DNA from: Geosiphon pyriformis uo1
Taxonomy: Eukaryota; Fungi; Glomeromycota
Assembly: GCA_016748015.1 (NCBI GenBank)
Contig: JAAOMT010000690.1
Span: forward strand, 1-64,000
Direction: 5' to 3'
Length of the DNA stretch: 64,000 bases
The position numbers and the translations under genes are program-made. Of this stretch, positions 1 through 64,000 are shown piece by piece (position 1 is the first letter of the stretch; each line of letters opens with the position of its first letter). Below the pieces are notes generated by a model. The model was not told where the DNA came from. It worked only from the letters and a program-made list of their open reading frames with translations, and did no database searches.

Positions 1-779
1 TAGTTCTTGGATCTTTGGAGTTGAATAGCTATCACTTTTTGTTACTCTATTCAGTTTCTGGTAGTCTACACAAAAACGAATTTTTTCATTTTTTTTATGG
101 ATTAGTACTACTGATGACAACCATGGACTTATTAATGGCTGAATTAGCCTGTTGTTAAGCATCCAGTTGATTTCTTGACAAATGATCTTATGGCTAGCTG
201 GTGGTACTCTGTATGCTTTTTGTTTAATTGGCATTGCATCTCCAGTCTTGATCTAATGTTGGATGATATTGGTTTGGCCAAATTCATTTTTGCTAGCAAA
301 AATGTTATTGAAATTGTTGAGTAATATCTTGAGTTGCATCTATTGAAATAGATCTAGATTCCCTATGTTCATCTGTTTCAATTGTTCTGGTTTGAGCAGA
401 TAACATTCATTTTGTCTGTAGATAGTTTGTGATGTAATGTTCACATATCTGCAAAGCTGTAGAAAATCTGGAATGTGATTTGGTGGTTAATCCTCAACTT
501 CAGTGGTCAAATATCCAATAATAGTTCTCTTTGGTATTTCAATGACACTTCCAATTGTGTTGTAGATGAAAATTTTGATGTTTTTGGGGCTTTTGGCTGA
601 TATGTAGAGATTAGTAAGTCCAATCTTTCCTGATTTGCAAATGGTGGCTTCTGCTTCAAACAACTAAGTCTGATTCTTTACTTTTCTTTTTATAGATAAC
701 ATATACTGGTCATATGGTGAAATGAAAATTAATTGACAGGCTGAGATAATTTCTCTTTTGTCAATAACCTCTTCTTGTG

Positions 780-1215
780 TCATATTAACTGGTATGTCTA
801 TTCTACCCATTGATCTGAATCCCTGTATCTCTCTAGTAGTAATCCTTAATTCTTTCCTGTTTCCCACTAACACTAATTGAGCTATTTTTACCAGAGGTAG
901 GAATATTGCTTGTGATATCTTTTCATTTGGCTCTATGATATAGGCCTTTTCAGAGTCATTTTGTAGCATAGCAATAATATTTCCTATATACCTTGCGTCA
1001 ATTATTCCTCCTCTGATGTTGATTCCTTTTTTTGCTAGGCTACTTCTAGATGCTAATTGAACCATAGTTGTTGCTAAAATTTCCAGAGCTATTTTGAGAT
1101 CAATACATGTGCGCAAATTTGGTTCCAATTTGATGGCTTCTTTTTCCAGATATCTTAGATCAAACCCTACATCAGTATTATGTGCGTGTTTTGGCATGAT
1201 ATCTTCATTATTGTC
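780..1215 (-). pseudogene. Trimeric-type dUTPase domain inside pol of element A
   Basis: All five dUTPase motifs recognisable: DVGFDL, SRSS, GGIIDARYIGNI, KISQ, REIQGFRSMG. Confidence 0.9.
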
Positions 1216-2399
1216 ACTATACTATTTGAGTTCTTGCTCCTTAGATAAATCAGGAAGCGCAATATATATTTTGGGGTTTGAATTGGAGTCTGAATCACTG
1301 ATATTTTTGTTGCCATTTTGAGTGAAACTGAAACCATTATTTTCATCATCTTCATTATCAAAGTTTGAATTGGGATTGAAAATTGATTCTGATTCTGTTG
1401 CACAGTTGCTGATTGGTTTTTTTTCCTCTGGGATCATGTAAATCATGCATGGTGGTGGATTGTAAATAAAGTCACACTCATTACAATATTGAAAATCACA
1501 TGGAATCAAACAGTGGTCACATAGTTGAGTGTTGATTTCTTCCAAGTGTTGCTTCTGTTCTTTTCTTGTAAGTGCTAACTCTTGATAATGTTTGTGGAAT
1601 TGTTCTGGATCTAAGAGATTTATGACTGGTTCTGGGTCCCAGTCAAGTTCTATAGATTCAGATGGGTTATTTTTAATTGTTTTTATCTTTTTTGGTGTTG
1701 CTCCTTTGATTTTGGCAAGTGTCATTTGCCAGATTTTGTTATCATCATGTGGACATCTGTTCAGATGTTTAATGGCTCATTTCCAGGCAGTGTCTATGGA
1801 TGTTCTTTTTCTCATCCAGTTACTTATAAGAATCGTGTATTGACACAATTCATCGCATGTTCCTCTTTGTCCAGGAATGTTGTTCTACATTCCTTTATCC
1901 AGAAGAGTTTCTCTACAAGCCAAGCATAATTTATTGTTCCATTTCCCAATCCGTTTTGGTCTTTCAAAGCATTCAATAATGCATGGGTAGCAGTAGAATT
2001 TTGTTGCCAAAGTGTACTCCTTATCATTACCACAACAAGTGCCCATTGATGACAATTTCTTGCTGCAATTGATGCATACAAGTTTTGGGCGGCAATAAGT
2101 GGATTGGTGTGGTGTAGTGTAGGAATTATAAGTGGGGTTGCTGTTAGTTGTTGGTTTTTTTTTTCCCTTTTTTTTTTTTTTTTTGTCTTCTTTCCATTTC
2201 CAATTTATTTGTTCTTTCTGGTCATTGTCAGTTTCCCAGGCTTAATTGGCTTTCCAGGTAAGTTCTTTGCTCTGCTTTTCTTTGCTGTTGTTGTCTCACG
2301 AAGGTACTGACAGCAGCTTGTTGTGTTTAGTGTCAGCCCAAAAAACTTGGTAGACTTCTCAGATAAGTTTCTTTTCCTCTTTCTTAAATTTGATAAGTG

Positions 2400-2829
2400 G
2401 AATTGTCAAGTTGGTGGTCTTGAAATAATCACATGTGGCTGGTATGTATGTGTGTCGGCTGTTCTGGCTAATTTGAAGCTCCTGCATATTTTAATCAAGC
2501 AACACATTGGTTTTGGATAGCCAATTATTCCCAACAAGTGCTTGGTATTGGGTGGCTTCTATGACCAATACTTTGATTAGGACCATAATACCATTGACTT
2601 TGATGAGAAAGTCGTCAATTTCACCAATATGAGTTTTTGTTATTCCATTAGCAGTTATGATCCTGGTGCTGGTAGCATGATCTAATTGGTCCATGAGTTG
2701 TTTTATAATGATGTTGCCAGCTAATTCACTGTCCAGGATCAGTTTGATGGAATGGCTATCAACTTTGGCATCAGTATACATGGCCATAATAGATTTTTCT
2801 TCCAAAGCAGCTTTACTAAATAATGGCAT
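2400..2829 (-). pseudogene. Retroviral-type aspartic protease of element A
   Basis: IKLILDSELAGNII (eroded DSG motif), IITANG flap, ALVGNNWL (GxDW-like). Confidence 0.85.
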
Positions 2830-2949
2830 GATTGACAGTTCTTCAAGTTTAAACAGAAAGATAGTGTTCAGTAATTTGTTCTTGGTAATAGTAGCTGGCG
2901 GAATATTGCTTGTAAGTATTGGTTATTGGTTGGTTTCTGAATTATTGGA

Positions 2950-5094
2950 TTAAGTGTTTTCTGTGGTAACCAGGAGACTTAAATAGTTCTGAAAATTCGG
3001 GTTTTGGGCATATCCAGTGCCTGAATTCTGTTGTCAAGATCCTGCTGCTTGTGTAGAAGAACTGGGGATCAGTTGGTGAACTATTATCAATGATCTCCAG
3101 CTTTGTTGGGTTAATCTTGGCCTTTGGATTCCATCTTAAGGTAAGTTCTGTGGTAGTGTTTGAATTTGTTGGGGCTGATAGATTACTTAAGGCTACGGCT
3201 AATAAATAGGTTGTGACTGTGGCTGATAAATTGTCAATGTCATTGGTTGATAAATTAGTACTTAATATATTGGTGGATAATAAAGTGGCTGCTGTGTCAT
3301 AGATATGTAATTCTGATGATATGGCTCTGAGTTTGGTAGGTTATTCAGAATTTGAAACCAGTGATCAGGGTTTCGATATTGATTTCCCAATCATTGATTA
3401 TTTAAGCGATGGCAGCAATTGATTTGTAGGTGTCCTTGTTTACCACAATAGTGGCAAACACACATTTCTTGTTGCCACTGTTGATTGGTTGATGATAATG
3501 TACACAACTGATTCTGGAAATGATTCGCATTTGCAGAATTATTGCATTGTTGTAGTGGTTGATAAATTGCATAATTGTCAGCTAAGTATCCCTCTAATTT
3601 CTGATTGATAGAATTACTAAATTGTTTCAATTTGGAATCTAATTCAGATGATCTATTTATTACTAGGTTAACAGCTTGGGCATGGTTAGCTTCAAGTTCA
3701 GCAGCTTCAAAATCTTGGGCATTTGTGATGACTGCTTGTAGATTGATAGAATGTAATAGACATACACATTGCAGGATGCTACTGCATAATCTGCAAATAA
3801 ACTGATTTAAGATCTGGGCCACTGTAAAATAATTGGCATCAATGACTTGGATCTGGTGCAGATTTTTGTGGAAGCATCCTAAGTAAGTAGTGACTGCTTC
3901 ATTTTCTCTTTGTTTGATAATAGTAAATGTGTTTGCTAGTCTATTAATGCTGTTATTGTTGCTGAAGTATCTTAAGAACTCAATTTTAAATGCATTGAAA
4001 TCTTGGGATTTGTTGACCAGGCTTTAGTATTATGAATTGACAGTATTTTGGAGAAAATATGGGATGGCTTGTATGGCTCTGGCATTATTTCATCTATTAA
4101 TTGCAATGGCTTTCTCCACATTATTTAATCATACTTGGGCATTGTCTTCTTTGCCGGTGAATTTTTTGAGTTTGGCTATTGGTGCATATGCCATTGGATC
4201 TAAGTTGGATTGTGGTTGCTGCTAAATTTGTTGTTGAGATAGTGGTTGTGGCTGTTGTTGCTGTTGGGTGTTTGGTGGAGCTGATAGTGGATTGATCACG
4301 ATTACTGGAGGTAAGTGCTAATTAATTATGTCAGGTTTTTGATTATTCTGATTTTTCAGAGTTTGATTAACCAGAGTTTTAATTTCTGAATGTTTTAGGA
4401 TCAGGTTTTGCTTATTAACTTTCTGATCACTACTCTCTTCTTCCTTGGAGTTGGTTATTTCTGAAGAACTAATGGCTCTGAAATCTGGTTGTGGTGGTGG
4501 TGATCAAATTCCTGATGGTATTGGAGATCGTGATTTAAATTCATCAAAATAATTACCATATGTTTCTAATAACTCTGTCTTTTTTTGTTTACTTTGGAAT
4601 AGAATTCTGTTTAGTGGCATTGTTGTACTTGTTGTAACTGTGTTTATTATATTAATAGTGCTTCCAGGTGTGTGGTAATATGATGAATTAGCAGGTGAAT
4701 CAAACCTTTGTTTCTTCCAAGTGAGTAGTTGGATTTGCTTTGGTGTTTCTGCTGGTGTTTGTAGCCTTCCTTTGCCTTTGTTTACAAAAGTGATAGGAAA
4801 TCTCTATTTGGTGTATTTTTCAATTTCCCTGTTTATTTCTGTAATTAGAGGTGCAAATAAGTAATTTTGTGAAAGAGTGGTGCTTTGGAGTAATTCACTG
4901 AAAAAGTTGTTAAAAATGAATTCTGGATCTCCTTGGCCTTCCAAGTGATATACTATTCTTTCATTGATATAACAATTGAAAGCTGATTTGGTTGGCCAAC
5001 TATTATTTGTTAATCCAAGATAAGTGTAATAGTGTTGGAATAAAGATTTTGCAAATTCTAAATGATTTGTTTCTATTTCTTCGGATTCTGCCAC
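2950..5094 (-). pseudogene. Gag of element A: long N-terminal region, capsid-like domain (~3750-4190), CCHC zinc knuckle (3415-3456), Q/P-rich tail
   Basis: MAYAPIAKLKNFTGKEDNAQ..., AQILNQFICRL..., CHYCGKQGHLQINC; interrupted by stops. Confidence 0.85.
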
Positions 5095-5138
5095 TGTTTG
5101 GATGATTATGGTTGGTACTGTTTGCTGTAGGATTATAT

Positions 5139-5154
5139 CTCACAGGGAGCACCA
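5139..5154 (-). promoter_or_regulatory. Primer-binding site TGGTGCTCCCTGTGAG
   Basis: Starts with TGG (complement of tRNA CCA) 2 nt inside the LTR end; complement CTCACAGGGAGCACCA looks like a tRNA 3' end. Confidence 0.85.
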
Positions 5155-5156
5155 AA

Positions 5157-6021
5157 TGTTACAAATAATTATTTGGGATCTCAAATCAAATAACAAATCC
5201 ATAACTTGGTGCTCAATATTTTGACAATGCTGGTGATACTGGTATGTTGGTTGTATCTGAAGGTTTTAGAGCTGAGTCTTTTGTATAATAGACAGAGATT
5301 CAATGACAATGTAGTTGATTAGTGAGTTGTGTTCCCAATTTCTGTCTTCAGCTTGGTGGCTGGTTTATTCTGGCAGTTGTGTTCTTCTGGTAAGCTATCC
5401 ATTAATATATATATAATTTTACCCTTATTTCTGGGTCTTTTATCAGACTATCCATGACATCAATTACTCAGTGCTTTAATCCTTAATCAGTTAGTATATG
5501 ACAGTAAAAATCAAAGAAGGAAAAAGTAAAAAAAAATAAAGAAATGAGCCAAAGCAATCTACATATTAGTATCTCATTAATAGCTATAATCAAGAGCTAT
5601 TGTTCTAGCATAGTTAGGTATCAATTACTATCAACATAAAGTATTGATAGTGGAGAGTGTATTTAGATAGTGAATAATTTATTTATTTAATATTTGTGGA
5701 TGGAAGATTTCTAACTAAAGGATTCTTATCTTTCTACTTCTAATGCTACCACTATATATACATAATTGATGTTCTACAAGATCACTCATATTCTCAAGTG
5801 ATGTGTTATGATTTCTTGAACAATGCTTATATTGCTGAGTGATGTGCTCTAATTTTCTAACATCACTCCACATTGCTAAGCAATGTGCTGTGTTTTCTGA
5901 CATTGCTCTACATTGCTGAGCAATGTGTTGTGATTTCTATCATTGCTCTATATTGCTAAGCAATATGCTCACATGTTACATACTATTCTCCTTATATCTG
6001 TTTTTCTTTTTATGAATAATA
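5157..6021 (-). repeat. 5' LTR of element A (~865 bp)
   Basis: Ends ...TGTAACA two nt before the PBS; homologous to LTR copies at 11388-11926, 11927-12818 and 16425-17239; TATA-like ATGTATATATAG near 5750-5763. Confidence 0.88.
5786..5970. repeat. About five tandem 40-41 bp units in LTR U3, each with a palindromic core
   Basis: Cores at 5829, 5870, 5910, 5950; CACATTGCT-A-AGCAATGTG (5869-5887) is a perfect inverted repeat; related array at ~11478-11640. Confidence 0.85.
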
Positions 6022-9000
6022 CTGAAAAGCCTACCAAGTCTTATGGGCTAACACCAATCACAATGAACTCTCACCAGTACTATTATGAAATGATAAAAAT
6101 AAAAAAAAAGAAGAAGACAAATTGCAAAAAACCACACACATGGAAAAAATTATTAGTGATTGGGAAAAATTCTACTCAAATAACACCAAAAAAGAACCAC
6201 TATATATCTCACTCAGGTGCAAAGATTGCAAGAAAAAACTGTCCTCTATAAGAGCCTGAATTGCATCTGATAAAGATTACTGGACTAGAACCCATTATTA
6301 CTATAAGTTGTGCCATAAAAAATGCTATGGCTACCCAAAAAGACAAAACAAGTAGGACAACAAATCATGTCTCACTTATAGGAAACAGTTACTTAATGAA
6401 GGAATATGGAATGATGTTCATGATTGAAAAGAAATGTATAATGTCTTGTGCCAATACACAATCCATATAAACAATTGGGTCAGCAGAAAAATATCTTTTA
6501 ATGTTATATAGAACCATGTTCTGTCATGTTTAGATAGTTATATACATAATGAAAACAAGATCTGGAAAATGGCAAATGTCAAAGTCAAAGATAGTTTACT
6601 CAGCAAAATATTAGAGATAAAGAATAACTTACTAGAACTAGTAAAGACTTTTTTTATCTCCAATTCTAATGCATTTATTAATATTAAAACAAATCCAGAA
6701 GAATTCCACAAACATTACCAAAATTTAGCACCAACCAGACAAGAACAAAAACAATATTTGGAACAACTAAACACCTAACTATATGACCATTGTTTAATAC
6801 CATGTGACTTTTAGTATTGTAATAATTGTGACCTCATTTACAATCCATTACCACATATAATTTACACAATTTCAGAAAAAGAATCAATTAGCAGCTGCAA
6901 AATAGAATTGATATTGCTACTCAATTGTGATTCAAACTCTGACAATAATGATAATAATAACAGTTCCAGCTCTGTTCAATATGGCAATCACAACAGTAAA
7001 AATTCAAACTTCAATTCAAATTCAGAACAATATATTATGCTTACTGATCTTTTAAAAGAGCAAGAACTCAAATGGTTCAGCAATAATGATGAAGATATTA
7101 TCCCAGAACATGTACATAATACTGATACAGAATTTAATCTTAGATATTCTGAAAAAAATATCATCAAATTGAAACCACATTTATGCATCTGTATTGATCT
7201 GAAAGTAATACTGAAAATTTTAATGACCACAATAGTTCAATTAACATCTAGAAATAGTTTAACAAAAAAAAATCAATATAAAAGAAGAAATAATTAATAC
7301 AGAATATGTAAGAAATATTATTACAATGCTACAAAATGACTCAAAAAAAACTTATATCATCGAACCAAATAAAAAGATAGTACAGACAATATTCCTACCT
7401 CTGGTTAAAATAGCTCAGCTAGTATTAGTGGGAAATAGAAAGGAATTAAGAATAATGACAAAAAGGATAAATAGATTCGAATCTATAAGTAGAATAAACA
7501 TATCAGTTTATATGGCAGAAGAAAAAATTATTGACAAGGGAGAAATTATCTCCACCTATCAATCAATTTTTATTCTATCATATGACCAGTATTTAGTAGT
7601 TATAAAAAGAAAAGTAAGAAACCAGCCCCAAATTTTTAAAGCAGAAACTACCATTTGTGAATTAGAAAAGATTGTTATCACCAATTTCTACATACTGGCT
7701 AAAAATAACAAGCACATTAAAATTTCTATCTACAACACAATTAAAGATACTATTAAAATACCAAGCAGAACTACCATTAGATATTTAAGCACTAAAGTTG
7801 AAAACCAATTACCAAATACCATTCCAGATTTTTCACAACTGTATAAATATATAAATATTATATCACAAACTATATATGAACGAAAAAAATGCTATTTGTT
7901 CCAACCAAAACAATTGGAACAAATAAACTTGGAAACTTTAGACTTACTTCAACAAATACAGCTTAAGATATTACTTAACAATTTTATTAATATTTTTGCA
8001 AGTAAAAATGAATTTGGTAAAACTGATATTATCCAACACCAAATCAAGACTAGAGATACAATGCCAATTAAACAAAAAGCATACAGAATACTACTAGCAA
8101 GTCATAAAATTATCTGACAGAAAATCAACTAGATATTAAACAATGGGTTAATTCAACTATCAATAAGTTCATGCTTATTACCAGTAGTATTAGTTCATAA
8201 AAAAAATAGAAAAATCTGCTTTTGTGTGAATTACAGAAAACTTAACAGTATTATTTGTAAAAACAGTTATCCAACTCCATAAATTTAGGAATTATTTGAT
8301 GCTTTTGGAAGAAAAAAATGGTTCTCAATATTAAATTTAAATAGTAGTTATTGACAAGTAGCCATGAAACCAGAAGATAAAAAAAAACTGCTTTTACAAC
8401 CAGAAAAAAAATTTTCAAGTTTGAGGTTATGCCATTTGGCTTAACCAATGCTCCAGCCACATTTTAACAGCTCATAGAAATTGTTTATATTAGACTACTA
8501 TGAAAATCAGTAGTTGTTTATTTAGATAACACCAATGTGTTTTCAAAAACATTTGATAATTATCTTCATTATCTATAGCAAGTGTTTAAGAGACTAAAAA
8601 GAGTCAGATTGAAACTAATACAAACAAGTATTTTTTGGCAAAACAGAACTGAAATTTTTGGAACATGTTGTTAGCAAAAACAGAATTAAGACAGATTTAA
8701 ACAAAATTAAGATCATCAAAAACTTTTCAGTATTAATGAATCTCACAGAATTAAGAGCATTCTTGGAATTTGCTAAATACTATCACTATTTTATTCAAAA
8801 CTTCTCCAAACTGGCTCAACCATTTCACTAGTTACAAGCCAAAAATGTAAAATATAAATGGACAGAAACCCAACAAAAAGCTTTTAATATTTTAAGAAGA
8901 AAGCTTATTCAAGTTCTAATACTGATCTATTCAGATCACAGCAAATCATTTATTATTACTACTAATGTATCTGGTTAAGCATTAGAAGCCATACTATCTT

Positions 9001-10732
9001 AAAAAAGACCAGATGGATGAGAACATCCAGTAGTATATGCCAGCCAAAGCTTGAGTTCAGCAAAAAAGAACTATAGAACACCAGCACTAGAACACTTAGT
9101 CATTTATTGGGCAGTTATTAAATAGAAAGAATATTTAAGCCAGAAGTTTGAAGTATATACTAATCACAAAGGATTGACATCAATTTAGAAACAAGAATTT
9201 AGAAATAACTACCATGTCAGATGGAAAAGAAAATGGAAATGTTGACAGTTTGTTACAAATAAAACAAATTTAAGAATATTTTAAACTCCAAAAATATAAC
9301 AAAAGATGAATATACAAAAATATCAACAATTCCAACACTATAATAATACCCAGCAGTTCAAAAAAAAATTATTTCAAAAGAAACAAAACAGCATAAAACA
9401 ACAATCAAAATATTTTATTATTTATTAAAATATATTATATCAGAAAAACAGAAAAAATTTAAATCAACTATTCAGAATAATCATAGAACCAGAAAAAAAA
9501 CAATATTATACAACATATAGTTAGATCCAACAGCAGGACATTTTTATAAAGAAACAATCATAAAAAGAACCAGAAAAAAATATTATTGGCCATCAATATA
9601 TCTAGATATTATCTAATATGTTCAAAATTGTGATGCTTGTCAAAGAAGAGAAAGAACAAAACTTAGTAAACCACTAAAACCAATTAAAGTGGAACAACTA
9701 TTTGATCAAATTGGAATTGACTTAGTTGGATCATTAACAATAACCAGCAGAGGCAATTGTTATATAGTAGTGACAATAAACTATCTCACAAAATGGCTAA
9801 AGGCAAAAGCAATTCAAAAAGCAGATGCAGAATCTGTAGTTAAATTCATTTATTAAGATTTGATTTGTCAACATAGATGTCCAAAAAAATTATTATTAGA
9901 TTAAAAAACTCACTTTATAAACAGAACATTAATAAAATTAAGCCAAAGATTTGAAATTAAAAACTATTATTATTATCATATTATCTACAAACAAATGGTC
10001 TAATTAAAAAATTCAACAGAATATTGTATAAAGCAATTACCAAAATCACTCAAGAAAACCAAGATAAATAGAATTTGTTTATACCATCAGTATTATTTGC
10101 TTATTAGACAATAAAGCAAGATATCATACAAACAACATTATTTGAATTTGTTTATAGTAGAACAGCAACATTATTAGTTGAGATAAAAGTTAATACATAT
10201 CTAACTGAACCAATAACAGAAGCCAACTTCCAAAAAACATTGCTAAGAAAAACATATAAATTAATAGAAATATTGGAAAACAAAAGACAAAAAGCAGCTG
10301 ATAATATTCAAAGATTACAAAAAAAACAGAAAAAATGACATGATAACCAATTAACAAATAAACTAGTTAAATTCAGAATTAGAAACAAAGTACTTTTATA
10401 TCATACCAAAGTGGAGTGAAAAATTTGACTTCAAATAGAACAGACCATTTTATATAGAAGAAATTCTAAGAAATAGAGCATACAAATTAAGATAAAATAA
10501 CAAAATTTTAGTCAAAGCAGCATATAAAAATTGATTAAAACCATATTACAATATAGTATCATTATTTATTATTAATATTCTACAACTAAAAACACAATAA
10601 ATACTAGTTCAATCAGATGAAATTCCATGAAATTTAGAACTAATTATAATTATTAATACAAATATGTCAAAGTAATTAACCAAAATAATATAAAAAAAAC
10701 ACAATATACATAACAAAAGCAACAACAAAAAA

Positions 10733-11373
10733 ATGGAAATCTCAGACCACATCTACTTAATAGCTTAATAATTATTTCAAGCTGTAAATCAATAACAATT
10801 AAATATGAAAATTGTTATCAACCACCAAACAATCTGCTATTAAAACACCAAAAAAAGAAAAAAAGCAAAAAATACATAATATTAGCAACTACTGAACTCA
10901 ACAAAACATTGGTCAGATAAAATAATAGAAAAAGTAAAAAATACTTTTAGAAAAATACTCATAATTATTCCAACAAAGAAGCTAACAAAAAAAGTTAAAA
11001 ATACTGAACAGAACAACTTCCAATACCATACTATTATTATTAGTTGCAACAAAAACTGAATATTTAAGAACTATATACTAATAAATTTAAAAGAATATTC
11101 TATCAAGAAATAATACAGCAAATTGAAGACTTTATTAGAAAAAAAACAAATTCATCACTTCATATTAAAACAATCTATTAGCTATACACCATATTTCAAA
11201 ATTATTCAGAAATATTACTACACCCAAAAATAGAAACAATAACCATTAACCAGTGAGGAAAAATGAACAACTCATAAATAAAAAACATAAGAACCAGAAT
11301 TGAACAAACAATATTAGAAAAAAAAGTAATAGAATTAATCCAAAATAAAGATTTTAATAAAGCTCAATATTAA
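10733..11373 (+). pseudogene. Extra ORF3 of element B (unknown function), degenerate
   Basis: MEISDHIYL...IY*LYTIFQNYSEILLHPKIETITINQ...DFNKAQY*; homologous by eye to 12832-13494 (-). Confidence 0.7.
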
Positions 11374-11384
11374 AAAGAAGGAGA
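11372..11384 (+). promoter_or_regulatory. Polypurine tract of element B
   Basis: AAAAAGAAGGAGA then TAA, then LTR start TATTAC. Confidence 0.85.
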
Positions 11385-11387
11385 TAA

Positions 11388-11926
11388 TATTACTTATAGA
11401 AAAGAGCACAAGAAAAATAATAAAAAAAACAGATGAAAAAAATAGACCAATAAGAAAATAGTTTTAAGCACATGAACATATTGCTGGTGAATTATGGCAT
11501 ATTGCTTAGCAATATAAGCAATATTAATGAATTATAACATATTGTTTAGCAATATAAGCAATGTCAATAAATTATGGCACATTGTTCAGCAATATAAATA
11601 ATCTAAACATTGCTTAAAAAATTATAGTATATTGCTCATGAATATGTAAGATTTTATAGAACATTAATTATGTATATATAGCAAGAATGTTAGAAGCAAA
11701 AAAAACAGAATTCATAACTAAAACACACAATTAGAATTCCTGGTTAAGAAATACAGTTAAAAACAGTTTAAAATTTACATTACATATTAATAAATTATCA
11801 ATTACCACTTGAATCCATGTTATTATCACTTGATTAAAGAATATTAAATCATTTCTATTCTATCAACACTTTATGTTGATAAAATTTAATACTTAATCAT
11901 ATTGAAACAATAGCTCTTGATCATGG
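11388..11926 (+). repeat. 3' LTR of element B, truncated by element C
   Basis: Follows the PPT; reverse-complement homologous to 5583-6021; stops exactly where the next LTR terminus (TGTTATA) begins. Confidence 0.82.
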
Positions 11927-12818
11927 TGTTATAGATAATTATTTGGGGTTTGGAAACAAATAACAAATCTATAACTTGGTGCTCAATTGATATAATGGGA
12001 TTGGTTTTTGAAAATTTTGGTTGAGTTTTTTATATAATGAACAGAGATTTAAGTATTGTTTTATCTGTAGTTTTCCAGAATTGCAATTCCATTAAATTTC
12101 TTTTTCAGTTTGGTGGTCAGCAATCCTCTGGTAAGTAATCCTTAAATCTAAGTGTCTACTCTTTTGCAGAGATTTTTTATCAAACAATCCTTGATGTTAA
12201 TAACTCAGTGCTTTAATTTTTTAATTAATTAGTAAATCCACAATAAAACAAAAGAAAAAAAAAGAAATAAAAGAAATAATAAAAATAATGAAAAAAGAAA
12301 TAAAAAGATAAGTCAAGACAAGAAAAAATTAATATCCTGTCAATAGTTGTGATTAAAAACTATTGGTTTAAGGTGGTTAAGTATTGGCAATTATCAATAT
12401 AAGTTTATTAATAGCACAAAGATAGATTATGATAATAACAAATATTTTATTAATATTTAATGTTTTCACTTTAAGTTATAGAATATTATCATATAAAAAG
12501 ATGAGTATAGGATTAAAACTAGAGATTCTAAAACTAAGAACTCTTATTCTAAGAATTCTTTTTTTTCTACTTTTAATACTACTGTTATATATACATAAAT
12601 TTTTCTATACAAAATTCCTTAAATTCCTTAATTCTCTTAGCCAAAAATCTTGGAATTCCTTAAAAAAAATCCTGCAATTCTGAAATCCTGCAATTTCTTA
12701 TACTAGAATTTTGTAATTCTGGAATCCTGAAAAAAATTCTGAAATTCTATTTTTACTGCATCTTATTCTAATTGGCTAATTTGTATTAATATATAATACT
12801 TATATTCTATAAGTAATA
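11927..12818 (-). repeat. 3' LTR of element C (~890 bp)
   Basis: Preceded on minus strand by PPT AAAAGAAGGAGA-TAA; termini TATTAC...TATAACA; homologous to the other LTRs. Confidence 0.88.
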
Positions 12819-12831
12819 TTATCTCCTTCTT

Positions 12832-13494
12832 TTAATATTGAGCTTCATCAAAATTTTCTATATCTTCTAACTTTTTTTTTTGATTAACTTCTGAACTTCT
12901 TTTTTGAGAATTATTTAAGCTATTTTGATCTGTAATTTTTCAAATTAGGTATTGGTCATTTTTTCGAATTGGTTGATGGTAATTATATCTATTGCTGGAT
13001 TAAGTAATATTGCTGTTCAATCTTGAAATTCTGCATATAGCTAATATATGGCTTGTGCTTGTGTAAACAAATTGTTTTTTTTTCACAAATTGTTTTAATT
13101 GTTATAGTATTGTTATGTTGAATAACTGTTTTGTTTTGTTAGTATATAAATTTTGAATATTTAGGTTTTATTCCAAATAATAATAACAAAAGTTTTTTAG
13201 AAATTGTTGTTTCTACCAACTCCAAGTTTTTTTTGTCAATTCTTAATATAGTACTGTTGTTTTTGGTATTTCTATTGACAACTTTACTTTTGCTATTATC
13301 TTGTTTATGGTGTTTTCTGGTTTTTCATATGTCTTTTATTGGGGTTTTTTTTTATTATCTCTGTACTGAATGGTTTGTTAATTAATTGTAATTTCCATGT
13401 TTTGTTGTTGGATCAGTTAAAATAATTGCTGTATAAGTAAGTAAATGTCATTGGTAATTTCTATCTTTATTATTGCTTTTGTTATATCTACCAT
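12832..13494 (-). pseudogene. Extra ORF3 of element C (unknown function), degenerate
   Basis: MVDITKAIIKIEITNDIYL...IY*LYAEFQD*TAILLNPAIDIITINQFEKM...NFDEAQY*; stop overlaps the PPT. Confidence 0.7.
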
Positions 13495-16424
13495 ATTTTT
13501 ATATACTATTCTGTTTAATTAAGTTGTTGTGTTTGTATTAATGACTATAATTGGTTCCAGATTTCATAAGATCTTATCTGGTTGGATTAGTATCTGTTGT
13601 ACTCTTAGTTGTGGAATATTACTGGTGAATAATAATGCTGTATTGTAATATGGCTTCAGTCAATCTTTATGTGCTGCTTTAACTAAGATTTTGTTATCTT
13701 ATCTTAGTTTATATGTTTTATTTCTTAGAATTTCTTCTATGTAAAATGGTCTGTTCTATTTGAAGTCAAATTTTTCACTCCATTGTTTTTCCATTTTGGT
13801 ATGATATAAGAGTATTTTGTTTCTAATTCTGAATTTAACTGGTTTATTTGTTAATTAGTTATTATGTCGTTTTTTCTGTTTTTTTTGTAATCTTTAAATA
13901 TTATCAGCTGCTTTTTGTTTTTTGTTTTCCAATGTTTCTATTAGTTTATATGTTTTTCTTAACAATGTTTTTTGGAAGTTGGCTTTTGTTATTGGTTCAG
14001 TTGGATATGTATTAACTTTTATCTCAACTAATAATGTTGCTGTTCTACTATAAACAAGTTTAAATGATGTTGCTTGTGTGGTATCTTGCTTTATTGTCTG
14101 ATAAGCAAATAATATTAATGATATAAACAAATTCTATTTGTCTTAGTTTGCTTGAGTGATTTTGGTAATTGCTTCACACAATGTTCTGTTGAATTTTTTA
14201 ATTAAATTATTTGTTTGTGGATAATATAATGATAATAATAGTTTCTTGATTTCAAATTTTTGGCTTAATTTTATTAATGTTCTGTTTACAAAGTGAGTTT
14301 TTTAATCTGATAATAATTTTTTTGGACATTTATGTTGACAAATTAATCTTGATAAATAAATTTAACTACAGATTCTGCATCTGCTTTTTGAATTGCTTTT
14401 GTCTCTAGCCATTTTGTGAGATAGTTTATTGCTACTGCTATATAACAATTGCCATTGCTGGTTATTGTTAATAGTCCAACTAAGTCAATTCCAATTTGAT
14501 CAAATAGTTGTTCCACTTTAATTGGTTTTAGTGGTTTATTGAGTTTTGTTCCTTCTTTTCTCTGATAAGCATCACAATTTTAAACATATTAGATAATATC
14601 TAGATATATTGATGGCCAATAATATTTTTTTCTGGTTTTTTCTATGATTTTTTCTTTATAAAAATGTTCTGCTGTTGGATCTAAATACATGTTGTATAAT
14701 ATTGTTTTTTTTTTTGGTTTTATAATTATTCTGAATAATTGATTTATATAATATATTTTAGTAAATAATAAAATATTTTGATTGTTGTTTTATGCTGTTT
14801 TGTTTCTTTTGAGATAATTTTTTCTTAAACTGTTAAGTATTAATATAATGTTAGAATTGTAAATATTTTTGTGTGTTTATTTTTTGTTATATTTTTGGGT
14901 TAAAATGTTCTTAGATTTGTTTTATTTATAATAAACTATTAGCATTTTTGTTTTTTGTTTTTTTTTAATATGTATAGTATAATTAAATAGTAATAATACT
15001 AATTTCTATCTTGCATAGCAGTTATCTGTGAATTCTTGTTTCTGGATTGGTGTCAATCTTTTGTAATTAGTATACACATCAAACTTTTGATTCAAGTATT
15101 TTTTTTATTTGATAACAGCCCAATAGATAGCCAAATATTTTAGTGCTAAAGTTTCATAATTTTTTTCTGCTGAACTTAAGCTTTGGTTGGTATATATTAC
15201 TGAGTATTTGTTTTTATCTGGTCTTTTTTGAGACAATACAGCTTTCAATACTTGACTTGATGCATTGGTGGTAATAATAAATGGTTTACTATGATTCAAA
15301 TAGATCAATACTGGAGCTTAAATAAGCTTTCTTCTTAAAATATCAAAAGTTTTTTGTTGGGTTTTCATCTATTTGTATTTCACATTTTTGGCTTGGAGCT
15401 AATAAAGTGGTTGAGCCAGTTTAGAGAAGTTTTGGATAAAATGGCAATAGTATTCAGCAAATTTCAAAAATGCTCTTAATTTTGTGAGATTTATTGGTAT
15501 TGGAAAGTTCTTAACAATTTTAATCTTGTTTGGATCTGTTTTAATGTCATTTTTATTTATGATATGTCCCAAAAATTTCAGTTCTGTTTTGCCAAAAAAA
15601 CATTTGTTTGCATTTAGTATTAACTTAGCTTTCCTTAATCTTTCAAACACTTGTTAAAGATAATAGAAATAATTATTAGATATTCTGGAAAACACATTAA
15701 TATTATCTATATAGACTATTACTGATTTCTATAGTAATTCAGTATACATAATTTTTATAAGCTATTGATAAGTTACTGGCATATTCATTAAGCCAAATGG
15801 CATAATATTGAATTCAAAATTCTTTTCTTGTATAGTAAATGCTGTTTTCTCTTTGTTAGCTGAATTTATGGCTACTTATTAGTAACCACTATCTATATCT
15901 AATATAAAGAACCATTTTTTTTCTTCAAAAGCATTGAATAATTTTTGGATTCATGGAGTTGGATAACTATTTTCACAAGTAATGCTGTTAAGTTTTTTAT
16001 AATCTACACAAAAGTGGATCTTTTCATTTTTCTTCTAAACTAGTATTATTGGTAATAATCATGAACTTATTGATAATTAAATTAATCTGTTGTTTAATAT
16101 TCTGTTGATTTTTTGTTAGATAATTTTATGGCTAACTGTTAGTATTCAGTATGCTTATTGTTTGATTGGCATAGTATTTCCAGTTTTAATTTGATGTTAG
16201 ATTATATTAGTTCTGTTAAATTTATTTTCACTCACAAAAATATTGGTAAAATTATTGAGTAATATTTTGAGCTTTATGTGTTAAAATGGGTCTAAGTTTC
16301 CCAAATTTATTTGGTCTAATTGTTCTGGTTAGAGCAAATAACATTCTTCACATTTGTATATGGTTTGTCCTGTAATATCTACATATCTACACAGTTGTGG
16401 AAAATCTGAAATAGTACTTGGTAG

Positions 16425-17239
16425 TATTACAGGTGATTATTTGGGATCTCAAATCAAATAACAAATCTGTAACTTGGTGCTTAATAGCTAATATGATTGA
16501 TATTATTTGAAGGTTTTGGTTGAATCTTTTGTATAATGAACAGAGATTCAAGTGTTGTTTTATTTGTCACTTCTCAGAATCACAATTCTGTCAAATTTTT
16601 TTTTCAGCATAATAGTCAGTAATCTTTCTGGTAAGCTATCCTCAATTTTTGAGTGTTCTACTCTTATTCTTGTGTCTTTTATCAGTTACTTTGATGTCAA
16701 TAATTCTATGTATTTAATCTTTAATCAATTAGTAAATAATAATAAAACAAAAAAAAATAAAAAAAATAAAAAAAATAAAGAAATAAACCAAGACAAAAAA
16801 GAGTTAATATTCTGTTAATAGTTATGATCAAGAGCTATTGGTCTAGTGTAGTTAAGTATCAATTACTATTAACATGAAATGTTAATAGCAAACAGTAGAT
16901 TATGATTAAAATAAATATTTTTATTAATATAAAATGTTAAAACTTGGTGGTTCTAAACTAAAAATTCTAGCTAAAAAATTCTGTTCTTTCTGTTTTTAAT
17001 ACTACTGCTATATATACATAAATTTTGTTATATGAGATTCTTTGAATTTCTGGAATCCTGTAATTTCTCAAGAAGAATCCTGCAATTTTGGAATCCTGCA
17101 ATTCTTTATACTAAAATTCTGTAATTCTGGAATCTTGTGATTTCTTTGAGAGGAATTCTGGAATTTCACTTTTATTGTATTTTATTCTAATTGGCTAATT
17201 TATGTACTAATATATAATTCCTATATTCTATGAGTAACA
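16425..17239 (-). repeat. Solo LTR (815 bp) of the same family, no target-site duplication
   Basis: Plus strand TATTACA...GAGTAACA; full-length homology to 11927-12818; no PBS or PPT adjacent; flanks GGTAG and ATATA differ. Confidence 0.85.
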
Positions 17240-17272
17240 ATATAACTGGCTATTTGGCCAATTAAAACTATA

Positions 17273-18800
17273 CTATACAGTTATATTAACTATAATATCT
17301 TTAACTGTATTAGCAAAAAATAAATAATCTGTTCTTGATATGAAACTAATAACTTAATCCTCTTCAATTTCCAACAACTAAGTAATACTATCTACAATTC
17401 TGGCTAGAAGACTATGAATGACATCAAACAAAAAATTATTTTTATCTAACAAATCTTTATAATTTATATTAGCCCAAAGTTTTAAATTAGATACTTATAT
17501 ATACTTTCTATAGCCAATAACCAAGCTTTAAACAAACTCAATTAACTTGGTTGTGATAAGCTTAATATTACTAAAAAAAGTTTTGATTTCAACCAACCAG
17601 TTTTTGAACATTAATTTTTTGCACAAGATTATATATAAACTTACATTAAAGACACATAAATTTAAAAATTACAGAATTACAAATGAAACTAGAATAGTAC
17701 TGATTAAAGATATCCAAAGAAAAAGTGCTTATTTAGCAAATTTTAATAGACAAACAGATTTAGACTGCAAATGAAATTGTGATCTAAAAATCTCATCTTT
17801 TTGTAACATATACACAACATGTTTGAATAACTGCAATTGTACAAACACTTTTTTATTATTATAAACAATTTTCTATAAAGTGTTTTTATTAAATATGTAT
17901 GTAAAACCAATATAATAAGCTTCTAATTAATATTTTTAATATGTGAAAAGTTTATAGCATTAAAACCAAGTCCAACTTTTCATTAAAAATATTTAATAGT
18001 ATTATATACTGTCTTAACAAAATGTTAAGCATTGCCAAATACCACCTTATTACCAGTTAGCAAAAAATTTTTCTTGATATTTACTGAAAAAACAAGTCTT
18101 AAATATACAATTTGATTAGCCAGCTTATTAGCAAAATCATTGTTTACAACTCCAGAATAGTTTTTTTTTATCTTAGTACAGTTTACAAAAATGTCTTTAT
18201 TTTTGACCAAGTTGTTAATATAGTGCTATTTAATTCAGCACTTATTATAAAAATCAAATATTTTTAACTTTAATTCAACTTAATATGTATCTATAGAAGT
18301 CTAACTATTAAAAAAAATCATAACATTGAAGAAAACTAAAACACATTTAAGAACCAATACTATAGCTTGTATTTTAATTAAAATTAATAAAAGCAAATCA
18401 TGAATATCCACTTTTGTATTCAAATTCAAATCAGAAAAGTAGATAACAGTATCATCAATTGTACTAATTGCATTAAAAAAACCAAAATTATTAATAGAAT
18501 CATTAGTATAAATTGAGATTATAAGCAATAACACATTTTTTAAATAAGAACAAACTATATTAAAGTTATTTGTATTAAATACACATATTTTGAAATTGGG
18601 TCTAAAAGCAGATAAAAAGTTACAAGCCAGACTACTATCTTTAATAAATTCCGAAATTTGTATAAACTAAAAAAAAATTGGGTTTTTATAATCTAATCAT
18701 TTCTAATAATAAAAATTCTTTTAAGAAAAGCAATTTTTATTACTATTTAAAAATTGGTTTTTAAAAATCATACCAAAATACAAAATTTATTAAATAAATA
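17273..18800 (-). mobile_element. Relic non-LTR retrotransposon (LINE) ORF2 3' part: RNase H, C-terminal Cys/His zinc motif, stop at 17273-17275
   Basis: IYTNDS (YTDGS), IKIQAIVLVL (ELQAI), KIKKNYSGVVNNDFANKLA (KVKGHSG..GN..AD.LA), LCICYKKMRFLDHNFIC; deviations are mostly G>A/C>T. Confidence 0.8.
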
Positions 18801-20343
18801 TTTATTAAAAAGTAAAAATAATATAAAACATAAATTATATTTGTATATAATATTTTATTAATAATACAAACTATTTTTTTATTTTTAAAAAAATAATGAT
18901 TAAGATATTATAAATTTGATATTGTATATTAAATTTCTATAAATTTAATTTATTTATTAAGTTTAATTTATTTTTAATTATTTTTATTATTAAACAATAT
19001 TGTTTTTTTTTGCTATTTATTAATGTATTATATCTAATTATAATATTAATATAATAGTTAAATAATTAAGTAGTTTGGTTTTAAATAATAATAATTTAAT
19101 TTGTATTATATATAAAATAAATAAATTTTTCTTTTAAATTTAATTTATATTGTTTTAATATAAATTTAAATAACAAATTATCTTTTAAAATAATATAATT
19201 TATATTTATAATTATAATATTTTATTAGAAATAAAATAAATAATAAATTTGTTAAAAAAGTTTAAAAAATTATAACTAAATATTAATTTATATTTATTTA
19301 AAAAATATATTATTATTGTTAATTAAACTATTTTTATTGTTTATAATTAAATTAATAAAAAAAATTTTAATTTTTAATTTTTAAAACTTTATATTTTAAA
19401 AAAAACAGATTTAAAAACAATAATAATAATAATATTATTTTTAAATAATATAATTTATAAATTAAAAAACAAAAATAACAAATAAATTATTTGTTAATAT
19501 TAATAAAAATATTATTTATTATTAAGACAAAATTTATTATTATTATTAAAACTATTTTTAATAAAAAAATAAGTTATTAATTAATTTAATATTATTAGTA
19601 TTTAATATTTTTTTAATATTTAAGATGGTTGTTTATTATTAAAAATCTTTATAAATATTATTTTTGCTTATAATATAGTTTAATTACAAACTGTTTTTGT
19701 CTAAATTAATTTTTATATATTAAATATAAATTATATACAATAATATATAACTAAGTATTTGAATTAATTAAAATTATATTATATTATAACTTTAAATTTT
19801 TTGTTAAATATTAAGTTTAAAAATCTATTTCTGATAGTTTTTATATATTTATAATAATCAGATATTTAATTATATATTGTATTTTTTATTTTTATTTTTA
19901 AATTTGTATTGTTTTTGACTTTTTTTTTGTAATATTTATTTATATTAATTTATAATATAAGTTAATAAAATATTTTATTAAGTTGATGTTTTTTTTGGTT
20001 ATTTTACTTTTCTAAAATTTGTTAATATATTTATATAACAACTTTTGTATTTAAAATTTTTTATTAAAAATTACATATGTGTTTTTTGTTTTTTAACTAA
20101 TTTTTTTTTAATTAGTTATATTTTTTAAAAAATATATTATATTTATATTGAAAGTTTTTTTAATCCGAAATTTTCATAGTTTTAAATATAATCTAATTAT
20201 AATTATTTTTTAATTAAATTTGTGCTGTATTTAAAAGTATAATTTTAATCTTTTATGTAATTATATTTAATATATTCTATATTAAAGTATTTTTTATTAT
20301 GCAGTTTTTTTTTAATATTACTAAAAATATATTATATAAGACT

Positions 20344-20382
<39 letters not shown>

Positions 20383-20875
20383 AACTAATTATCAAATATT
20401 TTTTTTAATTTAAAGTTGTTGTTTAAATATTATACAAATAATATTTTTTTAAATTAATTTATTTGTTTTTATTGTAATTTTTTTACTTTAATTTTACTTA
20501 ATTACCAAAAAATTTTTCTTTATTATAATTATTTTCATCTGTTAATACATTTTTAATTCATAATTCCTATTTAATTACGTTTAATAAAACATTTAAAAAT
20601 ATTAATTTGTTTATTATAAATTTATTTAATATTATTGATAATTTAACATTTAAAAATAAAAATATAAAATATCTTTGTTATAGTTTTTATTAAATAACAT
20701 TAAAAATTTGATATTAATATATACAAATATGAATAATATTTATATTTTAATAATTTTTTAATAAAACTCAAAATAATATAAAAAAAAAGTGAAATTGTTA
20801 AAAACAAAAAATATTTATCCAATTTATAATCATTTAAAATGTGCATTTTATAAAAGTAGTTAAAATTTATTTATG

Positions 20876-20911
<36 letters not shown>

Positions 20912-21300
20912 TTTATAACTAAAAATCTTTTTTAAAACCAAAAATTTTAAACTTGATTTCAAATAAAAATTGTTGATTAAAATTGTTATTTTCAGTTTAT
21001 TATTATTATTATTATTATTTAGCTATTTTGATAAATTAATAAAAAAAAACATCTTTTTTAATGTAAAAGTAAATTTTTGAACTTTATTATATCAAACTTT
21101 ATTCATGTTTAACTTAGATACAATATGTTTTTTAACAAGTTATTTATTTTGAATTGTGATATCAAAATATTGAATTATTCTTTATTTTATTTCAGTTAAC
21201 ACTGCTAATTTATTAAAAATTTCTAATTATTTTTAAATCACTAGATTTCATTATTCATAAATTACTTTTTTTATTCTTAAACAATTTGTGTTATTGATAT
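18800..21300. other. Hyper-AT tract, probably the eroded upstream part of the LINE
   Basis: Almost only A/T; continuous with the recognisable LINE relic. Confidence 0.5.
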
Positions 21301-24004
21301 TAAGGGTTTTTAACATGTAAACATCAATTTATCACTTTTATAAAAAAAATCACCTATTACAGCTTGATAAAAGTAACATATTACATGTAGGTTTTGGTCC
21401 AAGACTTTAAAGTGATAATATACTCGTGGGTTACTCTTTAGGTAAAAATAGAAATTCTAGCTCAAAAAGAACCAAATTAATCAATAGGAATTGATTCTGC
21501 AAAATCTTTAATTAAATGGTATTACGATATAATTTGGTTTGTCTATTCGTGCATTTATTTGAAGATGCTAAATTCCATACAGCTCAACACTGCGTAAATT
21601 TTCGGGGAATATTTCTAATTTAGTAATCAGTGATTATTTACCGAAATTAACGAAATTATTCCCTGCACAATAAACCATTATAGATTTTTTGATCAGAAAT
21701 AAAAGGAAAGTACATTAGTAATTTAGTGAACACACTGGCTAATTCTCTATTCGTTATTAACAGATCAAGCCTGTAATTAACATTGGAATTGGGTAAAAGA
21801 AAGTGTTCTTACCATAGTGAACATAATTATTTTTTAAATACAAAGTTTTTTCTTGAAGACTAGTTTAAGGTTTGTTTTTTTTTGAAGAATTGTTATGGCA
21901 AAAAGTATTATTTTAATTTAATTATTAATAATTAATGAAATAATTAAATTCTCATTGATCAGACGGCGTAGCCTCGTGGAATAATTTAAAAATGTGACAA
22001 TTATTCACTGCGAATTAATATTTTTGATAAAGTTACCTTCCTTTTTCGCAATTGAGGACACCTTAAAATTGGTCACCAGTATTTAATTCACTAAATGATC
22101 GAATGAAATGCATTTTAGCAGAGAACGTGTGTATCTTTTACGTGTTCCTCTTACGTCCATCATGTTTTTAACGTTTAGAATTGAAATAATGGTGATACGA
22201 TTTGGGCTTTAAGGATCAACGTCACGTCATTTGTGGCAGAAATTATACTTTGATTTTCGTATCACTCATGGGGGATTTCACATAGCTTAATCACACGTCA
22301 TATATAGGAAATTGAAGGAACTCCGTATAGAGAATTAATAAAGGTGGAATTTTTATTGTAATTCATCAAAAGCTGAGAAAACTTTTTAAAATCAACAGGT
22401 TTTTAATGTTAAATCATCGCATGGTATAAATATAACTGATCATCAATTTCATAGTACATGTATTAATGTTTAAGAGAGATCTCAACGATACAAACACATG
22501 TACAAATATAGAAATAAACTGGTTATGTTTGCTTTTCTTGAAATTTAGTCTCGTTCAGTCGTCGTCGTCGTCGTCTCTCAAGGGTTTCTTTGATTGGAAA
22601 TTTGGAGATTGGAAAATCCAAAAAAAAAATATTTTTCCTCCATTTGACGGGATCCTAGATTTGAACTAGATTCCTTTTTCAAAACAAATCTTTGCGAAAT
22701 GAAAAGTTATGCTCGTGAAATTGTATGATTTAAAATATGGGAATGACTAGAACTAATAACTATTTTGAATTAATTATTTATAAATTAAAATTTCTAATTA
22801 TACAATATATCTAGACCATTAACTCATGTTACAAAATAAGATTACTTATTAATTAGCGCAGATAGGTGAACAATAAACGGTAGAACGGTAGAATGGTTGA
22901 ATTTTTTGTCTTTGTTTTTTTTTTGTGAAAGGTTATACATATTTCTTGAATAATACAATTCTGTGGTTAAATATTAGTGATTTTAAGACTTGATAATTTT
23001 GAAGATTAAAAATAAGGGTATTTAACATTTACAAATAATTCAGTTAATATATATATAAATATATATATTTATTGTGACTTTTTCAAAATTGTGGGATAAC
23101 CTCGAATTTAGAACTATATGAAATAATGTTGGGAATAGGGTTTAAAAAAGCAACATCTCCAAAAAGAAAAAATAGTGACCTATACATGATGTGAGAAACT
23201 AAAAAAGAAATTCAATTGGAAAATTTATCAGTCATCCTTTATTTTTCGAGTAAAAACTTTAAAGATTCTAATTTTAAAAACTATGGAATTATAATTTGTT
23301 AGATTTTTCGTATAAAAAAAAAACTTATTTCTTATAAGTATTCGATTCTCTGAATTAGAAAGAAAGAAAGAAAGAAAGAAAGATTAAATTTATAAAACCA
23401 AATCGAAAAATAATAACTAATAAAGTAGGGGAATTTAATAATTTATTTGGTATGATTTTATTTTGGACATGAATACAACGTTTCTGTTCTGTTTGATGTT
23501 CTTAATTGATTCAACCCCTTAATGTCAACTAGTTGATTATAAATTAAGCCACATAAAAAATAATAGTAATTAATAATAATTACATTTATCAATTCATCCC
23601 AATTATAAATTAATACATTTTTAAATGTGATCAGATCTAAAAAAATATTAAAACAAATTTTAACACATTAATAATAAAAATTATAAAAAATCAGATTAAA
23701 AAAAAATGAAGAATTAATTAGTTAAAGAAATATATATATAAATATAGAAATAATAAGTAAAAATTTTATTTTTATTTTTATTTTTATTTTTCAAAAATTC
23801 AATAAAGTTTCAATATTCATGTAATAATACAATATAAAATTATGCAAAATTTAAATATCAAAAGATTTATTAAAATAATATTTATGATTTTTAAATATTA
23901 AAAATTTTATTTCTTAATATAATTACATACATAATTTTTTCTTATCATAATTAATTATAATATTGTTTTTAATTAAATAAAAAATATAATTGATAAAATA
24001 ATAT

Positions 24005-24036
<32 letters not shown>

Positions 24037-24989
24037 TAATCAATGATTTTCCAATTTTTAGTCATTGAAAATTATTACATAAAGTGATTATTCACACTTA
24101 TCATTTTTAATCAATATATTCTTTCAGTTCTTTAAGTTTTATACAATAATTTATCGAAACAATACTTTTATTTATTTATTTTTTTGATAAAAATAAATAA
24201 CTTTATGAATCATTAAAAATTAATAATCATAAAACTATTTTTGATGCTCAAAATCTTGCCCAGACAAGCTTTATTTAATATATTGAATTCAAAGTTTCTC
24301 CTTTTAATAATATAAGTCAAAATTAGTGCTGACTAATGATAAAGTAAAAGGGTCACTCCTATCTATTCAGAGTTTTAGAAATTTCCCAAAGAATCATATC
24401 CAATTAGTGATTGATCACATTCATGTCAAAATATTCATCTTAAACCAAATCCTTTAATTAAAATTCTTTACAAATTAGATTTGAGAAAGAGAAAAACTTG
24501 ATTAGAAACTGACAGTTAGAAACAAACTTTTAATTTTCTGGAAAAAATATAAACTATGTTATTTTTCACGGGGATGTGTGTCAAGTTTGACGATAAATAA
24601 TGCCAAAAAACAAATGTCAATTATTGGGAGAAAAACAAGCAAATAAGTGTGATAAGAACCTTTTTGATTATTAAAATGTTAAATATTATTAAAGCACGGA
24701 CATGTATTTTTTTTTCGATGAATGTTTCCAAAATATTTTTCACGATAAATATTTTTTTAGGGTCTTTAGGATAAGAAATAGAGTTTTCTTTTTATTTTTT
24801 TTCAAGATCAAACATTTATTGATCAATTTAAAATTTGGGGGGGGGGGGGGGGGTGGGGAGGCAAGTAAACATTCTAAAATTTTTCACTACCCTTGAAAAA
24901 GTGATATTTCAAAGAGCTCGATCCGAAATACAATTATAATTTGCTAAATTAATCATAGAATGAAAGAAAATATATATTCATAATATGTG

Positions 24990-25021
<32 letters not shown>

Positions 25022-25331
25022 TTACCGTCATTGCATATTATAAATATGTAATTATTATTTTTTTCAAAAATTATGGGGTCATCATAAATGAATTGTCGTT
25101 TTGATTGATCACCGATCTGTCAAAATATTTTTTGAAAATCAGTTCGTCGGAATTTCGGAGATTTTTAGGCTTTTTCGCGGATATATTAATTCTTTTTGTT
25201 TGTTTTTTTTCTTCTATTTTTGAGCTTCGTCATTGAAATCACAATCTCTTTAAGAAACAATCTCAAAAATTTCCATAACTAGTTTAAAACAACCACTATC
25301 TATCGTTTTCGGCGTTCTCCCAATTAATTTT

Positions 25332-25334
<3 letters not shown>

Positions 25335-25400
<66 letters not shown>

Positions 25401-25420
25401 NNNNNNNNNNNNNNNNNNNN

Positions 25421-25472
<52 letters not shown>
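25335..25472. other. Poly-A run with a 20-N assembly gap (25401-25420); other gaps at 30957-30976, 32414-32433, 33439-33458, 43274-43384, 50209-50553
   Basis: N runs flanked by homopolymers or simple repeats. Confidence 0.95.
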
Positions 25473-25473
<1 letters not shown>

Positions 25474-26939
25474 ATCACGATCTCTTTATAACATAACAAA
25501 GAACAACAAAAATCCGAAAAGAAAACATGAGTAAGTTTTGGAAATGAAAGTTTGAGATTTCACTGAAAAAAATAAAAATAAAATAAAAAACTAAATGAAA
25601 CAAAACCTTAATTCCTGAACTCGTATTGAAATCTGATTAAACACGAAAAAATACCTATCATATCGGCTCTTCTTTCTCTATGACGCTAGGCAATAATTAG
25701 GTAAATTTTTTGTAAAGTGATTCGGCGGCGTTTTCCTTGTCTCAATGAGTCTTTTTGGCTGTATGGTCCTTCCCCTTCCCCTTCCCCTTCTAATTCTTCC
25801 TCCTCTATGAATTCTTTTTAAAAATGATCATAATTTGTATGTATTTTAAAATAATTTATTAACGTTAATTAATAGATCAGATATTTTAAGAATCAAGTAA
25901 ACAGATAGAGAAAAAAATAGATAACAATTAAAAGTTTCAAAAAAACATTTTTGTATTGGAACATCTCTAATGTTCTTTTTTGTCACTCACCTGGTTTGTC
26001 TTTATTGAATCAATTGTCAATTTAATTCATTCCAATTCCTATTGTTTCTTTTCTGTTGTATGGTCATTAATTATGCATTCAAAAATATAGTAATCAATCA
26101 ATATTCTGATCAAATCAATTGTTCATGTAATTTAAAAATAAAAAATAAAAATAAGTTTTTTTGATTTACATTCAGCTCAATTCAATAAAAAAGACAATGT
26201 TATTAATGGAAATAGTAGACATGTTTTTTGTTACTGTGGTCGTTGTTATTTGTTCTTTTTGTTGTTGTGGTTGTTGTTGTTTTCGTTGTTGTTGTTGTTT
26301 TTGTTTTTGTTGTTGTTGTTGTCGTTGTTGTTGTCGCTTTTTTTTTCTCTTATCTACTATTATTTGTTCGATAATGTTTTTCCGGCAAAGTAAATTATAG
26401 AACCATATTTATCACAAAATTATTTTCATTAACTGTCTAAAGACCCAAATTACTGGTTTTCGACTTTTCAAGGTCAATCACGGTTATCGTAAACGCGTCA
26501 TTTTACTATCATTTATGATTCACGCGTCATTTTTCTATCATCAATCACAGACGAATGATTTTCGCGTAAATAATTTAGAAAAGCCGGCGATATATCTACC
26601 AATTCGGTCTCGGCCTTTAAACAGACTGAATTAAGATTAATGATTTTATTTCAGAATTTTCCGAGATATTGAAAGAATAGTTTGCGAACCTCAAGACTGA
26701 AACATCATCCAATTAATGAATTTGACGGTTTCCTATTTTGGTCGTCACAAATCAAGTCTCAAGATACAATACAAGTAATTGCCGAATTTAAAAAAGTTAT
26801 GTGTAATATGTAATTTTTTGTTCATTGAACAAAAATCCTTGATTTGATTGAACCTTTATCAAATTGTTTTTTATATTACCAAATCCCTTTTAGAACATGA
26901 TTGGAACATGCCGTACAATGTATTTTTTTTATTCTTGTC

Positions 26940-27015
26940 CAATTCAATTCAATTCAATTCAATTCAATTCAATTCAATTTAATTCAATTTAATTTAATTC
27001 AATTTAATTTAATTC
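26940..27015. repeat. (AATTC)n/(AATTT)n pentanucleotide microsatellite
   Basis: Directly visible. Confidence 0.9.
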
Positions 27016-27975
27016 ACTCTCTCACTCCCTCACTCTCTATGAACCGATCTCTGGAACTCATTTTCCACCCAAAAAGACCGCCCCAATCGGGTAATATTTT
27101 CCCTAAAAATAGTAATTATATTCTCATATGCACCGGTTTTAATTGTGCACTATTCAATTTTTTACCCAATTGTTTGGGTCATGTTATTTCCAAAGGTGGG
27201 AAATAATGGAGTCTCTGAGAGCTTTGGTAAAAGAGAAGCACCAGATGATAAATAGGAATCATTGTATCATGGTTCTGGTGTTGTGTGTATAAGGAAAGAA
27301 TTAAAAAAGGGAATCGAATTAAAAAAAGCAAATTCATGATGTTGCAAAGCGTCTGTTTCCCATGATCGAATGTTTTTTATTATTATTATTTATTCTGATG
27401 ATCAAACACCACCAAAAGGTTTGTCTTTCATAATAGGAATTTCGTACACTAAACCCAAGTCCCATTCCGGAGATTTTTGCTTAATGATCTTTTGTATTTT
27501 CCGATATTTCTCCATTTGGGTAGATTCGTGTTTTTCATTAGATTGATAGAAAAATATTTCGGTTAGCGCGTTAAATAAGTATCCAGTGTGATTGGGATGA
27601 ATGAAAAAAATGTCACAAACTCATAAAACGGTATTTTTTTATCTTTTAGGAGGGAAGGGGAGGGGAGGGGGAGGGGAATATGAAGTGATAAAATCTAAAA
27701 AAGTGGTTTTCCAACTTCTCACCTTAAAACAATAAAAGGTTGATACCAAAAAAAAATTGGTCTTATTTTTGGGGGTAGAAAATATAATGTAAACACCCAT
27801 CTTAACTATCTAGTCTTTTTTTTGAAGTTTTATTTATTTAGAAGAAATTTATTGCACAGCTACACGTGAATGAATCAAAAACACATGTATAATGGATACT
27901 GGTTAAAAGAAAAATTCTTTGATAACCTATCATATATCAGATATATATTTTTTAAAATCTAATTTTGATGGTAAA

Positions 27976-28020
<45 letters not shown>

Positions 28021-29166
28021 ATAAGAAATATACTGTTAATTCTTAAATTTAAATAGATTTTTGTATTAAATGGTTAAGAAAAAAAAAAAAGACAAGATAA
28101 TACTTGAAATTTTGAAATAAAATTATTAATAAAAAATTTATATTAAATAAAGTTTTAAAATCATATGATTAATTGATTGGTTGAAATTTTAGCATGATAA
28201 CCAAAGAGTTTCAAATAAAAAAATTTTAAATGTTAAAATAATCAAAAAAATTTTGAAATTATATTGTTTGAAATTTTTAAATATATTTGTAATATATTCA
28301 AAATTATTTTGATAATTCTATTTTATAAATAGAAATTTTTTTGTATATTGTTCGATTTTAATAATAAAATAATAGTTTTAAATCTTAAATTTAGAAAAAA
28401 AAAGTTTAATTCATATAAATTAATTTTTTTATTTAAAATTAAAATTCAATTTTGAAATTAAAAAAAAATATATATTAATTTATATGTAATAAATAAAAAA
28501 TAATTTTTTTATTTATTATATATAAGTTTAAAAATAACTAAAAAAAATGAAGAAATGAAGAAATCACTATTTAATAATAATAATAATAATAATAATAATT
28601 TATTTTTAATAAATAAAATTTTTATAAAACTGAAATAATATTCTTTTAAGAATTATTTACTAATTAATATATTCTTTGAAATTTTTTCTCATTTATATTA
28701 TTATTATTATTATTTTTTTACATATAATTTAATAGTTAAAAGATTCTAATCTTGCCAAAAAATCAATTAAATAATTTCTAAAATTTTTTGCTTATTTAAT
28801 AATGAAAAAATTTTACTTAATTATTTTTTGTTCTCTTTAAAGTCTTTTTATTTGAATGTAAAAGAAAAAAGTTTTTTTTTAATATTAATTAATCAATTTT
28901 CTAAACGAATCGCTATTTAGAAAAACAAAAAAGAGATTAATCTCATTAAAAAATGGCTAACCGAATGAGTCATCTGAATATTCATTGAATAAATTAAAAA
29001 AGGTTTTTAAAAACTATGCTACATGTAAAGTTACTATACGAATTTTAACAGCAATAAATTTTATGATCAAATATGATATTAAAAAGAATTTTCTGATTAT
29101 TGAACTTTTTTATTGATTTATTCAATAAAATCATCAAAATTTTCTTTTAATTATGAGAAAACCTTC

Positions 29167-29200
<34 letters not shown>

Positions 29201-30010
29201 GTAATAATAATAATAATAATAATAATACAATATTGTGAAATTTTCATATCATTTTTCAAAGAATTTATCATACATAATAATAAAAACTAAAAATTTTTTA
29301 AGAATCATGTTTGGCATACAAATTTTTTTTTATTGATTTTAAATTTTTTTTTATCATGAAACCTTTTAAAAAAATTTGGTAACACGTTATAATTGTCAAT
29401 TAAAGTTTCAAAGGAAAACGATTACTAATTAGATTTCATTTATAATTATATAATTTAAAATCAAGCAGAAAATTATTAATTTGGGAGTCATAATATAAAT
29501 GGAAATTATAGGGTAACAATAAAATTCTTGGGGTTTCTACATTTTCAGATTATCATAAATGAAATCAATGCTATATAATTTTTCCTATTGAAACTTTTTT
29601 GATTAGAATCCTTTAATCGAGTTTTTTTTTTTTTATCACATTTTTGTTTTCAGCTATCGGGTAGATATGATTTGAAACGCTTTTTTGAAACATTTCATCT
29701 AGGAGATAGAATATCTCTTTTTAAGCCTAACAGATAACTTATTTTAGGTCAGTGCATTTTTTGTTATCTTATTGAATCTAGGTTGATGGAGGAAAGGTTC
29801 GAGAAAAAAAAAAAGTTGTACAGGAATTAAAAAGTAAACGTTATTTTCAAGTAACAAAGGAAAAAATGCTAGAAGATAGTCCGAGATCTCACCAAAAGTT
29901 TTTATAATCATCAAAATTTCATTCCCCCCTTCCCTCCCCAACCATTGATTTAAAAATGCCTGGACCGAGTATTCCTGGATTACGCACATCCCGGAATTCG
30001 GCCTTTTGTT

Positions 30011-30050
<40 letters not shown>

Positions 30051-31246
30051 TTTTGTGAATGGACTTATAGAACAATGGTCCGGGGATACAAAGAATTTTC
30101 CGGATGATCTTTTGATGGTGGTGATATATCGTTGTTGAAAGTTTTATCAAAATTTTTATCATCACAAAAATTATTATCACCAAGATTGATCAAAAGGGTT
30201 AGATTCAATTATTGGAATGAAATTCATTTGTTTTTAAACCCCGTTTCAAGATATTACTGTCGTTCCCTGACCAGATGAATCTTTAAAAAAAGTTTCAAAT
30301 TCCAAACATTTTCATTGGAAAAGGTTGACTTTTTGAAACAAAACTAGTTTCGAAATAGATTTTCAAAATATTTAACGATCGGTCGGAAATATTTTGTGGC
30401 TTTGTGAGATGAAGATCTGTAGATTTTTTGTTGTCGCGGTAAAACTCGGTAAAGAAATTCTCTATGTAGGTATGTATGTAGTATGTATGTATGTATGTAT
30501 GTATGTATGTATGTATGTATCTATATATGTATATATGTATGTATGTATTGAAATTGGGATGAGATGAACTAAAATTTTCATAATTTGATGGACGTTCAAT
30601 TGAAAAACCTTCAACTTGACCAATTCTCGTTCCGAGATTCGAATCATTTTAGGTTTTTTGTACATTTGAGATAGTGAGGATGAATAGCCTATCTGTAACG
30701 TATATGGGCATGTTTTCGCGGTCGCCATGTGCACATGTATTTTGTGCCTGTGTTTCAAAAGATCAGGAATAGGGAGAGAGCTAGGGAGGCTAGCCAGTAG
30801 TTTAGAAAACGGCGAAACTATTTGAAATGATCATCATGATGATGGGAGTTGATTAGATAAAAATGGCTACCAAATTTGAGGTTGAAAAAAGCAAATATTA
30901 AAAAATGTGTATTTTTTTGATTAGTATCTGATCTTTGATTGTTAAAAAAAAAAAAANNNNNNNNNNNNNNNNNNNNAAAGGGATGTGGTAAAAAAAAAGA
31001 AGTTTCCTATCGATTGATTTGATAAGAGAAACGGTTGAAAAACATGAGTTAAAAAATCTAGTTTCAAACTTATAACTGGTATAATAATTAAAAAAGATAA
31101 TTACGAATTTCAAATTGAACATTCTGACATAATCTGATGTCAACTTGTTATTTATGGTTATAGATGTAATTGAAAGTTTGTTTTCTTGAATAAATCAATA
31201 AAAACTTGTTTTCCATTTTACTTTATGTAATTTTGTTATTTTTATG

Positions 31247-31281
31247 GTTGTTGCTATTGCTATTGCTATTGCTATTGTTAC

Positions 31282-31318
<37 letters not shown>

Positions 31319-31320
31319 AC

Positions 31321-31351
<31 letters not shown>

Positions 31352-31358
31352 ACTGTTG
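31247..31358. repeat. (TTG)n compound microsatellite
   Basis: Directly visible. Confidence 0.9.
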
Positions 31359-31798
31359 TATTTTTGAAAAATTAAAAAATGTATATATTCGGATTGTGCA
31401 TTCTTTTTCAGCTCAAGATAATTGGGCACAGTAAGAATACCAATCAAGCCTGATAGCCTACCAGCCTGCTTAAATAATTTACACAAGAATCAAAAATTAA
31501 TATAATTGTATTGTGACTTGAAATTTTTTCATTCATTTATTCATTCATTCATTCATTCATTAATTTACTGTAATATTAATGGTCTTTCAATTTCACATGG
31601 ACAGTTGACACGTTGAAAAAAAAGTCTAGGTCCAATATTTTATTGTTATATCTTTTGGAATGCATTATATATATGAAATTTGAAATTCTTTACAAAATAC
31701 CTTTTTTGAATGTGATAGTTCATTGAATACACATCATATTTCTAGAATAAAGTAGAGAATTTCTTTTCCGTTATAAAAATTGAATTAAACATTTTGAA

Positions 31799-31835
<37 letters not shown>

Positions 31836-31917
31836 GTCTTTATTGGTTATATTTTCAATAATTAGTAAATTTTTCACGAAATTGTTCTCATCAAATAAAG
31901 AAATTAATTAATTAATT

Positions 31918-31959
<42 letters not shown>

Positions 31960-32369
31960 ATCGAGAATGGAAATTACTTAATAATTTAATTAATTAATTA
32001 ATTAATTAATCAATTGATTGATTGACTTAAAACTGAATTTCTTGTGTAATTTAACTACTTTTTTTCTTTATTTTTTTGAGATGCTTTAATGCCAGGGATT
32101 ATGCGAGAAAAATGCATACGTGTAACGTGAATGTTTACGTGAGTGAGTATGTGCGTGAGTGAGTGTGTGACAATTTTTCTTTCTTTCTTTTCTATCTATC
32201 TATAATATCTATAATTCAATGAATGCGAAAGGAGTAAGAAATAAAGGATCCACCAAGCATGCATTAAATTTATTTTTTATAATCCTGGAACTTTTTAGAG
32301 TGACAATGAGTTTTAATTTGTTTAAAACGGTTTACGAAAAAAAAAAATTTTTAATTTTTAATTTTTCCC

Positions 32370-32405
<36 letters not shown>

Positions 32406-32679
32406 TTTTTTTTNNNNNNNNNNNNNNNNNNNNAAAAAAAAAAGACTTCATTATTCATTATTGAATAGTCTCGAATTTTCATTTCATTATTATTTGTTTT
32501 TTTTTTAAGGTGATAACCCTATTTTTGTTGTTGTTGTTGTTGTTGTTGTTATCTATATCGATATGAATAAAGTTTAAACACATAAAATTCATTATACGCA
32601 TGAAACTATTGGAAATTGAAAATTCAATTTTATGTGATAAAATCTTTTAAAAAATTTTATCATATCACATTGTATACGT

Positions 32680-32718
<39 letters not shown>

Positions 32719-33483
32719 TGTGTTTATCACGAAGATTTCCAAATGTGAATTAAAAACAAAAAAGATCTCTGTAATACGAATTTTTGGTCAAAAAAATAAA
32801 GATTCAAAAAATTATTATCATTTTAAAAATTCATTTAGAATATTGTTAGTGACGACTGACTGATGAGAGATTTAATCATCCTTTGATAATGATACTGATA
32901 CTGATACTGATATCACTATAAAAGAACAAAAGTTTTGGTTAAAAAGATTGCAAATAACTTTTTCATTTTTTCAATAAATGAATGAATGAATGAATGAATG
33001 AATGAATGAATGAATGAGAGGAATGAACAATTAATAATGAATGAATGAATGAATGAATGATCATAAAAAATATTAAATCTTAAAAATTATAATAATCTTT
33101 TGTCATTAGGAATAATGATTAAAAAACAATGATATATATATATTTGATTTATTTGTTTCTAATTTAATATAAATTATAATTCTTTTCAAAATGATCACAA
33201 TGCTTGCTTTTAGATTACTTTTTTACAAAATTTTCATAATTTAGGTCAAAGATCAACATTGGTAATAGGTTTAAAATTTTTTTATTAATAAATTTTTTTA
33301 ATATTTTTTTCTTTTGTTGCAAAAAAAAACATCAATTAAAAATGGATATAATAAAAAAAAAAGAAGGAAATTATTTTTATGAATTTCTAATTTTCCTCTT
33401 TTGTTTAAATCACATTCATGTATTTCATAAGTATATATNNNNNNNNNNNNNNNNNNNNTTTTTAATTTTTAATTTTTTTTGTT

Positions 33484-33514
<31 letters not shown>

Positions 33515-35315
33515 ATTTTTTGTTTGGTGTAAATTTCATTTCTCAGGGTTCAATTCCTATCTTTTTAACAATTAGGTTAAATTACTGGAAATTTTGTATA
33601 AAAAAAAAAACGGGAAAAATTTTTTGAAAACTAAAACTTTCGGCGTTTCACAACCATGATCACAATATCATGTGATTCATTCATGATATTGTATTTTTCC
33701 TTTTTAAATTTTTGATTTTTGATTTTTAATTTTTTTTCGAGAAATAAAACACATCATTTCTGTTCTCGCATAATTGTTTAGAAAATGCAACCAAATAAGC
33801 AACGGAAATCATTATTTGAAACCACAGTAAAAAAAATTTCAAAACCAAATAAACAAGTTTTTTTAATAATACAAGTTTGTTAGTGTTTACAAAAAAAAAA
33901 TTCATTATTACTACTATTACAACTACTATTACAACTACTATTACTACTATTACTACTATTACTACCATTACTATAATAATTTTTGAGCAACTAAAAACGT
34001 ACAGCTAGAAAAAAAAACTCAGGAGGAACAAATATGTTCACGACACATATGCTATTGGGACATGTGTTGCATGATTAATATATATATATATATATATATA
34101 TATAGAGTTATATATATACATAACTGGAAAATTTATATTCTAGACTTTTGTTAAAATTAAAATTTGTACAGCTTTGCGTTCCTCAAAAATTTTTTTTTTT
34201 TTTGCATAAAAAGATATATATATATATATATATCTTTTTATTATAAATCCTAAATGGTAAAAATGGTAATCTAGCCCTAACTTTATGCTATAGAAATCAT
34301 TTCTCATGAAATGGGTCTTCATTTTTAAATTTATTGAAATAAAAAAATATTTTTCTAGAATCTTTCTTAAAGTAAATCAACAAGCATAGCGGACATACCG
34401 CTTTCTTTTCTAACATAATAACTACATTTCAAAAATGATACATCAAGTCAGTTCATTAACTAATAGGTAACTTAAAAAAATCACATGTACTTTTTTTTTC
34501 AAAAAAAAATTATTCGAAATAATAGATTAAAAAAATAAAATTTCAAAATACTCTGAAAAATAAATAAATAAATAAATATATATATATATATGATGGAATG
34601 ATTCAAAATAACTCTGAAAAAAAAAAAAAAAATTTTTTTTTTTTGACTCAAATTCTATTTATATACATAAAGAAAGGGTGAGTATCACAAATTTATGCAA
34701 AATTTACGCCAAAATTTGTTTTTCTTGATATCAATTGCATAATTTTTTTATTTTAAAAAAAATTACTATACTTTAAAATAAAATTAAAGTTTTTGCCTTT
34801 ATTCATTTTTTTGTGATTCGTGATTCATGTTTCGTGTTTCGTGTTTCGTTTTACCACTCTATCGAACATAATCTTATTAAATAGTGCAAAAAAATCTGGT
34901 TATACGTTACAAAGATTAGAAATTTGAAATTTGAAATTAGATTTTTTGAAATTAGAAATTAGATTTTTTTGAAATTATAAATTTGAAATTAAATTTTTTG
35001 AAATTATAAATTAAAAATTTTAGATATCTGTATCATGTTAAAACTGATAGTATCGTATTTTATTCCAAAAAACTTCTTCTTCTTCTATTAAATACAATAT
35101 AAATATATCTTTTAAATAATTTATTACTAAAATATCAAGAAAATTTTATTTTATCTATCATAAGATAAAAAGATTTATTAATAATGATAATGATCTAAAA
35201 ATTGATATAGATAAAACAATTTTTATTTTGAATGAAAAACTCATGATATTAATCAAAATTTTACTATGTATACATATAAATATAAATATACATATACATA
35301 TAAATATAAATATAC

Positions 35316-35347
<32 letters not shown>

Positions 35348-36385
35348 TTGTCTTAAAATTATGTATACATGTAATAATGAAATTTCTTAAAATCATGATT
35401 TTTTAAATTGTTTATAAAGATTCTTTGGTTATAATTTTTTTTTATTTTTTGATGTAAAAAGATTATGGAAAAAAAGGTTTTTTAATCAATCTATCATGAT
35501 TTCAGATTAAATTTTTAATTTAAATCAAAATAATTTTTTTATAATCAAAATAATATATATAATCAAATATTTATAATTATTTAAGATAAAAAATTTCAAT
35601 TTCTCATTATTTTTAAAATATATTTTTATGAAATAATGGTATATTTTTTTTTTAATATTATTATTAATGTAAATTATTTCATTCATATATATATTATTAT
35701 GATATAAAGTAAAATCATATAAAAACAAAATATTACAAAATATTACAGAATATTACAAGATATTACATAATAATAATAATAATAATTTATTAATTTTTAA
35801 AAATTTAAAAATTAAAATTTAATTATTAACGTAAATTTAAAAAACTTTTAAACTTAATTCTATAATAAAATATTATAAATTATTTTTTTAATTTTAATTT
35901 TAATTTTTTTTTAATAATAATAATAATAATAAAGATTTATAATATATATTTTATTTCAATCTCAAGTAGTATATAAAAAATTCAAAGAATTAAAATTTTT
36001 ATTATTTTTTAAATTTTTATCACCAAATTTCCCGTTTATAAGAATTCATCATAGATATTTCACTTAAAATATGAAATCTACTCATAAACTATTAATTATT
36101 AAATAAAATAAAATAAAATAATGACGACCAGTTTCTTCGTTTCACAATTTTTTATTACGAGATTTCCTTCTTATTCTTCTTCTTCTTCTTCTTCTTATTC
36201 TTCTTCTTATTCTTCTTATTCTTCTTATTATTATTATTCTTCTTGTTCTTCTTCTTCTTCCATAATATAATATCTAAAAATTCTGAATTGGAAATTTAAA
36301 CTTGAAAAAAAAAAAAAAATTCATATCACACAAACTTTTTTCCTCATGATATTTCAAAAATCTAAATATTAATCTCACCAATTTC

Positions 36386-36418
<33 letters not shown>

Positions 36419-37056
36419 TCAAATAATCTTTTGTTGATCTATTACATAATCAATCAATCAATCTCATAGCCTTATATCACACAAAATAATTATCACATTT
36501 TCAATCACATTTTTAACTTTTAAAATATTACTAACTACTAATGCCTAAAAGTCACCTGACTAATTCATGTACTCTGTTTATCACTTACAAATTTTTATGC
36601 GTTTGTTTATTTTTATTAAGATGTTGTTAAAACTGAAACTTTAGTTGGAAATTTATCATGGTCACCCATTTCATAATGGCAAATAATTTCGTGGATCTTT
36701 CATCATCTGGCATTAAGTACAATGAAATACGTATCTGTAATTCTACAGGAGGAGCTCGAAAATTGGTCCGCGTGGGCTATTCAATTCCCTAAATTATTTT
36801 TATTCTTGTAAATCACCATCAAATAATTAATATCAATCGCTCGACTCACGAAAAATGTTGAACTGGGGTCCTGGGGACTCTTTTGGTGTAAGATTAAAAT
36901 GAAAATGAAACCTGGAATATTGTTATGAAGTATCATTAGAGTTAAGAATGATGGTAAAGATTTACAAAAGTACCCATGGAATTATCCAACATTTTAGATT
37001 AGTCAGTTAAAAGTCTCCGCGAGGAATTTGGGTCCTAAAACTGATAATCATCATAA

Positions 37057-37094
<38 letters not shown>

Positions 37095-37106
37095 TTACTA
37101 TTACTA

Positions 37107-37143
<37 letters not shown>

Positions 37144-37200
37144 TTACTATTACTAACTACTACTACTACTACTATTACTATTACTAACTATCTATCTATC
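37057..37200. repeat. (TAC)n microsatellite with a 3x higher-order unit ending TATTACTATTACTAAC
   Basis: Directly visible. Confidence 0.9.
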
Positions 37201-37472
37201 TAAAAAAAAATCCCCCATATCAAACTAATAACCCTTCAAATATTCTAATCAATGATTCGACTAGAATCACAATCACAACTTTCGCGCACCGACACACCCG
37301 AAATCTGCGTGCTTTTGGATTAAAGAAAGGCATCACCTGTATTCTAAGTTTCATCGCCACATTCTATTCCATTCTTCTATTTCCTTTTCCTTACCTCTGG
37401 TGGATATTTTTAATTGTCATTCCCCAAAAATGAACTTTTCCAAATATACTATGTTTTACCAAACAAAAACAG

Positions 37473-37473
37473 C

Positions 37474-37558
<85 letters not shown>

Positions 37559-37618
37559 GCAAATAACAAAAACAAATAACAATAACAATAACAATAACAA
37601 CAACAAACAAACAAACAA
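37473..37618. repeat. (CAA)n microsatellite with compound tail
   Basis: Directly visible; source of the poly-C and poly-V pseudo-ORFs. Confidence 0.92.
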
Positions 37619-37973
37619 ATAAAATAAACCATTATCAAATACAAAATACCAACACACAAACAGTAAACAGCTTTATGCCTTTTCTTTTCCTCAACAATCA
37701 AGCGGTTGAAAAAGGAATCTTCAAACACATATGATGGAATAAATAGCCGAATTTTTGATTTCAAAAATAGGTTTTTTGTTTATGCTTTTTTTGGTTTTTT
37801 TTAACCAAAAAAATGTTGATATAAATAAAAAAGGGTAGGAAAAATGAGAAACGGGAGGGTCCGTTCGGTGATATCATCGTTTATTTTATCACACCGTTAT
37901 TGTTCAACTCGATCGAGTTGCAATTTTCGATGATGGATCCGAACATAAAAATACCGAAAATGGTTCATCATTA

Positions 37974-38028
37974 CATTCATTCATTCAGTCAGTCATTCAT
38001 TCATTCATTCATTCATTCATTCATTCAT

Positions 38029-38060
<32 letters not shown>

Positions 38061-38085
38061 TCCTTCCTTCCTTCCTTCCTTCCTT
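37974..38085. repeat. Compound (ATTC)n(TTTC)n(TTCC)n microsatellite
   Basis: Directly visible. Confidence 0.9.
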
Positions 38086-40032
38086 ATTCCTCCCCATTGA
38101 TCCTCATTCATTCATTCTCAACTATTCACGGTTAAGATCACCTTTTTCTTTTTATCACTTTCTCTCCTAAACTTTTCTCCAAATCAACTAACTCGGCACG
38201 TACAAATATGTTAGAAATAGGAAAAAATCTATATTTATATTTACTCGTGAATCTTTATTTCAGTGTATTTGTGTGTTTCAAGGAAGCGAAACGCGAGAAA
38301 TATTTAGAGTTCCTAAGCTTTCTAAATAATGGAATTGTTTTTGCCCCTATAAACAATGATAACCTCCCAGAAAAAGGTAATAATATATTAAAGCTTTCGT
38401 TTCTCTTCTTGTGTTCAATTTTAAATTTTTATCACCATTAGCCCTTTTTACAATTTTTAAAAGGAAATATCAGCTAAAAAAGCCTAATTTCATGGTAAAA
38501 AGTTTCAGGTTTATCTATAGAAAATCTCGTATCTTTGGGTATCCTTCACTTCCCAAAAATTTAATCTTTTTGAATAGACAGCTTTTAATCGACCGATAAA
38601 GTAATTCTGTTTCACCTATGCCACCTCCCAAAAACAACATCCTAGAGCCCATGGGACGCATATTAGGTGAAACCGTCTTTATTAAAAACTTTTTATGCAT
38701 GCATCAATGTTTAAAAGTTTGATACATGATTTTTATCAATAAAAGGTTAGCTTAAATTCTCACTTGGGCAGCGTGGGATGATTTTCAATTAAGATAACTG
38801 TGTACAAGATAACCCGAAAAGATAATGTTCATATCCCAGAAAGAATAGTGTGTGTGTGTGTGTGTGTTACATGGAGAAATTAAGAATGAACATGAGTCAT
38901 TAATAAAAGGTCTGGAATTTTACCTTTTGGTGAAACAAATTATGAAGTGAGGTAAATTAATTAGAATTTACAAAAGTATAAAGTAATAATCATAGAGAAA
39001 AACCAAATTTACCCGTTTTATTATTAATAGGTAAAACGATGAATCTATAATCTCAAACACACTGAAATCTCTAACGTAAAATTTAATATCCTGAATGCTG
39101 CATGGTAAATTATTCTTTTTCTCGACCTTCTTAATAATCCCCCCCCCCCTAACTCGATTTCCTTGGTGCATAAGACGAGGTTAAAATCATTATTATTTTT
39201 ATAGATAACCCTAGCCGCTGATTCCCTCAACAAATGAATTTTTTAGAAAAGTTTTCTTTTGATCTCTTCTATTTTCCTTCAAGATATGATAAAGTCGATT
39301 TTTGATCTGCATAATGCAGAATTTTAAAGTTTTTTAATGTTGGTTTGCATGCATAATCTTTTCCATATTGTTTTCTCTTATTAAAGGTACTTTTTAATTA
39401 ATTTTCAAAAAAGATCTTTTTTTAGCTTTCCCATCTTGTGGAGCCAAAAAAAATTTTTTTTACTGCTAATGATCAAACGAACTACTACTGGATTTCCTAA
39501 AAATTTCTACCAACTTTAAGAGGAAGTTGATTGAACATTCATTATTTTCCAAGGTTACTTTCAATGATCTCAGCCTCAACAACAACAACAACAACAACTT
39601 TGTTTCCAACCCATGCTGTATAAGTGCTCGACATTGATTTCTTGCGCACGGATATTTACAAAAATGAGAAATACTCAAAAAAAATAAAAATAAAAAAAAA
39701 CAAAAACAAAGAAATAACAAAGAGTTCACCTTTAAAAAGAGGAAGATCAAGACAATTTGGATGAATAAAAAACAGACACATATATATGATTAATGTTCTC
39801 CACTTCTTGCAAAATGGCGGCTTACACACAAACACATACAAAGGAGAAAATATCTTCACATTAAAAAAAACGCTGTAAGAATTTGATTTCATTGCATCTG
39901 TATTTTGTCAGAGACAAAAAAAAACTCCATTTGTTAATTTTATTAATTGGAATATTTTAAAGGAAAAATATTTTTGGGAAAAGATATGCTTTCAATGGTC
40001 ATAATATTTTCACTTGACAAATATCTGTTTTC

Positions 40033-40065
<33 letters not shown>

Positions 40066-40864
40066 AAGATGATGATTAAGATTGACGAATAATATTTGTT
40101 AAATGGCCTTCGATATTAAATTATTATTATTCTTATTATTATTATTATTATTATTACCGATTTACTATGTGTGTAAAATAGACGGTTTTTTTATTTTGGC
40201 AAAATTTTGCCATTGAGGAAAATCTTTAGTATTTTTTTTTTTTCGCAAGACCAAAGATCTCGCGGGATAACACGTCAACGTCGGATATTTCCATGGTGAA
40301 GGTCTGGGAGTAAATGTTTACGTGACTCTTGTCATTCTGTTTTTCAAGTACTTGTTTCTTTTCACCGTTTTCCTTGAACCTATTCTTCTTGCAGGTCGTC
40401 CCAAATTTAAAAATAACTTGAAAATTTTTTAAGTTTTTCTTTAACCTTCAAAAATGGTCAAGTCTTTAAAAACTCCTAAAGTCTATACTAAAATTAAATT
40501 TAAAGGCTAGCCCGTGGATAAAAAAGAATCGTTGCACAATTGTACATGATACTTTTCCTTGGCGATGGCATATTTTCAGCGAAAAAAAAAGATTTTGCAG
40601 GAAAAAGCCTAAACTGGTTACTAGTAAAAAATAGGTAGGATAGATGACGGTCAAGGAAACATTTTGGCACAAAAAAGAGTGTCCGTTTACTTCCGATAGT
40701 AACATGTATTATATCATAATCGTTTCATTAAAAAATTCAGGCATGAGAAAAAATTTTTATGATCATGGAAATTATGACATAGTTTTTCACTTTTTCGAAA
40801 TTTTTTTTACCTAAACTAATTCTTCTTCAACCAAAGATAGTTAAAATAATTTTTTGTCGCCTTG

Positions 40865-40930
40865 GGGGGAGGGGGAGGGGGAGGGGGAGAGGGAGAGGGA
40901 GAGGGAGAGGGAGAGGGAGAGGGGGAGGGG
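40865..40930 (+). repeat. (GGGAGA/GGGGGA)n purine tract, G-quadruplex-capable
   Basis: More than four G3+ runs with 1-3 nt loops. Confidence 0.85.
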
Positions 40931-41447
40931 TTTTTTTAACCCAACAATATAGCCCGCCCCCCAAAGTTCAAACTTTATTGAAAAAACCGTTAAAACCAGA
41001 TTGAATACTTGTTCTTTTTGATTGTAAAAATAAAAAAATAAAAAAAATAAAAAAGATTATGTTGATTACAGATCAAAAAGGCGCTCAATAGACTCTACCT
41101 CCCTTCTACCCACCCACACACTCAATATCTTTGTCTTTCAATTTACCGCGGTTCATCTTTTCATTTATCAGACATGCGCAAAAAATATAGCTATTGTTAT
41201 CCTAACCAGTCGAAATCCTGTAGTAAATGATCATCATCATCAAAGTAGCATTGATTGGCTTAAAAGACCGCAAAAACTTTACCGAAATTCGGTCTTATTT
41301 ATTTGTGTATGTCATTTTATTTGTATAGAAGTGTGTTCTTTTTTTGATTTTTTTGAATTTGGTTTCCATTTGTTTGTCCATCATATCAGCGGGTGGGTGA
41401 TAAAATCCCTCTTTATAGTTAACATCAAACAAACTTTTCCACCGTCG

Positions 41448-41499
<52 letters not shown>

Positions 41500-41525
41500 A
41501 ATAATACTACTACTACTACTACTAT

Positions 41526-41558
<33 letters not shown>

Positions 41559-41573
41559 CACTACCATTACCAC
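41448..41573. repeat. Compound (CAT)n(TAC)n microsatellite
   Basis: Directly visible. Confidence 0.9.
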
Positions 41574-42982
41574 CCTGATGGCCGCTATCAAAATTTCCAA
41601 ACGTTTCAGCATAACTGTTTACAATCTCATCGATGCATTTTTATTTGCTGATAATTGTGTGTTTTGTTTTTCCGGATCAAAAGGTTAAAAAATGCATGTA
41701 TCGCTTTTTGCTTGATTTTTTTTGGTCTTTTTCTGTTTAGTAAGTTTTTGTTTGTTGTCTATCTAGTTATATTTGATTTGTTTGAATAGTTTTTAGTCAG
41801 TGGAAACTCTCTACTACGTAGGTATAAAAATGTTTTTAGCCAGACCTTGTTTACTAATAGAGTGTCAGTGTCAGAAAAAGCTCCGTATAGTACTTAGGAT
41901 TTATATGATTAGTGTCTTCAATTCCTAATCCTCAATTACTGCAATGTTTTCTAAGTTCTGCCAGTTTTGGATCGATTACGAATTTAAGCAGTGAGCGGCA
42001 GTAATGTTTTTTGATTTAGTGAGGAAAAGAATAGCGAATGCCAATTAATAGATTTTAAAGGATCCTTTGTTTTTGGAATTGGGGCCCGATATGTTGCGCG
42101 TTTTTTACAATTAACATTATGTGTGATGTAAAAAAAAAAAATCCTTTTTTATTTTAATTTTAATTTTAATTTTAATTTTTACCAATGATAACAGAAACTC
42201 TGTTAAAAATTATTGTACGGGGTTCAATTAATTTTTCAATAGGTTTGATTAATTTTAACTGTATGAATTGTGTTATTCCATCTCAAGATTCGAGTTCTTA
42301 TCAGAATGGTTGTAGCAAGAAAGGTTAGCTCGAAGCTCGATGGCTATTAAATTTGCGGGGGGGGGGAGGGGGGGGGGGGGTTTTTTTCAATTGATCCAGT
42401 AATTCATTCATTTTAGGCGATTAAAATAGTTTCCTACCGTCAATCATTTAACCCCATCCCTTTCTCCCCCTCCCCCCTCCCCTGTACCCTCCTCCTGATT
42501 TTTACCATTTCCGACCCAGCGACAATGGGAAGGGCTCCCAATAATATCAAAATTAAAAGTGTGGGAAAATTTTGTTTTTACATTTCTCAAGTTCCTTTTT
42601 TGAGCTTGGTGACCGCCTTATGGTCTTTCTTCTTGATAATAATGCTATTATAAGGGTTAAAAAGTTTGAGGTTTTCCGGAGGGGAGTGTATATTTCTAAA
42701 GTTAAAAAAAAACCCCCATATAAAATCTATTAAAAAATAAAAGTAAAAAAATCATAAACAATAAAATATGTTATACACTAAAAATATCTATGTAAATACA
42801 AATAGATAACACATACAAATATCAAATAAAATAAACCCTTTAAAAAAAAACAAAAAAAAAACTATTTGATCCCAAGTTTTGCCTCGCGTTATAATAAATT
42901 TCAAAATAATACTGACCGATTAAAGATGAAGTATATCAGAGAAAGTATATTATTAAATTTCATAGTCAAAAAAGATATTATT

Positions 42983-43052
<70 letters not shown>

Positions 43053-43401
43053 TAATAATACAATGTAGGATATATTAAAAAAACGCTCGAGAAAAATCCA
43101 AAGAACTTTTTGTATTGTTCGAAAACGGTGGGAAAAATTATTTTATATTTTGAGAAAATTTGGAAGACAGAGCCAATTGTCAGAAGCTAAAAGAAGATCA
43201 TTTCTTTGCTTCGAATTTCTAAAACGCAAATACGCGTTTTTTTTTAAGAACTCTTTGCATAATTGACACGTATANNNNNNNNNNNNNNNNNNNNNNNNNN
43301 NNNNNNNNNNNNNNNNNNNNNNNNNNNNNNNNNNNNNNNNNNNNNNNNNNNNNNNNNNNNNNNNNNNNNNNNNNNNNNNNNNNNTATGTATAGTGATAAT
43401 G

Positions 43402-43482
<81 letters not shown>

Positions 43483-44037
43483 TTTATCAGTTATAATTAT
43501 AATCATTGAATAAAAAATCTATTATCAATTATATATATCTTTGATAAACTTGTCAAAAGGAAAATCTGCGACTTTAAAAGTCCATCACTTTTGGCTCCCA
43601 GTATATCAGGTTTCAGACTTTCCATTAAATTACTATTGCCATAAAACCTCTCGCTTTGAGTATTCCCTTTTGGGTAAAACTTTAATCATTTAATTTTTGT
43701 TAGTTTATTTCCTTCTAACTTGTTTCAACCCTGATATACGCCCACCCACAGCTTTACGTGGCATTAAGATTTTTAGAAATTCATTAGATTTAAAGGAGTA
43801 AAGATTGATTAAATGGTGAGTATTAGTAAATGGGGGAGAAAAACATCTCACAGTTGGCAGAAAAGAAAATGAAAGATAACAGATAATAGATAATAGATAA
43901 TAGATAATAGATAGATAAAGAAAATATAATACAAACGAGAACGGGTGTGTGGTCAATGAAAAAAAAAAAAATTTTTTTTGTAAGTCTGTCAATTTAATTT
44001 AATCTTTAATAGGAGAAAATGATGGTGAATAGAAAAG

Positions 44038-44070
<33 letters not shown>

Positions 44071-46012
44071 CAAATGTGTTAAAGTGGATTGACAAAAAGA
44101 AAACTCGATAAACCAAATAAAAATTTGATATATATATATATATATATATTATTATTAAAGAAATTAATTTTTATTTTTAAATGTTTCTTTTTTTTTATGT
44201 TTCTTTTATCATAATTTATGCTTTTCTTGTGATGATGATTATAATAATAATAGTAAAAAGATAAAATAGTCAATTTAAAAAATAATTTTTTGCTTTTAAA
44301 CTATTTTTTTTTTTGGTAATAGATTGAGGAGATAAGTGATATACCTTTTTAGAAATTAAAGAAAAAGTTTTATACCTAAAATGATAATAGGGGCTCAAAT
44401 TTTTCGTATTCATTTTTTTGGGGTGAGGAGCTTTTTTACTTTTTTGAAGCTAAAAATGATTTGATAAAAAAATTATTTGAGTTTTTTAAATTTAAAAAAA
44501 AATCCCAAAAGATCCTTGAATAAGATAGATATTTGGGTGATAAGTGATAAAAATTAGGAAAGTCTTGATAATTTTTTAGGCACCGAATGAGTCATCATCA
44601 TAATGACTGATGATCTTGTGATATTATGCAAAAATTGAAATAAACCATTTTTCTACTACCACTACTACTACTACTACTACTACCATCATCATCATCATCA
44701 TCATCATCACCACCACCACCACCACCACTAAAACCACTAAAACCAAATTCCCGTTTCCCAATTTCTTTCAAACAACCATTTGCTCATTCTTTTCCCAAAA
44801 TCGTGATTATGACGACTTTTTATTCATTCTTTTCCAAAATCATGATTATGATGATGGTTTTTAATATGATGACTATTAATATGATTACATTAGGTGTATT
44901 TAATCAATGATTACATATCGTAAGCAACAAGTGTCCAACTTCAAGTGGACCATCTAACTTTTTTGAATCCTTATCAAAGCCCAATTACTAGAGTTTGAAT
45001 GAAATCAGTAAGCAAAAATTATGAAATGATGAGAACAATAGTTGAAAAATTTCAATTTTTCATTTAATTTCACAATTTTCGAACGTGTTTTAGAAGATTC
45101 TATTCTGTTCTTTTTATTCGTTCCCAAAATCGGTGTATATTAAAGAAAAAATCGTTAAAAGAGAGAAATAAAGAATTTAAAATTTAAAATTAAAATTGAA
45201 GCTTTTTCTTTTACCGGTTATCTTTTTTGATTTTGCCCAGGAATACATCATAACTTGATGTGTGTCCAGTTTTATAAATAATGTTGAGATGGTTGGGTAT
45301 TATCTGTTATTTGGTTATCTATTATCGAGGATCTTTTTTTTGTAAGGTTTTGGGATTTTATGTTGTTGAACGGTTGGGGGGTTAGGGAGCAAAAAAAAAG
45401 AATTTTCTTTGGGCTAAAGTGAAAATGGATCCATGTCATGTGTTTTTTTGAGTCTAGACGATACAAAAAGTTCCAACATTTCCACATCGAAATTCGAGAA
45501 AGAAAAACTCCCGTTGCGTGTTCTCTATCTGCCAGATGAAATCGGGCTTTTGGTCAATTGTAAATCACATACAGTTAAGAAAACTCGGCCGGAAATGCTA
45601 AAAGGAAACTATTCTTTTGATAATTTGGCCATCAAAAATTAAAAACATTAGGAAATCCCCGAAATTGGGATTTTGTCTAATCTTAAAACTGTGATGTTTG
45701 AAAATTTAAATGTGATGTATTATTTGATAAATTTTTTATTGTTGTTTTTCCGAAAAAATATTTGGACCCTGGATGCTGACTTAGAATAGTTTGAGATTAT
45801 ATTCTACTTGAAAGATTCTCTTAAATTTCAGGATCTTATTATGTGAATAGGGGATGAATGGTTCAAGAATATTGAAAATGATTAGAAAATTTTGATTTTT
45901 TCTTTAACTAAACAGTATTCCAATAAAAAATATTTCAGAAAATGAAAAAACATAAAAATTTTTAAATTTTTGCAAATCATTTTTACTTACTAAAATTTTA
46001 ATTAATCATGAA

Positions 46013-46063
<51 letters not shown>

Positions 46064-46372
46064 TTGTATACAAGAGTTAGAAATCATTTTTCTTAATTTT
46101 TTTAAAGATTATAAAAAGATTAAAAATACATTTAATTAAAAAAATAAATTTATTTCATGTTAAAAAGTTATTTATTATAAAAAGTTAACCAATTTTTTAT
46201 TTTTCATCTTTTAAAATTTGTTTTTAAAGCATTTCACTTTTTTTTTTCATCTTTTTCATTTTTGTTTTCATAAAAAAATAAAACTTTTATTTTACTTGAT
46301 AAATTTCAATTAATCGTTAAAATACCAAATTTTACATAATGAGTTAAAAACTCAATATTTGAATCATTTTAC

Positions 46373-46520
46373 ATTGTATTTTGTTTTGTTTTGTATTTTG
46401 TTTTGTATTTTATTGTATTGTATTGTATTGTATTATATTATATTATATTGTATTATATTGTATTGTATTATATTGTATTGTATTATATTGTATTGTATTA
46501 TATTGTATTGTATTTTGTAT
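46373..46520. repeat. (TATTG/TATTA)n pentamer array
   Basis: Directly visible. Confidence 0.9.
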
Positions 46521-46768
46521 CATAAATGTGTAAAATCAATTTAAAATTTTACACAATTGATTATTTTAATTCTTACAGATAATTGTCTAGACGTTTTTTT
46601 TTTTTCCTTTTTTACGAATTAAAGTATAAAAATATTGTTTTATAAAATTATAGAAAAATCTTTTTATTAAATAATAAAAATTTTTGAACATGTAAACTTT
46701 TTTGCTTAAATAATTTAAAAGTCCATAGTATTACCTAGAAATCATGATTGACTTTTTTTAATTTCTTG

Positions 46769-46848
<80 letters not shown>

Positions 46849-48749
46849 ATTGTTCTTATGGATTAATACAATCATGTCAAAAACTACACTTATGTTAAAA
46901 ACTACACTTTTTTGAAAACATTTAACTAATTAATCTTTTAAAGAATAAACAAATCTTGTTCAAATTATCATCTAAAATATTTCCTATCAATTTTTATGGT
47001 TGGTGAACTAAAAATTCTAAAAATTGAATGGGTCAAATTAATTTAATTTTTTATATATGAATATAAATAAATCGAGACAAATATTTTTCTCATTACAAAT
47101 TAAAATTAAAACGCGTAAAATTCTAATAAATAATAATAATTTTTTTTTTGAATGGATCACAACATTTTCAAAATCAAAAAAGAGTTTTTAAGTCAAGATA
47201 ATAAAATTTAATTCATTTTAATCACTAAACCTATAAACCTTGAGCTTTTTTATCGATTATTCTTTATAATTAGAATTTTTTTTTTTTTTTAATAAAATTT
47301 CCAGGATCTTATGTGTGGTTCATCATTTGTACGACAATTTTCATTACTGGTTCTAATTCTATTTGCCCTATCTTTTCATGGTTCGAGAATGAAGAATAAA
47401 GGTTTTTAGAGTGCGCGTTAATTGCCAATGGGACGAGAATCTGACCATTTGAAATTCATTTTTGGTCTTTTTATTATTATTTCGAGATTGAAAAGGTCGA
47501 GACTGTGAATTTGAAATTGGTGATGCAGTATCATCATGTCATCATACATCTTTAAAAGTCACATCATGCAATCATGCAACCATCAAAATTATGAAATTTC
47601 ACCACCGTTTTAAATATACAAATACTTAAAAAGTTCATTTTGTGCAAAATTACGTGCATGGGAAATCTCTGTTGAAGATCATACGAGAAATTAATCTCAA
47701 AAAAGAACAACTTTTTCTTTAAACGACATTGGTTAGAGAAAAACTAAATACGAGTTCATTTTTGAAATTTTTGACACATGGTCAGGAAAAGTAAATTAAA
47801 AGATAATTTAGACCTATTTACAAATTGAAAAAATATGTCATGCATTCTTAAATTTTGTGTGATCGAGTGAGAAATGAAATTTGGAAGCAAGAAACTAGTG
47901 CATAATAAGTTAATCTCAAGAAATTAAACTCTATTATTTCTAAATTCCAGGTCTCGCTTTTGCATTACTTTTCATAATAAACAATTAAATGCATCGATTG
48001 AAAGATAGACGACAACAACGACGATGACGACAACAACGACAATGACGACGACGACGACAATGACAAAGACAACAACGACAACGACAACGACTCGTTCAAA
48101 AAACTGAATTTGATATATATAATCATCTAATCTAGTATGAATAAAACATTTGGTTTGATCGAGCCGGGAAACCTTTGAATGGGCTCAAGCCTTGGCAGCT
48201 CAAAAATTCAAATTGTTGATTGTTAAAACCTTGCGATGGCACAAGACTCTCTGATTCTACGGATGTACCAAATTGTTCGGGTCAATCAAATTTCAATAGG
48301 TCCAAATTCAGGAAATTCTCAGTTTCGGAAACATTTTGACTATTAATCGATATTGGGAGGAGCCTAGTAGATTTTTTGCTACTCAATAGCATTGACGAAT
48401 ACCCGGGATTCTTTCGGCACCTTAGTAAAACATGAAAATTTCATAAAGAAAAAAATCTCAACTATTGGTATTCACGATTCCTTTTTTTCGTTCTCGAAAA
48501 CATTTGTAATCTCTCTTTTCAATAGTTTTTCCGCAGTACTGCTTTCTTTTAAAAAAAATCTAGCTTATGCGGGAAATTTTCTTAAGACTCGGGAAATACT
48601 GATAATTATAAATTATCGAAGGATCAAAATATTTATGATTTGAATTTCATTGCTAAAACTGTTGTTTGTGAAATTCTATGTTTGATGGTATCTTCTTTTG
48701 AGTCTAATAAATATTTTTTCTTTATCAGTGATGATAACGATGATGATGG

Positions 48750-48786
<37 letters not shown>

Positions 48787-50139
48787 CGAAGAAAAAAGAA
48801 AATTAAAGAAAATTTTGAGAGTTTGCTTTTTAAAAAGGGTAATTTGATTTGCATGGTTTTTTTTAAATTATTAAAGATATAATATTAGAAGGTAAAATTG
48901 GATTTTTTAATGATCCTCTTTGACCCCAAGTCGAGGGAGAAAATTTAATTTTCATTAATTCAATTTTGAAATTCGAATTTCAAAAATCGACAGTATTATA
49001 TTCAAGGTTAGGGGTCCAAAATTATAATTAAATACTTTTTTTTCCCAAGGCCTTTTTAAAAGTCCCCAAATCAACGAAACATGAGTGTAGTGGGGGGGGG
49101 GGAGGGGGGTTTTTTTTCAATACTCTAATGACACTATTTTATTACTGACCTATTCATAACGAAAAAAGGGGGTTATTGTGGTATTTTTATTTTTTAGTGA
49201 CTGAAAAATTCCATCAATGTGACAATTCATTTTAATCACAAAAAATTTATCACCCAATCGAAAGAAATCACATTATTGAAAATCATTTCCAACCACAATT
49301 GAAACTGAAATATATCCTAGACTTTTTATTTCGCTCTTCTTCAATGTTTAAATTGAAATGCTAAAACCTGTTTGAAACTTTAATGGAATAATTTCTCACA
49401 TCAAAAAGTGACCAATTTTTTAATGTCACATATACACATTTTCCTTTAAGTAATAGTTTACCCAACATATAAATATTAGTGCAAACAGTGTAGCGATAAC
49501 TGGGCTTATCAGAGAGAGAGAGAGAGTGAGTGAGTGAGAATGAGAGTGAGTGAGTGAGAGTGAGAGTGACAAGAGCGACAATTAAAAAAGATAGGCAATT
49601 TTGACCGTGTGCACTATAGTGAAATCTTTTTGAGCAAAAAACTTGGCATGCTCATCGTCCTCATCGACCTCCTCTGTATCTCCGATTTATTTTTTTTTGA
49701 CAGTGTGTTACAATGAGAAAAACGTGGGATTTTTTTTTCTTTCGAATGAAAAAGATTATATGTGTAAATTTGAATCTTTTTCATTAGATTTTACATTATA
49801 GGAACTAGTCTAGTATTGAAAAAATAAAATAGGTAAAAGAATTTGGGGGAAAAGATTTGGAAGAAAAAATAATTTTGACCATTGATTGACCTTTGAGGTC
49901 TTTTATTTTTTTTTATTTTTTCCTAAATAACATTATGCCTTGAAAACTTTTTAGGATCTTATGGTAAAAAATCTTAAATGTCAAGTTTTGCAAACAGCTG
50001 ATTCAACATGATTAATAGGATGTTGGACAACATTCGCTGTCAAGCAAAGTTGCACCAACATCAAGTTAAATTAGATGGCTGAAGATGACTTAGCCCATAA
50101 TTTTAAATTCAAGAATGAAAAGAGCGAGATGAGAGAATG

Positions 50140-50208
<69 letters not shown>

Positions 50209-51316
50209 NNNNNNNNNNNNNNNNNNNNNNNNNNNNNNNNNNNNNNNNNNNNNNNNNNNNNNNNNNNNNNNNNNNNNNNNNNNNNNNNNNNNNNNNNNNN
50301 NNNNNNNNNNNNNNNNNNNNNNNNNNNNNNNNNNNNNNNNNNNNNNNNNNNNNNNNNNNNNNNNNNNNNNNNNNNNNNNNNNNNNNNNNNNNNNNNNNNN
50401 NNNNNNNNNNNNNNNNNNNNNNNNNNNNNNNNNNNNNNNNNNNNNNNNNNNNNNNNNNNNNNNNNNNNNNNNNNNNNNNNNNNNNNNNNNNNNNNNNNNN
50501 NNNNNNNNNNNNNNNNNNNNNNNNNNNNNNNNNNNNNNNNNNNNNNNNNNNNNTTTTTTTTTTTTTTTCTTTTTTTTTTACCACTCTCTTCTGCTCGATA
50601 CGTCCATTCTTTTTTCCGAGTTTAACTTTTTGCTCTCCTAGTAAATCTTATATTAAAAAAGCGAATTCGCACGCTTTTATATTCTATAGAAAAAGAAATC
50701 AAAAAAAAATTATCCGAACTTGTGCTTACTTTACTATCCTTATTATAAATTACTTCAAATTTTATTTATACATATATAATTTTTTATAATAATATAATCT
50801 AAATTTTTTTTTATCTTTGTTATATAATAATCTGTTTCTTCCTTCACTTACCAAAGTCAACTCAACTCGACTCAACTCAACTTACTATTCATTGCTCAGA
50901 ATATTGGAAGTTTATCAAGTCAACAACCCCGCTACAACTTCTACTAAAAAACTACTACTAGAAATAACATCAACTTTGTGTCACGAATACAAATTTTTTT
51001 CTGCAAAAACAACAACTATAAAATCCCTAGGCGAGCCACCGTTTTTTTCAAAAAACAACCAAAACAACACAAAAACGTCCACGCATATATACAGCAACAA
51101 AAAAAATTAACTTGGTTTTTTTCTTTCTTCTGCCAAACAAATAATAATTCGACATTTAAAGAATATAAAATAAAAGGTACCAAACGTCAAATATAAACGA
51201 GCCGGAACACACAACAATAAAACAACATACACAACTCTAACGAAATTCACCATACATAAACTTTTTTGAATACACTAAACTTTTATTCTTTTACAACTCA
51301 ACGAAAAAAAAAAAGT

Positions 51317-53028
<1,712 letters not shown>

Positions 53029-56000
53029 ATTAAACTAGGCCGTGTGTATGTAAAGATGTGTGCTCGTGTATAAATTCTCATTTCTTCTAGTGATCTTTTA
53101 GTTCACTTCAAAAAAAAAAACGTTTTTTTTTTAGCTCTAATTCGGTTCATCATTTCAATCCTTTACCTGCTACCTTTCATTATCACGTTTCCCTTCCCGT
53201 TTCCAATCGCAACGATATTTTTGTATTATGGTTACTACCAGTATATCCTCCAAATCAGAATTTTACGGATCAAGTTCGATTAAATGAAAAAAATCAATCC
53301 CCATTTTTCCTGGCCGATTGCAATTGTAATTCATACCACACTTGGGGACCTTTATAGCATATATAACTCTCTTGATCCGTGTACAAACATAAACAACTAC
53401 AACTTTTGTTGGCACTCAAATTTTATCAATCATTTCTGATTCTCTGCCTGATCTTTATTATTTACATCATCTTAATTATTTTGTACAGCACAAAAAAAAA
53501 TATAACATAATGGTACGCTATACAACACATGAATATACACAATGCACACAGTTTACAAACATTAAAACTCGAACACGAACAATTCAATATATATAGGTTA
53601 TAACCTAAAGCGATCTTTTCTGTTATGTGTTATGGCTCATGATACGACACTTGGAATTTCTTGCTGGATATTATATCTGGATTTTGAAAAATGGATTCCC
53701 CCTTTTCGATATAAAATACATACACACAAAAGACTTTCAATGCTTAGTATCATTTGTATACACACTTGTATTGACTGGACTGGTTTCCATTCTCACTATT
53801 CTTTGTCTCTTCTCTCACCCTTTTTTTGGGGATAATGCGAGAGCAAGAGCCTCAAAAGTTTAAAATTTTATTTACCTCCCCACAAATGTATAATTTTCAT
53901 TCCACGCACAAACAGAAAAACCTTATTTTAATCTTCTTATTTTTTTTTTATTTTTTTTTATCTTTAATTATTATTCCCCTTACTAGTGGTCTGCAAAACG
54001 GTATCTATTCACTCACACGTCAGAGAGTGTTGTTGAATATATAGTATTGCAATCCGGGAAACCTATACATCAAGATGGCCACCTTACTTTTCTTACATAG
54101 TCTCCCCCAATCCCCCTTTTTTTCTTTATCTTTTCTTTTCTTTTTGGATAGTTTTAGTTTTAAAAACAAGTGATAAACAAATCACCAAATAAAAATGCTC
54201 CCAGTAATCTCTTTTGATCGCTGAAAATTAAAAATTTTGAAAATAAATGTTTTGATTTTGAAATCAAAAAGTGACCTATACGATCATTGAGAAATTTGAT
54301 AGTGAAATTAAAAATAATGATTTTAGAGTACTCGAATATTGATTTTCCATCAAAAATGTTGATAACTGGATCAAGCGAACAAAAAAAATACGATACGTTA
54401 CCATTGGTATCATCTATGTGTAAACCAGAAATTATTTTATTTCGAAATATTATGATATCAGATAACAGGCAAAAAGCTAATACGCAGGATGATCCTATGC
54501 TTCATCATAATAATCATTTGATTCATCATATTATTGTAATGCATGACTAAAAATTGAATGACAAGTTGCAGGATCTATATTTTGATGTAAAAAGCGCGAT
54601 TTTAAATTATTGATTTCTCTCGTCCATTTTTTTTTTTCATGCAAAAATATAAAGCTATAAAAAGAAATATAAACACTCTTAAAGTAGTCCTCTTTATATG
54701 AAAGGTTTATTAGTTAGCATGGCATTGGATATTAGATATTAAATATTAGGCCTTGCCTTTCTTACCCACTCACTCACTCACTCACTAAAAAGCCTTCAAG
54801 AGGCTGAGGGGAATAGATGGTTGAATAAAGATTCCCTCTTTCAATCTATTTATGAATTGACATATGAGAACGGTCAAAGAATTCTTGAATTTTTCTTATG
54901 ACGATAGATCTTCCTAATACCTATCATTAAGTGCCAATCTCCTCGCCGTGGGAGAAAATTTCCCGTTTTCATTACAATCATTTTTACGGTCTGCTAAACT
55001 TGGCTGACGTAAAATCAAACCTTTGCTGGTACAGACCAAATTGATGCGTTTTTAACTTTTGACAGGTGCTTTTTGAATGCCGAACCCTTCTGGTGCATAA
55101 TAACCTTTATAAAAAATCCCTTTGAACGATTGACAACAGAGGGAAATAGACAAAGAAAAACCAGTTGCATCAATAATTGATTGAGCTGTTTTGGCTGTAT
55201 ACGGAACGGAATCTACTAATTTGAAGTGTGCATTTTTGATAGTATTACTTTTCTGTATAAGGAAATATGTAATCTAAAAGATTCTTGGAAGCGATTTCTT
55301 TATGGGAAATTGAAGTTCGAAGATAGGGAGATGAATGAATGAATTTGTGATATTGTACCCCAAAGATCTTCCCAAAGTTCAATTAACATCTATGGTAAGA
55401 TTGTATTCTGATTTGCTGGAGGCAAAGACTCCCAGATTATTGTTGAGTGAACCGCCCCCCCCCCCTCCCGCAGCTATTTTAATTCCAACTCACTCGTGAT
55501 AAAGTTCAGGAGTCCCACCGTTACCGTTACCGCATTCTCCCGGGGTGACCGTTTCACAACTTCCAACACATGCATAGCATTAGCGATCCGTGTTACGACA
55601 ATCTTTTGTTATTATTTAATGCTGGAACCATGGAAACTTAATTTATAGAACTCTAAAAGAGTCTAGATTCAAAAACTGTGAGTCTATAATCATGCAGAAA
55701 GTTGGATTCTCGAATTGTCCAACCATTTTAAATTTTCTAATCCCCTGTGAAATCACACAAAATTACAATACATAGATGTCAGTCAGAACTGAATTCATTG
55801 ATATTGCTAGGCAGTTATGCTAAATAACAAATAAAATCTCAAAAATGGGTTGTTTAACTAGTAATGAATCGCGCCAAACTTCCAAACTCAAAGAACTTGT
55901 TAAAGTTTCAAACTATTAAAATGATTTGGATTATGTACGTAAACAATGGCAAATACATAAAAACATACGCGCAAAACATGGTTGAAATTTTAGGCTACTC

Positions 56001-59000
56001 GTTTGTTTTTGTTATTTGACATGTTATTATGTTTACTAGAATTTCGCTCCCGGGAATTTTTCCATTGTAAATGCCGAATAGTCTCTTGGCTTTATATGTG
56101 TCTGTAGGTGAGACACAGACAGCCGCCTCTGTTTATGTAGGGTTTGTAGACATGATAGCATGGTCGTAGTACAGACTGAGCTGGACTCAAAACTTTGAAC
56201 AATTGGTAAGACTTAAAGAAAATGAGAGAAATGTTTTTTTTGGTATATTTTCAGAGAAATGAATTGGAGGATGAGTAATATATTTTGTCAAAGTAGAAAA
56301 TATTTACAAGATAGTTTCATGGCATTGAAAGCTTATTTTGAAATATAATCCGACTTTTTATTACGAGTCTTTGCATTTCATTATTACTCCGACTTGATTA
56401 CATCACGTCAGATTGATGTTGATCTGATTATGTTTGCTTAATATATAAACTTAAAAATAATTTTCCCTCTCTTATTAACGATTGATTATTTTATTGTAAT
56501 ACGTATTATCATAAAATAAAATTATACAAATCGTAATGGACTAATCTATTTAAAGAATTGAATTTACAGCGGTTGATAAAATCTCTCCCAAACGACTGAA
56601 GGTCATTTACAATATAACCTTTATTCAGATATGCTATTCACAGACGTTTTCTCCACTTTTTTGACTATGGGCTTATCCACTAATTTTAAGGATCTGGCCA
56701 TTGCTCAATGGTTCGCCATTCGTTTCAGCATGATATCATTCAATATCCGACTAGTGTAAATAGATTGTGGATGATGTGGTGTCAAACACACAAACATTTA
56801 ATTTTAATCTTTGACTTTTTTACAAACAATCATAAAAATTATACGGTTCTAACCAATAAAGGTAGTAGATGATGAAAAATGAAAAAATTTGAGAGTTTAC
56901 CACAACTTGGGAAAGCTCAGCTTCACCGAGTGGGGGGCTTGTTAAGAATAATTTACTTGATCTACGAGCAAACAAACGATCTTTCCGGGCTGCACAGGCC
57001 GCTGATGAAGTTTGTATGAAAGAATCAGGATTGATGTGGTGGCATTGACGTGCTATCTACTGTAGCAAGCCAGTCTTTACTGATTGATTCACCGTTTGAC
57101 ACAAAATGACATATCAAAGCCTGAGAGCGGATTACTTACAAGTTGTCAGACAAAAATTGTAATACAGTAAAACTCATACTATAGTGTACAATCAGCACCA
57201 GGATTCGTGGAATATTAGAAGTGCACAGGCAACACAAGAAATACTAAAATTTTCTGAAATCCATGGTAAGCAGGTCTGACAAAAATCCCCGCCCGATTTT
57301 CATCGCCACCAATCCCTAGGAAGCTACTAAAAAACCAGTTGAAACAAGAACACGTTTCGTGGTATGAATGTCCATGGGGATTAAGTTTACACTAAAAATT
57401 CTAGTATTATTATTACACACATTATATTAAGTATTTCGGGAAGATGGATTTATCGGAAAATCGTAAAGCATCCGAAGATAAAATTGGGAAATAATAGAAG
57501 TAAAGGTTTCTATGTTTACAGCTTTTAGTGCCAAGAGTTTGCATTTAACTGCAACAATTAAATTGATTTCTCTTTCCCTCTCTTTTTCAAACTCACCCCG
57601 GACGAAAAACGGGAGCCAGAATAGGAAAATTTTATGATTTATATCCTTTTGCATATTTTAGCCCCAAGTACTTGCTATTAGTATTACTAAATATTAATAT
57701 GACCATTACTATTTTTTAATTTACTCACATTAGATTTATCATAATCATCATCTCACAAGAACCCCTGAACAGCTTTTTTAGCCTTACCCACTAACAACGC
57801 CAAAACCTTGTTCACAGAAAGTTACAGCTGATTGATTATGGCGATAAATTTCAAATAATTCCTCGGGGGGTGGGGGGAAAGCATCATGAGAAAGCGTCAT
57901 GGGAAAGCATCATGAAAGCAGCAGCTAGCAGCAGTTTTTTCATGAAATTCGACGCCAACATTCCTAAGACTATTATGAGAATTAAAAATTCCCACATGTT
58001 GAAATTTGGTGAACTTCTTCATTCCGCATTCTCAATACCACTTTCTAGAAACCCGCCGGTTCAAGGATTTTGATTATGGGAAAATTGAATCATGCATATA
58101 TCGGATGCAGTAACAAGCAAGTTATTTAAGATCTTTACAAGTTTTTAACGGGTGTTTCCAAATTGGATTGGGAAAAACGTGGGAGCTCTGATGTTGCCTA
58201 AATGAGTGCTGCCCGGTTTAAAAATTAGAAGGGTATTTAATTTTCGATATCATGGGGATAATTTCAAATTCGAAGATTTGTGAACTGGGAGGGCAAAAAG
58301 AAGCAGAAATTTTTTTTTCTAAAGATGCAAGGATCAAGATAACGACGACAAAGAAACAAAAGAAAATGAGGAAATTTGGCGCTGTTTTTTTTTGAAATGA
58401 GGTAAGAATTATAAATCTTCTTGCCTGATTTTATATAAGGGTACAATTTTGAGGGATTATCAATTTTTCGAAGTTTTTAGTCTTTTATCCCAAAGACACA
58501 TTTTTTTCAAGGGATTTTTTTTGTGACATTAAAATGTTATATTTTTCTACTAGTGTCATGAATTTAATAATAATAATAATAATAATGACAAAGCAAGTCA
58601 CCAATATTAAATCACAGCAGAAAAGTAAAAATTCTCACACACTTCAATAACAAAACTTTTACTCTATTCATTGTTCTGTCAAGAACATGGTGATAACGAC
58701 CTATATGAATAATAATATCGGACTCTTGCGTATAGTCTTCCCTGAGTCCCAATGGGTCGATTGTCACTTCCAGGGGCGTTATTAAATTCTTTGTTTACGT
58801 GAACGTGAAGGTTTATATAATAAGCATAAAAATTAAACATGGATCCTCAAAGTTTACCCACGATCTTAGATATTCGAAAAACAAATAATCGGTGGTTTGA
58901 CAGTATGTTTGTTTGATACAAAAAAAAAAAATAGACAGCGAAAGAAAATTTATTAATCATGTAAAATAGAATTGACAATTGTATTGATTACTAGAACTGG

Positions 59001-60322
59001 GAATAATATGAAATTTTTTAAACGGTCAGCTGTGAAATAACATTAAACCGTTCTAGAAACAAATATAATTCCCATTTAATCTATTAATAGGTTGAAATAA
59101 TAATTCCACGAAAAAATTCTTTTTTATTTTTCAATTAAACATAAAATTAGAGTTTTTTGTAAAATAAACAGTTTATACGCCGATTTTTAATCTCAAGAAT
59201 TCTAGGATTAGACGTTTGGTTGAACCTTTCTTTAATAAAGTTCCAGTTTCAGAATGAGTTAAATTTTCATTCATGTATCTCATATATATTGTCTTCTAAC
59301 TCTTGAAGGAACTCCTGAATGGTGAGATTTGGAAAAGGGGATAACTTTCATATTGATGCGGACGTTTTTTGTGCTACACGAGTTGGGTAGTTGAAATTTA
59401 TTTAAGATTCGGTAATTCAAATGTTCTGTAGTCATTAATTAACTTGAAATCTATCATCTTTTATAAATGTTTCTATAGAACCTTACCATCATTGGGAACG
59501 TATGAATTTAGAGAATAAAAACTATATCCTTTAGGTTTACCATTATGTTCACAATACGACCAACTTTAAACCATTTTTCGAAAAAACCTCCATAACCTAC
59601 CTCTTTATTTGTTTTCTGTTTTTTTTTTTCAATTTTTCCATATTATTTTTGTTCCAATATTTACCATTTCACAAACATTTAATAAAACCAACACCATTAT
59701 TTGGGATCGCTGTTGTTTGATTTAGTAGGATCAAAGATTACAAGTTAAGATCGTTTTTTTACCCAAGTTTCTTGTTTACACACGCAGTGTTTGGTGACAA
59801 AATATTACGATTTATCATACATAAATATTTAATTTAAGCAGTGGTAGTCGAACTGTTACATCAAGTGATCGCATCATGTATTTTATTCGTAAGTGATGCA
59901 AAAATGTAATTCAAAGCATGTCAACGAAAAAAGTCAAATGTTAATATTCTTTGACAAAGAGAATTAATAAAATCATTATACGAATCTACAAGATTCACGT
60001 TTTAGACTACCCTGTTTCAATTAAGACTGAAATTGAGTCATCAATTTAAAGAGATTTTCTAGGCTTAGATCATTAGTCTAAATATTAATTATGATTTATC
60101 ATGACAAATCATAATTTCAAGTGTTTAAACACTTTAATGTTAGGATAAAAAAATGGAGTCTCAATATTTTTTATGCAAAGTTCAAAAAAAAGATTTTTTT
60201 AATTTAATAATTTGATAATATAATATATATATATATATGAATTTTTTTTAATAATTCTTTTTTATTATTTGATTTTAGTTTAAAATACATATTAATATAA
60301 ACAATATGATTTTTGATTAAGA

Positions 60323-60460
<138 letters not shown>

Positions 60461-62935
60461 AATAGTTGGTGGTTGGAGCTACGCTCTTATGCGCATAATA
60501 ATAAAAATTATATTAAAAGATAATTTAATTTAAAAATTAAACCCGTTTAACTTATTTAATATTACTAAATTTAATTAATCCAAAGATTAAATAACAATTA
60601 TTTACTTAACTAAATTTTTAATACTACTTTTATTAAAATAAATATATATTATATTCATGTTTGCTATTTTATGTTTTATATTTTTTTGCTAAATTATTTT
60701 AAAAATTTAAATAATTATTAAATTAACAAGTTATTAATTTTAAATAATTAAAATTTTAAAATGTATATTATATATAAATTTTATATAAAGTATTTTATAA
60801 CAAAATAATTAAATTTTAATATTTTTAAATATTTTATTAAGATATTAATAATTAAGTCAAAATTTTATCTAATTTAAAAACGTCTTTTTACAATATTTTT
60901 TGGTTAAGAATTATTAATGATTTTTACATTATATAATATAATAATAATAATATATAATCTCTTTGAACGCTTTCATAAATTTATTGTATAAATATTGTTA
61001 TTAATTTTCTTTTGATAAATTATAAAATAAAAAACTTGGTCGTTATTTTTTATCAAAATTTATTAAATTTAATATATAATAATTATTTTTTTTATCAAAA
61101 TTTATTTGATTTGATTTATTATATATTTTATTATGATTTGTTTTTTTAACATGATAATTAGATGTGAAATTTTGCAAACTTAATTTTAGAAACTGGACTA
61201 ATTTTCTTGCATAATATCATAAAAAAAAATTTTTAATAAGATAAAACAAATATGAAACATTATATTATTTATTTTCATCTTTTTTTGAATTGACCAAATT
61301 TTCGATCATTCTAAACTTTATTAATTGAGATAATAATAATATAATAAACATGTTGATAAATATTTTAAAATTGATTTATAGATTTATTTATTTAACTAAT
61401 GATACATAAAAAAAAACTTTACATGTTTTAGGAGTAGCTCACGCGTTTTCTTATTAATTATAATAATAATTATAATTTTAAAATTTATTTTGAATATATC
61501 AAACTTATTATATTAATAAATTTAAAAATTATGAATAAAATAAAATAAAAAATGAAAAATAATAATAAGTATCAAATTATTAAGCTTATTTTCATTGTTA
61601 ATTTTTAATATATAATATATAATTAAATTTGCTATATATCTTGTATATCTGTTAAAACAACAGAATAAATTTTATAAATTTTATAAATTATGTAATTTAA
61701 TTATTTATAAATTATTATATATATACATATATTTAAAAAGAATTAAAGGTTTTAAATAAATAAATAAATAAATAACTATTCAACTTAATTTAATAACTTC
61801 AACCAAATTAAAAAAAACCATTAATTATTCAAATTTTAAAAAAATTTAAAACGTCAAAAGTAAATTCTTAAAAAACATTTCAATTTCAAAAACACAATAA
61901 TTTAATAATAGATTCAAATATAAACAAACATAATTTTAAAGTTTGAAATATTGTAAGCTAAGAAAAAATAAATTTTAAAATTATATATTAAACGTTATTA
62001 AAAGTTATTTATTTATATTTCAATTAATTAAATTTATAATTATTTAAAAAAAAATTGAATTGATTATTATGAAATAAATCTTTATAAAACTTATTTAATT
62101 ATTGCAAAAAAGAGTGTAATAAGTTTTTAAAAAAGCAAAACATTCTTACACAATAATAAAATTTTTAAAAAAAAATTACACATTTTAATATAACCAATTT
62201 TCATTAATTTGAGTTATTTAATACTTAACTTGATTTTTTTACATTTAAAATATCCACAATTTTAAGTTGAACGGATTAAAAATAAATTACCAATTACTAG
62301 GCTTTAATTACAAAAATTAATAGCTATTCATTTCAAAGAAGAATATAGAAATGATTTAAATGATGTAAAAAATGTTTGTAAGCTTTAACATTCTATTTTG
62401 ATAAAGTTGGATTGTATGCAAAAAATGTGTAGAAAATTTACGTAGTGGAGCAATTTAGGGTTAGAACTAAGCAATAATGAATAAATAAATTTAAAGATGT
62501 ATTTTTTCTTAATGATCATTATGTTCTAAATAGCGTGGGAGGTAGTATGCCCTTATTCAATGAAATAAGAACACCTGATGCGAAAATTTGAATTTATCCA
62601 ATAACATAATAAATTACAACAAGCAACAAAAAATTTAAAAATCAACCAATCAATATTCCCAAAGGGATAGCGGCGGGAAAAGAAAATTTTATTTTTCAAA
62701 TTAACAAGAAACTTATAATATTAGCCAATTACCGAATTTGCCAACCCATGGTTTTTAAACTGATATTTGTGGCGCTACATAATTTCCTAGAAATGCGCCA
62801 CCTCGGAGTAAATTTAAAAAGATGCCCATACATATAAAAAAATCTTTGCTTTTTATTTAACTGTTAACCAGTTTTGCTCGGTGTAGAAACCATAAGCTAC
62901 TCTTTTCTAGGACTCTTTCCCTTTCTTCAATTAGA

Positions 62936-63345
62936 ATGACAGGCTACGTTATTGCCGGGAGGCATATTCCAACACAATATGTAGGCTAAATTTTATTTTT
63001 CTTAGTTTTGCAGCGAGTTATAATTTTATTGGGAAATGGGTTTTATTCGTAACCTAAAACAAACTGAAGCTCCGATAGGATAGGAATATCCTCACCCGAT
63101 GACTTTATGCACTTCCCACCTGAACTGTATAGTCAATTCTTTTATTACACCTTTAGCTGACTCTCGCCACTTGGGGTACAATTGGTTTGGGAGTTTACGC
63201 TTTTAGCCGACGCGCAAAAGCCAACGCCCCAGACCCTCTCACCTCTTCACCGCCCATCAACGCCTCCTCGCCTGAGGAGGAAGACTTCATAAAAGAGTTC
63301 ATAAAAAATGCTGAAGCAGAAGACAAAAAAGCAAGCGGACATTAA
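62936..63345 (+). CDS. ATP19: Mitochondrial ATP synthase subunit k; exons 62936-62980 and 63157-63345; 77 aa
   Basis: Spliced product MTGYVIAGRHIPTQY|LTLATWGTIGLGVYAFSRRAKANAPDPLTSSPPINASSPEEEDFIKEFIKNAEAEDKKASGH*; Y.IAGR, one TM helix and PPINASS.EE.FIK.F are typical of fungal subunit k; GTAGGC..TTTAG intron. Confidence 0.88.
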
Positions 63346-63560
63346 GGACATAAAAGATATAAAATTCAGGTGATTTAACTATTGAATTTTATCAAAGAAT
63401 TCAAGAAATTTGACCCAATTAATAGATATTTCTTCTCCATCTTTCTTAAATATTAATCAGCCCTGGCTTACTATTCAAATATCACAATATCTGAAATAAT
63501 TTTCTTGCTTTTGGTGAAAAAATTTTAAGCACGATTCAAAGGAATAGAGGAACTTTGAAG

Positions 63561-63983
63561 TTATCCCTTTCCCATACGGTTACCTGAGATATGAAGATAA
63601 TAGCCCAATTTTAATATTATACAAACTTTGAATACTCAAACTTTACTGAGACAGCTTACCCCAACCACGTGGATTTGTATCCTTGAAATCATCTAGCCTA
63701 CGTGCTTTGTACGTTTCTGCATCAATCGCAGCTTCATCGTTGTCATCAACTACTTTGCTTTCAGGCATTTTCCTAAGAAAAAACGTGAATGAAATAAAGT
63801 TTAGATGATTTCCAAAAACGTTAACCAATTTACCACTTACCCCCCTTCTTTTATTATATTGCCCCTTTGCTCTTCTTGCTGGAGATACTCGTCAATTGTC
63901 ATTGTGGGTAAACGCCAACCCGGTCGAAATACTTGTTGCCGTATGGTTTCTCGTTGGTTGGTAATTGTAAACGGTCTCAATGG
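63561..63983 (-). CDS. TAP42: TAP42/IGBP1(alpha4) PP2A-associated protein, last three exons (63983-63841, 63772-63660, 63583-63561); 5' part outside window
   Basis: PLRPFTITNQRETIRQQVFRPGWRLPTMTIDEYLQQE...KARRLDDFKDTNPRGWGNRMGKG*; two GTAAG..AG introns (68 and 76 nt) keep frame. Confidence 0.93.
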
Positions 63984-64000
63984 CTGGATCACAAAAAAAT

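What the first reader, a model, noticed from the sequence alone, without database searches (positions are those of the whole stretch)
10733..11373. Conserved unknown ORF3 in the env position of a fungal Gypsy family
Seen: both B and C have a ~210-220 codon frame between integrase and the PPT whose stop overlaps the PPT (FNKAQY* / FDEAQY*). Their DNA is divergent, but after reverting C>T/G>A stops the proteins align with conservative changes: EISDHIYLIAQQLFQ / EITNDIYLLIQQLFQ; WKYWTEQLPIPYYYY / WSWWKQQFLKNFCYYY; IYQLYTIF..ILLHPKIETITINQ / IYQLYAEF..ILLNPAIDIITINQ. I see no signal peptide or TM segment, so it is not env-like. Inference: a selected accessory protein (anti-silencing, targeting or trans-activation). 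With the dUTPase and Cys-rich insert, this is the best candidate for an undescribed system here.
Basis: partly seen in the sequence, partly recalled or inferred. Interest (0 to 1): 0.8.

Follow-up and report, generated by a model that had tools for sequence, protein, structure and literature searches.

The report
Third gene of fungal Gypsy retrotransposons
This is the decayed copy of a real, conserved third gene that a family of fungal jumping genes carries behind its integrase; it encodes a predicted soluble protein unlike any described family, likely has its own promoter, and likely works in the nucleus to switch the element on, a layout known from complex retroviruses but untested here.

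Summary
The ORF is real. Relatives form four Geosiphon types and two metagenome types, about 20-48% identical between types. In 4 of 4 loci with DNA the ORF lies behind a Gypsy integrase. In-frame pN/pS is 0.54 (B/C) and 0.64 (two metagenome copies), against nulls of 0.87 and 0.98. The protein has no membrane segment and no significant Pfam, PDB or fold match; ParB/DUF1016-type helix-turn-helix profiles did not match. New here: a TATA box precedes the first 3' ORF in 4 of 4 loci; a PY-type nuclear import motif occurs in 5 of 6 types; B and C share 92-95% integrase DNA but only 60-70% ORF3 DNA; one subfamily carries a second extra ORF. The shared 'AQY*' end is mostly a PPT DNA motif. Best guess (0.4): a self-promoted nuclear transactivator or anti-silencer, like foamy-virus Tas. 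Function is untested. Extra 3' ORFs are a known kind; this family appears undescribed. The scan noted third genes in other fungal genomes, none matching by sequence.

The parts
10733..11373 (+). ORF3 of element B (B-type), pseudogene: 13 stops, one frameshift near 10975-10993
   Evidence: 52-66% identical to intact P0007
10689..10696 (+). TATA-like box 44 nt upstream of the ORF3 ATG, candidate internal promoter
   Evidence: equivalent box in C, L001, L002
9306..10675 (+). Integrase of B, decayed; starts at its own ATG after the RNase H stop; its last frame is the frame in which ORF3 starts
   Evidence: (tblastn with L001 integrase)
7810..9270 (+). RT and RNase H of B, decayed (approximate limits)
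6000..7460 (+). Cys-rich insert and dUTPase remnant of B (approximate limits); B is cut on its 5' side by the LTR of element A
   Evidence: weak Pfam dUTPase E=0.002, below cut-off
11374..11387 (+). Polypurine tract of B, directly after the ORF3 stop
11388..11926 (+). 3' LTR of B, truncated; U3 holds 40-bp tandem repeats (11488-11597) with one intact ATTGC-N3-GCAAT dyad; LTR TATA at 11670
12832..13494 (-). ORF3 of element C (C-type), pseudogene: stops and two frameshifts; the start homologous to B's ATG is ATA at 13464, with an in-frame ATG at 13494
13496..13503 (-). TATA-like box 39 nt upstream of the C start homologous to B's ATG
13520..16423 (-). RT, RNase H and integrase of C, decayed (approximate limits); integrase DNA 92-95% identical to B
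11927..12832 (-). PPT (12832-12819) and 3' LTR (12818-11927) of C; U3 not alignable to B's U3, TATA core and parts of R/U5 alignable
5157..5980 (-). 5' LTR of element A, U3 with three GCAAT dyads like B's; PBS follows. A's 3' end lies outside the window

Best explanation
ORF3 is a conserved, separate gene of this fungal Ty3/Gypsy lineage that is likely transcribed from its own TATA promoter behind integrase, and its predicted soluble helical product likely enters the nucleus and likely activates the element's own transcription against host silencing. SHOWN: the gene is real, selected, separate from integrase in the near-intact element L001, always behind integrase (4 of 4 loci), lacks membrane segments, and is exchanged between elements as a 3' module with the PPT and U3. 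INFERRED: (1) a short mRNA from the internal promoter makes ORF3 even when the LTR is weak; (2) a basic, predicted-disordered linker with an R/K/H-x2-5-PY motif is a Kap104/transportin import signal; (3) the helical core (about residues 80-205) binds element DNA or chromatin (U3 and/or the internal promoter) and turns on the LTR, as foamy-virus Tas does, or keeps it demethylated, as VANC does. Step 3 is the weakest.
For: Selection: pN/pS 0.54 vs null 0.87 (B/C; 1 of 500) and 0.64 vs 0.98 (L001/L002; 0 of 500), shifted frames not below their nulls. Intact copies P0007, P0059, P0066, P0039, P0067. Six types about 20-48% apart. TATAAA[AT]A lies 44, 39, 126 and 111 nt before the first 3' ORF in B, C, L001, L002; it is the only match in L001 (3.7 kb) and in L002 (1.3 kb); 4-15% of 140-nt windows hold one; the L001 and L002 boxes align as an identical 10-mer. 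The L001 spacer has three upstream ATGs, no Rfam match and no unusual RNA fold (z=0.66), which argues against IRES or leaky scanning. PY motif at the same place in 5 of 6 types, in the segment with pLDDT<50 in both models; 1 match in 846 residues of other element proteins (consensus from PMC2408616 abstract). Host pressure: CpG observed/expected 0.03-0.14 in A, B, C vs 0.67 in the host forkhead gene; 69 of 73 integrase differences are transitions. Mosaic: RT/RNase H 71-84%, integrase 92-95%, ORF3 60-70%. Weak recurring DNA-binding rows for the P0059 model: Spo0J Z 4.0 (rmsd 5.0, 92 aligned), KorB Z 3.8 (5.1, 95), ParB Z 3.3 (3.1, 59). U3 dyads in A: 8 overlapping rows at 3 sites, 0 of 200 shuffles.
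Against: No direct evidence of expression, localisation or binding. The structural rows are far below significance and tied with unrelated proteins; the P0007 model did not give them. Profile-profile tests against self-built HTH_ParB, DUF1016_N and DUF3102 alignments scored 0.11-0.37% probability, inside shuffled controls. ORF3 type does not track U3 type strictly: gene model P0058 joins a C-type ORF3 end to an A-type (GCAAT) U3, whereas window copy C has a different U3 (the model may be spliced). U3 repeat words are nearly absent from the spacer, unlike Tas, which binds both promoters. pI ranges 5.2-9.3. The PY motif is absent from the C type, and dyads were not enriched in C or L001 U3. The TATA motif was chosen after seeing it, in AT-rich DNA, and B/C and L001/L002 are two related pairs. 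The noncoding LTR control also gave 9 of 500 in one of three frames, so the selection null is somewhat lenient.
Confidence: 0.4

Rival explanations
1. Rev/CERV-like nuclear RNA factor: ORF3 binds the full-length element RNA and gets it exported or packaged.
For: Same nuclear-import and own-promoter hints. CERV of C. elegans Cer1 shows an LTR retrotransposon can encode a novel export protein (PMC10309623 abstract). The Kap104 cargoes studied in PMC2408616 are Hrp1 and Nab2 (section titles), RNA-binding proteins by my own knowledge.
Against: No splice pattern shown that would call for an export factor; no arginine-rich RNA-binding stretch conserved across types; CERV comes from a spliced RNA.
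Confidence: 0.17
2. TAV-like translation transactivator: ORF3 lets ribosomes restart at the stand-alone integrase ORF, and may also damp RNA silencing.
For: Integrase is a separate ORF behind the RNase H stop in L001 and B. In CaMV a 106-bp spacer between RT and TAV holds a TATA box for TAV's own mRNA, and TAV drives reinitiation after long ORFs (PMC5902531 passages): the same layout.
Against: No Pfam or viral-fold likeness to TAV or anything else; the stop and ATG are only about 25-35 nt apart, so restart may need no helper; the PY motif points to the nucleus; whether split integrase and ORF3 always co-occur could not be tested.
Confidence: 0.15
3. Cytoplasmic counter-defence or particle protein (RNAi suppressor, Gag partner) in an arms race with the host.
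For: Fast divergence and module swapping; small RNAs and mCG target transposons in Rhizophagus (10.1101/2021.03.30.436303 passages); a second accessory ORF in one subfamily.
Against: No likeness to any known suppressor; nuclear import motif in 5 of 6 types.
Confidence: 0.12
4. Integrase partner or read-through extension that steers integration, standing in for a chromodomain.
For: In B and C the ORF3 start is in the same frame as the integrase end, 57 nt or less away; gene model P0014 joins the two, lacking about 12 codons that include the stop; Pfam found no chromodomain in the L001 integrase tail.
Against: In L001 ORF3 is out of frame and 316 nt away, and in L002 another ORF intervenes; integrases 92-95% identical in DNA go with ORF3 types about 40% identical in protein.
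Confidence: 0.08
5. Env-like protein, or a non-coding stretch that merely looks like an ORF.
For: It sits in the env position; the C-terminal peptide is partly imposed by the PPT DNA.
Against: No hydrophobic segment in 7 of 7 proteins; five intact copies and codon-level selection; 2 models at pLDDT 78 with matching secondary structure from queries 25% identical (the two alignments share most rows).
Confidence: 0.04

Closest known systems
[quoted passage not shown]
   Same: [quoted passage not shown]
   Different: Grande-type ORFs are antisense and the plant sense ones are env-like; this one is sense, soluble, fungal, and shows no sequence match.
'Additional ORF with unknown function' and dUTPase in fungal Gypsy elements (PMC2864245, passages and figure legend; Additional file 1 not readable)
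   Same: Fungal Gypsy elements with an extra ORF; dUTPase between protease and RT (PosPlaTy3-5).
   Different: No Glomeromycotina family or protein description seen; those are mostly chromoviruses; whether their extra ORFs are related could not be checked.
Foamy virus Tas/Bet cassette (PMC3185757, passages)
   Same: Accessory ORFs at the 3' end, one running into the 3' LTR, driven by an internal promoter; a two-ORF cassette in the L002 subfamily; works-like model for the best explanation.
   Different: No env, no sequence or fold match, no shared motif found between spacer and U3; activity untested.
CaMV TAV/P6 with the 19S promoter (PMC5902531, passages)
   Same: 3'-terminal gene behind the pol region with a TATA box in a short spacer, in an element that needs restart of translation.
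   Different: No sequence match; predicted nuclear signal; reinitiation untested.
VANC anti-silencing proteins of VANDAL transposons (PMC5735166, abstract)
   Same: Element-encoded, fast-diverging accessory protein; tandem repeats in noncoding element DNA; host methylation.
   Different: DNA transposons of plants; no homology seen; protein type and repeat type do not co-vary strictly here.
Bdelloid LTR ORF3s (env, GDSL esterase, DEDDy exonuclease; PMC5408684 abstract) and CERV of Cer1 (PMC10309623 abstract)
   Same: Non-env ORF3s exchanged as modules, in lineages with dUTPase; novel accessory protein of an LTR retrotransposon.
   Different: No enzyme domain detected here; CERV comes from a spliced RNA.

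Membership tests
Ty3/Gypsy LTR retrotransposon (host element) | RT - RNase H - integrase order, LTRs, PBS and PPT | tested here: met
   Pfam RVT_1, RT_RNaseH, Integrase_H2C2, rve in this order in L001; same order in B and C; LTR ends, PBS and PPT
Additional 3' sense ORF of LTR retrotransposons | [quoted passage not shown] | tested here: met
   4 of 4 loci with DNA (L002 ends before the PPT); six types; pN/pS below null
Env / env-like ORF3 | Signal peptide and transmembrane anchor | tested here: not met
   Max 19-residue Kyte-Doolittle mean 0.44-1.33 in 7 of 7 proteins, no N-terminal peak; hydropathy only, no dedicated predictor
Chromovirus chromodomain | Domain fused to the integrase C-terminus | tested here: not met
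   Separate, out-of-frame ORF in L001; no Pfam chromo match among 29 alignment members
Enzymatic ORF3s (GDSL, DEDDy, 2OG-Fe dioxygenase) | Profile match to the enzyme family | tested here: not met
   No Pfam or NCBIfam hit above cut-off
ParB/KorB/DUF1016_N-type helix-turn-helix domain | Shared fold or profile | tested here: inconclusive
   VIA Z 3.3-4.0, not above unrelated rows; hhalign 0.11-0.37%, within shuffles, while DUF1016_N vs ParB scored 68%
Foamy-virus Tas-like transactivator (works-like) | Internal promoter driving the accessory ORF | tested here: inconclusive
   TATA box in 4 of 4 loci; no RNA data
Foamy-virus Tas-like transactivator (works-like) | Sequence-specific binding to U3 and internal promoter with transcriptional activation | not testable with these tools
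   No shared repeat word between U3 and spacer found; needs experiment
Caulimovirus TAV (works-like) | Polycistronic element that needs reinitiation after a long ORF | tested here: met
   Stop after RNase H and new ATG for integrase in L001 and B
Caulimovirus TAV (works-like) | Reinitiation activity through eIF3/TOR | not testable with these tools
   No sequence match in Pfam; needs a dicistronic reporter
PY-NLS cargo | R/H/K-x2-5-PY in a basic, disordered stretch | tested here: inconclusive
   Present in B, D, E and both metagenome types, absent in C type; weak consensus (PMC2408616)

The most novel reading that the evidence does not exclude
A fungal LTR-retrotransposon lineage has independently evolved complex-retrovirus regulation: a separately made integrase plus a swappable 3' cassette of one or two accessory genes on their own internal promoter, whose new-fold nuclear protein switches on or de-silences its own LTR in a sequence-specific way. 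That would be a Tas/VANC-like master switch behind the LTR expansion of Geosiphon.
Probability: 0.25. Interest if true: 0.82.

Novelty: new variant of a known kind. Interest (0 to 1): 0.55.

Why it matters
LTR elements cover 41.2% of the G. pyriformis genome (PMC11952901, passage) although the copies seen here are almost stripped of CpG; how such elements get expressed under methylation is open. A conserved, unannotated accessory protein with intact natural copies (P0007, P0059, P0039) and a candidate promoter makes that directly testable. It also explains dozens of 'hypothetical' Geosiphon gene models as transposon fragments, and adds a protein family with a confident model and no matching fold in the libraries searched.

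Tried and rejected
No whole genome is held, so no copy census or subfamily-wide dN/dS; intact natural copies were used instead of a consensus. Pfam, PHROGs, NCBIfam: nothing above cut-off or shared by many members. PDB by sequence: 2 rows at E 5 and none with the profile. Foldseek PDB and BFVD: no E<=0.001. VIA: best Z 5.3, 4.7 and 4.3; only whole-chain models were searched, so the N-terminal helix-hairpin is barely tested. ESM Atlas: both queries gave as first hit (0.94) an unnamed 190-aa cluster of 98 members, mostly Mucoromycota, with low recognition scores; a lead only. My recalled likeness to DUF1016_N, ParB and DUF3102 was not supported; the ParB set held one wrong-strand row among 27, and the DUF3102 set had only 4 rows and failed to match ParB or DUF1016_N, so that test is weak. 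The ORF3 profile rang in 0 of 301 genomes of one bacterial phylum. Viral contigs gave no relative of ORF3 or of the integrase; phages none, plasmids only E=2 rows. No RNA holder was listed. Homodimer prediction gave no verdict. No Rfam match in L001/L002. ORF-X is not detectably related to ORF3 (0.12%). Integrase B/C was useless as a positive control for selection because its differences are post-insertion decay; RT served instead (3 of 500 and 0 of 500). The metagenome scan stopped at 31 of 64 parts. Literature: searches found no description of this ORF; the library lacks most subscription papers, the Geosiphon genome paper and Repbase were not seen, and PMC2864245 Additional file 1 (.doc) was not readable.

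Full report
Setting. The first 17 kb of the window is a stack of decayed LTR retrotransposons: A (minus strand, gag to RT, cut by the window edge; 5' LTR 5157-5980), B (plus strand, about 6000-11926) and C (minus strand, 11927-16423), with a further C-type LTR at 16424-17238. No whole genome is held. Every named homologue of the ORF is a Geosiphon pyriformis gene model, so the host is that fungus or a close relative (inference).

The observation. B has an ATG at 10733 and a stop at 11371-11373 that runs into the PPT; C has the homologous stretch at 13464/13494-12832. Neither copy is a single frame: B has one frameshift and 13 stops, C two frameshifts. Twelve of B's 13 stops lie opposite Q, W or R in the intact homologue P0007, and most of C's lie opposite Q, W or R in C-type models. 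This fits transition-driven decay: 69 of 73 differences in the shared integrase are transitions, and CpG observed/expected is 0.03-0.14 in the elements against 0.67 in the host forkhead gene.

The family. A search with B's second half (X at stops) gave one hit among 22 candidates, an intact 211-aa protein, P0007. P0007 found 54 representatives at E<=0.001 among 1.84 billion proteins. Sources are known for 23 of these 54: 21 Geosiphon, 2 unnamed metagenome proteins; 31 were not looked up. A tree of 20 chosen rows gives four Geosiphon types (B, C, D, and E as a single long row) and two metagenome types, about 20-48% identical between types. Many Geosiphon models are fragments or are fused by the gene caller to integrase, LTR or gag sequence, which itself places them in these elements. 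The metagenome scan (31 of 64 parts, 593 candidates) gave 2 loci. L001 is nearly intact: RT-RNase H, a stop, a separate integrase ORF with one internal stop, a 316-nt spacer, then an intact 230-codon ORF3 that reads through the PPT into U3. L002 has the integrase end, a 290-nt spacer, a second extra ORF of 128 aa (ORF-X) and the first 149 codons of ORF3's frame. ORF-X has two further 90-93% identical relatives; one lies on a 19,119-nt contig, the same length as the contig of P0039, so the two-gene cassette is likely conserved. Thus ORF3 follows a Gypsy integrase in 4 of 4 loci with DNA.

Selection. On frame-blind DNA alignments, in-frame pN/pS is 0.54 for B/C (177 codons; null 0.87; 1 of 500, and 0 of 1000) and 0.64 for L001/L002 (134 codons; null 0.98; 0 of 500); shifted frames gave 165-453 of 500. 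RT, the positive control, gave 3 and 0 of 500. The noncoding LTR control gave 9, 329 and 300 of 500 in its three frames, so the null is slightly lenient, but both ORF3 pairs exceed it. Jukes-Cantor-corrected dN/dS on protein-guided pairs is 0.37 and 0.46. Constraint is real but looser than on RT.

The C-terminus is partly a DNA signal. The bases just before the PPT are shared by B, C and L001, read as AQY-stop in Geosiphon and in another frame as ELNLEE in L001.

Modular exchange. Along B and C, DNA identity is 71-84% over RT/RNase H, 92-95% over integrase, and 60-70% over ORF3; their U3 regions do not align while the LTR TATA core and parts of R/U5 do. ORF3, PPT and U3 were therefore inherited as a unit apart from integrase (inference: template switching). 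Near-identical integrases with 43%-identical ORF3s argue against a tight integrase partner. However, ORF3 type does not map one-to-one on U3 type: P0014 joins B-type ORF3 to GCAAT-type U3 as in B, but P0058 joins a C-type end to the same U3 class.

Expression. TATAAA[AT]A lies 44, 39, 126 and 111 nt upstream of the first 3' ORF in B, C, L001 and L002; 4-15% of 140-nt windows hold one, and it is the only match in each metagenome locus; the two metagenome boxes align exactly. The L001 spacer has three upstream ATGs, no Rfam hit and no unusual structure. An internal promoter is the simplest reading, with the caveats that the motif was chosen after the fact, the DNA is AT-rich, and the four loci are two related pairs. 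In B and C the ORF3 start is in frame with the integrase end, so read-through or a short splice is not excluded there; in L001 it is out of frame. No RNA run was listed.

The protein. No hydrophobic segment in 7 of 7 proteins; pI 5.2-9.3. AlphaFold2 models of P0007 and P0059 (25% identical; largely shared alignments) both reach pLDDT 78, pTM 0.64, with the same layout: helix, beta hairpin, disordered basic linker (about 40-54), then a helical core and a long last helix. Best-kept positions include Y102, K143, N145, A152, L156-Y157, F160, L167-L168 and N178 of P0059; no catalytic set is evident. An R/K/H-x2-5-PY motif, the PY-NLS core (PMC2408616 abstract), lies in the linker of B, D, E and both metagenome types, not of the C type; it is decayed in window copy B. 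Family, sequence and fold searches found nothing significant. The P0059 model gave weak rows for Spo0J, KorB and ParB DNA-binding domains (Z 3.3-4.0); profile tests against alignments built from fetched loci did not support that link.

Mechanism. I commit to a self-promoted nuclear activator or anti-silencer (0.4): promoter hint, import motif, strong host cytosine decay, fast divergence and linkage to U3 all point there, and the layout matches foamy viruses, where an internal promoter drives Tas and a second ORF reaches into the 3' LTR (PMC3185757 passages). Rivals: Rev/CERV-like RNA export (0.17), TAV-like reinitiation for the separate integrase ORF, whose CaMV layout is equally close (0.15), cytoplasmic counter-defence (0.12), integrase partner (0.08), env or non-gene (0.04); the remainder is unassigned. 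Only reality, position, selection, lack of membrane segments and modularity are shown; promoter, localisation and activity are inferred.

Novelty. Extra ORFs between pol and the 3' LTR are known in plants (PMC7264820 passages), rotifers (PMC5408684 abstract) and, as ORFs of unknown function, in fungi, where dUTPase-bearing elements are also known (PMC2864245 passages). PMC3248453, PMC11952901 and 10.1101/2021.03.30.436303, read as keyword passages only, showed no mention of such an ORF. Eight searches found no description of this family, within the limits of the library. Earlier scan notes report third genes in other fungal genomes and the split integrase in this genome; look-ups by sequence found no match. 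Verdict: a new variant of a known kind, an undescribed protein family with a testable regulatory model; interest 0.55.

Noticed in passing
L002:425-811 (+): Second accessory ORF (128-137 aa, ORF-X) between the spacer TATA and ORF3; three members 90-93% identical, no Pfam or NCBIfam match, not related to ORF3.
   Followed up: partly
window 9270-9306 (+); L001:772-800: Integrase is a separate ORF: stop after RNase H, new ATG about 25-35 nt later.
   Followed up: partly
window 5819-5969 and 11488-11597: U3 of A and B LTRs is built of 40-bp tandem repeats carrying ATTGC-N3-GCAAT dyads, typical of sites for a dimeric DNA-binding protein; C-type U3 has different 9-bp repeats.
   Followed up: partly
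window 9400-10500 vs 13700-14800: Elements B and C are mosaics: integrase 92-95% identical between flanks of 60-84%.
   Followed up: partly
window 16424-17238 (-): C-type LTR abutting RT of element C with no PBS or gag between, only 70% identical to C's 3' LTR; probably a separate insertion or a large internal deletion.
   Followed up: no
window about 800-2250 (-) and 6000-7460 (+): Cys-rich insert and dUTPase between protease and RT in A and B; the Cys-rich part was not characterised.
   Followed up: no
window 51260-53028 (+): Host forkhead-type transcription factor gene (label from the look of the translation, no profile run), apparently with an intron and a Q/N-rich N-terminus; CpG not depleted.
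   Followed up: no
window about 17250-18700 (-): Decayed AT-rich coding-like remnant next to the LTR stack, possibly another retroelement fragment.
   Followed up: no
window 19000-62000: Very dense microsatellites (AAT, AAC, ACT, GAT runs) and assembly gaps of N.
   Followed up: no
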